A stretch of 64,000 bases of DNA from Anthoceros angustus (taxonomy: Eukaryota > Plantae > Anthocerotophyta). The position numbers and the translations under genes were made by a program. The stretch lies in the NCBI GenBank assembly GCA_010909165.1, contig MU008174.1:1-64000 (forward strand). The letters run 5' to 3'. This document shows positions 1-64,000 of the stretch, piece by piece (the first letter of the stretch is position 1; each line of letters starts with the position of its first letter). The notes beneath the pieces were generated by a model, which had not been told where the DNA came from, ran no database searches, and saw only the letters and a program-made list of their open reading frames with translations.

Positions 1-1383
1 CTGGATAAGCGCTAATGCACTGTCTCACACCTTTGCAGTTAACGGTGGAGGATTTAGGGTTTATCGAATGCAACTAATGCATCGCCAAGAGGTGCAGTAC
101 ACCTTCACGAGGTAGGATAGGCTCGGGCTCTGGTCGACCTTAGTAGGATGACCGTGCCTATCAACTTCTTGATTCTCGGTTCCTAATCTCCTGTATTGAA
201 TGAGTAGGTCAAACAAGATGGACATGAATTTGGATATTCAAATGTGTGGTGCTTGTTAGATTTAGTTGCATGCTTACATCTTGTACCCTAATCACGGGGT
301 TAGCAAGGAGGCGAGTCTCAACAAAGTAAGCGACTTGAAATCTAGATGCCCAATCTTATCCAGTGACGTAAGTCCTCGAAACACCGGCAATTTTGTGTGA
401 TGTTTTCAAAGCGTCTATCTACATAACGCGCATGAGCTTCTTGGAACTTATCGTGAAATCTTTGGTATGTGGTGTGATGTTTGTGGTTAGGAAACCCACA
501 GGATTACCGTTACCATCAAAAGCTCTTTGCACACGCGCACGGGAAGTTATGTGGATTCCTTGGTGGAGGGACAAAGACCACATGTTGCTGATCTGGGAAG
601 AGAGTTTCAATCAGCGTGTTGAACGACTCCCTTACTTCAAGCGCCGCGGTTGATTGTGGGTGCGGCCCATTCCAAATTGATGTAGGCGCCTGCGTTCTTC
701 TCCTAATCAGACTCCTTGTGCGCCTAATCCCTATGTTGATTTCGAGGTGCTCGAAGGGATTCGCCATTCGGGCTGCTTGCCCATCCTCAAAATTGGCCAT
801 TCATTTGGCGGATCTTTTGTGTTTATAAAATTTCCAAGAAACATATTGTGTTATTCTATATGATTTTATATGAAAATCTGCCACTTGGCGATCGTTCTAG
901 CGTGCTGTCGATTGCTTTGCAGCAATCGGCAGGATCGTTAGATCGACTCCTAGAAATGCAGAAATTTCTATATGAAAATCAAGAAAACAAATTGAAAATA
1001 TTTTCTTGAAACATTTTCTTGATTTCTTATTAGAAACTTATTTTCTAATAAAGAAACAACACAAAAGCATGTTTATGCACATCTTCATGTGCACAATTTA
1101 ATGTGCATTCGTATGAATGCAATCTACACCTAGTTACGGCTCTGATACCATAACGAAATATGGAATTGGTGCAGATCAATTACGTATTGAGTAAAAACAT
1201 TGTATATTAAACATACATTTGAAAGAAAATCAACTAGACTTAATCTAGAAAATGAAAAGGCATGACCTTTAGTCTAAAAGACGTAACCCTAGCGAAAGGG
1301 TAAGCGCTAGACATTAAAAGGTATAGCCAGTATACACTATCTATATATGTGGACATAACGAAACCCTAAATAATGACTCAACA
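1..1383 (-). mobile_element. 5' part of an LTR retrotransposon: LTR (~1151-1383), tRNA-Met PBS (1139-1150), degenerate gag-like ORF (~800 downward)
   Basis: Minus strand reads TGTTGAG...CGTTA followed by TGGTATCAGAGC; downstream ORF 516-800 continues by frameshift into gag-like ...KSFDGNGNPVGFL. Confidence 0.65.
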
Positions 1384-1397
1384 CTTCCTCCTTTCCT

Positions 1398-1735
1398 TTT
1401 CTTTGGTCAAGCAAAAAGCAATAGCAGTGGCACTCTCAAGCACGGAGGCGAATCAGTACTTACTGCATGAAGGAGGTTATTTGGCTAAACTCAAGCTGAG
1501 CTTGGCATTGAGTTGCTCGCTTGCAAATCGACAACAACCAAGGGTCAATTGCACTAGCTGAAAATCCGTTTTCCACTCCGGGACAAAGCATGTGGTTGGA
1601 ATACCTTTGGATTAGAGAGCTACTAGCAAGCACAATATCTGGAATACATAGCAACTCAAGAAACCCGGTGACATTTTCACAAAGGCTCTAGGGGATCTAC
1701 ATGAGAAGCATGTAAAGTTTTTAGGCCTAGGTGAC
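1398..1735 (+). mobile_element. Ty1/copia RNase H remnant (frameshifted)
   Basis: Frame-joined motifs WSSKKQ..VALSSTEA, DNNQG..ALAENPFF, LEYIATQE..DIFTKAL. Confidence 0.8.
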
Positions 1736-2311
1736 TCCTCGAGTCCCTAGGTAGTAGTGCATAAAGTCAAGCCATTCGGCAGCATTCTAGCTACGGCACC
1801 GAAAGAAGAGCATTCGTCGTCGGTGTAGTCGTTGAAGTTTGTCTCATCACGAGACTTCAAAGAATAGGAATCCCCATCGGACTCGATTCTCAGGGCAGGT
1901 GACTCTCCTCCTCATCTTCAGAAGGATCAGGGCTGCTATAGGAGCGGTGGTTTTTCCTCCACTCTCTCCTTGCCTGGCGTGAAATCCTGTCTTCAGATTG
2001 GAGGTTCGATTCTTCTTCCAGGCGTATGTTGGATCCTGCCACGGACAGTGGGAGCTTAGTATAGCATCTCACATGCACAACAGTAAAAGATTGCAACGAG
2101 TATTGAAGCTAGGGTCTTACTATAAGTGCTGACAACATGAAATGGGTAAGCCCAGCAGTTTTCGATCTTGACACGTCTCATCACGGCTTTGCACGCCCAC
2201 ATAAACCCTGCCACGTAGGGCTGCGCGGATGCTTGATGGAGCCATAAGAGACGATCCGAGTCTCCTTGAGCAGTCTGCGAGCTTAGGAAAGCTAGGCTCT
2301 GTGGGTTAGTC

Positions 2312-2818
2312 TCATTCTCGGCCGAAATCGGGATTAACAGCATGGGCTTTTACTCTTGTCGCCGCTTTGGGTCTGGATGAGGCGGCGCGTGTTGTTGCAG
2401 GCCCGCCCATGGGCTCACTTGCTGCTGGCGTGGCTCGCCTTGCTAGGACCTCCTTGGTCGTGCCTCGCGGCCTTCCACGAGGGCGATTACCTTCTGGTAC
2501 CCCTGCAGCTGGAGTGCTCACATCGTGAGGAACCTGAGCAGCTGTTCTAGTTGTGGTAAACCTGCCCATGCGGTCTCTAGGCTGATTTCTACGCTTGGGC
2601 GCTGGAGTCTCTGATGCAGGAGGCGAAGACATGATGCTCCTGCTTCTCGCACTCCTTAGCCACAGGATAATGAGAACTACACTCAAGCACAGGGCATATG
2701 CTATTGTTGAGTAAGCAGCGCACCTTGGTGCATACCACTTCACACTAGGTGTCTCCATGCTTTTATTCACCAAGGACCTGGGGCGTAAGCTCAGTCTATG
2801 GTACTCTGCGTGCAGCAA
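2312..2818 (-). other. Antisense ORF in the 3' region of the Copia remnant: hydrophobic segment plus AT-hook
   Basis: TIAYALCLSVVLIILWL followed by a basic region with RPRGRPR; lies between the RNase H remnant and a PPT-like aagtgggag at ~2901 / AT-rich LTR-like segment ~2910-3155. Confidence 0.4.
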
Positions 2819-3159
2819 CTAGGGCGTGCAGTGCATGGACAAGCAGAGTCAAGGGACAACACAAGGAACCCACGAAGAGAAGGCGTAAGTCATGATCAAC
2901 AAGTGGGAGTGAAGGAATAATTATTGTTTATGTGTTGACTCATGCTAGGGTTAGGTTACCTTAGTTTAGTTAACTTATCTGATGTGTAAACTAGGTCTAG
3001 TCACCTAGTACCCTTTCGGTAGGGTTGTGACTCTTATGAGTAGACGTAACACTTGGTATCTTAATTAGGTTGTTTTAAGCATAAGCAAGTTACTCTTTTA
3101 TTTGATCTTTCAATTCAATCAATAATGTAATTTTGTTTTATTAATTCAATTCACATAAA

Positions 3160-3570
3160 ATCTTCAATTGGGAGAGATCGCTGATATGTGTCAAGTCCTC
3201 CTCCAAAGCTACATCCACGAATTCCTGTACGAAAATAGGGGGCCTCACTAGGACCCCTAAAACCCGAAGTCCCCGTGCAGAAACAATATCCCCTTGCGGA
3301 TACTGAAGAGTGGGCACCTCGCCGGAGGGGGACCATACTCTGCACTTTGAAATCTTCACATTTAGCCTGAGGCGGGAGAGCTCCGAAGAGAATAGATCAA
3401 AAGCCCCCTTGACCCGGTTACCAGGCCCCATAATATGGCTGTCGTCCGCCACCGAGGGATACAAACAATCCCAAAACGAGAAGGCAGTTATGGATGAGCC
3501 CTTGTGAATGAGCCATGGCAACAGTGCGCCCTAACGGATCCCTTGCTCGTGCCAACAACAGGCTAACACC
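3160..3570 (-). mobile_element. Non-LTR retrotransposon reverse transcriptase fragment (early-branching CRE/R2-like style)
   Basis: ARARDPLG (degenerate QGDPLG), ADDSHIMGP, LNVKISKCRVWSP, GLRVLGV motifs. Confidence 0.7.
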
Positions 3571-4756
3571 AAAACCCCCTCTAGCTCTGAAAAGTTTTCC
3601 ACAGACGGGGCAAGGGCCATGATGCACATGACGCATCATGGCAGTACATTGATGTGCTAACCGATGGAAATGGAGCTTTGCCGCAAAGCCTGGCACTGCG
3701 TTACTCCGCAGCTTGCACATGTGACAACCGCGTTAGAACTAGGACGAAACTCTAGGTTTTAACGTTTCATGTGTTATTTTCTGCCCAAAAAATTCTCCAT
3801 AGGGATCTGTCATTCTGAGGTTAACCCCAGATTGAAATTGAGTCTATTAGCCACATTTGGGATGCCTAGCGTTTTTCTTACGCGGCCCTTGGCATTAGGA
3901 CCTTTGAGGGAAGTTCACTACGGGGATGTGCACCATGGCAAAAACACTGAAAAATGTGCATAGCTCAAAGCATCTACAGGAGATCGACCCTTACCCAAAG
4001 TCCTTTGTCTTCTCACAGGTTTTGTTGAGTCCCTTTGTACCTTGCTTCACCTCGCCTTTGACTTCTCGGTTTCCTTCTTTGTAGATCTCTGCATGTTCTT
4101 CGCCGCCCAACTGGTAGGGTTGAGTTCCTATCGTGGGTGGGAGTTGAGTCCCTATAAATCTGGTCAAATCATCAGTAGTTGGTAAGAAGCCCACACCTTC
4201 TATTTCTCCAAGATGGACTTTATCGAAGTCCTCCCTCTTGGCAACATAGAGTTTTCTAGGATTTCCCTCTGCATCCAAGTTCTATTTCATCCTCGCAGCC
4301 CTTGCTCGAGGAGTCTCTGTCAAGCCTTCAGATCCTGTAGGTGCTTCAAATGCAACTATGTTGGGAGCCTCACAATGCATGGCGTAGAGATGGGAGGAGC
4401 ATTCGGAGAATTTCCTCATAGTAACCCAGATTCTGGTACACCCAAGGCAACGAAGGCCACTCTAGAGCTTAGAGTCCATCACGAAGAAGAGGATAGGAGC
4501 AATAGCGAACATACTGTCGACTGCATCCAAACTTGTTACTTTATAGGACCTGGAGGAGCGCAAGTGCAAGATCATGAAGATGCATTCACGTTTTCCTCAA
4601 CATGTGCGGTACAGCGACTCGTGTCTTGGTGCGCATGTGGTTTTAAATTCAAGCATAAGGAATCATTCCTCTTTTGCGGTTGAAACATGATGGCCCCGCC
4701 AAAGCCCCCTAAAACCAAAAAGTCGGGCCTCCCCATTGTAAAACTCCATCCCTTGC

Positions 4757-5002
4757 CTGAAAACCCTAAGGCCATCACCACAGAACCCTATACCTGTGAA
4801 ACCCTAAATCTGGAAGACCAACCGCCGTAGAACACTAAACTGAATGAAACACAGGCCGCCACAAAACCCTAAACATGAAACCACTGAACACAGGCCGCTC
4901 ACTGGCCCGTCATTGCAAAACTGCACCCTGCCTGAAAACCTTAAAGCTGCCGTCGTAGAACCCCCTAAACCTGGAAGACCACCTGCCGCAAAACCCTAAA
5001 CC
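4757..5002 (+). repeat. Degenerate minisatellite carrying telomere-like AAACCCT(A) motifs
   Basis: About seven exact or near-exact aaaccct copies with variable spacing. Confidence 0.55.
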
Positions 5003-5364
5003 TGTAACGCGGCTCACCGCCAACCCCGCCGCCACGACCTCTTGGGCCTTGCTGTCGCGCCACCCTCAACAACGCGGCATGGAAGACATGATGACGACGA
5101 TGATGATGATGTCGAGGAAAAATAGAGCGTAGGAAGTGGAACGAGCATGGCCACATTGTCTCCCAAGCATTACCAAACTTCCAAACTTCCACTCCAATCT
5201 TTTTATCCGCATGCACCCATATCCTAGGATTGATCACTCATATTTTGGCACCAATAATATTACTTGCCTACTTGTGCATCTGCCATCGCTCCCTCCAGCA
5301 TCCTCCTACCAGAACCAACATCTAGAACCAGTAAGCCTGAACGTGGTTGGTTAATGTTGTGAAG

Positions 5365-6010
5365 TACAAGTCCCATGACAGAAAAAAAATCCATCTCATA
5401 TGAATTTGTGTTGAATTCCCTTGGTGCAAGTAATTTAGTCACACCATGATACAAGCTATTAAGTACCAAGTCCCATGACAGGAAAAAATTCTGTCTTACA
5501 TGAATTTGCATTGAATGCCCTTGATGCAAGTAGCTTAGAGACACCATTGTACAAGTTATTAAGTACCAAGTCCTATAACCACACAAAATTCTGTCTTACA
5601 TGAATTTGCGTTTACTTATTTAACATAACACATTTATTATAATTCAGATGACCAATTTTTTCTTTTTCGTCAAGTTGAAAATAAATGCTTCAAATGTCAT
5701 GAAACATCACAGCCTGGGTGCCCTTAGTGCAAGTAGCTTAGACACACCATGATACAAGTAGTTAAATACCAGGTCCCATAACTCAAAAAAAATGAAAATA
5801 AATGTTTCAAATATCATCAAACATCACAAATCGGATGCCCTTGGTGCAAGTAGCTTAGACACACCATGGTACAAGTTGTTAATTACCAGGTCTCATAACG
5901 GAAAAAATTCCACCTTATATGAATTTTGCCTATACTTATTTAATAGGACACATTTATTATAAGTCAAATGATCAGTTTTTTCTTTTCTGTCAAGTTGAAA
6001 ATAAATGCTT
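5365..6010. repeat. Tandem repeat, ~100-bp core units with longer variants
   Basis: Recurrent ccttggtgcaagtagcttagacacaccatgatacaag...taagtaccaagtcccat. Confidence 0.8.
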
Positions 6011-6380
6011 CAAATACCACCAAATATCACAGCCAGCATACGACCTTCAAATCTAACACACGACCGACTTTAGATCAAATGCTTCAAATACCACCAAATA
6101 TCACAACCAGCATAAGACCTTCAAATCTAACACACGACCGACTTTAGATCAAATGCTTCAAATACCACCTTCAAATCTAACATAGGACCGACTTTCAAAT
6201 CAAATGCTTCGAATGCCACCAAACATCACAGCCCGCATGTGACGTGCCCGCATATGACCTTCAAATCTAATATACGACCAACTTTCAGATCTATTGCCAC
6301 CGACTTTCAGATCTAATGCCACCAAATATCACAGCCTGCTTACGACCTTCAAATCTAACACACGACTGACCTTCAAATCT
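6005..6380. repeat. Tandem repeat, ~70-bp unit
   Basis: Recurrent accttcaaatctaacacacgaccgactttagatcaaatgcttcaaataccaccaaatatcacag. Confidence 0.8.
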
Positions 6381-6806
6381 CATGCGGTGAGAGTGGATCG
6401 AACACACACGTTCTTGAGATCCAACAAACGCACGCTTGGATCGAACACACGACCTTCTTATTTCCACTCTGGGTTGAATACCACGTTCGATGAGAGGAGA
6501 ATTCCGTTAAGTGCATTATAATATCTTTCTATAGTCCAGTACCTGCCTTTGTTTCCAGTTTATAACTAGAAATTTGCTTGATATACCTTTGCAATTTTTG
6601 GACGCCGTGACGCTGTGAAGGCAGCAACCTGCGAGGAGTTCTTTGCTTCTGAGCGCTGATCGACCTAGCTGTCGGCTGCGGACTGTGCGGAACATAGGAG
6701 ATGGGATGCGACATGGTGGGCGCCTGCTCTCAGCTTTGCTGCTTGCTTGCTGAAAGCTTGCAGCATGGAGCCCTAGGGTTCGATTGTGGCAGAAGAGCAG
6801 GGCAAA

Positions 6807-8223
6807 ATGGGTGGCGGGCGGGCGGCGTCGCCCGGGCCTAGGCAGCCTGCAAAGCCCAGCAGCCTGCTCCAAGGCGTGGGCAAAAAGGTTCAGGAGAAGC
6901 GCAAGGAGTATGCCAACATGTCGTTGCTGTTGGAAGACCCGCCCAGCGATGAGGTTTTTCTGGCTGCCTTCACCTGGTACACCTGGCACTGCCACAGAGT
7001 GATAGGCTGGAATCTGATGGCTGTCCACAGGAAACCATGGTGCTGCTGCTGGATGTCAGCCGCTCAATGCACCCTTACCTCCAGACTGTCATCGAGGCTC
7101 TATCTTCGCTGGCGCAGATGAAGGTGCTGCTGCTTGTCCTATTACCCTCCTTCCGCCCTCTCTCTCTCTCTCTCTCACGTTCCGTGGCTCTCCTCGATAT
7201 GCTGTGTGCTGTCCCAACTCTCACTTTTAGACGGTGTGGTGTGGTGTGGTTCGTCCCAACTCCTCTCATGCCATGTAGAATACTTCCACTGCAGATGCGT
7301 TTCCACAAGACAGACGACCTGGGTTTGGTGCTGTTTGGGGCCAGCGGTAAGGCAAAGGAAATCCCCCCACTCCTCAGCTGTACACCACTGGAATATCACA
7401 TGCGTATGAGAAAACAATGGTTGTTCGTGGCATATTTTCTAGTACCCGAAAGTGGGAAGGCGTAGTGAGTGTTTGCCTGAGAGAAAGTGGCTGGTGATGA
7501 TGATGCTTCACAGAGACTGGCAACACGCTGAACAAGGAGATGGGAGGATACAACAATGTGGTTGTGTCTCGTCCACTCCTGCTCATCAACCAGGACCTGA
7601 CAGACACACTGGATCAGGTTACTCCGGGCTTCGGTGACAGTGACTGTATCCTTGCGCTCTGTCGTGTCTCTCATCAGGGTCATGCCATGGGACTCATGTA
7701 TGCATGACATCATCAAAGTTTGGCCATCCTTGAGCCTGTGTCCCCAGACGTGAGTGCCCTTGTGGTGGGGATGGACATGATCGTGAGGGAAATGGCACTA
7801 GGAGGCCACGGCAAGAACAAGCGACTGCACCTCATCACGGATGGAGAGACGTCCCTGAGGCCCCCATTCAACAGCACGAGCGAAGCTGAACTCACCAACC
7901 TCTCCAACATCATGAAGCAGCAGGGTGCCACGGTGGACGTGGTGATCCTCAGGATGCCCAAGAAGAGCACTATCAGGAGCCGGGCCAGCGTGGAGAACGA
8001 GCGGCTCCTTCGCAGATTCGCCAAGCGAATGAGGGGAAAGCTGGCAGTGGTAGAAAATGAATCCTCCCTCATGACGGCCTTGCTGCAGAACTGTCACGTG
8101 GCGGGCATCGCATTGGGCGTTCTGGACGCAGAGAAGAAAACCGAGTCGGACACCTTGCAGGAAGTTTCACAACGTGCTGGCGCCTCATCAGCAGGAAGCT
8201 TGACACGGTGGACAGGGAGATAA
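6807..8223 (+). CDS. KU80-like: Ku80-like protein, vWA domain only; exons 6807-6953, 7031-7123, 7295-7346, 7514-7645, 7748-8223
   Basis: Spliced product ETMVLLLDVSRSMH...DDLGLVLFGASETGNTLNKEMGGYNNV...GDSDYVSALVVGMDMI...KRLHLITDG...VENERLL follows the plant Ku80 N-terminal vWA domain; all junctions are GT-AG and keep frame; exon 1 is less certain. Confidence 0.85.
7646..7747 (+). other. U12-type (minor spliceosome) GT-AG intron
   Basis: 5' splice site GTATCCTT; branch-like ATCCTTGAG at 7726-7734 close to the AG; weak polypyrimidine tract; phase 1. Confidence 0.75.
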
Positions 8224-8630
8224 TGATAAACACAACACAATTGTAAAGGTCATCTGCACAGAATGGTCAGGACATTCTTTCCTCCCTTCCAGTGCTCTAA
8301 ATGGTGCATGATTGGCACAACAGCCTAAGCAAATCTGACACAATTGGGTGACATAGGCCAATGCACGTGCCTTTGGCCTTTCTCCTCCACTCTCACAGCA
8401 TCTTTCAAGTTTCCATGTCTATGTACAACGGTTGCTGTCTCCCCAGATAAATAGCTTAGCTGATCCCTTGGGACAAGCAGAATACTGTAGATGCCTCGGC
8501 AGAAACAAGAGGAGATTCACGATTTAATGAATGCTGTCAGACCCCAAGCCAGGCAAAAGGTCTCATTTGCTTATTGGCTTGGGGCAGACAAAAGAATTCG
8601 TTGGGTACGCCTTTTCGGTTGCACTTAGGT

Positions 8631-10040
8631 TCAGGGCTTGGCCAGCCAAGCCAGGCACATGGCTGCCGTCCAGGAGAAGTAGTTGCCACCAGCTCCAGCT
8701 CCCGTGATTGGGTTGTAGTACTCGTACAAGCCGTGCTGGCTGAGGAGACGGTGCGTGTCATCCTTGATGCGCTGAGCAAACTGGTGGTAGCCATATTGCA
8801 GCAAGCCATCTGCAATCATCCAGTTCACGATGGCCCACACCGGGCCCCGCCAGTACCTGAGCGGCTCGAAGCCGGGGTCGCAGGGGTCCAGGCTGGGCAC
8901 GCCGTATTGGACAGCGTCCAGCCACTGACCCAGAGTCTGCGCCAGCGTGGCCGCCTGCGCCGGGGACACGATGCCGGCGAAGAGCGGGAGGAAGCCGGCC
9001 GAGGTCCTGGCGGGAACCAGGCTGCCGGTGAGCTGGTCCCGGCAGAAGTAGAAGCCCGCCTGGGCGTCGTAAAGGGAGTCGAAGGCTTGGGCAGTGCCTT
9101 CCCGCCATCCCTCGATCTCCCGCACCGCCTCCTGGTCCCCCAGCTGCTGCGCTATCCACAGCAAATCCGCATTGGCCCGGTGAAGGATACAGTTGGTGCA
9201 GAGATCCGTGACCCTGAAGGGGGAGATGGAGTAGAGCCTGGTTAGGTCGTAGTCTGCCTCCCGGAACCTGTACAGGAGCGTGAGGTAGCGGTCGTAGTCC
9301 TCCTTGCTAGGGCGCATGGCGGAGTCGACGTGGCCCAGGTCCTGCCGGACGTAGGGCGGGATGGAGTCCACGGGAACCCGCGCCATAGCCTGATCCCATG
9401 CGGGGCTGTTGTCCATCCCGCTCTCCCACGGGTGGAGCGTGGCCACCAGCCCCGTGCCCTCGGGGTCCCGCGCGCGGTAGAACCATCTGTGCCAGGCCAG
9501 CAGCTTGGGGAAGATTGCGCCAAGCTTGCGCAGGGCCTGGTCCGTGTCCGCCGCATTCTCCGCCAGCTTCCGGACTGAGATGGCGGCAACGGGAGGCTGC
9601 GTGATCCCGGTGCTGGCGCGCGGATGCTCCGCGCTCCCCCAGATGTCGGGCCCCGGGAAGTAGGTCGGGCTGGGACGGTGGAACACAATGTGCGGCACCA
9701 TGCCGTCCTCCCACTGTGCCGAGAGCAGCTTCTCCATCTCCTCCCACGCCCGGGTCTCGTCGATGGAGGCCCAGCCTAGGGCCACCAGGGCCGAGTCCCA
9801 GTTCCACTGGTACGGGTACAGCCCCTTGGCCGGGATCGTGTAGCCCCCGTTGTCGTTCTCCAGCAGGATGGATTTGCACGCCTCCAGCAGCTCCGAGTTG
9901 GAATCCGCGCTCGCCTCCGACGCCTGCTGGTCGCCCGTGGCCCAGACCTCTAGCGCGCACGATCTCAAATCCGGCAGCGAGGCCGCAGAGTTGATGCGCC
10001 CCAGGGGCTGCTCCTGTGGCTGCCTCACAAGCATAGCCAT
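8631..10040 (-). CDS. mgH: Mannosylglycerate/glucosylglycerate hydrolase (GH63, MgH/GgH), intronless CDS
   Basis: LYPYQWNWDS, GMVPHIVF, YFPGPDIW, TGITQPP, HPWESGMDNSPAWD, DYDRYLTLL, YWRGPVW, EYYNPITG..GGNYFSWTAA: signatures of Thermus/Rubrobacter-type MG hydrolases; first ATG at 10040. Confidence 0.93.
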   Translation of the reverse strand: MAMLVRQPQEQPLGRINSAASLPDLRSCALEVWATGDQQASEASADSNSELLEACKSILLENDNGGYTIPAKGLYPYQWNWDSALVALGWASIDETRAWEEMEKLLSAQWEDGMVPHIVFHRPSPTYFPGPDIWGSAEHPRASTGITQPPVAAISVRKLAENAADTDQALRKLGAIFPKLLAWHRWFYRARDPEGTGLVATLHPWESGMDNSPAWDQAMARVPVDSIPPYVRQDLGHVDSAMRPSKEDYDRYLTLLYRFREADYDLTRLYSISPFRVTDLCTNCILHRANADLLWIAQQLGDQEAVREIEGWREGTAQAFDSLYDAQAGFYFCRDQLTGSLVPARTSAGFLPLFAGIVSPAQAATLAQTLGQWLDAVQYGVPSLDPCDPGFEPLRYWRGPVWAIVNWMIADGLLQYGYHQFAQRIKDDTHRLLSQHGLYEYYNPITGAGAGGNYFSWTAAMCLAWLAKP

Positions 10041-12686
10041 TGCGAGCTGCTCACAGTCTGCACAACCGATCGCAAGCACTTGTCAGGTGGCACGCGCAAA
10101 ATCCGATTCTTGCACAGCAAGCAAAGCCTCGAGAAATCCGGCCGAGAACTGTCAAGGAACCTTGACAAACTGTGGCGTACATGGAGAGGTCAAGCAAGAG
10201 CTTTCCAGGAAACAGGAACGTAAAAACTCAAGCAAAAGGAGATCTATGAATCGGAACAAGGACTGCAAATTTACAAGATCTGCGAATGGAACAACACGAA
10301 CTCAGCCAAGAGGGGAAACTTCCTGCTCATTGGAAGCAAGCTGAATTCAGAATACAAACAACAACGATGACCACCACAAAGTCTGCATGATCCGAACAAG
10401 AACTCACCAAATCAAGAAGTCTGGATGCAAACCAGAAGGCACGAAAACAAGAAGAAAGAATCCAAACAACACCTCATCAAAACAAGGAGAGTGAATCAAA
10501 ACCACAACTCGGAACAAGAAGTCGTGCAAACAAAGAACGCCTCGTTCGATACCGAGAACGCATGCAAACAAAGAGGAAATTATGGCGACCTGACGGGAAG
10601 GCGATGAGCTTGCAGTGTGGACGGACAACCAACCGAGTTGCACGATGGTTGCATGGAATGCTGATGTTTTATACTGGCTCAAGCGCTGTCTCCAGTTTAA
10701 GGCCAGCCAGGCAGGGGCATCTACGCGCCTGACTGCCTGCGTGTAAGGGGATTGGGGAATCTATATGGATGGATGAGGTAGGCCAGACCGGACCGGACGA
10801 GGCCGGGCCAGTTGAATTGGTTATCCCTGGGTCACCATAGTCGCTTTGATTGGACTTGCGGCCTGACCTTCCTTCGGTGTTTCCCTTCCGCGCTCTATGT
10901 ACAGGGGAGAGCCGCTGTCCTGCCCTGCTTCCTTCCCTTGCCTTGCCTTGCCTTGCCTTTCTTTCTTCGCGCCCTCCGACACGACGACGGGAAGAAGGGG
11001 CGACAATACTGCTCCCAAAACGGGGGTTTCGCCGGAGGCCAGCCCTCCGGTAGACAAGTGCCACGCAGGATGCGTGGGTGGCGATACCTGGCACGCTGTT
11101 TCCCGCTCCCGGCCGGGCCAATCGCATCTACCCGGATACCGCACAGCGGCTCACGCCACGCTAGCCCAGCCTGGGGGCCTGCTTGCTGTCCACAATCGCA
11201 AAGTTTCAAAACGCCCTCCACGCAAGCTGCTTACCTCCAATAAAACTTGCTATCATCCTTGGCTGTTTCCCTGCGCGGGGTCAACCGCTCTGCCAACCTG
11301 CCAACCGTTTCTCCAGCGCCTTCTGGTTCTGGTTCTGGTTCTGGTTCGCTGTAATCCGTGAGAGGTACACTAGCATGATAAACACAAACAAACAAACAAA
11401 TTTATTTGAAGTCCACTAATAAGGACGGACATGCCGCCCTGGGACTCGGTTCTCCGGGCAACTTGCTCCAAGGGGTAAACTAGGCATTCCTCTCTTGGTA
11501 TCCTATCCGGCTGCCCTTGCGGTGTAGAGTGTTTAACTGCTACACCGTATTTAACTATAACATTAACCTTTTTAAGGATGTATACCATAAACCGGAATAT
11601 CGCAAAGAAGAAGGGAAGGAATCCATATTAAGACTTCCATCCTAATTAGTCCATAATTTATTAAAATTATATATTTTAATAAAAAGAAATATAAAATATC
11701 TTCCAGTTATTCAGATCAATACACTTAACGAAGACTTACTAACTCATAGGAATAACAATCAGGAGTTTAGCGCTTGTCAAAGGTTGCATTAATCAATAAG
11801 AAGTGAGGGAGTGGACAATATTTATGACTTGAGGTTTCTCGCTAAAAAAACACTTGTGACTTGAAGTACGAAATTTGAAACATTTTCTTGCGTACCACAA
11901 CATATTGGTGTATGATATTCACACTACGGAATCACCTTAAGATTGGCATAACCTCTAGGATTATGTTCATGGAATGACTACTCCATTTTCTACTTAAAAA
12001 TATGCGAATCTACTTCTTTATTTTTATTTCTATATAATAAATTCTTGAAAAATAACAATGTGTTCTTTTTGGCAAGGGCTTTTGAATGACACCATTCATG
12101 CTTGCATGGGATAAGTGTGCCACAAGGAAACGCTCCATGTTGTACTTGTAAAATTTTAATGATAAAAAAAAAGAATAGCCACATGCTTGTTTTCGCAAGG
12201 GCTTCCTAGTGACACCATTTATGCTCGATTAGACAAGTGTGCTGCAAGTGTGTTGGTATTCCTTTGAGACTTGGGCTCAATTCTAAGCACAACACATGGG
12301 GTTAAAACATGCGCAAGTGAAAACTTGGACGGATAGCATTAAGTTCTTGGGAACTCCATTATCAAGCACCCGAGAACTACTGGGATGGGGTGCTTATCCC
12401 AAGAATGAAGCTTCTAATAGTCGAGGAACTCTCTAATAAAAGTCTCTCAATTCCAGCCACGAATAAAATGATAACGTTGATACCATGGGTTTGGAAAACG
12501 CAAGAACTCGAGGTAATCCCAGCATGCCAGATAGGAGACGTTATCCTTGGATGCATCACGAACCTCGACATCTGTGTACATGATCGAGTTCAGCAGACGG
12601 CATGATGTATCCATGCAAGGCGATCCAGCTAGCACCAGCTACATTACATACTTCTGCTTGTGTTTTACGGTTGATCGAACGGCGGA

Positions 12687-14000
12687 CAGCTCAACCGTGG
12701 AGAAGAGAAGTTTCATCCGATTTGCGGTCTGGCAAATCCACACAACTAGAAAGGCTACCCGGGATACAATTGTCGGCACATCTGAGTGAAAGAGAGAGAG
12801 AGGAGCAATGGAATCTAGCACATTTCACCTGCCTGCCGACGTATCCATCCATCTATCTAGTTCCGGTCTTATCAGCAACAGTGGTGTGATCGTCATTCAT
12901 GCACCAGCACTGCTCATGACTCCCAAATTCGAGCCAGCTTGTAGACCTGCCACACACCCACCAACACGCATACCATTACCATGACGCCCACTTGCTGCCG
13001 GCCACCACGAAAGATCAGGGCAGGGTAATTAGGGCAGCACCTGGGCGCTCCGGGCAGGGAGGGAGAGTGTGAGGGAGGCACCATCAATACTCACTTAGCT
13101 CATACTCCATTGGCTGTCTGGGACGTTTTGAATGAGGTAGAACCACATCTTGGAGGGTAAGATGCTGGCAAAGTAGTCGAAGACCATCCTGTTTTTCCTG
13201 CTGGGTTCAGTCAGGCCTGGATACTGTGGGAAGAATTAACAATTGACTCAGTTAAGGGTGCCACACATTTGCAAAACTGGAGAAAGTTCTAGTACCTACG
13301 CTCAGCTTGAATGGTTTCAACTCATGATACAAGCTACCCTGAATTCGTGAACTAGGAAGGCCAGGGAGGAAGTACTGTGCATACATCCTCTGCAATTGTG
13401 ACAATGTTCAAGTTGAGCTTGTGCAGCATCTCATTTGCCAGAATCACACACACTAAACGCATCACTATCCACGGATTGATTGCAGTCGCAAACCAAGCAG
13501 CCAACGTAATTCGACCGAAATGGAGCCCCTGCAGAGCAATCTCTTGAATGACATCAGCCTTACTCATTCAACCCCATTTTTGAATTCTGCGAACTCATTG
13601 TGGCTTTTGATACTCTTCCACCCACCTCCCAGATTGCTTCGTTCTACTCGAACAGTGCCTGAGAGCAAATTTCAGCACCTCATTCTGAAAAATGTCACAC
13701 TATATAGATGATGAAAGTAGACCATATCCACTAACCACCTCAAGTTTGATAAGAGAGAGCGGATAACTTCATGTTCACCGTAGTTGAATATGCGGGTGCC
13801 TGCATGTTTGAGTTGCCAGTGGTGCCGCTCTTGTTGAGGTGGATCCCACATACAGGCGTTAGATGTATTGCTCCCAAGGTTTGAATACATTGGTCAAGAT
13901 CAGCTTAGCATCATCGTCCATCTTGCAGCAGTGCAGAAGACATTTTCTCAGAAGGTTCAACGTGCCAATCTGCCAGATATACAGGTCATTACATCTGCTA
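12687..14000 (-). pseudogene. Internally deleted tandem duplicate of SBE3
   Basis: Blocks match 14497-14894, 16266-16822, 16865-17093 and 17896-18080 of the intact gene, in the same order and orientation and including intron sequence; the 5' exons are absent. Confidence 0.85.
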
Positions 14001-14723
14001 CTTAAAACCAGAATGTGCATCCGAAGCCTGAACCTGACTCTGCTATTTCTCCGTCTCTGTTTCACGCTGTGCTAGAACTGTGCGCAGGTATGAAGGATTT
14101 GCTCGTGTGGCGACGAGTCCATAATCTGACCGTCAAACTTGAGGAACTGTATCTGCCCTTCAAGCTTGTGAAAGCCATCGATGTGGTGCTAAGCGGCGTT
14201 GTTACCACCAACTCTGTCCGGGAACTCCACGACGAACATTCCCTCGAGAAGGGATGTTGAGGACCCCATGATCTGGCCTGAGCCATTTTTGGACACACAG
14301 AGAAAGGATTTGTTTTGAAGTCCACTCCACTGAGGACTATGAAAAGTAATCCGGGACAAACATATACTCCTGTGACGTCCGCCGGATCATGGTTGTCAGC
14401 CTCGGCATCCTCGGCGCCACCCTGAATCCACTCTGAACAGTGACGAAGCCGGAGCAGGGAAGGGCAAGGGGAAGAGCTTGAATATTAATCCAAAAACAGC
14501 TCAACCCTGGGAAAAGAAGTTTCTTATGATTTGGGCTCTAGCAAACCCACACAACCACAAAGGCTACCCGGGATACAATTGTCAGTACATGTGAGTGAAA
14601 GAGAGACAGAGAGAGAGCAATGGAATCTAACACCTTTCATCTGCTTTCCGACGTATCTATCCATCTATCTAGTTCCGGTCTTATCAGGAAGAGTGAGGTG
14701 TGTTATTCAAGCACCAGCACTGC

Positions 14724-17700
14724 TCATGACTCCCAAATTCGAGCCAGCTTGTAGACCTGCCACACACCCACCAACACGCATACCATTACCATGACGCCCA
14801 CTTGCTGCCGGCCACCACAAAAGATCAGGGCAGGGTAGATTAGGGCAGCACCTGGGCGCTCCGGGCAGGGAGGGAGAGTGTAAGGGAGGCACCACTGTCG
14901 GCCACCCTGCGTTCACACACCCCCGGATGCCCACATCACTCTATTAGTATTGTGGGACAAGGAAAGTTGCAACAAATAAAAAAAAAAGGTGTGCTTACCT
15001 GTCTGAAGTGCTTCTCAGGCTATCTGCTTTCAGGCGTCCCTGTCCCCCAAACCCCAGGATATCCGTGTCCAGCACCCTCTGCACCACCCACACTTTAGAA
15101 AGCCAGGTCCAAGTGCTTGCAATTACTATATAACCACAGCTTCCGATTTCCACCTACCTCGTACTCGCCGGTTTCTTGCACCCCGATCGTGAGCTTGTCG
15201 TGGGAAGCGCTTGGATGGAAGTTGAAAACAAAGAGCAATTGCCCTCGTGAAAATATGATCACCTGCAGCCACACCTTCATTGTTTGTGACATGCTGGGTG
15301 TGACTTTCTTTCAACGGAGGAAGCACAAAACACAGCATCACCTGCGCGGGATCATCCAGGACGTAAAAGCTAGGTGGTTTGTTAACGAGTATGATCTCCT
15401 TTTCATCTGCTCCCATGAGGGCCTGTTCACGTTGGCGTCACAGTTCAAACAAATTTGGTTATTAATGCACACACAGCTAACGACTAGCAACATAAAGCAC
15501 TCCTCTCTCCATGAAACATTTCCAAGCCTTGACTGGTCCGACAAAGCCTACCTGGTCAAATTTCGCAAGCTGGGCATGGAAAGAACCGCTATCGAGTAAG
15601 AGGTCCCATCGTCTTCGAGCGTACTGAGATGAAAACTCATTCTTTACCCTTGGGAAATCCACCCACTGAACCAAAAGGCAGCCCATCTTTCAAGGGTTAG
15701 AAATACTGCAGACTTGTAGCTGTGGCATTGAGCTTTGAGGAAATTGTACCTCCGTATGTCCGAATTCATTCCCCATGAAGTTCAAGTATGCAGGTCCACC
15801 AAGGCTAAACGTTATCAACTTTATCATCTGCAAACCGAATTTCTGATTATAACGATTGCTCAGCTCAATGGCAGATCAAGTCGCAGCAGCCAATGATAGA
15901 AACAATGACTTCAACTGACAGACTTGCAACCTTATGCAGCGCCACCCCCCTCTCTTCCAATAGAGCTCTGTCTAAGGTTGTCGTTACCGGATTGAGAAGT
16001 GCTTCAGCTATGGGCCTCTTCTCAGATATTGACTTGAAACAATGGCCAACAACGACAATGATGAGTTCCAAAGCCAGAACCATATCATTAGCGATCTGAT
16101 CTTTCAACATCATGTCGGCAAAATTACCTGGACATGATTTTCTGCATATACAAGAGCTTTGCCTCCAGACTGGGAATCGATTAGAGTCTCTACAATCTGA
16201 AATCGCCATATCACGTGCTATTCGTTAATCTACAAAACGTGACAAAGCATTCCAGAGCAGGACTTTCAATACTCACTTGGCTCATACTCCATTCGCTGTC
16301 TGGAACGTTTTCAATGAGGTAGGACCACATCTTGGAGGGTGAGATGCTGGCAAAGTAGTCAAAGCCCAACCCGCCTTTACTGATGGGTTCAGTCAATCCT
16401 GGATACTGTGAGGCCTATGTGAAGTAACAATCGACTTAGTCAAAAGTGCTGCTGCTGCGCACACTTGCAAAACAGGAGAATATTCTACCTACGCTCAGCC
16501 TGAATGGTTTCACCTCATGATACAAGCAATCCTGAATTCGTGAACTAGGAAGAATAGAGAGGAAGGACTGTGCATACATCCTCTGCAATTGTGACAATGT
16601 TCGAGTTGAGCTTGTGCAGCATCTCATTTGCCAGAATCACATACAACAATGCATCTCTATCCACGTATTGATTGCAGTAGCTGCACAACCAGAGAAATGT
16701 GAAAAGGAGCAACCAAGCAGTCTATGTAATTAGACCGAAATGGAGCCCCTGCAGAGCAACCTCTTGAATGACAGCAGCCTTACTCATTCAACCCATTTGT
16801 GAACTCTGTAAACCCATTGTGGGTGTAAAACATGGACTGCAGCGAATGGAAGTGGAATCCATCTATTTGATACTCTTCCACCCACCTGTCATGAGCAACA
16901 AAAGTGTGAATTCCAGGCTACTTCGTTCTAGTTGCACAGTGCCTGAGAGAAAATTCCAGCACAACATTCTGAAAGATATGTCACATCATAGATGATCAAA
17001 GTGGACTAAATCCACTAACCACTTCAGGTTTGATAAGAGATAGCGAAGCACTTCATATTCACCGAAGTTGAATATGCGGGTGCCTGTATGTTTGTGACGC
17101 CCTCTCCGTCCTGCAATGCAATGGTGAACTGAGCTGCTAAAGCGAAAGGGATGGTGAAGGGACAAACAAAAATCCCAGCATTCTGCACCAATCCTTGCAA
17201 TGCAGTGCACACTAACCATCATGGAAGTAGCAATCATTAGCACCATCGAATGAAGAAAGGCCAACCATCTCGTCTGCAGCCGCATATGAATGAACTATGT
17301 CCATGATGACAAACAGACCCATCCCTGTTTACCATGAACTCAATACATGAGAAACGAGCTGACTTGATTTAAACTGGCTTCAGTAGCAAGCTTGCAGGGG
17401 ATGCCTTACGAACCATGGGCACTATCAACCAGGTGTTTGAAATCTTCTGGGGTTCCAAAGCGACTACTAACAGCAAACATATTTGTAACCTGCTCAGTTG
17501 GAAAAATTCTGAACATTAAGTGGGTGCAGAATAATCTCAATCGAATTTTCAAACATTGGGGACATGAAGAGCACAACAGGGCTGTACCTTATAACCAGCA
17601 CTTGCATAGTCTACATGCTCTTGAATTCCCATAAGCTGGATAGCATTGTAACCAGACTTTTTGATATGAGGAAGAACCTATTTTTCATCAAACATAGATT

Positions 17701-19860
17701 CTCAGACTGCAAGCTACACACGACAGACATGTTGAGCAGGGAAAACAAAATAATGCAGGCAACGAGCCACCAGACTCAATCCATACTTGCCTTCGCCGTA
17801 AACTCTTGGAAAGTTGTTACACCAAGTTCTTCTCCACTTATTCCAACATGGCATTCATAAATCCGTAATGGCTGTGGTCTCTTGGGACTCTTGTGCTGCC
17901 AGTGGTGCCGCTCTTGTTGAGGTGGATCCCACATACAGGCGCTAAATGTATTACTCCCAACATCTGAATAGATTGGTTAAGATCAGCTTAGCATCATCGT
18001 CCATCCTGCAGAAGACATTCACATCCTTTGTCTCAGCAGGTTCAACCTGCCAGATATACAGGTCATTACATCTGCTGCTACAGGCATCAGAAGAATTTAT
18101 ATCACAGCACATACCAGTGCCATCAACATCAGAAGAGATCATAAGTCACACAGTACAGCGTGTGGTTGTCCCACTCACCTTGTAACACATATGTGGCCCA
18201 AGCAGGGATTCGCTCCAGAGGCCCTTCAGGCGTTTGAAGAAACAACCTTAGTCTACCCTTATGAGCAAGAGTAGGTATATACTTCTTCTCCCATGCTTTA
18301 CGGCCACTTCGTAGGTATTTCCAATAATTCGGAGGAGGAGTTTTTCGCTCCGCTCGGGCCCGATAAACAGGGTCATCTACACAGGTTGGTTCAACATTTC
18401 TCCCATCATCTATTACATCAATTGGAGGTAACTGCCCCTCAGTGACAGGCTGGCTTGCTCTCCATGCTTCATATCTTGCTCGAGCACTAGGGATGTAGTC
18501 AGGAAAGTCCTCAGAACCATCCTCCTCCTCTGTGTCTGCAGACTCTTCCCGATAAATGGGATTGGGATTGTCTCCAAAAATCTTCCTATGTAGTTCCAGC
18601 CACTTAACCATGGGATCACCCATGTACTCGTCTTCACCAGGCTCCCAATATTGCTTGTCCGCCTCGTCAAAAATTGCATCCCAATCAGGGTTCTCGTCAC
18701 CTAAGTCATGATCCTTGTCGTAACTGTACTCCTTTACTATAAGGTCTGGCTTTTCTCCTTCACGAAGCTTATCTTCAATTACAAGTCTCCAACAGCCATT
18801 ATCATCATGTCCAAGATATCCCTCCCCTGAATACTCTTTACTGGGTTCCCAGTTGTTGAAATCCCCCACAACAGAACAATAACGAGAAGCTGCAAACAAG
18901 ATAGCTGAGGCAATGGCAAGGTACTGGCAAGGCATGCGTCAGAAGCACCAGACATGGACTGGTTCGGGTAGCCACGACTTTTCACAACTGAGGCTTCAGA
19001 ACACTTGCAGGACTGCCTCTACTCCAAGATATCAAGCAGCTCCTACAAGCTTCAGCCACCTCTTAACCCAAAAAAGCAAAGAGGACGAAATTCTACCTGG
19101 AGCCCATTCAATAAGCTCAACAGCATGAAAGGGAGTTCGATGAAGACCCATATCCTCATATCTGCGATGCATACTAGCGGGTCAATCTCCCCTTTCCCAA
19201 CCCTCACCAATGTGGGCCATCAAAGGAGGTACACAAAGCGTCACGTACGCTGAAGCGAAGGTAAGTAGATTGTCATCCTGCTCAGCTATTAGCTTTCTCA
19301 AGTCCTTCAGAGCTTTGTACCTGGACAACAATCGCAGCAGCTCAGCTCAGCTCAGCTCAGCTCAGCTCAGCTCTGGTCTCCGAGAATCGTTTTTCCCTCT
19401 TCATATGCTATCTCTACTTCAAATTCCGAGTCCTAAACCGGTCACACGTTTCACTCAAATCTACTTTCAATTCATGTTCACTAAAATACCATGTCATACA
19501 GAGCTTGAGAGATTAGTACCTTTCGCGCAGATATTGTGGAAAGGCTCTGGAGGTGAGATTCCTGTCCTTAAAAAAACCAACAGGATCCAGGCCCAAGTCA
19601 GTGTCACTGGGAGCCGGGTCTCTTTGCTCAGATGCAATGCCTGTCTTCTTCTCCACTGCAAAACACTTGACACTGTGGCGTCCCTCTGTGGGGAAGCAGT
19701 GAGCTCCAACATGGTATTTCGGAGACACCGCATGTCTAGCACTTGGCCTAACCGCAGGCATCCCGTACATTTTCCCATGTGACCTGAAACCTCCACATTC
19801 AGAAGACGGCCTGGGAAACCACTCGAGCCGAAAGATGGGAAGAGCCCAAGGAACAGCCAT
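14724..19860 (-). CDS. SBE3: Starch branching enzyme class III (SBE3/BE1-type, GH13), multi-exon, predicted plastid transit peptide
   Basis: Exons encode [24 protein letters not shown]|[40 protein letters not shown]...[57 protein letters not shown]|[10 protein letters not shown]; last exon 14724-14756. Confidence 0.92.
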
Positions 19861-21876
19861 CGGAAAACTCGTCTACACAACTCCGTCTATTTTACACGAC
19901 AAGCAAGCTGCTGGCTACAGTTGACGTGCTGAGAGTCAGAGAGAGTATTACACCGGAGTGACGGGAGTGACCTCATGTGCCGGGACGGAACGGAATTGAA
20001 CGGGACGGGACAGAAGGGAAAGGATGTTGCACCGTGCTGGAAGTTGAACGCGATCCTGTAATTTTAAATGTCGAAGGAAGGTCCCTGTTCACACTGTCTA
20101 CTGTTCAGTGTGTACTGGACGGATGAAGGACAGCATATTCAACCTGAGCTCGGCAGGCGCATTCCCGGTCTGGCCCGGGGACCACATTGGCCACCAAAAA
20201 TGCTTGCTTTGCGCGATCTGATCCACTTTAGAGCCTTTCCTGCTCGCCCTGCCCGGCTGGGTGGTGGGTTTCTGCCACTGTTCTCATCGTCTCTGACTGG
20301 TGCCCGGAACATGCGATTTCTGAGCCGCATCTATCGCTTCCTCCCGTTATCTTCGCTCTCAGGCACCGTCTAGGGCTTTCAAACCCTGGACTCAAGGAAC
20401 AATCGTATTTTGAAACGTATGTGGACATGGACCATCAGGCCGGCTTGCTGGCATGTGCTCTCGCTGCTTCTTAGACAATTTCATTCCATGCTGTGCGCAT
20501 TTTGGTGTGGAAAAGTTTGCTTCGTTGTAAGGCGCTGGCGAGTTCTTTCCACAGCTTGTCTCAGGGTCATCTAAATTTGGCACCTTCAGTATTGCTAGCG
20601 GCTATGGCTGAAGCAATGGATCAGGACGTTAAAAGGTTGATGGTTTCTGCTTCAAAAGTGCAGGTGTGAGTAGTATGAAGGGTTGTTTTCAATGGAGTTC
20701 CGACTGTACGAGCTATCACAGTTTGTCAGCAAGATCTGGCAGTGTCAGTTCCGAAGTGGACAGATCAAGTGGCAGATCATTGTCTGTCTTTCTGAAAAGA
20801 AGACGAGCAAAGCGAAGAATCCTCACTTTGGGATGGAAGATTTACTGCCCTTGCTCTAGCTCTCTGGCTCCTAATGGCTATGGTACACGGTTAGTTGTGA
20901 GTACGTTCATGCTAGCCTCAGTTTGCTTCCTAGAGATCAGCTTTTCGTTTGTCCGGTCATTTGTCCACCGTTGTCGATTGTCACTACCCCTTGCCCTGTG
21001 GATCATAGAACTCATCACTGGATGATGGGTTTCTTGCAGTCATGGTCGTTTGTCATAACACTTGGAGCTCCCGGAAGAGAGATAAGCACTGGAGTCCAAC
21101 GTCAGTAATGGTGTGTCTGACTTAAGCACCTCTGTGATGCTGTACTGCTACCAGGACCATGACTGGCCGGGGTCGGATGCTGGCCATGAGCTGCCTTGTT
21201 GACGAGCTCTGTTTGCGAAACAGGCTCTGGCTAGCCACTATGAAGACTGAGAGCACTTGGAGGGCAAACTTCTGTCTTTCAAAATGTTTTCCTCGACAGG
21301 TTTGCCAAATGGCCCTCGCAGTTTGCTCTTGTGTTGTTAGGTATCTATGTTTTTGGCAGCTGATAATGAACGATCGTACTGTTTCCTTTGCTTGCAGGGC
21401 ATGAGTTCCAGGCGCAGACGGAGACCAAGGCATTGCCCTTGGTGGCATTTCTGTTCAGAACAGAGGTATGCAGCTTGTTTCTCAGGTATTGCGTCGTTGC
21501 AGCTACAGCAGTGTGCGTATTGCTTACGAGTGGTTAGTTCTTTTAGGGTGCGTTCCTGCAATGCTGGCAGCACGAGGGAAGTTCAGACTTGGTCAAGGAC
21601 AGGATGGAGCTCGGCTGTTTGTTTGAGAATATTCCCGGCTGCTATTTTAGTTGAATGCAGGAAAGGGAGGTGGAATCTGATTGGCTGAAAGGCGCAAGGG
21701 AGGAAGACTCCTTTTTACTCCTTCTCCATCTTATTTAGGGGAACTCTACGGGCAGGAGAGCACACATAGAAACAGCGGACAGGGAACGCGCGCAACACGC
21801 ACAGCAGCACAGCGGGGCTGATTAGGGCAGAAGAAGCGGAGGATTGCAGGTGGATACACACGGGCGAAAGTAGAGC
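19861..21876. promoter_or_regulatory. Divergent SBE3/mgS intergenic region with a probable spliced mgS 5' leader
   Basis: Head-to-head gene orientation; plus-strand splice-like signals (cag|gtgtga ~20664, cag|gtttgc ~21300, gag|gtatgc ~21466, acceptor ttgcag| 21849). Confidence 0.45.
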
Positions 21877-23166
21877 ATGTCTCTGGTGTGCTTCCCTTTC
21901 AAGGAGGAAGATGTGTCTGTGGTCGTGCGGAACATAGAGCTTGCCGCATCGCACTCAAGGGTTGCTGGAGTCTTGTGCGTGGGGTTCGGACAAGGAGCAA
22001 CATGGAACGCTGTTGCCTCCAACAAGCCAGCAATTGAGAAGTCCACCGGCAAGCGGATTGTCGTCATCCAGCAGAAGCGCTTGGGGGTTTCCCACAGAGG
22101 AGGCAAAGGAGATGGCATGAACACAGCCCTTGCTTTTTTCTTGGAGCATGCTGAATACTCGCGCCTTCATTTCTACGATGCCGACATCGTTTCCTTCTCC
22201 GGGGACTGGATCACCAAGGCTGAGAAGCAGGCAGATCTTGGCTACGACGTGGTTCGCCACTTTTTCCCTAGGTCCAGCACGGATGCCATGATCACATGGT
22301 TCGTCACTAAAGTCGGCTTTGCTCTCCTGTGGCCAAATTCCATTCTTCCCAGCGTGGAGCAACCCCTTGGAGGTGAATTGCTGCTGTCAAGGAAAGCTGC
22401 TGAAGTTCTCTACAACGACTTACGGGTGCGTTCCCAGAGTGACTGGGGAATCGACACGCTCTACACTTTTGCTATTGCCCAGGCGGGGTTAAGCCTGTTT
22501 GAGGTCTACATTCCTGAAGGGAAGGTGCACGCCCTTTACGGTGACCTTAGAGATTTGAGGACCATGCTTGTCGAATGCTTTTCGGCCATACAGTCCCTCA
22601 GGGCAGAGACTCTGGTGAGTAGTGTGGGTGTGCACCGCATGGAGTATCCTAAGCCTGTTCCGGAGCTGGTGAAGCAGAAGATTGGGTATGACGTTGAAAA
22701 GACTCTTCAACTCCTCAAGAGCAACTGGTCTCCCCGCCAAGCTGAGCTTCTGCAGCATCATTTTGATTCAGCGTTGGTGAAGGGCTTGTTGCATGCCAGG
22801 GAGTGGCCCTGCTGGACTTTCGCCGATGAGGACGCCTGGGTTGCGGCCTACTCTGTCTTCTTGGACAAATTTGAGATGGGCGATTATGACTGGGAGGAGT
22901 TGCTTTTCAAGGTGTGGGTGGCACGTGTTCTCAATCACACTCTGCGCCATGTGCTGCGAGGATATGACACTGCCCTTGGAACTCTGAGGGAGTTTGTGGC
23001 TGATGTTCAGCACCAGGCAGCTTTGCGAGCACGGGCTGCCAGCGTAGCGACCAGTCATCCTATCATGTCTGGTCACACGGCTGCTGAAGGCCTTGCTAAT
23101 GGGAAGCTGCCCAGAAGGAAGCAACCATGGAATAATCCGGAATCCCTGTGCTCAGTGCCGGTCTAG
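21877..23166 (+). CDS. mgS: Mannosylglycerate synthase (GT78, MgS), intronless CDS, 429 aa
   Basis: MSLVCFPFKEE, GKGDGMNTAL, HFYDADI, FPRSSTDAMITW, QPLGGELL, SDWGIDTLYTF, EGKVHALYG, DWEELLFKVW: collinear with Rhodothermus-type MgS; in-frame TAG 6 nt upstream fixes the start. Confidence 0.95.
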   Translation: MSLVCFPFKEEDVSVVVRNIELAASHSRVAGVLCVGFGQGATWNAVASNKPAIEKSTGKRIVVIQQKRLGVSHRGGKGDGMNTALAFFLEHAEYSRLHFYDADIVSFSGDWITKAEKQADLGYDVVRHFFPRSSTDAMITWFVTKVGFALLWPNSILPSVEQPLGGELLLSRKAAEVLYNDLRVRSQSDWGIDTLYTFAIAQAGLSLFEVYIPEGKVHALYGDLRDLRTMLVECFSAIQSLRAETLVSSVGVHRMEYPKPVPELVKQKIGYDVEKTLQLLKSNWSPRQAELLQHHFDSALVKGLLHAREWPCWTFADEDAWVAAYSVFLDKFEMGDYDWEELLFKVWVARVLNHTLRHVLRGYDTALGTLREFVADVQHQAALRARAASVATSHPIMSGHTAAEGLANGKLPRRKQPWNNPESLCSVPV

Positions 23167-24309
23167 CCGGTTATTCTGCGAGGTTGTGATTTGATGTCAA
23201 AGCTGATTCGTAGCCGGGCAATTGTTTGGGGTGGTTGCCCGCCTGTATGTGGTTTGATTCGTCTTGGTGCCACAGCGGCTCAGCAGTTAAGTCTTACTGC
23301 CACGCATGTTTTGCAGACGCAGGAGAGCTTCAATGAAAGGCAGACTTCTTCCGTCATCGGGATCACAGCAAGAAGTGTGATTCTGGTGGTTACCCTTCTC
23401 AGTGAGAAGGGTCCTGGTGGAACTCCTAGACCTTGGATTGCCAGTGTAGGACACAACTTCCAAAACTCTGTACGTATTGGTTTGGATTCGGAAGCTCACG
23501 TGAATTATGCTAGAGCAGGACTTTCATCAAAGATGTTACGATGTACAAGTTCATTCCAGCATCTAATTTGAGTGCTTTGCGGTAGAAAAAAAGCCGCTTC
23601 TCTTGGCTTAGATGATACCATGTCGGAAGATTGGACCTCTTGCACAGGTGATTGAGATGGTGCTTAGACCAGCGTCTCTATTCAGAACCTTCTCCAGTTT
23701 ACGAGTCATTGTCTCTGATGATATGCCTACAACAGCAGAAAGAGCCAGCATGTGAATGTGAAGGTAGGGGGAAAGGTGCATCTCTCAGGTTGAAGACGTG
23801 CACGCTCTCGGGTTCATCCCTCACTTCATCTAGTACTTCTCCATCCATGGAGTTGATGCTGCAGCCTGTGACAAATGCATTGCGTGTACAAACATTCTTC
23901 ACAGCATGGGAGGTGCCTCCGCACAGTCGGGAGGATTGACGACCCTGAATAGCAGATGCTTCTGTCCAAACACGCCCAACCTGGCTTCACTTGCTGAGCA
24001 AACAACAATCACCAACTCCAAAAAAAACAAGCACCAACTCCGAAAAAAACTAGCGCTTGAGAAATGCAGCCACTAGAAATTTGAAGGCAGTTTAATAGGG
24101 CTTAACTCACGTTCTTGTATGACAAATGCACGAGGATTGTTTTTTTTGCCCGCGTGCATCTTGCCATATAGGGCGGCGAGACTGAACTGGGATTCCAGGG
24201 TAGTTAGAAGATGAAGAAAAGTCTATTATAGTCCACTTGGATGGAATTGTTTTGTCATGGGACAAGGTACTGAAAACTTGTACTGTGGTGTGTCTAAACA
24301 CCACATCTA

Positions 24310-26720
24310 AGTATTGATCTTCATGAATATTGTTCTGTCACGAGGTGTAGGCCAAGATGCGGGTGCAGCTGCCATGGGTCGCATTCTTGGGGTTAGCAGA
24401 CGAGTTGTAGCACGGCATGTTCAAGCTCATCACGAAATACACAGGGCTGAGGAGGATGTGAGATGGTGTGGGGGAGGACGGAAGGTGAGCGCAGTCGTTG
24501 GCGCTTGATGAAGGGGTGTTGAACAATTTTGGGAGCAATCATCACGTCCTTCTTGAACTCTAAGACGCAGCAACGTGTGGCGCCATTTGTGTTTCGCAAG
24601 CACATCATCCATTTCCTCGATACCTCACAGGTGACCGCTTGTTCTGTTTTCCATTGCTGGACACCATAGCCTGGTATGTAGAGTGTCTACCGCTTGTTGC
24701 TGGGGGATGGTCTTTAGGGTCTATTGTCTAGATGCCTTGTGCAAATTTTTGACTCAGGTGTCACTTGGGGTGAGCGGACTCCTGCCACCTTGTGCCTCAG
24801 GCTATATATGTTGTGCTCGTGTTGTCGCGGGCTCTGTGCTTGATTACACTTTGCTTGTAAAGTTTGTCACTTCATGCGGTGGAATGGCAGACTTTGTGGC
24901 TGCCTAGACCACATGCCCCGATCCAGGCTGCAGTTCAAGTGTCAATGGTGCACCTGCATGTGCCTTGCTTGTATATGCTCTCCCACAGACTGATGAGCGA
25001 TGGTTGTTGCTGACGCAGATGGAGTTCTTCCTCCGATTTAATAAGGAGCATCCTGAGATCAAGATAGCCCAGCGCGTGTTCGAGAGGTTGAAACCCTTTT
25101 ACATCAAATCCCTGCAGGAGCGCAATGTATGTTGCTGCAGGTATCACGTTGAAATGGCATTTCTAAAGGATGCGCTCAACCAACTGCGGGGTGTCCAGTC
25201 AAAGGTTCACCCAAGGTCTGCATGCTTGTGTGCCTGTGTTGTCTGCGGAGGTGAGAACGCTTCACAAGACCAGTGTGCAGCAGGGCGTAGTTGCTTTGGC
25301 TCAGTGCGGGAAATGGTGCATAGTGTATTGTGCCCTAAAGCACCAGACGACGACTTCCATAAGCGGAAGTGTTTAATGGGGAACTATAACTTGTGCGGAG
25401 TTCAAAAGCTTCAGTTCTGCCTGAAAGAGGTTAATGCAACCTTGTTGCCTACTGCAGCATTGAAGTGGCGTTGTTTTGAATACCAAAACGTCGGGCAAAA
25501 TGAAGACGGCACTTCCAAGTCCCGAATCAAGCTTATATACAGGGAAACTCACTCATATGAAATGGTAGAGTTTCTCAAAGGGAAGTTGAAACATTTCATC
25601 ACTCATGATTTCGTTCAGAGATGGCAAGCTTTGGAGTTCCGCAAGTGTTTGGAGTGGTTTCCAGAGGATGTCATTGTGTCACCATTGATTTTTCACAAAA
25701 CTATGCTTTCCAAGTGCGTAACGAGATCCAAAGCATGCATTGGCATAATGATCAGTTACCATTCTTGTCCATTTCTTACATGAGGATCGTCCAATTGTGG
25801 AGGAGGACCCATTTTGCAATGTTCAAAAGTTCTACATCATTTTACATTAGCGATGATGACACACTATTTGTCCAACATTGTCTCATGGTTCACTGGAATG
25901 GTTGAGAAGCTATACTAGACCACGGAGCACCGGATGTGGAGTGATGGGGCCGCATCCCGCTCAAGGCTTGCGTTGTTATTTTGTGGCCGACACCGCCTAA
26001 TCAAGGGTGCAACATGTTGTGGAGTTATTTTGGATCGTCATGGAAGGGAGAACATGATGGTGCAGAGCCATACTAAAGAGAGCATCAAGCCAAGAATTGT
26101 CTCCGCCTCGTGAGGTTGGCCGATGTGGTGGATTTTCTACCGCTGTCTCTAACGGGCAACATCTTCGACACCGCACATGTGCAAGCGAATTTTTGGCTTG
26201 TTGAAAAACCGAGGTAAACCAAGATGAGGTGGGGTGTGCGATACCAGTTCCAAAAGCATGCACTCCATTTATGGGTATTCTCGGATGCTTTGAATCCAGA
26301 CTCAAAATGCGACACTTTGCTTTGGTGCTTGCATGGAGTGACCATGCGAGACAAAGGCTCGCTGGAATTTGGCAATGTGACCTTGAAGCTGATTGGTGAT
26401 GTGTAGAATTGCAACGCAGGTGGAACCTTGTCGATTCGAACATCGCGAGGCGGTGAACTAGCCAGAGGAAGCCACAGAGGATGTCACCGAGATGGCCGAG
26501 CTTTTGGAGGAGGCGATAACTTTGTTGTGCTGCAGACACAAAGGATGAAGGGTCAACCTTCTACTTGGTCAAGTGCATCGAGTCTTGTCACAAAACAGAT
26601 GTGCTTAGAATGTATTCCTGGAGCAATTATACTTTCCTTCTAGGTGATGAAATAGTAGTAGGCCAAGATACTGGGGCTTGGTTGAGCCGGATCTCTTTAC
26701 ACACTAGACCTTAATGAGGC
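24310..26720 (+). mobile_element. Degenerate Sola-like (Sola2-type motifs) DDD transposase with an intron (24631-25018)
   Basis: ...HFLDTSQ|MEFFLRF...LKPFYIK, CCCRYH, IDFSQNYAFQVRNEIQSMHW, YISDD, WSDGAAS, HG.GEHDGA motifs across frameshifts. Confidence 0.65.
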
Positions 26721-27688
26721 AGAGTGCATACTCCGCACATGTGTGCACTTTGCAAGTTTGCACTCTTGGATGGTAGACTGGACGTGAGGTATTTCGCTAG
26801 ATGCGTATACTAGACACATTCGATCTATGATAGCAATTAGGAATGTGTGTGAGACGCTTATTGATGCCGGATGGCACCTATTGGAACCATGTGCCATATT
26901 GCCTCGTTATCCATACCTGAATGGCATCCAAATTCTGTGGTGGATCCTTCACAGTTTGTGTTGTGTATGCCACAAAACATGCACAGCGGTGCACACTATG
27001 TGAGCGCGATATTGGTGCCCCTAAGCCTCGCTGATGTATATCTCTTCTCGGGCGATAATCGATGCATCACACCGAGACATCTTCCACATCACCTTCTTAC
27101 CGTGCGCTTAAAGATTCAACGACATGGTCGCTGAGGCAGCGATGAGCGTGGCAAGGGCATGGTGGCTCAACGCCGCAGTGTGTCGATCCATTGGTCTCGC
27201 AGGAGTGCCGCAGAGCAAATAGCGGACTGGCGTATGGGCGGCGGCGTTGATCCGCAAGTTCGGCAAGCCGGAAGGCAAAGAATTCAAGTATTGCCCGGCC
27301 ACGAGCATTTGACCATCGACTATGGCGGACCAGAGGAAGATGCCCCGGATGTGATACCACAGTACAACAAACAGCCCAACAAGTGTCTCACCTTCAGCAG
27401 AAATGGAGATGGCGGCTGCTGATCACCCCACTTGTGGCTCCATCCCTCTAAGTCCCAATCTTGTGATGTATCCATGTATGCACAGCCAAAGTTCTAGGGA
27501 GTCAGCCATGAAGTTGGGTTGTTACCCCTTAGGACAGCAAGTGCATCTGCGTTATTTGCAATCGGTTTCATGACTTGGCTGGAAATGAGACTTCGGTACT
27601 TTCGAACAGAACCAAAGTTGGTTTCTACCCAACGGACTGAGATCTTCATTAGTTTTCACAGAATCAAGGTCGGCATCTGCTATGCACC

Positions 27689-30600
27689 TGTGGAGTGCCA
27701 AATCCGATGTCCGTACTCTTGGCGGCTTGTTTTGTTTTTTTTCGGGTCGTCATAAGAGGGATAGGAGGAGCAGCCAATAAGGCCATTGCCGATTGCACTT
27801 ACGGTAATCCCTAGACTCGGTCCGTCCGTGGCGAGGTCCGACGAGTGGTCCGTCCCGTAGGTCCGACGGAGCGTGGTCCGTCCGCGAGGTCCGACGGAGT
27901 GTGGTCCGGCCCGGGCGAGGTCCGACGGAGTCCGTCCGGGCGAGGTCCGACGGAGTGGTCCGCCCGGCGAGGTCCGACGAGGGTCCGGAGGTCCGACGGA
28001 GTGGTCTGCCCGGCGAGGTCCGGCGGAGTGGTCCGCTCGCTTAGGTCGACGGTGGTCCGTCCAGGCGGATGGAGTGGTCCCGGCAGGGTCGACGGTGGTC
28101 CGCCTTGAGAGGTCCGGCGAGGGGTCTGTCCGGAAGTCCGACCGAGTGGTCTCGCCGGGGTTTAGTTTGCGGCATCGCCGGCATGGATCTGTTTACGAGG
28201 CGGTGGTAAGAAGTCCGCAGTGATGAGTTACGCCCGGGGCCACGACTCTGGTATATACATAGGTGGTTAGGATACATACATAAGCGGGTTAGGTTAGGTA
28301 TGGGAGTATATAGGAAGGCTCAAGGCCCAAGACGGCGGACTATCCCGTACCATCTTGGCCCGTGTGCTCTTGCCTTCCGTGCTCGAGGAGCGGAGGAGTT
28401 CTCGCCACCGTGCAGGTGATTAATTGGTGGTAGAGGATGTGTTTAAAGCTCGGTGACGAGCCCGCCAACACGCTTGATGGGTGCACGTCGGACCAGCTCG
28501 GAGGTGCTCGCGGGTGATTTCTCGGTGCGTAGACTAACCTTGGAGGCTGAACGGAGGGGATGCAGTGCACCACTTTGAACGGAAGCCCGGGAGGGGATTA
28601 GGAGGCGCTTTGGAAGCGACTGGCGGAAGCCATCCTGAGGTCACTGGAACGGATGGGGGATGAAATATGGTTCCCAACGTGAAGCGAGGGGGATTAGAGG
28701 CGCTGGGGTGACTCACATGGAAGCCATCCTGAGAAATTGAACGGAGGCCGTGGGGTTGCAGTCGGCTACTTCTCGCGCAACGGAAGCAAGGCAAGGCGGC
28801 TGGTGTGAATACATCGTGGGGTGTTGTGTGACTACGAATGGATAAGGGAGAAGGTCGTGTTACGGCGGTGTGTTGAGGTGGAGTTGTGGCTTGACGAGTT
28901 GAGGAGCGCTGGGCGAGTACGTAGACCGATCAAGGAACGCTGCTTAAACCTGCTATAGTACCGAGAACCGCCAGGGTTTGTGGAAGGTCCGGCAGCCACC
29001 GTCCGACGAGTTGTGGAGGCACACACTTAGGGTTGTGGAGCCGCCGGACCCAACTGATGAAGTCCGCTCGCGATAGGTCAGAGAGTCAGTGAATAAGCAC
29101 GAGACCATTCCCTTGGGAACGGACTCCTTCCTACAACGACACGGATTGTGGCCTACCGCCATATCAAAGTCAACACATTTTGGCGCCTGGAATGGTATCA
29201 TTGGACCGCCGCTCGAGTTAGGGTAGGAGTAGGACGCAGATTGCGGATGGGGATGTAATGGGCGGCCAGGAGTATATGTATAGCAGGGAGGATGCATGGG
29301 GACCTGAGGGTGCGAATCTAGCGGGAGGCCCAAAGATGCTCAAAGGAGAAAGAAGATGGGCACGGGCGGGAGGACGACACATCAACCTCGAGGAGGAGGC
29401 GACTCATCCTCAACGAGGATGAATCTGGTAAAAAGGTTCCCAATGTTGCCGGACTGCACGACACCGAGGAGGTAGTAAAAGATGAGAAGGGAGAGTCCAC
29501 CAAAGAGCGGAGTATTGGGTGTTGGCGAGGCCGCCAAGATGAGAAGGAGTATGTGGTGCCAACCGGTCCGATTTTGGCTTGTTTTCTATGTCACATAAGA
29601 GAGGATAGGGAGGTTAGCCACTGGCCATTTCGCCGATTGCACTTACGGGCAATCCCTAGACCGGTCCGTCCGGCGAGGTCCGGGAGAGGTCCGTCCGGGC
29701 GAGGTCCGACGGAGGTCGTCGGCAGGTCCGACCAGGGTCCGTCGGGCGAGGTCTGACAGTGGTCCCGGCGAGGTCCGGCGGGTCTGGTCGGGCGAGGTCC
29801 GGCGAGGGTCTGCTCGGGCGAGGTCCTGACGGGTCTGCCCGGCGAGGTCGATGATGGTCGCCCGGCGAGGTCGGCCGGAGTGGTCTGCCGGGCGGTCCGA
29901 CGGTCGTGAGGTCCGGCGAGTGGTTCGCCGTGGTTTAGTTTGGTGCATCGCCGGGCATGGATCTCTTGTTTGGCGAAGTACCGGTGGTGCAAGTCCGGCA
30001 GTGATGAGCTACGTCCGGCATACCACGACCTGTGTTAGGGTACATACATGGCGCAGGGTTATATACATAGCGGGTTAGGGTATGGGAGTATATAGGCTCA
30101 AGGCCCAAGACGGCAGGACTATCCAGTACCATCTTGGCCTCCGCTTGCTCCGTGCTGGGAGGAGTGAGTTCCTCGCCACCGCAGGATTAATTGGTGAGAG
30201 GATGTGTTTAAAGCTCGTGACGAGCTCCGCCAACACGCTTGATGCGCAGACTGACTCGAGGAGGTGCTCGCGGTGATTTCTGCGAGACTAACCTGGAGGT
30301 CACGAACGGTGGGGATGCCGCGAAGCCACTTCTCCGCAACGCCGGGCACCGGAGGGGAGGAGGCGGGGCGACTCACGGAAGCCATCCTTGGAGGTCAACG
30401 GAGAGGTGATGCAGTGCCGGGCCACTTCTCGCAGTAACGTGAAGCGTGGGAGGGGATTAGGAGGCGCTTGGGGTGACTCGGAAGCCATCCTTGGAGGCTT
30501 GAACGGAGGTCAGGGGTTGCAGTGCAAAGCTACTTCTCCAGTAACGAAGCCGGCAAGGCGCAGCGTGAATACATCAGCGTGTTGGTGTTGTGACTTAATT

Positions 30601-30947
30601 TGGGAATGGATAAGGGAGAAGGTGTCGCGTGCAGTGTTGAGGTGGAGTTGTGGTCGAGTTGAGGAGCGCTTAGAGTACGTAGACCGACGGGCGAACGCCG
30701 TTAAACCTGCTCCGTGAGTAATCGAGAAATCCGGGCGGGGTTTGTGGGAAGGTCCTGGTCGCGCTACCGTCCGACGAGTTGTGGAGGGGCACACACTTAG
30801 GGTTGTGGAGCCGGGACCCAACCCGATGAAGTCCGTTCGCGTATAGGTCAGAGCTCGTGCGTAATAAGCACGAGACCATTCCCTTGGGAACGGACTCCTT
30901 CCTACAACGGATTCAGGCGCCCGGCCGCCATCGAAAGTCGCGCCACA
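27689..30947 (+). mobile_element. Non-autonomous LTR element: two ~1.4-kb LTRs (27689-29177, 29552-30947) around a ~375-bp internal region
   Basis: Long direct repeats starting TGTGG and ending ACA; PBS-like tggcgcc after LTR1; purine tract before LTR2; LTR end resembles the reverse complement of 56673-56745; no TSD found. Confidence 0.7.
27820..28150 (+). repeat. GC-rich minisatellite inside the LTR (second copy at 29660-29925)
   Basis: Tandem ggcgaggtccgacggagtggtccg-like units. Confidence 0.85.
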
Positions 30948-30999
30948 AAGACTGATCATGAGTGTGCACAAGTGCAATTCTTCCGAGTAGTGATGATAG

Positions 31000-31560
31000 G
31001 ACCCAATCGTATCGTGGGATTAAAGGATGTCTTCAATGTCTATATGTGACTAAACAAGATGTGAGAACTACTGATCAAGCGATCCGATTTGAAATTAGAT
31101 CGCAAAAAAGAGAATCCGTGCAATATGTCAATGTCTCAGAACCTTCTCGATCAACAAAGAGGAAGCTACATAGGGGGCTCTTTGCATGCAGCCTTTAATG
31201 CTACCATTGTCGGGTTCATCCAAAAGGTATCATTCTTGTTGTTGGCCCCATCCTCCTCGTTTCACACCTTTTTTGTCGCTCACCAAGCTGACGGAGGACA
31301 ACCGACTCCAGTCTTCCCCTTGTTCAATAGTTCATACACACCTAGGGACACTTGCCTGTAATAGTTCCCTTCAACAAATTTTGCCCTGGTGGAAGAGCAT
31401 CACTGCTCCAACAACTGGTGTGGAAGCATAACTGTGAACCCCCCTGATGCACTTCAAGACATAGAAGTCTACGTGGTCATCATTGTCTTCCTCAGCTGCC
31501 ACCATGTAGTTGTCTCCTGCTCCAATTGCTGCATCGCTGGGGTCCATCGCTCGCAACCAC
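31000..31560 (-). mobile_element. C-terminal fragment of a second Sola-like transposase
   Basis: GDNYMVAAEEDNDDHVDFYVLKC parallels the DNFVV...STFYLVKCIE segment near 26510-26585. Confidence 0.5.
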
Positions 31561-34500
31561 CTCGATTTTATCGTCGCTTTGTCTTAGTCGATTGTCTTGA
31601 CTTTTGCTTGACTCGGGCGCGACTTTTGGCTTACTTCCGCCACCGCGCACAATCCGTGTCGCTAGGAAGGAGTTCGCTCAAGGGAATGACAAGCCCGCTT
31701 GCGCTGCTTCGTGCGATTCTCGCCTTACTTTGCGTCTGCTCGCCCCAACGCTGCACCTCCTCAGTTCCACGCCTAACTACTCGCAAACACCGCAGTCGAA
31801 TGGCTAAACGCTTAAGGACCTGTCATTCTGCTTGCCTCACGCTCATACACATCTCTCGTCCGCTGCCTCCTCCACTCACACTACACTTATCGCCTTAAGG
31901 AAAGACGCTGGTTACACAGGACCTCCTCCTCACGCCTCACCGGGCCTCCCGGCTCAGACGCCTCCCGAGTCCCTCCGGCCACACGCCCGGCCTCGTCGGC
32001 TGGGCCGCTGCTCGACGAGCACGGGTCCCACCCTTCCCCGCACACACCACAACACGCTAGGTCCATCACCAGACCCTTATCAATCCTCCCGAGCCGTGCT
32101 CGCCAAAGGACTCAGACTCACGCTAGCAAGAAGACACACAAGGTAAGAACGCTGCATCAACACCAAGAGAAAGATGATTTTATCTGTGCACGCCCTCTTA
32201 TACTACGCCTGTGTCGGCGCCTTTATTACATCCCCTATTCTCGATGGCCAAGATGCCCTAATCGCCGCCTACCATCCTATTCCCTTCCCCTATCTCCTTA
32301 CGGTGGGCTGGAAGGTCCCGATTCCGCCTTGGGATTGGTGGTCCAATCTCCGTCTCCGATAGCGGCGCACTAATCGGATGATCCGCGAGGCGGGACCTCC
32401 TCTCCCGAATCTCACGTTGGCTATCGGCGTTTGACGACCGCTACACACGACGTCATCCTCCCCCTCCTCCTGGGTGGTCCTCCTGGGCCACCGCCTCTCC
32501 CGTAAGTCGGGGCTCCTCCATCGCCAAGTCCCGACCTCGAGGTCCGGCCTCGACTCCGAGCCTGAACCTGTGGGTCCGGCTTATTTCGAGTCCCACGGCC
32601 GGGTCCGCCTCGGGTTCTGGACCGTGGTCCGAACTTACACGGGTCCGGCCCCAAGCTCCGGACCCCTTTCCTGGGACCTGTGATCGCTAGGTCCTCCTCC
32701 TTACCCCCGACCCTTGTCTTGTCTGGGTTGGCTCCTCCAGACCCTTTCAGCCGCCACCCCCTTCTCCGGGAGGTGGTGAACTTACTGGGGTCCGCCAAGG
32801 CCCTCCTCTTGGGCTCTCTCCTCGCCGGTTGCTCCAAACAGGGCCCCTAGGGTGGTCCCCTGCGGTTGCCCCTGCCCTTCTTCCCTCCGAGCCTTCCAGG
32901 TCCGGTCTATTTGCCGGGCCGAGAGGCCTCACCGCTTCGTGGAGCCTGGTAATAGGCAAAGTCCGAATCCACTTGGATTGCCTCTTCCACGCGCGCCCGG
33001 AGCACCCGATACTCCTTCGCCATAGGTGCTCCGCGAGCCTCGCCGCTCGCTTGTTGCTCCACCTCCCCGCCAGTTTGATAGCCGAGCCGGCCGCTCGCGA
33101 GGTCGCAAGGCCGCCACCTCGCAGCCTGCCGCCGCCGTTGCTCCACCCGCTCCAACTCCTCCGCCTGCTCACGCTTGCCGCCATAGCGCAGCTCCCTTCC
33201 GACTTCCTCACCGACCAGCCTTCTTCGCCCAGCCGCTTTTTTGTCCATTCTCCGTCAGTAACTCCGCCATCTCCCGCCTGCATTTGGCCGGGCAACATCA
33301 CCGCGGCTTCGCCAGTCTTTCTCCATCTCGGCGACGCCCGCTCCCCTGCTCCATCGCTGCATCACCCGCCAACAGAGCCGTGAGCCGATTATTGCCCGCC
33401 ATGACCATGTCCCGCAGACTACCATTCCTCTCAATGATAGTTTGGAGCCCCAAAGTCTCCTTGCGGTCCTCCATCTCCCGCTTGCCCACCTCCCGGAGTC
33501 AGTCCTGAGGTCCTTGTCGCGGTGGCAAGCGCATAAGGGGCCATGTGCCATGCTAATCAAGACGAAATTGCACTCACAACCCTGACAGAGAAATCGACAC
33601 GGGCTAACAAAACGGTAAAGCGGAAAGAAATGGAGTGCAAAATGGGAGTAGTCCTTATCTAGGCACAAACCCATCACTGTCCCTTTACCAAAGGTTCCGT
33701 ACGGAAGAACCCCTTGGGATCCGTATGGGCTGCTCAATCGAACAAACATGAATCCGGTTTTTCACGTGACCTATGCCCCTTTTATCCTACCTCACGCGTT
33801 TGATGAACGATGGCGCCCGATCGGGCGTGTGACGCTAATCCGAAATCGTGCATTATTGCCGCCGCCGTGCTTTGGGCAATAATGCCGCCGCGTGACTCAC
33901 AATCGATCTGCCCTTGATGCCCGCTGTCTTCACCATTCACATACACACATCGCACATGACATACATGCTGTGAACACATACCATGCCGACTATGCGCATG
34001 GTGCACATACACACATTAATCCGACATGAGATGCTCCACGCCGTGTCATGGCTACGCGGTGGCAAAGATAGCGCTCATGACAAGGGGCCATGTGCTAATC
34101 AAGACGAAATTGCACTCACGATTAAGAGAAATCGTATTACCGAGGCTAACAAAGCGGTATACCGCCAAAAGAGCCAGTGATTCTCGCTGACTTTGGCATT
34201 CAAACTCCATAGAACCTACGATAAAATCTTGAAACATGCTATCGCCAGAATCGGGTTCAAGGTCGCTCATGCTCCTGTGCGACCCATGGCCAACAAGGCG
34301 GCCACCCGCCTTTCTTGAGGATCAAAGTACTGCCCACCGTGCCTTTCCTGGCCGCCGCTCTCTAGCTCGATGACGAGCCATCGCCTCTTCTTCGCCACCG
34401 CCGAGCTGCTTTTACCCGGCAAGACCTGGTCCATTCAACCCATTCACGTATTGTTTTCAATACACCGAGCACGCAAGTAATCGCCAACACATTGTTATTT

Positions 34501-37500
34501 AACAAGTACCAGATTGTGGTTTGCTCATCCCATTCCGTAATCCCCGTCTGTAGACATGTAAACAAATGATAAAAGGCCCTGGTAGCCAATGGCATACCGC
34601 CCGCTTTCCCGATGCAAGTGGTGAGCTATTTCAAATCACAAGAAATCGGCGGTGTTTCTCTCGTGTTGTAAACCGTAAATCCTTCTTGAGGCGTTGATCA
34701 AAACTCGGTGCATGAAGAGGTGATGCTCCAACTTTCAAACGCTTCTCCTCAGAATCGGGTCCGGACAAATGTTTGTCTATTCATACTGCGCTCAAACAAA
34801 CTCGCGATCATACGGGAAGTTCGATGTTACATGTCTCATGATGAGACTCCACATATAAAAACGCTTGTAGCTCCAAGAATGTTTCGGCCTCTCTGGTTTT
34901 CTGGATTGTATTTATGCGACCAAAGGAACCGCCACTTGTCCTCCCAAGGACATTCGAAATTGAGGAACACTATGTCGCAGCTTTTAAAGCAGTTTTGCTG
35001 TGTAATCCGCCTCTGGATCCATAATAAGCCAACTATCCTTACGAAGGTAGGCTGGTTACACTTGCATGACTCAAGCCTAGCAGACCGACTCACAAGAAGC
35101 GTGCCTCTGCACCCGACGCCTCGCATGAGTCAATTTCCCTTAGCAAAGCAAGCGAACCACGCTTATGCAAGAATGAATGTCGGGCCAGCGACCATGGCGC
35201 CTTAACAACTCTTCACCGCCGGAAACCTCCACGCTCACCGTTAGGCCTTCCTTTCGATCGTCACCGTCATCGATACCGCTGAGATCTTGACACAACTTGG
35301 ATATCGTCACGTCTTGGCCTGAATCGCATTCAATCGATGCTTGCGCCTTTACCTTTTTTCGCTTTGCTGCTTCCTTCGCGGGATCGGTGGATGCGCCTTG
35401 TTGGCGCACTACGGCAATCCCTTACGAGTTGTGCAATCCTCGATTGGGTTTTGACGGCGCCGTCGGTGCTTCTTCGCCCCCAAGACCTTTTGTCACTCCA
35501 CCGCACTTGTCCCTTCACCACCGCCACAGTGACCCCCGAGACCCACTTTGGGCAAGGGCTGGTTCTCATCACCCTCACATCCTCCTCGTGTCATCCGCTT
35601 GATCACCCTTCACTCTCCACACACTCGCGTTTTGTGCCGGAACAGCGGCTTTTGTGCAGGGTAACCTAATTTCTTGTGGCGGGCAGCTCTCGGGCGGGTG
35701 ACATGCGGAGCTCCCACCGAGTGAAAGGCACCGATGCGAAAACCAATCTCCATCCGGAATCTCTTTGAGCGGTGGGCGCAAACAAAAGATGTGATACCAC
35801 CGTACACCTTTGGTCACGAGAGGGCATTAGTTCAGGATACGTGATGTGGCCACAGAACCGCAAGGTAGGTCAAGGGTGGCCTCCACGCTTGTGGTTGCGT
35901 CGTGTCAAGGTTGGGTGACAAGGCGCCAGATGCCGCATGTGCTCTTTGCGCCGGCTGACCATCCCGCCTCAATTCGATTACACCTTGCTCTCCGACACGC
36001 CTTTCTGCGTAAGATTAAGTGACCGACGCCAGGTGCGGACGGTCGATGCTGTAAATACACGAAATCTCCCACTTCAAACTTTCTTGCTTTTGGTTTCCAC
36101 GAACCGCCTCTTGTGAAAGCATACCTAAGTTGATCCCGGTGCTGTGCTAACACATACCATGCCGACCATGCGCATGGTGCACATACACACATTAATCCGG
36201 ACATCGTAGATGCTCCACGCCGTGTCATGATACTGTCACGGGTGGCGACATAAGCGCTCATGACAAGGGCCATGTGCCATGCTAATCAAGGCGAAATTGC
36301 ACTCACAACCGATTAAGATAAATCGTGCGGCTAACAAAAGCGGCGGTGCCGGCGGCCCCGCAAAGGCGGTCACGTATTCACGGGCGGCGCGCAGCATTCA
36401 AATCCATAGAACCTACGATAAAATCTTGAAACATGCTATCGCGTGCGGGGTTGAAGGTCGCTCATGCTCTGCGACCCATGGCCAACAAAGCGGCCACCCG
36501 CCTTTCTTGAGATCAAAGTACTCGTCACACTGCCTTTCCGATCACGCTTCTCTCTAGCTCGATGGCGAGCCATCGGTTCCTCTTCTTCGTCCATCGAGCT
36601 CGTTTTACACAGCAAGACCTGGTCCATTCAACCCATTCACGTAGTATTGTTTTCAATACGACGCATAGTAATCGCCAACATTGTTATTTAGTACCGGCAT
36701 TGATCGGTTCATCCCATTCCGAATCACTGTCGTAGACATGTAAGCGGCCGATAAAAGGCCCTTGGGTAGCCAATGGCATACCGCCCGCTTTCTCCGATGC
36801 AAGTGGTGAGCCACACTTTCAAGCTGCGCCGTCGGCGGGTTTCTCTCGTTGTTTAATCCTTCTTGAGGCCGGTGATCAAAACACGGGTGCATGAAGAGGT
36901 GATGCTCCAACTTCCGCTCCCTCACGATGGCGGTCCGGACAAATGTTTGTCTATTCATACCTCGCAAGCTCAAACAAATCCACATGATCATACGGGAAGT
37001 TCTCGATGTTACATGTCTCATGATGAGACTCCACATATAGCAAAAGCCTTGTAGCTCAAGAATGTTTGGCCTCTGGTTTTCCTGGATTGTATTTGCGGAC
37101 CAAAGGAACCCGCCACTTGTCCTCCCAAGGACATTGAAATTGAGGAACACTATCTTTGCGGTCTTGAGCAGTTTTGCAGTGTAATCCGCCTCTGGATCCA
37201 TAACAAGCCAACTATCCTTACGAAGGTAGTGATTCTGACTTACATCGACCCCAAACCTAGCACCGACTCACAAAAGCGTGCCCCTCTTGGCAATCGGTGG
37301 CACGCATGAGTCAATTTCCCTTAGCATTGCAAAGCAAGCGAACCGCTATGCGACAATGAATGTGTTTCGATTGCACCATAACAACTCTTCACGGGGTTCC
37401 ACGCTCTCCGTTAAGGCCTTCCTTCGTCACGGTCTGATGCGCGAGATACACGCGCGGATCGCCGCCGAAACACCAATGCGCAATCGATGCTTGCGCGCCT

Positions 37501-37849
37501 TTACCCTTTTGCTAACGCTGCTTGAGATCGGTGGATGCGCCTTGTTGGCTCGGCAATCCCACGAGTTGTGCAATCCTCAGTTGGGTTTTGACCGGCCGTC
37601 GGTGCTTCTTCGTCCCCAAGACCCCTTTTTGTCACTCCACCGCCTTGTCCCTTCACCGCCACACCGTGACCCGAACCACTTTAGACAAGGAGCTGGTTCT
37701 TCAACAAATCTCACATCTCCCTCGTGTCATCCTTGATCACCCTTCACTCTCCACAGCGTATGTGCCGGACAACGGCGGGCTTTTGTGGGTAACCCTAATT
37801 TCTTGTGTGACTCAGGGGTGACATGCGAGCTCCCAGCTCGAGAATTGCA

Positions 37850-37990
37850 GAAAGGCACCGATGGCAAAACCAATCTCCATCCGGAATCTCTTTGAGCGGT
37901 GGGCGCAAACAAAAGATGTGATACCCGTTACCTGGTCACGGAGGAGCATTAGTTCGGGATCGTGATGTGGCCACAAGAACCGCAAGGTAG
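37850..37990 (-). other. PHD finger downstream of integrase (duplicate at ~35720-35860)
   Basis: C..C...MLL.D...[23 protein letters not shown]. Confidence 0.85.
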
Positions 37991-38199
37991 GTCAGCGGTG
38001 GCCTCCACGCTTGTGGTTGCGTCCTTGTGTCAAGGTTGGGTAGGTGACAAGGCGCGAGATGCCGCATGTGCTCTTTGCATCGGCGACCATCCTGCCCTCA
38101 ATTCAATTACACCTTGCTCTCCGATCGCTGGCGTAAGATTAAGCGACTGTCTTGGCGTCTAAGGTGCGGACGGTCGATCTTTGTAAATACGAAATCTCC

Positions 38200-40400
38200 C
38201 ACTTCAAACTTTCTTGCTTTTGGTTTCCACGAACCACCTCTTGTGAAGCATACCTAAGTTGATCCGGTCTTTGTGCTATGGCGGATTGTCCATCGCCATT
38301 GGCATTACCCGTTGGAATAACCCTCTCTTGCAACTCACGAAAGGCACACCTCGGGATCTGTGCCCGTTCAACGGCTTGGGTATGTGTCGCCACAATGTTT
38401 GGCATCACGCGTTCGAACATGATGTAATATGGGCTGAAACCCAAGGCGCTCGCTTATCCGCAACAATGCCACATATGGCAACTCATCCCAACAACTAGGC
38501 TCAACTTGATGCGGTATTTGCGGCGCGAAGGTTTGAACCAACGCTCCGCCAACCCGTCGACGTGGATGATCTCGTGATGTCACTTTGTGATCAATCGGGC
38601 TACGGTCAAGCGGCGAAACTCACCTCACGAATTCATTGCCACAGTACAATACTTGACACTCCCATACCTACTAAGAACACCTGCGAAGGCTCGTCTTGTA
38701 TCGTGAGCTCCTCACGGAAGGAAGGCCAGCTCAACCCACTTTGAAAAGTGTTCTATCATGAGCATACGATGTCGATTGCCACCTTGGTAGCGGCTCGGGC
38801 ATCAAGTCTCGGACCATCGAAGAAAAGCCCCGATAGGTAATGAGTGCGGCATGACATCTTGACTATTAAACACGGCCTTTCTGGCATCACAAGCGCCTTG
38901 GCCACCTTCCACGTCGGGCATACATACGGACCAGTATGTGTTCTTAAGCATGTGATGCGTCCGTTTAACACCAAAGTGGCCAAGCGTCTTATGCACCTTG
39001 GTCACCACCGCTACATCTTCCATAGGTGGAACTTCTTTGAGAATCCGTGATCGTTTAATACCTTCGTCAGAAATGGTGGCTTATTTTGTTGTAGTTTCTT
39101 GGCGTGACCATGTCGGCCCACATGCCCTTATTGTTGCATGGCTTCTTGGTGTTTCCATATGTCTCGCCTCCTTGACCGATTGTTCCACCTTTTCTTGACG
39201 GACATTAATGCCATGTAGAGGTGGCAAACTTTGTGTGAGTCCGTCGTGCCTTGCCGGTCATATCTCTTTGTTGCACCGGGTTCCCATCGGCATTGAGATG
39301 CACCTTGCACTTTCGATGCACGATTTTATCGTATTAAAGCGGGGTGCCCACCTAGCTTTCCTTCATGTTCGTCATTAGCCAATGTAGTGGTTGATGGTCG
39401 TGACAAGGAAGCTCGTCAAACAAATACCACAATGCAACACACACTGCTAAGCATTCGCCTTCATAGGACAATAATTTGCTTCCTGTTGTTGGACCTACTT
39501 GCGTGTCGACAACCCGCTCCTTCCCTCTTCATCTGTTTGTGCCAACCTTTGCTCCAATTGCCTCCGGTCAGTATATAAGATGAAAAGTTTGTCAAAGTTG
39601 GGTCTTGCATTGGTCTCTCCGTCAAGCGGTTTTTAGCTCTGCCATGCTTGTTCTGCGCGCATGCGCCGGTGGGCACCTTTCTTGAGCAAGTCATACGGAC
39701 TGCGGGTTCCACTCATGTTTCGATGAAACGGCGATAGTAGTTAAGCCCAAGGCCCTCAAGGTGGCAACATCTTTTGGCGGCATAAGGTTCTTTGCACCTT
39801 GGCCAGGCGGCACCACAGGACAATCTTATGTCCCAAATACTCTATCTCTTTGTAGGCAAACTTGCACTTTTGGGATGTGCTTTCAAACCCGACTTGGCCA
39901 ATCTCTGCAGGGACTTCCGGTGTTCAAGATGTTCTCCCAATGTGTTACTAAACACGAATATCGTCTATGTAGCACCTCCTTAGGGCAACCCTTGTAGCTC
40001 TGACCACCCGTGAAAGTATATAGGCGCGTTCTTCAAGCGAGCAGCATCGTTTCCCATTCCCAAAGTTGATCCTTGCCCCAAAACTGTCTTACACTTGTCT
40101 CCCTCTTCAATGACAATCTGGTTGAACCCGGATCGAAAGTCGATGTAGTGAAATACTTGGCTTGCCCTATGGCATCAAAAATTTCATCGAGGGAGTGGGC
40201 ATACCGCTCCATAGGCGTGACTTCGTTCAGCGATAATCCCACATTCTGTCCTTCCATTCACCATGCTCATCCTTCTTCAGCGGCAACAGTGGCGGTATTG
40301 AGAGTTTGACTTCACGATTAGCCTCGCCAACTCCTTGCATCGCTTGTCCACAATCTCACTCCATGGGACTCAACTTATGTGAAATATGGGCTCTTGGTGG
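38200..40400 (-). mobile_element. Gypsy RT, RNase H and integrase (frameshifted)
   Basis: LNEVTPMERY..LDEIFDAIGQAKYFTT, CYIDDI, LKAHPKKCKFAYKEIEYLGH, HKTLGHFGVKRT, GFSPYYIMF. Confidence 0.88.
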
Positions 40401-40619
40401 TGGTGGTGATCTTGAATTTTACTTTGTCATACGCATTCATGACTAAGCACCGGTTGTGTTCGGCATATCCGAATCTTTTGCGATCGTCCTCTGCGCTCTT
40501 CTTCACATTCATGTGTTTCCCTTAGATCATTTTTGTCCCTGGGTGCGTTTCTGTTGTTGCGGCGCTCATTGCGCGGTGCCCCTTGCTTGGTTCTTGGAAA
40601 ACCGTCGCCTTCAGCAAGC

Positions 40620-41500
40620 ACATGGCAAAAGCTATTATCCCTGGTTACTTGGGTGGCCATGCCCACAGCTAACAACCATTGTAAGCAGTTAAGGTCAAAA
40701 GCCTGCCCCACCAGTTTGCATCGATATGCTTCGGAGATACCGTGCGTGAAGGTACCGCATCGCCGAATCCATGGCCCGTTCGCTCCCTTATGGTGGGTTC
40801 CCGATTTCATTCCGTTCATCGGCACCATGCCATCCCTCCCTTGAAGCATATGATTGCGGTCCTTACGGTGTGGGCGAGGCCCTTCGGCACCTACCGTTGG
40901 AAGTGTGGCGGTCTATCCTTTCTGCGTCTTGTTGAGCGTCGCCCTTCCTCAATTTCATCCACATATTTTTCCACGGAATCGTCAATGCCAATCTTTGAGA
41001 ATTTCCACTTCAACCATGTTTGTCCAAAAGCTCCGTCGGTGAGCATATGACCCGATGCTGCATCGATGATGAACTCTTCACCCAACCATACTTTGAGCTG
41101 CTCATAGTCCCTCGGATGTTCTCACGTTTATACCCCATACATTCTCCAAAATGTACCGGACTTGGATTGCGCACTTCCCTTAGATTCGGATCACCTCGGC
41201 CATCTCTGCGTTGCCATAAGCCGCCCGCTGGAAAAGTCGACACTCCCATCCTGCGATTAGCATGCGTCCACAGGACACGTGCCTCAACGCCGTTTCCCCA
41301 CCAACATGATGTCCGGGGCAATCGCTTTGACAACCCTTGATTGATGCTCAGCAATTGAGGATACTTCCTTTGCAACGACAATTCTTGCTTTGGCCACGCG
41401 TGTCTTCTCATCCGACTCGGCCGCGTGTATTTCTTTACCATGCCACTTTTCAACACGGCTTCCAGCCCGGCTGGATCACGCGCATAGCTCCATGAGGTGG
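40620..41500 (-). pseudogene. C5-cytosine DNA methyltransferase domain within pol (frameshifted)
   Basis: Motif I IHLMELCA..AGLEAVL; motif IV PVD.MLIAGWEC; motif VI YILENV (~41138-41155); motif VIII IIDAA..SYAHRR..FWTN; motifs IX-X PTIRER...YRCKLVGQAFDLNCLQWLL. Confidence 0.85.
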
Positions 41501-44500
41501 ATCCACGTCGCTTGCCCTCGTACTACTTCATTGTTGATCGCGGCTCCGCCTTATTGATGTGTGTGCCAGCGCGTGACCCTCGGCGCCTCCGCCATCGCCA
41601 TGCCTTGGATTGTCCTTTCGAACATGCTCTCTTGCCAGCGCTAGACAGCATGGGAGTGTTCTTGATATCCCTTGCCATACGGCACTTCTTCCCTCATCGG
41701 TTCTTGGGTTTCTTCCCATATCTCGCTTGATCGATTTCGCCACACATCTTGTAGTGCCATCATGGCCCCGGCGCTCATCACGTCGCGCATGTCGGTATCC
41801 GCTACATGCGTAAATCTCCCTCTTGCCATCGCGGCACGTAAGCGCTCGGTGTATGGGTCCACCCCATCGCGGACCATGAGTGGCATCCGCGCAACGCCAG
41901 TTTCGGCATCGGACACCAAGCATCGTGCCGATGGCGGTGGAATCTTGATGCGGGTTTGAGCTCAATCCGTATTGGATCGCGGGTTATGCCCATCACTCCT
42001 TAGTCCCTGCGGAGGTGGTGATGCGCACCTCGCATGGCTTTAGCTTACTTCCATACGGTGCGCTGCTGCACCGTGCCCCGGTAACACCGGATCCGGTGTC
42101 AACTTTGGTGCGAAACCATTAACGGTGATTTCCGGTTACGGTTGTTCACCATCGCGATGCCTCCTTTGCCTCCTTTGGTTTCGATGCTCTCCCGTAAACT
42201 AGCAACGCCTCCTTCGAGACTCCTTCCTTATCAAGCTTGCATGCGAAAGGTTGTGCTCTTACTCCCGGATCTCGCGGGCTCACCATGGGTGCATCCATTG
42301 CCCGTTCAAGGAGGATTTGACGCCTTGGCCTTCTTAGCTTGCGGCGACACTCCTTCATCTCCTCACTCTGCTGAAGGACTTGGGCATCTTGAGTTGGTTT
42401 CTTTCCTCGGACTTCTTTCTTTGAGAATTCCCCAAGCTCATGCATTGCCCTTGGGGCCATCAATGCGTATACTTCCGTGTCAGTCGTATTCTTTGGACGT
42501 ACTCGTCGCACTCATGCCATTGCCAATTCTTGCACTGTGCCGCTAAGCAAGGCTTTAGGGTGTACCCTCGCCTAGCTTTATCGGCGACCGCTCACCGACG
42601 CCCTAGGAAACTCGGGGTGGGCACCTGCCTCCGTGTGTCTGTCTTGGCACAAGCTCACGCCTCCTTTTCCTTAGCTCCCGGGTCGATATTACTCGTAAGC
42701 TTTGTGCCCCCCGTAGGCACTTCACCCGTTGCCTTGGTGGTGGCTGCCTGTTGGCTATTCCTTAGCGGGTGAACTCCTCTGCATAGCGTTTACTGCGTCG
42801 TCTCCGGCATATTTCTTCCTTGAAACGGTGCGTGTTCGGCGGGTTGATGCGTCTGACGAGTTATGTTCTTCCCGATCAGCTGGTCGCATCACCTTTCATG
42901 ACCCTTTACGCCATCTCGTAGGCTGCTCCAACTCATAATCAGCACTGCATCATGTGAAGGAAATTGGCAATCACTCTCCTTTGCCTCGCCAAGCGGGCTA
43001 TGTATATTTGGGCGCCCGCATCGTCTTCACCGTGTGTCCTTCACCAGTTGCCTTAGCCTCAGATAGGCGGACCTGAGAGGTTCATTGGGCTTGATGACAA
43101 ACTTTGACAGTTCTTGGATCTTTTCTATGGAGGACACCGGAAACATCTCCCCAAACTTGGCAAACATTTCATCCACCAAATACGTGATTGCATCACCTTG
43201 GAGCTTGACGCCTCTTCCTCTTCGCTTCCCTTTGACGCCTTCTTGGCTTCTTCGCCTCGCCAAAGTCCGGGCATCCCGCAAAATTTGGTCCTTGCAACCA
43301 GAATAAGTCTCCCGCTAGGAAAGTGCTCATTTTCTCGCCATCTCGGGTGTGAACTCGGACTTGTATTTGAGCACCATCTCATCGATTGCCCACCGAACTT
43401 CTCTTCAAAGTCGGCAAGAGACATGCTACTGCGTCGACCGGTGAACACATCGCTTTTGCGCCGACTCATCTCCATTCTTGCTTCGCCAGCACTTTCTTCA
43501 AATGCGATGGGGCGAATGGGACTTTGACTCCACTCGAATCGACCTCCTAATCGGTAGACTGATGGATGCTGAATGACGGAACTGCGGGCTTCTTGGATGG
43601 GTGTATTCTCGTTTGTCCACCCAGAGCGCAAGAACACCATCACCCTCTCACTCTCTTCCCCTGCGAGAGACTATGTACGGCATTCCATCAAAGTGAGTGT
43701 TGGTGCCTCCTTCACCCCGCCAGCTGTGCCGCCTTGTCAATCACTTCGTCCCACAATCTCCGCCAGTGCAGGTTCTAGTTCCGCCAAGGCGGCTAGGTGA
43801 AGAATGGACCGACGCAAAAGATGGAATAATCTATAGCATTCTCGCAATCTCCACCATTGACTTATCTCGAGTGGGTCACGGTTCTTCCGGTTGCTTCACC
43901 TGGATGCTCCGCTCTTTCACGCCAACGCCGGTGAGCTTTGTAAAGGGATTCTTGATGTGCAAAATGGGAATCCTTATGTCTAGGCACAAACGTCACATCG
44001 CCCTTTACCAAAGCTCCGACGGAAGAACCCCTTGGGATCCGTTGCTCAATCGAACAAACATCGTTTCCGGACCTATGCCCCTTTTATCTACCTCACGACT
44101 CGGCGTTCTTGATGAATCGCGGCGCACGGGCGCCGTGACGCTCAATCCGAATCGTGCATATTGGCCGGCCGTTTGGGCAATAATGCCGCCGTGACTACTG
44201 ATCTGCCCTTGATGCCCGGCCTTCTCACACCATTCACACATACACCATATCGCACATGACATACATGCTCACGAACACATACCATGCCGACCATGCGCAT
44301 GGTGCACATACACACATTAATCCGGACATCTCTAGATGCTCCACGCCGTGTCATGACATCCTCCATCTCCCAGTCGCGAACTTCTTGGCCCTGGCTGGTC
44401 CGTGCTTGCTCCGCCACCTCCTGCTCCATCTTGATGGGCGCTATCTCCTCTCGAAGTCTGGATTCTCTCATTGAGAACTCCTTGTCAAGCCGACGCGTCT

Positions 44501-45711
44501 TGGAGTTGTAACTGGTGTCCTTACTGTCCTCCAACTCCCGCCTCCCTTCTACCCCTCGATTCGCCACAGGTCCCGATTTCGGTGCTGGCCTCGATGTTAC
44601 TGCCGCGGCTCGTAGTGCTTGCTCCCGCACTGCTCGGCCTTGAGTTGGCGTGGCTCTCTCGGCCGCCTCCCTCCACTTGGTTCGATCACGCGATGGTGAT
44701 CGCGATGACCTCGCCGTGGCTTAGCCTCCTTGGCCACCTTCACAGGCCTCCGGCTTGGCTGCGGTCGGTCTGCCTCCGCGGTCCAGCGCCCGTTCGCTTG
44801 CGCCCGGGTGCCCTCAGCTTCTGTGCGCTTTCGCCCCTCTGCTGCGGAGGTCCTCGGCCAGCTTGCTTGGCCTCCTTGGCTGCACACTTCCTCCTCGGTG
44901 AAGGAATTTGAATCGATCCTTGCGGATGGACGGACCTCCCTCTCGGTCTCCCGGCGTTTCCCTCCTCAATCCGGCCGAGAGCTTGGCCTTCCTTGCCTCC
45001 TGGGCCCCTCAGCTGCTCACGGAGGAGTACCATGTGCCTCGGGTGGCTTCTACCTCCTGGGTCTTCTCGGCCATCCGCGAGACCCCAAAGCATACCGTCC
45101 ATGAGCGGTAGGGACTCCGCCGTGTTTCTTCCACGGCGGCTGGCAGTGAGGCTCCCACAAAGTCGTAGCGGGCGGCATTTCCACGATCGCCAAGGACCTC
45201 CCTGTCGGGAGTAAGTCGGTGGGTTCCGGACCTGTCGGGACCCTTAGGTCACAGTCTGGCTCGGGCTTCACCCTCCTTGGCCCCTTTTGGCGTGAGCTCC
45301 TTCTCCACCTTTTCTCCACGGGGCTCGGAGGAGGTGAGGAGTCAGGGAGCAAGCCTTTTGCCCCTTCTGACAGCGGCGGACCTCGAGTGCTGTGCTGCCA
45401 GTGTCCTCCTGCTCCTGGCGTCCTTCTGCCCTCCTTCACTTCCTCTGCTTCTTGCCACTCAGGTAGGCGGGGGTAAGGAGTCTTGGCACCGTCTGGGGTG
45501 CGCGTTGGTAACCGTGGTCTTGCGTCTCTTGACTCCCTCACAGTCGTGAGGGCTCCTCGGCCGGGGTTGTGGTGAGTGGCAAGGCTGCGGGGTCGGGCCG
45601 CTTCTGCTGGGTGGTTGCTCGGTTGGGGCACCGGGAGGAGTGAGCGAATTTCTTCCCATACTTCCACTGGGTGGTGGGGGGTCCGTTCAGACGTATGGGT
45701 CAGGAATCCCT

Positions 45712-48700
45712 TCACAAGGTTTTGAGGCGGAGCAAGCGAGAGACTTGAAGAAGATTTGTAGAGAACAAGTGAAAACAATTAATGTCAAAAGATGTCTTAT
45801 ATACAAAATTGTATGTAACCTATGTAACTCTTCATTTAAGTATAAGTTAGATATTCTAAGTGACGTGGTTACTAGTTAACCCTAACAGATTAGGTTCAAC
45901 ACACATGACACCTTGAAATACGAGACCACAAAGCGAGAGAGCGAAACATGGCGGTCTTTGCCGCATTATCAATCTGCAGCTTTGCAATAGCAATCTTCCT
46001 GCTAGGAAAACATTGGAAGCAGGAGAAGAAGAAGCGGTAGCAAAGTGAAAGAGAAGCACACAAGAGGAAATTTGGACACTGCAATGGCGGACATCGCCTC
46101 GCAGGATGGGAAATTCAGCTCAACTTGGGGTGTGTTCAAATCACGGAAGCGCCGGGGTTGCCTCGCCGATGCACGAGACCATGCTCGAGAGAGAAGCGGC
46201 ATGCGGTAAAGTTCCGTTCGGAATAGGATGGCAGGAATGACGATTTGTTGTCTTCAAAGCTTCGTCCGCTCATAACCTGCCAGAAAAAACAATAGCTAGG
46301 GCTGCTAGGACTTGACCAACATGTGTGCTACGTGCGTCAAGGGTGCAGGACTTGCTAGAGAAGAAGATCATGTGGTCTGTGAGGGGGAACTTGACAATAG
46401 AGACGTGTAATCCACTAAGCCCATGGCTGCGAGGTGAAAGCTGTGCTTTGTAGCAGGTAGGGTCTTAGTTAAGAGATCAGCTGTGTTGATGTATGTGGGG
46501 ACATGTTCAATCTTAATGATCTTACGCTCTACTGAATGACGTACAAAGTGGTGATGGATTTCTATGTGCTTAGTACGTGCGTGAAAACGAGGGTTTCCTA
46601 CCAAAGCTATTGTGGAAAGGTTGTCACGAGATCGTGGTAGGTCTAGTCTCGCTCAAAGGTGAGACACACCGGAAGGTTCTTTCCACTACCTTCCTTAGCA
46701 GTGACTTTATATTGACTCGTAGAAGATAGGGCAACTGAAACTTGTTTCTTTGAGCTCCAATTAACCACAGCATCAGACAGAAAGAAGCAGTAAGCTGAGA
46801 TACTCCGTCTGCTCTCGGGATCTGTGGCCCAATCAGCGTCAGCGAAACAAGAAGGGTAATATCTTGTCCATCACCTCTGAAGCATAAACCATAAGTCGAT
46901 GTGCCTTTGAGATAACGTAATATCCTTTTAACTGCCATCCAGTGGTCCTTGCCAGGTCGTTCCAAGTACTGTGAGACAGCACTCACAGCATGTTGAATAT
47001 CGGGCCTGGTCCAACAGCTAATATAGTTCAAGCAACCAACGGCATGGCGGTAGGGTACATCTTTCATAGCTGCTTCTTCATCTTCATCATGAGGTGATTG
47101 ATCAGATGTGAGTTTAACCCCTACACTACCTGGTGTGCTCACAGGTTTTGCTTGGTCTAAGTTGAAACGACGTAGAGTCTCATCAATGTACTTGGTCTGA
47201 TGAAGTACTAGAATTTTGTTGGCTCTATCTCGGAGGAGCTGGACACCTAACACAAAGGTAAGTTGACCTATGTCTCTCACATCGTACTGTTTGTGCAGCA
47301 TTTGCTTGACCCAGCCTAACAGTTCTTTGCTATTTGACGCCAGGATGGCGTCATCGACATAAAGTGCAAGGACAACTAGGTGGCCTCCTTTACAGTATAT
47401 GTAAACATTTGCGTCAGCAGGGTTCTGAGTGAAACCGATGGATCTGAGGTATTTGTCAATACATTTATACCATTCCCTAGCGCTTTGCTTGAGGCCGTAA
47501 AGGGTCTTCTTGAGTCTGCAGACCCAGTCGGGATGCTCAGAGTCGACGAAGCCCTCAGGTTGGTCCATAAAAATGTCTTCTTCTTCAGTAGAAATGCGAG
47601 AGACATCCATTTGTTCCAAGTCCCAATCACGTGCGTGCTAGTGCTAAAATCATTCTAATAGACTGGGTTTTCACTACAGGACTGAAGGTCTCATGGAAAT
47701 CTATACCTGCGACCTGGGAGAAACCACGTGCTACCAAACGGGATTTGTAACGAGCTATCTTGCCTTCTGCATCTAGCTTATGTTTAAAAACCCACTTGCA
47801 GCTGACTGTTTTTCTGCCTGCAGGAAGTGGACACAATTCCCAAGTTTGGTTCTTCATCAACGAGTTGTACTCATCTTGTATTGATGGAATCCAATGATCT
47901 TTGTCTGCACCACTGACAGCTTCCTTGTATGATCTAGGCTCAGAGGGATGGCTAGTCAGTGGCAAAAGGAATACTCAGCTAACCTAGCCGACCTAGTAGA
48001 TCTGTAGTCAACAGACTCATAAGGTGGCTCTCTCCAATGCTCTCTTGAGGGACGAGACCTGCTAGGGTACCGGCTTTCTTGAGGAACTAAGGAAGGTTCA
48101 ATCTGAACGGGTACTGAAGCCTCATGGACAGGTACTACTCCAGCTGGCGGATCATCAAATAAATCAAAATGGTCTGGTGCTTGTTGAAGAGGAACTGCAT
48201 TCTCAACTGTCTCACCACCAATGGGAACATTGTGGGACTGGTCATTGTCACCCCGAACCAGGGCTGCAGCCTTTATCACTGCAAGGAGAAGCGGGAGGCG
48301 GAAGGTGGGACAAAAGAATCCTGAGGAAAGTGAGAAGGAGCTTCATCATCAACATCAACCGGGGCCTCAAAATCAGTAGGTGGCATCGTGTTGTTGTGAT
48401 TGCTCGACATTTGTAGCAGAGAAGTCAGCTCCTTAAAAGTCACACTTCGAGCAAAGAGAGAAGAATGAGAGGAGGGGTCATACAACTTGTAAGCCTTAGT
48501 CTCCTCACCGTATCCAACAAAGATATAAGGCTTAGCTCGGTCCTGAAGCTTCTTGCGTTGCTCGGCAGGTATGAAGGCATATCTTTGGAGGCAGCGAAGA
48601 TGCAATAAAAGCTGAGTCGGCGTTGCGAGATTACCTCATAAGGCGTCGTCCTTCAACAGCACTTGTCGGTTCGAGAATGTACGTGGGCGTGACAATAGCC

Positions 48701-51700
48701 TCAGCCAGTGGATTTGGCCAAACGACCAATCAATCATGCTTCTTGTCATATTAAGCAGAATCTGGTTTCGTCTCTCGGCGACTCCGTTGCGTGGAGTATA
48801 TGGACGATGGCTGCCTCAAAATGCCTCGTTGACCAAAGATCTTTGGTTGAAGACATTGCTGACATATTCAGTGCCATTGTCGGATCGAAGGCGAGAGTCG
48901 CACATGACGCTCCACCATGGTAAGCCATTCTTTAAAGAGAGGAAACGTGTCTGATTTGCGTTTCATAGGGTAGGTCGAGCTATATCTACTATAGTCTAAA
49001 TGCAGTGATTGTGAGATAATAGAGGGCACCTCCTAATGATGGAACATGCACTTACGAAATATCCGAATGCAGGTCCAAAGCGTTTGAGAGCGATAAGCGC
49101 GTGGAAGGAAATGGAAGCTGCTTGTGTTTGGCAACAATCAGAATCACATAATGGAAGTTCCTTAAAGCAACGAGGCTCCCTATAACATTCGGAGTTAGAC
49201 ATCTTTATCAACTTGTCTTGATTTGCATGTCCCAAACGAGCATGCCATAATTGTGCCAAAATTGCTTGTGTCGTGGAAAGGACAGCGCTCTTAAGCGTGT
49301 TCACAACATATGTTGAGCTTAGAGATCATGTTCAAGAATACGAGCAATAATAGTATGTAGACGTCTTGAGCACAATGTGGCAATCAGCAGCAGAGGTAAA
49401 AGAAAGCTCATAACGCTCTAGCTTCATGAATTGACTAACCGAAAACAAATGCTTTGCCATACTCGGGACATATAAAACATTGTCCACTTGCAGAACAGAG
49501 TTGTCGGCAAGTCGAAATGAGCAAGACCCAGAACCAAGAATCTTCAAACCTGTCCGGGTAAGTTCATCGCCCAACAGCACCTTCTCTTTAGTTTGGAAAG
49601 GAATAAAGTTGCTAAGCAAGTCTCTATTGTGGCAAATATGGGATGTCGCCCCCGAATCCAAATACCAAGAGTCTGATTGACAGGCCCTATGCGTATTGTG
49701 GCAGACGGTGAAGACAACTGGCTGCTTGCCAGAAGAAGAAGCCTGTGAGGGCTTGTCCTTGGAGACAGAATGCGCCTCAACCGCCCTAGGGGTCCTCTCG
49801 GCTCTCTTCGGTTCTCCAGAACGTTTCTTCCTGCACTCGCGCTCCCAATGCCCTGGAAGCCCACACCCGATTCTGCGGGATCCGGTACGTTTGCTTGCCA
49901 CGGCTTGAAACACCAACTCCGGTGAGTTCTTTCCTTTCCCAAATTGCTGTTTGCTTTTGGTGAACAAGACTGCATCGATCTTAGTCTTGGCGAGTGTGTA
50001 TTACTCCGACTTTGTTCTTCTTGGAATAGGCGCCAATTACATCGATGAGTAAAATGCGGGTTGTTTGCTGCGCCCATTGAGTCGCGGCTTTCGAAGCACC
50101 GTATTTGGATACAAAGGTTGATAGCTCGGAGGCAAACTAGTGAGCGGTTGAGCATGACATCAAGCTTTCGCTCATTGTGGAGCCGGGGATATCAGCGTGA
50201 CGAAGATGCGAACTTCCCCACGAATGCGCTACCCGATCTCCATCTCTCATTCATGAAGAACAACTCACTCCTCACAGCACATAGAGTAAGAATATTCTTC
50301 ACATCATATGTCCGTGAGAGTTGTGTCCAGATCTCCTCTGCTTTGTTGAGATAGGCAACATCAGGTACCAGAACTTCATCTAATCCACTGATGAGGAGGG
50401 CACGTGCGACATTGTTAGCATTCATCCACTTGTCCTTCTCATCCTGGGTGGCTGTGGCTGCAGGTTCTGCATGAACTCCACTAACGACTCCCCACACATG
50501 CCGAGCATCAAGTGCGGCGCATCCGTCACGCTCCACACTTGATATTTATTCCCGTTGAACCTATCTCATTCCTTGAATTCTATTGTGTAGGAGGGTTGAT
50601 AGGTAGGAGGAGAAGGAAGTGGAGGTATAGTGATGGATGGGCGGGGTGTGGGGTATAATCGCCACCACCAAGCCGCTACCACCACCGCCGACATAGCACG
50701 AGCCCCTTGTGAGCCCCACTTCGCCATGCTTCAAAGTGATGAAGGAGGCTAAGAGGCGAGGGGGCTATGACCGGAAAGTGCGGCGCCAGTCGGTGTCGGT
50801 GGCGCCGCTCCGAGTCGGCGATTCTGGCACAAAAGCGACGTCGGCACTGTGTTTGACATGTTTAGAATTGGGGCGCTGATGCCAAATTGCTCACTGCGCC
50901 CGTTCAAATCTTGTTTGTGCAGAATCGCGATGCCTGCAGAGACAGATCCCAACCCAAGATGAGATCAAAGCAAAGTGGATCTCGAGTCTCGACTCGAGAA
51001 AGCCACATAATCTTGTCGCATGATCTCCCGGATGAGCAGCGCTCTCTCAAGTAGAGAAATCAGGCGCTTCTGTTGCTGTGTAAGGCTGTCGATTTGTGCC
51101 ACCAGAGTTTGGAGATCTTTGAGCTGCACAATCGCACAATTCTGATTTTGGATTGGGCGCTGATCTTGGTGACAATTACAGCCTGAAATGCTCGCTCGTT
51201 TGTATTTGTCGTCCTGTAGAGCTGGATGAGTGAACCGATACTGGTCGGCTCTCTTCCTTTGAGTGTCTGCAGGAGTCGGCAATGGGGTTTGATGCCTCTG
51301 ATAAAATTCTGCGTTTCTCAACGCGATGTTCCGTGGGAGAACGGATGACCGCCTGGATTGGCGTCTAGGCATCTTGATGGCGCACAACACCTGCCTTCGA
51401 TCTTCACAAGTAATTGCGTCTCCACATAGTACGCAGCGGAAATATAGAATCTGAGCATGTCCAGACTTCTGATTGTCTGATGATGCCTTGTCTGTTTGTG
51501 TCTAGAACTAACAGTGTAATGCAGGTGACGAGACTACGTTGGGCACACCATCCTGCACCCATTTGCATGTGTGCAAGATTTTTTTTTTTTTAAGTTTGGT
51601 CACGGGCATCTACAGTGCATACATCTAGAAACAAAAGATAGCCTATATGCTATGTAGATAGAGAGCCTTCCTGAGCACATGATCCACGCCTCACGGAAAG

Positions 51701-51961
51701 TGAGTATTGAATGATGTGCTCATTCGACTGCTTCTCTATCATCATAGTAACCTAGTGCTCTGATACCATCACAAGGTTTTTGAGGAGCGGAGCAAGCGAG
51801 AGACTTGAAGAAAGATTTGTAGAACAAGTGAAAACAATTAATGTCAAAAGATGTCTTATATACAAAATTGTATGTAACCTATGTAACTCTTCATTTAAGT
51901 ATAAGTTAGATATTCTAAGACGTGGTTACTAGTTAACCCTTCAAGATTACGGGGTTCAACA
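45712..51961 (-). mobile_element. Full-length degenerate Ty1/copia element; LTRs 45712-45901 and 51769-51961; PBS 51757-51768
   Basis: Similar ~190-bp LTRs, TGGTATCAGAGC PBS, ccct TSD; gag, WYLDSGATSH, LWHARLGH, FVGYGEETKAYKLYD, YKSRLVARGFSQ, LYVDD, RTKHIEIHHHFVR. Confidence 0.92.
50965..51372 (-). CDS. Extra 135-aa ORF between the Copia PBS and gag (basic N-terminus, coiled-coil-like C-terminus)
   Basis: Uninterrupted ATG-to-stop frame with heptad pattern LKDLQTLVAQIDSLTQQQKRLISLL. Confidence 0.45.
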   Translation of the reverse strand: MPRRQSRRSSVLPRNIALRNAEFYQRHQTPLPTPADTQRKRADQYRFTHPALQDDKYKRASISGCNCHQDQRPIQNQNCAIVQLKDLQTLVAQIDSLTQQQKRLISLLERALLIREIMRQDYVAFSSRDSRSTLL

Positions 51962-53559
51962 CCCTCGATCGTCCTCCTCGCGGGTCGTTTGGCCTTGACC
52001 TTTCGGCCTCTCCTCCTCCTTGGTTGGGGCGGCCTCCTTGTAGTGTCCCGTCCTCCCGTATCCATTATCCCCATTTTCTTCCTCTTCCTGTCTCCTTTCC
52101 TTCGCTCCTTTAGCGGGTTGACACTTCCGGTACCTCCAGTCCTTCTCCTTCTTAGCCGAACTTGCCCGTACCTCGTCCCAAGTTCCTCGGCGCCTCCTCC
52201 TCCGCCAGTTGTCGTCTTCAATCGCCTTGCAGGCGCGGCCTTAGGGAGGGCGTGGCGGTCGCGGCTCCCTATTTGAGGTGGCGTGCGCACGTCCAGAGGT
52301 TCGGACACAAGGTGCTGCCCGCCATGTGCCACCGCCGGCTTCACGGTCCACACAGGCGTTCCCCGTTGCCTTGCCGGTGGGCAGCGCATTGGAGTAGTGC
52401 GGGGTTCCACGGAGACCACCATACGAGAATTCACGGAGGGCTCCCATGCGGTCTTTGCGCCGAGGTCGTGATGCAGAGACGGACGGTACATCGGATACTG
52501 CGGTCCGGTGGTGCTTCTTGCACTGCATCCTCCTTGTTCCTCAGTTCTTCCCGTGAGTCATACTCCACAGTTCACGGGTGAGGAGGCGGTTGGCCTTCGA
52601 ATGCCCATGTTGGTGACACACGCACCAGATGAGTACGGACCGTGGTGGCCGCCTTGCGTTCTTTATCCTTCACTGGTTGATCGTCAACTCCACCCGCCTT
52701 CATTACCGTTCGATCTTCCCCCGCTACTTCCTTCAAAGGAGTCGACGGACCTTCGTAGATGCGGGCATCATGGCCTCCTTCTTTTCCACCTCCGCTGACT
52801 ACGGCTTTTTCTTCTTAATTCTTCGGGGTTCTTCTTCCTCCATGACATCCTCAGTTCTTCTTGAGTCCTCTTCCTCCTCCTCGAGGCTACCTCGGTCTCA
52901 TCATCCTCCTCTTGGGGTTCTTCATCTTGATCCGACCCCGTCTTCTTCTTCTCTTCCTCCTGGAGGAGTCCTCGGCCGTCGTTGGTGCATCGATTCTTCA
53001 TAGTTCTCCGCCCGCCTTGCTCATCCTCCTTAGCTTGCACGTGCTTAGCCATTGGCTTGGATAAGCCATTGCGAACCAACGCTTTGCATGGTAGTGTGGT
53101 GGGGTGCCGGTCCGGTAGCGTGAACCGTTCGATGTCGATCCCAACTCGTCTTTCCTCGCGGGTTCTCGAGTTTGGACAAGGCGTAGCCTTCTTGATCGAT
53201 TCAGATCTTTCTAGAAGGCATCCTTCAATCTTGAAGGTTGCGAAGTGCGTTAGGGCGGCGGTATTTCCTCGATACTGCCCAGGCGGCCCTTGAGACCCCC
53301 ATGAATGAGCTGCGCATCCGAACCTTCTCGTTGAAGTTTGCGCGACACGAAATCCTCCACGAAGGTTTCGGCGTCTCTCTCCTTCTTACCTCCAAAGAGA
53401 ATACGCTTGAGTCGTTGTTGCCATCGCGCGATCGGCAAGGGATGAGAACCGCCCCCTTACCACCGCGACTTGGTGCTGCTTCCTCCTCTCGATCCGACAA
53501 CTCCACCACACTTACCTGTTGGCTGGTGACCTCGCCTCGAGCTCGTCGTCTCTCACGTG

Positions 53560-56500
53560 CCCTACTAGAAAAGGGCAGTCATGTTACACTTTATGTTAAG
53601 ATTTGGACCCCCCTTTGTTGCAATTATGTTAAAATCTTGGGGTCTTGTTACACTTTTGGGACCCCTTATTACGATTAGGTTTGGAAACCAACCCTCCACC
53701 TTATTACGATCATGTTAGTCTTGTTGCAATTATGTTGCAATGTAGTGAGAGGTGGTTTGTGTCCCTCTCAAAATTTCAACATAATTGCAACAACCAAAGT
53801 GTTACATCGTCTCTTGTTACAATTTTTGCTTGGTACCGAACCTCCTCCCCATCTACCTTCCTCTTTTACTACTATTACCCTATGGAATACCTAGTTTTAC
53901 TTAGTAGTTCCCACCGATACTGTATGAATACACATATATAATACATGTATGAATACATTCTTTGTAAAATACGTATTGTTCATGGTAACATATACTATAT
54001 GGTAATTTCACATGATATATGGTCATATTCTATTTTATATAAAATAAGCATATCGTCACACGGATAACGTACATACTTTGTACCGTCCACGATCGTTTAC
54101 TAGTTTGTCCTTGAGCACTCGTGCCTTTTGTGCCTCTGAGTTTGTGCTACAGGACCCATGTTTGCTATCTTGCGTGGGTTGTTTGGCTCAAGTCCTCCCT
54201 CCTTCTCTCTCCCCTAGACAACGCCTCATGTCTGCGCCTTTTTGCCCTTGCCTCGACCATGGCTGCTGTTGGTTGCTCCTCCTATCCTCCCCTCGCCTTC
54301 TTCCATCGCCTTCCCTAACTTCACATCATAGTCAGTTCGCATCGGCTGAAAATTTGAGATAAGAAATAACCATGGAATGGGTCTTGGCGACCTTGCAACT
54401 ACTTGCGATTGTACATGTACGAGACACCCGCCATGCTACTATCGCCTTCTCTAACATCAAATCGCACTAGCTAGTTACGCACAAAATTTGAGAGGAAATC
54501 ACGGTATTGGAGCGGTCTTGGCCTGACCTTGCAATGCTCTACAAGTACAAGATCTGCTTGCGGCTGTACACGTGATCCCGCCCTGCCACCATCCCTTCAC
54601 CAACATCATGTCACAGTGGTTACGCATCAACTGAAAAATTGAGACTGGAAATCATAGCATGGAATGGGTCTCTACTGGAAATCACAGCATGGATTGGGTC
54701 TCTACTTGAAATCACAGCATGGAACGGGCCTCCTCCTCTTCCTTTCCCTCTCCCCCTCCTCCTTCTTCCCATCTCCCCCTCCTTCCTCCCCCTCCTTCCT
54801 CCCCTCCTCCTTCCTCCTCCTCCTCCTCCTCCCCTCTCCTCTCCCTCTCCCCTTCCTCTCCTTCCTCTCCTCCCCTCCTCCTCCTCCTCCTCCTCCTTCC
54901 TCCTCCTCCTCCTCCTCCTCGATCCCTCTCCCCTTTCCTCCTTGCCTCTCCTCCTCCTCCTCCTCCTCCTCCTCTATCATCCCTCTCCCCTTTTCCTCCT
55001 TGCCTCTCCTCCTCCTCCTCCTCCTCCTCCTCCTCCTCCTCCTCCTCCTCTGATCCCTCTCCCCCTTTCCTCCTTGCCTCTCCTCCTCCTCCTCCTCCTC
55101 CTCCTCCTCCTCCTCCTCTACCTCTCCCTCCTTCCTCCTTGCCTCTCCTCCTCCTCCTCCTCCTCCTCCTCCTCCTCCTCCTCCTCCTCCTCCTTCCTCT
55201 CCTCCTCCTCCTCTCCTCTCCTCCTCCTCCTCCTCCTCCTCCTCCTCCTCCTCCTCCTCCTCCTCCTCCTCCCCTCCTCCTCCTCCTCCTCCTCCTCCTC
55301 CTCCTCTCCCTCCTCCTCCTCCTCTCCTCCTCCTCCTCCTCCTCCTCCTCCTCTCGATCCCTCTCCCCTTTCCTCCTTGCCTCTCCTCCTCCTCCTCCTC
55401 CTCCTCTACCTCAGATCCCTCTCCCCTTTTCCTCCTGACTCTCTCCTCCTCCTCCTCCTCCTTATCTACCTCGGATCCGTCCCCTTTTCCTCCTTGCCTA
55501 TCGCCTTCTCTAACATCAAAATCCACTAGCTAGTTCTGTTGAAAATTTGAGAGGAAATCAGTGTTGGTACAAGATGCTTGCGGGTGTACCGTGATCATGC
55601 CATCCGTCACCTCGTCATGTCACCTGGTTCATCTGAAAAATTGAGACTAGAAATCACGGACTTGGAGCGGGTCTTTACTTGAAATCACACGGCATGGAGC
55701 GGGCCTCTTTCTTTCCCTCTCCCCTCCTCCTCCTTTCCATCTACCCCTCCTCTTCTTTCCCTCTCCCCTCCTCTTCCTTCCCTCTCCCCTCCTCTTGCTC
55801 CTCTTCTTCCTCCTCCTCCTTCCTCTCCCCTCCTTCCTTCCTCCCCTCCTCCTTTCCTTCCCCTCCTCCTCCTTCCCTCTCCTCCTCTCCTCCTCCTCTC
55901 CTCTCCTCTCTCCTCCTCCTCCTCTACCTCGGATCCCTCTCCCCTTTCCTCATTGCCTCTCCCTTCCTCCTCTCCTCCTCCTCCTCCTCCTCTCCTCCTC
56001 CTCCTCTACCTCGGATCCCTCTCCCCTATTTCCTCCTTGCCTCTCCCTTCCTCCTCTCCTCCTCTTCCTCCCCCCTCTCTCCCCTTGCTCCTCTCCCCTC
56101 CTTCTCCTTGCCTCCGAACCGAGTGAGCCTCGGACCCTGAACTTAGACATAGGTAAATAATATTATGTTTAGGTCACCTTTAAAGGTGACAATTAATGGG
56201 CATGTTCTTTGTGATATTGATTGGTGGGCACCATTAACAAATAGTTGTGAAGAGAGTGCAAAGAAGGCGCTAGGAAAAACCTTAACTAATTGTACTCCCA
56301 ATGGGGTGTAATAGATGGGGGGAAGAGAGAGAGAGGTCCTTATTCTGATCATGTTGCAATTGCATGAGGAATTCATAAACAATGCATATGAGAGGGATGT
56401 AGTTAAGAGGGTGAAGTGGTAGGAGAGAGAGCGAGTTGTTAAGATTGTAGGCCCACTTGGGGAAAGAAATGACAAACTAATACCAAGCCTCCAAATGATG

Positions 56501-56566
56501 TTGCAAGTTAGAAGTGTAACATAATTGCAACAACCAACATAACATAGGCTGCCCTTTCTAGTAGTG
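53560..56566. mobile_element. Non-autonomous CACTA (En/Spm) element
   Basis: Left ccctactagaaaagggcag and right ctgccctttctagtagtg TIRs; subterminal ttgttgcaattatgtt repeats inverted at both ends; imperfect 3-bp TSD gtg/ctg. Confidence 0.82.
54730..56110 (+). repeat. (CCT)n-rich polypyrimidine arrays (54730-55500, 55705-56110) with higher-order punctuation
   Basis: Direct reading; the recurrent spacer gatccctctcccc(t)tttcctccttgcctct separates CCT runs. Confidence 0.95.
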
Positions 56567-57517
56567 CTGCGCTACCTTCGGGCGATCCTAGCGTCACTCT
56601 CTCGATTCGTAACTACCTCCGTCCTCCGCCACTTTTCTGAGGCAGATTTCATTCCCGGCAATGGCGCCAAAATGTCGCGACTTTTTGACGGCAGCAGGCG
56701 CGCACAATCCCGTGTCGTTGTAGGAAGAGTCCGTTCCCAAAGGAATAGCGAGCTCCGTTTGCGGCGTTTCGAGCGATTCTCGTCTTACTGCGTCGTTCCC
56801 GCGCACATTCCGAGTTCACGTCTAACTACCGCGACAAACACCGCCACGGGCCGGTATGGCCAAGCGTTTGAGACCCGTTCGCGTCCGTATCGTTCACGTT
56901 AAATCACTCACACCTCGTCCGTTCCTCTCTCCTCACTACACTTATCCTTAAGGAAAGGCGCGGGTTACCGTCAGGACCTCCTCCGTCGTTCTGGGCCTCT
57001 CCGTCCAGGCTCTGCCGCCCTCCGAGTCCCTCCGGCTCACCGTTCCGGTCCGTTCGGTGCGGGCGCGGCTGCAGCACGGGTCCCGATCACCCCTCACACA
57101 CACCACAACACGTTAGGTCCGTCACGGGACCACGATCAATCTCCCGGGTATCGTGCACCTTTCGGTGACTCGGGACTCACGTTAGCAGAAGACACACAAG
57201 AGTGCAGCAGCATCAACACCAAGAAAGATGATTTATTGAGGTGACCCTCTTATACTACGCCCGGTCGGCGTCTTTATTACCCTATTACGGTGATGGCATT
57301 TCGGTATACTAATCGGCCGCCTACCATCCTATTCCTCCCCTATCTCCTTCGCGGTGGTGGGGAAGGTCCGGGTTCGCCTTGGGATTGGTGGTCCAATCTC
57401 CCGTCTGGCATTCGGCGCGCAATCGGATGATCCGGTGAGACCCCTCCTCTCCCGGAATCACAGCCGGGTTGGGCTACCGGCGGTCGGCGACCGCCGTTAC
57501 CACGTCATCCTCCCACA

Positions 57518-60500
57518 GCCTCCCATGGGTCCCCTCGGTGGGGCCACTATCTGCTCCCCTAAGCGTAAGTCGAGGGGCTCCTCCTTCTTGCCGGTCAGGA
57601 CCTCGAGGTCGGTCTGACTCTCGACTCACGAACTCCGAGTCAGGCTTATTCTGAGTCCGGTGCAGGTCCGTCTCTCTGGGTTCGGACCTCGGGGTCGAAC
57701 TTATTCAGTCCGGTCCCCAAGCTCGGACCCCTTCTGGACCTCGTCTTGCTAGGTCCTCCTCCTACCCAGGCCCTTGTCTTGGGTGGGTTGGCTCCTCATG
57801 CACCCCTTTGGGCCGTCCTCCCTTCTCAGGCGGGTGGTGGTGAACTTACCACAGGGTCCGTTCGTCTCGCTCCTCTTGGGGCTCTTCTCCCCATTGCCGT
57901 CGTCTCAAGCAGGGCCCCTAGAGTCCCTGTCTCCCGTGCCCTTCTTCCCCTCAGGCCTTCCGGTCCGTCTGTTGCGGTGAGGCCTCTGCCGGGGAGCTCG
58001 GTGGTAATAGGCAAAGTCGAATCCACTTGTTGGATTGCCTCTTCCACGTGTGCGGGCACCGATACTCCCTTGCCATAGGTGCTCGGGAGGCGTCTTTGCC
58101 CGGCTTGTTGGTCCACCTCCCGGGTTTGATAATGGGGGGCGCTTCGCAGGTGCAGCCTCGGTCACCTCCCGCGCGGCATGTTGCTCCACTGCTCCAACTC
58201 CCTTCCGTTCGGCTGACTTGCCGGCCATAGCGCGGCGTTCCCCTTCGCCTTCCTCAATTGGACGGCGGCTTCTTATGCGCTTCCGGTGCTCTCTCTCTTG
58301 TCCATTGCATTAACTCCGCCATCTCCCTCTCCAGACGGTCGGGCAACTCTGCCAGACTGCGGGCTTCGCCCAGGCCCTTCTCCATCTCGGCGACGTCCTG
58401 CTCCCTGTTCCATCGCCGTACTGACTCCGTCCGCCAACAGAGCCGGAGCCGCTCTATTTCCCGTTCGCGTTCCGCGACCATGTCCTGCAGACTACCATTC
58501 CTCTCAATGGTAGTTTGAAGCTGCAGCTCAAAGTCTCCTTGCGGTCTTCCATCTCCTGTTCTTTGCTCCACCTCCGGGGAGTCTGGAGATCCTCCATCTC
58601 CTTGTCGCGAACTTCACAGGCTGGCTGGTCGCGCTTGCTCCGCCACCTCTGCTCCATCTTGAGGCGGTGGGCGCTCTATCTCCTCGAAGTCTTGGATTCT
58701 CGTTGAGAACCCCTTGCTTTGCTCAAGCGTCTTGTTGTAACTCCAAGGTGTCCTTCTTGTCCTCACTCTGCCGCCTCCTTCTACCTCCTGCAGTGCGCCA
58801 CAGGTCCCCTTTCCGGGTCTTGGCCTCAGTGTTTCTGCAGCTCGTCGTGCTTGCTCTTGCACTGCTCGGCCTTGATTGGCCGTGGCTACCCGCCTCCCTC
58901 CACCGGTTCCGATCCGCCGATAGTGATCGCGATCGACGCCGTGGCCTCCCAGCCACCTTCACAGGCCTCTCGACAGCTCTGGTCTCGGGCGCCTCCGCGG
59001 TCCAGCGCTCCGCTTGCGCCCGGGCCTCTTCCGCTTCTGCTGCGCTACCCCTGCACTGCGGAGGTCCTCGGCCAGCTTGGGCCTCCTTAGCTTGCCAGTG
59101 CTCCTCCGGTGAAGGTCCAGACGAGTTCTCCGGACCTCAATCCCAGGGACCCTCTGGGTCACGAGTACCATGGTGGCTTCTACCTCCTTGGCCTTCTTGG
59201 CATGAGCTCCTTCTCGCCTTTTTTTCTCACAGGGCTCGGAGGAGGTGAGGTGGGGAGCAAGCCCTTTGCCCCTTCTGTCGGCGGAGGACCCGGCTCAGTC
59301 AGGTGTCCGGTGTCCTCCACCCTCACAGGCGGCGTCCTTCACGCCCTCCTTCAGCCTCCGCTTCTTCTCCGTAGGCGGGGTAAGAATCTTGCCTTTGTCG
59401 AGGCCCGCGTTGGCTTGTGGTCTTGCGTCTCTTGGTTCCCTCTGGTCAGCGGGCTCCTTGGTTGGTGGTGGCTGCTGGGGTCGGGCAGCTTCTGCTTTGG
59501 GCCAGGCTGCTCCGGTTGGGGCACGGGAGGAGGAGGATTTCTTCCATACTTCCACAGGTGGTGAGGGGTCCGTTCAGGGGCGTATGGAGTCGAATTCCCT
59601 CGATCGTCCTCCTCCGGGTCCGTTTGGCCTTGATCGGCCTCCCCTCGGCGCCCTTGCCGCTCCACTTCGGCGGGGCCTCGGTCCTTTCGGGCGCCGCTCA
59701 AGCTCTCCCTCCTTGAGGCTCGAAATGTCCCCATACATGGATCGGGTATGGGGCCCCAGATGGCGAGGCTTCTCGGTCACAGGGCCTCGACTAAAGGCGA
59801 AGATAATCCTTCCCAGTCCTCTTCCCATTGCGGCGCATGCGGGGAATACCTGAGTTATCACCAAGGTGATCCACCTTGGTGGCGAGTTCAATGGACAATG
59901 ATCCGGGCTACCGCCCTTACTCGGATCGGTCGGATATCAAATCCGTTGGTGGTCCTGCGTCGAGCCTCGGCGCCTTTGCGGCCCTATCTTCCCCGCCGCC
60001 TTGAGGGGCTCGGCACCACTCCCCTTCTTCCTCCTTTGGGCGGTTGTAGGCGCCTCGGGACCTCAAGGTCCATCGCCTGGGTCCTCCGGAGGTTCTTGGA
60101 CCGCACCTCCTTGTTGCCGCCCCGGCATCTTCGGGAACTCCGGACGGTGACAGTCGAGCGTCCGGACCATGCAGGAAGCATCCAGTGCCACTCCTCACCA
60201 ATTCTCCCGCTTCCTCGGCCGGGGCCCAAAGTCCGGATAGCGCGGGTCACAATGTTGCGCTCCACGAGGTTCCATGGCTCCCAAACTTCCGCGAGCTTTT
60301 GGGTGCCATCGCTCCCCCTTTTTGGCTGGCGGCGGAGTTCAGCAGCACGATCGCCCTCCTCTCGCGCGTTGCTCTCCAAGCGGTGGCTCAGTCTTGGGCG
60401 CTCAAGAGATAAGCGCCCGAGCGGTTGCGGGCGCGAGGCTGCGGTGTCTCGGTGCGCGGCCATGACCTTCCCGCGCGCCCGGGAGTAACGGGGGCGGAAG

Positions 60501-60905
60501 GCGCCTCTTCCTGTCCGGCGCAGGAGATGCGCGCGGCCTGCGACGCCTCCTCACTGCGGCCTTCGCGCGCGTACTCGGCCTTCGCGCGCGATCGCGGGCG
60601 TGAATACTGCCTGCGGCCCCTGGCGGCAGTCTGGCATGCGTCCTCCACTCGGGGCCGTCACGTGGCGCCGCCTAGTCCGTCCTCACGGCTCAACTTCTAA
60701 GTTACTTTCCTGGCGTACTTATCTGCTTGGACTGGGTGGGTCCGGACTTATCCGTTAGGCGTGGCGGCGCTGCCATAGTAGGTCGGTCGTTCCTCACTCG
60801 AGTCGGGTATACTCAGTGCGTCCAGTGCTATCCGTGCTCATTCCCCCCTTTTCCGCCTTATTTTATCCCCGCTCCTACGAAAAAAAACAAAACCCTAGTT
60901 ATTCC
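57518..60905 (-). mobile_element. Second, uninterrupted internal region of the Tat/Athila-like family, sharing the 56673-57517 LTR
   Basis: Collinear with the interrupted copy up to ~59640; charged coiled-coil-like minus-strand ORF remnants (LQTTIERNGSLQDMV). Confidence 0.65.
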
Positions 60906-60929
60906 TTAACCCCCAAGGGAAGTCCGTAG

Positions 60930-62570
60930 TCCACAAGCAGCGTCAGACTTGGGAGAACCACAATCTTATCAAGAGGCAATCACGTCCGTAGAAAAGGAAA
61001 AGTGGCAAGAGGCCATAAGATCAGAATTCAACTCGCTAGTGGAGAATGATACTTGGGTACTAGAGGATCTACCACCAGGAAGGGTGCCAATTTCGAATCG
61101 TTGGACCTTCAAGCGGAAACTCAATCCCGACGGGTCTACAGCACGGTACAAGGCCAGACTCGTTGTTCGGGGCTTCTCTCAGCGTGAGGGAATAGACTAT
61201 AATGAGACCTTCTCACCAGTGGTGCGATCTTCCTCCGTGAGAACTTTACTGTCCATCGCAGCATTAAAGGGACTTCACGTCCATCAGATGGACGTTCAGA
61301 CGACCTTCTTGAATGGAGTACTGGAGGAGACCATTTATATGCTCCAGCCAGAAGGCTTCATCAGTAAAAAGTATCCGACATGAGTATGCAGACTGAAGAA
61401 GACACAATATGGCCTGAAGCAAGCACCAAGGGGATGGAACCGACGTCTGAACACCTTCCTTTTGAAGCATGGTTTCAATCAATTAGCAGCAGATGGAAGC
61501 GTCTACGTCTACTCAAAGGGCAGTGAGGTAGCCTACTTGGCTATTTATGTGGACGATACCCTTATCATAGGGTCCTCCATGCTAATTGTCGAAGAGGTCA
61601 AGCGTACTTTGTCATCAGAATTCAAGATGACTGACCTTGGGCAGTGCAAGTTTTTCCTAGGAGTGCAGGTTATAATCAACAGACAAACCGGCGATATCAT
61701 CCTTCATCAAATGCACTACGTGGAGAGACTTCTAGACAAGTTTAACATGAGAGATGCTAAGCCAGCAGCAACTCCGGCAGCAGTGGGAGTTGTTCTTACT
61801 CAAGATCAGTGCCCTAGCAGCCAAGCAGAAATAGATGAGATGGCTAAGGTCCCTTATAGGATGCTCGTAGGATGCTTACTGTGGTTAAGCTCATGGACCA
61901 GGCCAGACATAGCATTCGCCACCTCTGTCGTATCCCAATTTCTCTCCAATCCCGGCCAGCTTCATTGGTCAGCGGCTAAGAGGATTTTGCGATACCTTAA
62001 GGGCACTGCAAACCATGGGCTGCACTACACAAAACAATCAGGTAATCAAGTCGAACTTTCATATTACCTTTCAGTTAGGGCATCGATGGACACAAAGATC
62101 GGTCTCGGCATTACATGTAAAAGACACAGTGGTGGTCATCTAAAAAGCAATCGATTGTGGCCTACGATCGTGAGGCGAATATTCTTTTTAGCAGCTCAAG
62201 AGGTAATGCATATGCGGTCCCTTCTGGACACACTTGGACATGAGCAGAAAGTGCCTTCATGTATTTGGTGTGATAATCAGTCAGCGATAGCCATCGCCAA
62301 GAATCCTGTGGCACATTCCCGCACAAGGCACATAGATGTTAAACAACATTTCATTCGTAAGGCAATAGAAGACAAAGTTCTTGATTTGAAGTATATCTGT
62401 ACGAGCGACAACATGGCAGATCAGTTGACAAAGGCACTGGCCAAAGAAGCACACTGGAAACATACAAGAGCACTAGGTATTGAAGCAGTTGAAGTTAACA
62501 AGCAGAAAGCTGACCATTCAACGTGAAGCTCGAAGACAAGATATGTATGCTGCAACTAGCCTAAGTGGGA
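60930..62570 (+). mobile_element. Ty1/copia RT-RNase H (stop/frameshift disrupted) ending in a PPT at ~62563
   Basis: EPQSYQEA, YKARLVVRGFSQ, HQMDV, YVDD, CDNQSAI, RTRHIDVK, ADQLTKAL, aagtgggag. Confidence 0.92.
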
Positions 62571-62759
62571 GTAGAAAGATTTAGATGGAAATAGTGTAGT
62601 CTAGCAGCAGCATATAGAACAAACCTGTAAATAAAACTATACGTAAATAGCTATAAACAATATGTCCTAAAAGGACCAGAAACCCTAACTGCCGGGCGCA
62701 CATAGGAGCAGCTCTGCTCTGCTCTCCTCTGAAGCTATATTAACCCGGAAGAGGCATCA

Positions 62760-64000
62760 GCCATATGGGATCAGCTAGATAAAACTTATCAGGTTCAAAA
62801 CATACTAGCACTCTATGTAGTAAGGCAAGATTTTTATGCTTTGAAAATGAAAGAGGGAGACAGGATTGCTGCCCATACCAGCAAGTTCCGTCATGTAAGA
62901 GCTCAGCTCACTTTGTTGACTAGTAAACTAATGGACGAAGTGGACGCTGTTGCCCAATTCTTGACCAGTTTACCTCCCTCATACCAATCTTTTGTATCCA
63001 GCCAGAATCGCCCCATACAGGCTGCACAGACTAATGTTGCTTCTAGAAGTGGTAGCACAGTCACTCTTGAAGAGGTGATTGCCGCCTTGTACTAGGAAGA
63101 GCAGAGTCGACTCTTTATATCTGAAGTTCCTAAGAACAAGACATAAAAAGTGTTAGCAGCAAACCGCAAGCCATTCAAAGGGAAGACAACATCGAAATTA
63201 GGAACACGACCTAGATCCATACTTGTTTTATCTTCCCCTACAAAACGACTAGGGAACTATAATTGGTGCGGTATTCCAAGCCATTGGGCCAAGGAATGCA
63301 AAAAGAAAAAGGGTGGAGAGCCTCAGAAAAATTCAAAGGATACAACAAGTATGGTGATAAAGGAAAAACAGTCGGGTGATAAACCCCCTGTTAAGATACT
63401 CACGGTTTGCCTTGTGAGATCACTCTCAAAGAATGGCATCTGGCATCTGGACTCAAGTGCCACATCTCATATCTGCAAAGATAAAGATCAATTCCATTCT
63501 ATGGAAAACAATACATCTTCAGCTAAAGTCCTCCTTGGAGACGAACAAAACAAAACAAGCTTACAAATTCAAGGACAAGGTACCTGTAAATTTATGCTTC
63601 ATAATGGTTCAATCCTGATTATAGAAGATGTGTTGTACGTACCCAGTGTGGCCAAGAACCTCATGTCTATGAGTAGACTTATGCAACTTTGACAGTTTAG
63701 CATGAGTGTAGAAGATGATACTTGTCTCTTCTTCCGAAAAGCCAATCCAGCTGATTATGTCTTTAGGGGTATTCTTGAGAATGACCTCTATTGTCTTGAC
63801 ATATATACCTGTAAACCATCCATAGGCGTAGCTTCTGTCAATACTCAGAGATTAATTATCCTATGGCATGCTAGACTAGGTCACGTCAATAAACATAAGC
63901 TGATAGACATGTCAGTGCAAGAATGTCACAAAGAACCCTTACCTCGCTATGTTAAGGATCTTCCATTATGTGAAGCCTGTATAATTGCCAAACAGAAGCA
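62760..64000 (+). mobile_element. Ty1/copia gag-protease-integrase N-terminus (degenerate, runs off the window)
   Basis: MKEGDRIAAH, zinc knuckle WCGIPSHWAKEC, WHLDSSATSHIC, LWHARLGH...CEAC. Confidence 0.9.

Follow-up and report, generated by a model that had tools for sequence, protein, structure and literature searches.

Why seed-free plants retain enzymes both for making and for breaking mannosylglycerate (MG) is an open question. The stretch of DNA analysed here, 64,000 nucleotides of contig MU008174.1 of Anthoceros angustus (GCA_010909165.1; hereafter the window), bears on it: a gene for a GT78 mannosylglycerate synthase (mgS) and one for a GH63 mannosyl/glucosylglycerate hydrolase (mgH) lie within a short distance of each other. 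Does this closeness record a joint origin, a selected association or simply a rearrangement? The sequence-only reading of the locus had suggested a co-inherited module of the two genes, possibly transferred together from bacteria.

Results

Both enzymes are encoded intact

The product of mgH matches the full length of the MGH1-like glycoside hydrolase domain (PF22422, positions 1-356/356, E 3e-116, 389 bits) and Thermus MgH (PDB 2z07, E 7e-142), and is 68% identical to Selaginella MGH1. Against the NCBIfam equivalog for the actinobacterial glucosylglycerate (GG) hydrolase, GgH, it scores 397 bits, under the model cut-off of 550. With the catalytic and substrate-binding residues of Mycobacterium hassiacum GgH (MhGgH) as reference (PMC6608630), the acid D210 and the base E440 are kept in the alignment, and Y75, W79, W81, D82, Y127, Q148, G208, R243, Y249, Y396 and W397 match their MhGgH counterparts. 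The gene is intact, all checked active-site residues are present, and hydrolase activity on MG/GG is predicted.

The coding region of mgH is intronless, while the gene itself has an intron, situated in the 5' UTR (Table 1). It is spliced in probable-RNA contigs from the same species (X1) and from a relative (X15), and the mechanical open reading frame begins at a GTG (10079) that falls inside it. Exon 1 carries three upstream ATGs (10838, 10720 and 10654); as it contains no in-frame ATG past the last in-frame stop, it is 5' UTR, and the coding sequence starts at the ATG at 10040. The GC3 of mgH is 0.87, with 0.90 in Marchantia and 0.77 in Closterium.

The mgS product is likewise covered from end to end, by MGS_GT (PF21969, 1-239/239, E 6e-136) and MGS_C (PF21967, 1-110/110, E 8e-53); it matches Rhodothermus MgS (PDB 2bo4) at E 2.5e-138 and is 70% identical to Selaginella MGS. 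D101 and D103 of the DxD motif, K77, R132, T140, E167, W190, D193, H218 and Y221 are identical to R. marinus MgS in the alignment to 2bo4, and we take these to be the DxD and the residues with donor- and glycerate-binding roles. The gene is intact with every checked active-site residue kept, and synthesis of MG/GG is predicted. As 98% of sampled mgS words are present in probable-RNA run X1, and mgH is spliced in such contigs, both genes appear to be transcribed, the contigs showing presence only.

The description of the two genes as intact, intronless in their coding sequences and some 12 kb apart is thus borne out by full-length domains, by the active-site residues and by the 11,837 nt that separate the two ATGs. 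From the identities and intactness of the genes, the two enzymes together could, as had been proposed, make and hydrolyse MG/GG. Photorespiratory glycerate as a source for these compounds is plausible as chemistry only.

Table 1. Features of the mgH-SBE3-mgS region (positions in the window)
Feature	Position	Strand	Details
mgH CDS, GH63 mannosyl/glucosylglycerate hydrolase, clade A	8631..10040	-	469 aa, ATG 10040, CDS without intron
mgH 5' UTR intron	10058..10589	-	532 nt, canonical GT-AG, skipped in probable-RNA contigs
mgH exon 1, non-coding	10590 to at least 10878	-	probable-RNA contig X1 record 1; frame analysis
Intergenic stretch with multicopy pieces	10925..12385		spanned by no listed short-read contig
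Dead partial tandem duplicate of SBE3	about 12686..14002	-	self-BLAST 76-91%, exon map
SBE3 3' UTR	14330..14723	-	record 3 of probable-RNA contigs X1 stops at 14330
SBE3, class 3 branching-enzyme-like, BE1 type	14724..19860	-	21 exons, 928 aa
SBE3-mgS head-to-head interval between start codons	19861..21876		2.0 kb, both presumed promoters
mgS CDS, GT78 mannosylglycerate synthase	21877..23166	+	429 aa, intronless, no N-terminal extension

SBE3 and its decayed duplicate lie between the two genes

Exons of SBE3 were located by tblastn with the Arabidopsis, Amborella, wheat and Spirogloea proteins, and the resulting HSPs are collinear along the whole protein. All junctions are GT/GC-AG, the exon phases are compatible and no stop falls inside. 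The transcript is spliced in probable-RNA contigs, one of which tracks the gene from exon 5 through the 3' end, and the summed exon lengths predict contig positions 1504 and 2078 exactly. In a homologue search run exon by exon, exon 4 matched no more than 36 cluster representatives; those that carry a name are SBE3 or its algal and fern equivalents. At the position of the GH13 nucleophile Asp, SBE3 has a His (alignment to human GBE), as do wheat and Amborella SBE3; substituted catalytic residues in this class have also been described (PMC8529802). Because it has no GH13 nucleophile and its 5' neighbour differs in a related genome, SBE3 is probably a bystander.

The duplicate keeps parts of exons 5, 9-12, 20 and 21 together with the 3' UTR. 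It is without exons 1-4, 6-8 and 13-19, has no 5' end, and carries internal deletions and small indels. Its junction near 13083 is crossed by DNA contigs of the same species (13032-13403) and of the relative (12843-13359), so that a misassembly is ruled out for the duplicate itself.

No gene was recognised in the mgH-mgS span beyond SBE3 and its duplicate, in agreement with the earlier claim. The interval between SBE3 and mgS shows exon-like signals and probably holds 5' UTR exons of mgS; comparison with the hornwort-like contig L006 and with the sequence upstream of mgS in other plants gave no conserved match. A CCDC53 remnant and a conserved uORF were searched for between SBE3 and mgS, and neither was found. 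RT and Pol fragments of Copia type, found at 46-50 kb and at 61-64 kb of the window, support the earlier description of the surroundings as rich in transposable elements.

Linkage in other streptophytes

The synteny comparison that the sequence-only reading had called for went against a conserved module: mgS and mgH lie apart in the mosses, liverworts, lycophytes and streptophyte algae that were checked. In each of 12 other streptophyte genomes, the copies of mgS and mgH that were located sit on separate records or at a distance of 5 Mb; the located copies do not take in every mgH paralogue of every genome. By record or locus tag, the two show no linkage in Physcomitrium, Ceratodon, Marchantia polymorpha, M. 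paleacea, Riccia fluitans, R. sorocarpa, Selaginella, Diphasiastrum, Closterium, Spirogloea and Mesotaenium. In Sphagnum fallax, mgS and a clade-A mgH are both on chr13, with 5.0 Mb and some 280 genes between them, and in S. jensenii mgS and mgH are on one shared record. Five mgS loci and three mgH loci of plants have no partner gene at a distance of up to 10 kb; the mgS genes of Klebsormidium and Closterium have a VanY neighbour in common.

L006, the only more distant hornwort-like contig and of putative identity, bears on the SBE3-mgS side alone. Its SBE3 large exon is 69% identical to that of the window (36-48% for an alga, a fern and seed plants), and where exons are present, the introns fall at the same positions. 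Upstream of this SBE3, a span of 6.4 kb holds CCDC53, its 5' neighbour, and an acyl-ACP thioesterase, with no mgS. Linkage of mgS and mgH was not seen in the 12 streptophyte genomes, nor SBE3-mgS adjacency in L006. In the relative (organism B), sequence of mgS and of mgH is present, as is that of SBE3 and of its dead duplicate. Exact look-ups with MgS and MgH of the window and with Selaginella MGH1 gave no match, and hornwort MgS and MgH were missing from the homologue lists, which is no sign of true absence.

The two genes have separate histories

In the MgS tree, plant enzymes group with those of red algae (support 100/100), and the AU test rejects placing them with Acetothermia-type bacteria (p=0.0003). 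Since paraphyly of the red algal sequences is not significant (AU p=0.30), both a red-to-green transfer and shared ancestry fit. The MgH tree, computed with a simpler model, contains two old streptophyte paralogue clades beside prokaryotic sequences; within clade A, which has moderate support (88/88), the closest partner of the window MgH is its sister, Selaginella MGH (93/87). No red algal sequence is named among the top 120 MgH matches, and the named top bacterial matches are Alphaproteobacteria; the named bacterial top matches differ between MgS and MgH.

Across 147 prokaryotic mgS loci (1.76 Mb), no clear MgH homologue was found, apart from one weak 139-aa match (E 2e-7) 10 kb off, and an HMM search of the 79 genome loci gave no MgH. 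The neighbours of mgS there include ABC transporters, ManC, a HAD phosphatase and MpgS. Both genes predate the split between land plants and Zygnematophyceae. Recent transfer or contamination was rejected: MgS and MgH each have their place among sequences of streptophytes, the mgH UTR intron is spliced, and the high GC3 of mgH is matched in Marchantia and Closterium. Intronless coding sequences are shared with Selaginella, mosses and Marchantia (for mgH also with Closterium), so this property is no sign of recent transfer.

Discussion

We consider it reasonably probable that mgS and mgH are old streptophyte genes, each passed down vertically and with a history of its own, and that a rearrangement in this hornwort lineage brought them close together, SBE3 being an unrelated neighbour. 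We infer that the adjacency arose by chance, and see no sign of selection for closeness; it looks like a lineage-specific neighbourhood rather than an ancient co-transferred cluster. The idea of a co-inherited module is not supported, as mgS and mgH lie apart in the other streptophyte genomes where they were located and their trees differ.

As to activity, location and physiological role, we infer the following from the protein sequences. MgS, probably cytosolic since it has no N-terminal extension, would transfer mannose from GDP-mannose (or glucose from NDP-glucose) to D-glycerate, and MgH would split MG or GG into hexose and glycerate with inversion, D210 acting as acid and E440 as base. 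Between them, the two enzymes may allow a compatible solute or a store of glycerate to be built up and broken down in a regulated cycle, and such a cycle would require no physical linkage.

The most serious competitor, to which we give a clearly minor share of the probability, is a young two-gene cluster joined in the hornwort lineage and kept for co-regulation, much as metabolic clusters of plants arise when genes relocate. For a named pair, chance placement within 12 kb has a probability of 2-4e-4 per genome, assuming about 120 Mb, and this low figure speaks for the idea; both genes are intact and apparently transcribed, and the presence of all four sequences in organism B means that the neighbourhood may predate the split from that relative. 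However, mgS and mgH are not adjacent in the strict sense, with a 5-kb gene and a pseudogene between them; a synthase and a hydrolase would more likely be regulated in opposite directions, no toxic intermediate needs protection, and other plants manage without linkage. At about the same low probability stands the extension that a selected, co-regulated cluster would mark hornworts as the group where plant MG/GG actually accumulates. It is unlikely that the linkage goes back to an early land plant or streptophyte and was retained in hornworts only. The shared chromosome in S. fallax and the shared record in S. jensenii speak for it, but the distance in S. fallax is large and, given several mgH paralogues, a shared chromosome is unremarkable; zygnematophytes, liverworts, other mosses and lycophytes have the genes unlinked, and in Klebsormidium and Closterium mgS adjoins VanY instead.

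About as improbable, or slightly more so, is a false join that placed mgH beside the SBE3-mgS block. Same-species short-read DNA contigs cover 9723-10924 and, short gaps apart, 12386-15300; as none of those listed bridges the stretch between, with its multicopy pieces at about 11385-11485 and 12376-12432, the assembly alone carries the join to mgH. The assembly also shows small indels relative to these contigs, and the DNA-read comparison is without 15300-21500. Against an artefact, the window contains no N, short repeats usually break unitigs, a coverage hole by itself proves nothing, the most suspect part, the duplicate, is confirmed in DNA of two species, and the RNA contig follows SBE3 to its 3' end. 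Least probable, and already largely refuted, is the proposed joint transfer from one bacterium of an operon-like unit that has stayed together. Both families are mostly prokaryotic, both coding sequences are intronless here, and in Thermus thermophilus HB27 mgH lies beside mpgS/mpgP, the genes of two-step MG synthesis. Yet the prokaryotic mgS loci are not flanked by mgH, plant MgS goes with red algae and not with Acetothermia while MgH is differently placed, the named bacterial relatives differ, and both genes are older than the land plant-Zygnematophyceae split.

An intact, apparently transcribed pair makes Anthoceros a practical system for seeking the solute and for gene knockouts. Should other hornworts prove to share the linkage, with the two genes under common regulation, primary stress metabolism would have a cluster of an unusual kind.

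Comparison with known systems

Plant biosynthetic genes are known to form clusters or pairs, such as those for avenacin, thalianol and momilactone and the TPS-CYP pairs, where the usual definition of a cluster asks for at least three neighbouring genes that share a pathway but no homology. The window resembles them in that genes of the same pathway, not homologous to each other, lie near one another in DNA rich in transposable elements. Unlike them, it contains only two pathway genes, which act in opposite directions and have an unrelated gene between, SBE3 having neither the nucleophile nor a known pathway link; the product would be a compatible solute rather than a defence compound, and the linkage is not kept in the 12 streptophyte genomes compared. 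In our literature search, a cluster arrangement of mgS and mgH was found described for no plant. SBE3 itself shares with Arabidopsis BE1 (At3g20440, PMC8529802) a large insertion exon in the N-terminal part, an N-terminus that resembles a plastid transit peptide, and the substitution of catalytic residues; unlike BE1, it is followed by a decayed partial duplicate, and it has no known link to MG.

The two enzymes belong to the same families as Rhodothermus marinus MgS (2bo4), T. thermophilus MgH (2z07/4wva) and M. hassiacum GgH (PMC6608630) and have the same catalytic residues; shared with the bacterial enzymes are one-step synthesis from NDP-sugar and glycerate and inverting hydrolysis, both predicted for the window. 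In contrast to bacterial MgH, the plant enzyme has an N-terminal extension of ~55 aa and its gene a 5' UTR intron; among the sequences sampled, no bacterial enzyme stands as near to plant MgS as those of red algae, and bacterial mgS loci, unlike the window, have no neighbouring mgH.

To our knowledge, Selaginella extracts have yielded neither MG nor GG, so that the product in vivo is putative in that plant too. Selaginella mgS and mgH, unlike those of the window, are on different scaffolds, and the neighbours of mgS are unrelated. The S. moellendorffii enzymes, MgS (GT78, D8S5L4) and MgH (GH63; MGH1 D8QTR2, MGH2 D8T3S4), have been characterised (Nobre et al. 2013, Planta 237:891, as cited in PMC5381378 and PMC6608630), and those of the window share their domains and active-site residues at the identities given above, as well as the intronless mgS coding sequence. 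Our literature search found no paper stating that hornworts hold both genes. The enzymes are known ones, and with this pair hornworts join the lineages that have both mgS and mgH.

Identity and structure of the genes

As had been read from the sequence alone, the window holds an intact GH63 mannosyl/glucosylglycerate hydrolase gene (mgH) and an intact GT78 mannosylglycerate synthase gene (mgS). In a Pfam search the mgH ORF matched PF22422 across the entire model (E 3e-116) and the mgS ORF matched PF21969 and PF21967 end to end; the products are 68% (MgH) and 70% (MgS) identical to the characterised Selaginella enzymes. The best solved relatives in the PDB were Thermus MgH (2z07) and Rhodothermus MgS (2bo4). 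In the alignment, the DxD motif and the donor and acceptor residues of MgS are identical to those of R. marinus, and 98% of sampled mgS words occur in X1, a probable RNA run of the window species. MgH has counterparts for every active-site residue listed for Mycobacterium hassiacum GgH (PMC6608630), including the acid D210 and the base E440.

Features located in the window
Feature	Position	Strand	Description
Tandem 74-nt repeat family	6003-6385		upstream of vWA gene
vWA gene	6786-8220	+	multi-exon; convergent with mgH; von Willebrand A-type domain
mgH mechanical ORF	10079-8631	-	482 codons; ORF scan
mgH exon 1	10590-10878	-	from spliced probable RNA contigs
SBE3 duplicate	12686-14002	-	without 5' exons and two internal blocks
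SBE3	19860-14724	-	21 exons, 928 aa, canonical junctions, no internal stop
SBE3 intron 4 acceptors	17963-18005	-	
Exon-like segments	20370-21850	+	several, with splice signals; upstream of mgS
Short ATG-started frame	~20605-20664	+	among the exon-like segments
mgS ORF	21877-23166	+	429 codons; ORF scan
Cys-rich ORF	24965-25783	+	272 codons; downstream of mgS

Contigs from four runs were placed on 9350-15300. Taking runs as RNA is a guess; introns are cleanly skipped, which argues that they are probably RNA. In such a run of the window species and one of a close relative, mgH exon 1 is spliced to 10057 across a 532-nt intron. Frame analysis found no usable in-frame ATG in exon 1, and the CDS therefore starts at 10040 (469 aa). 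Both coding sequences are intronless, as claimed earlier, although the mgH gene itself carries this intron ahead of its CDS. The mgH 5' UTR contains three upstream ATGs, and the one at 10654 starts an out-of-frame ORF reaching the end of exon 1, by which translational control is possible. The exon-like segments, for which no homologue was found, are probably either 5' UTR exons of mgS or a separate small transcript.

SBE3, a class 3 branching-enzyme-like gene, was mapped by tblastn and per-exon phase arithmetic, with homology searched exon by exon, and two positions in its RNA contig fall exactly where the summed exon lengths predict. In the alignment it has His at the nucleophile Asp position of branching enzymes, a loss that is a class trait of SBE3s. 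Its duplicate, as decayed as first described, is real and predates the split of the two species, since DNA contigs of both cover its internal junction. At intron 4 homology supports the acceptor at 17963, but the RNA contig of the window species is spliced 42 nt upstream of it, at 18005, which adds stops in all frames; the close relative's RNA contig agrees with 17963. Acceptor 18005 may be an unproductive isoform retained by the assembler, or SBE3 function may be reduced in the window species.

The domain of the vWA gene fell below the Pfam cut-off (VWA_2, E 0.009; Atlas VWA 0.91), and a PDB search gave no match. It presumably resembles the Ku80 N-terminal domain, and the gene seems to end after it. 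The Cys-rich ORF had no Pfam match above cut-off and looks like a transposon fragment.

Linkage in other plants and algae

The linkage of mgS and mgH is conserved nowhere it could be tested, which lends no support to the proposal of a co-inherited module. The two lie on separate records in Physcomitrium (a record of 17.01 Mb for mgS; records of 19.53, 20.70 and 17.58 Mb for the mgH copies), Marchantia polymorpha (3g15460 for mgS; scaffolds 46, 120 (chr4) and 168 for the mgH copies), Ceratodon (chr7 versus chr6 and chr2), Diphasiastrum (chr4 versus chr22 and unplaced contigs), Spirogloea (scaffolds s36 and s19 versus s3 and s56), Mesotaenium (scaffold 279 versus 79), Closterium, two Riccia species, M. 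paleacea and Selaginella, and 5.0 Mb apart on one chromosome in Sphagnum fallax; some of these comparisons relied on record length as a proxy, a number of the assemblies are at scaffold level and not all paralogues were located. Around five mgS loci and three mgH loci of plants, the 10 kb on either side held neither the partner gene nor SBE3. Contig L006, which ends within SBE3 and so covers the SBE3-mgS side, is probably from another hornwort, because its SBE3 exon is 69% identical to that of the window, against 36-48% in the alga, the fern and the seed plants, and its introns match. It carries CCDC53 and acyl-ACP thioesterase upstream of SBE3, and mgS is absent from the 6.4 kb upstream. In the close relative, all four elements (mgH, SBE3, its duplicate and mgS) are present as sequences.

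In Klebsormidium (L005 10001-19452) mgS adjoins a gene for VanY (PF02557), and in one gene model of Closterium (protein P0021) MgS is fused to VanY, which together suggest a conserved mgS-vanY neighbourhood among streptophyte algae.

Gene trees

In the careful tree, streptophyte MgS forms one clade (100/100), which groups with red algal MgS to the exclusion of every bacterium sampled (100/100), and a 123-row tree under a mixture model gave the same pattern. AU tests rejected a constrained grouping of the streptophytes with the Acetothermia group (p=0.0003) and did not reject monophyly of the red algal sequences (p=0.30). The window MgS is a separate branch inside the streptophytes, the window MgH lies among land-plant sequences, and the best database identity to either is at most 73%, all of which fits a hornwort source. 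Streptophyte MgH falls into two clades, both of which include Closterium as well as land plants (A, 88/88; B, 100/100; both together, 88/88), adjoined by prokaryotic sequences, the named ones Alphaproteobacteria. The best 120 MgH matches included none named as red algal, from which absence from red algae does not follow. Intronless mgS is common to Selaginella, Physcomitrium, Sphagnum and Marchantia, and Klebsormidium mgS has introns; clade-A mgH has none in Marchantia and Closterium.

Both MgH clades occur in mosses, Marchantia and Closterium (proteins P0121-P0149); these paralogue clades are ancient, and the characterised streptophyte MgH belongs to clade A only (Selaginella). No fern or seed-plant protein was named among the best 120 MgS or MgH matches, consistent with loss in euphyllophytes.

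Discussion

The best reading, and in our judgement a reasonably probable one, is that known enzymes were brought together through lineage-specific rearrangement. The chance of one named pair within 12 kb is 2-4e-4 (assuming a genome of ~120 Mb), or roughly 0.5% over the ~13 genomes examined. This figure is notable for the named mgS-mgH pair and would suit a young cluster under selection; functionally related pairs are very numerous per genome, so that one such pairing somewhere would be expected, and we regard a young selected cluster as rather unlikely. Linkage inherited from an ancestor would account for the proximity here, and is improbable given the dispersed genes elsewhere.

A misjoin in the assembly could lie in 10925-12385, which none of the listed contigs from the four runs spans; we consider a misjoin very improbable. 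The bacterial co-transfer once suggested, as an operon, is the least credible reading: MgS joins red algae, the MgH tree differs, 147 prokaryotic mgS loci held no clear mgH (one weak partial match), and an MgH profile search of the 79 genome loci gave no match. Common neighbours of prokaryotic mgS are instead sugar ABC transporters, ManC, HAD phosphatase and MpgS.

Under the rearrangement reading, MgS and MgH would act like their Selaginella orthologues (PMC5381378): MgS would join an NDP-sugar to D-glycerate to yield mannosyl- or glucosylglycerate (MG or GG), and MgH would hydrolyse both. As read from the sequence, MgS lacks an N-terminal extension and MgH has an acidic one, which makes a cytosolic location probable for the two enzymes; the SBE3 N-terminus is transit-like. 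Photorespiratory glycerate, which passes through the cytosol, is a possible acceptor. MG and GG are reportedly undetectable in Selaginella.

Our searches turned up no publication that deals with hornwort MG genes or with how these are linked. On its testable features, the locus qualifies neither as a plant biosynthetic cluster nor as a co-transferred operon. Its MgS and MgH are further members of known enzyme families, and plant GT78 had already been noted in Selaginella, Physcomitrium and Coleochaete, as well as in a red alga (PMC3342304; PMC1079823).
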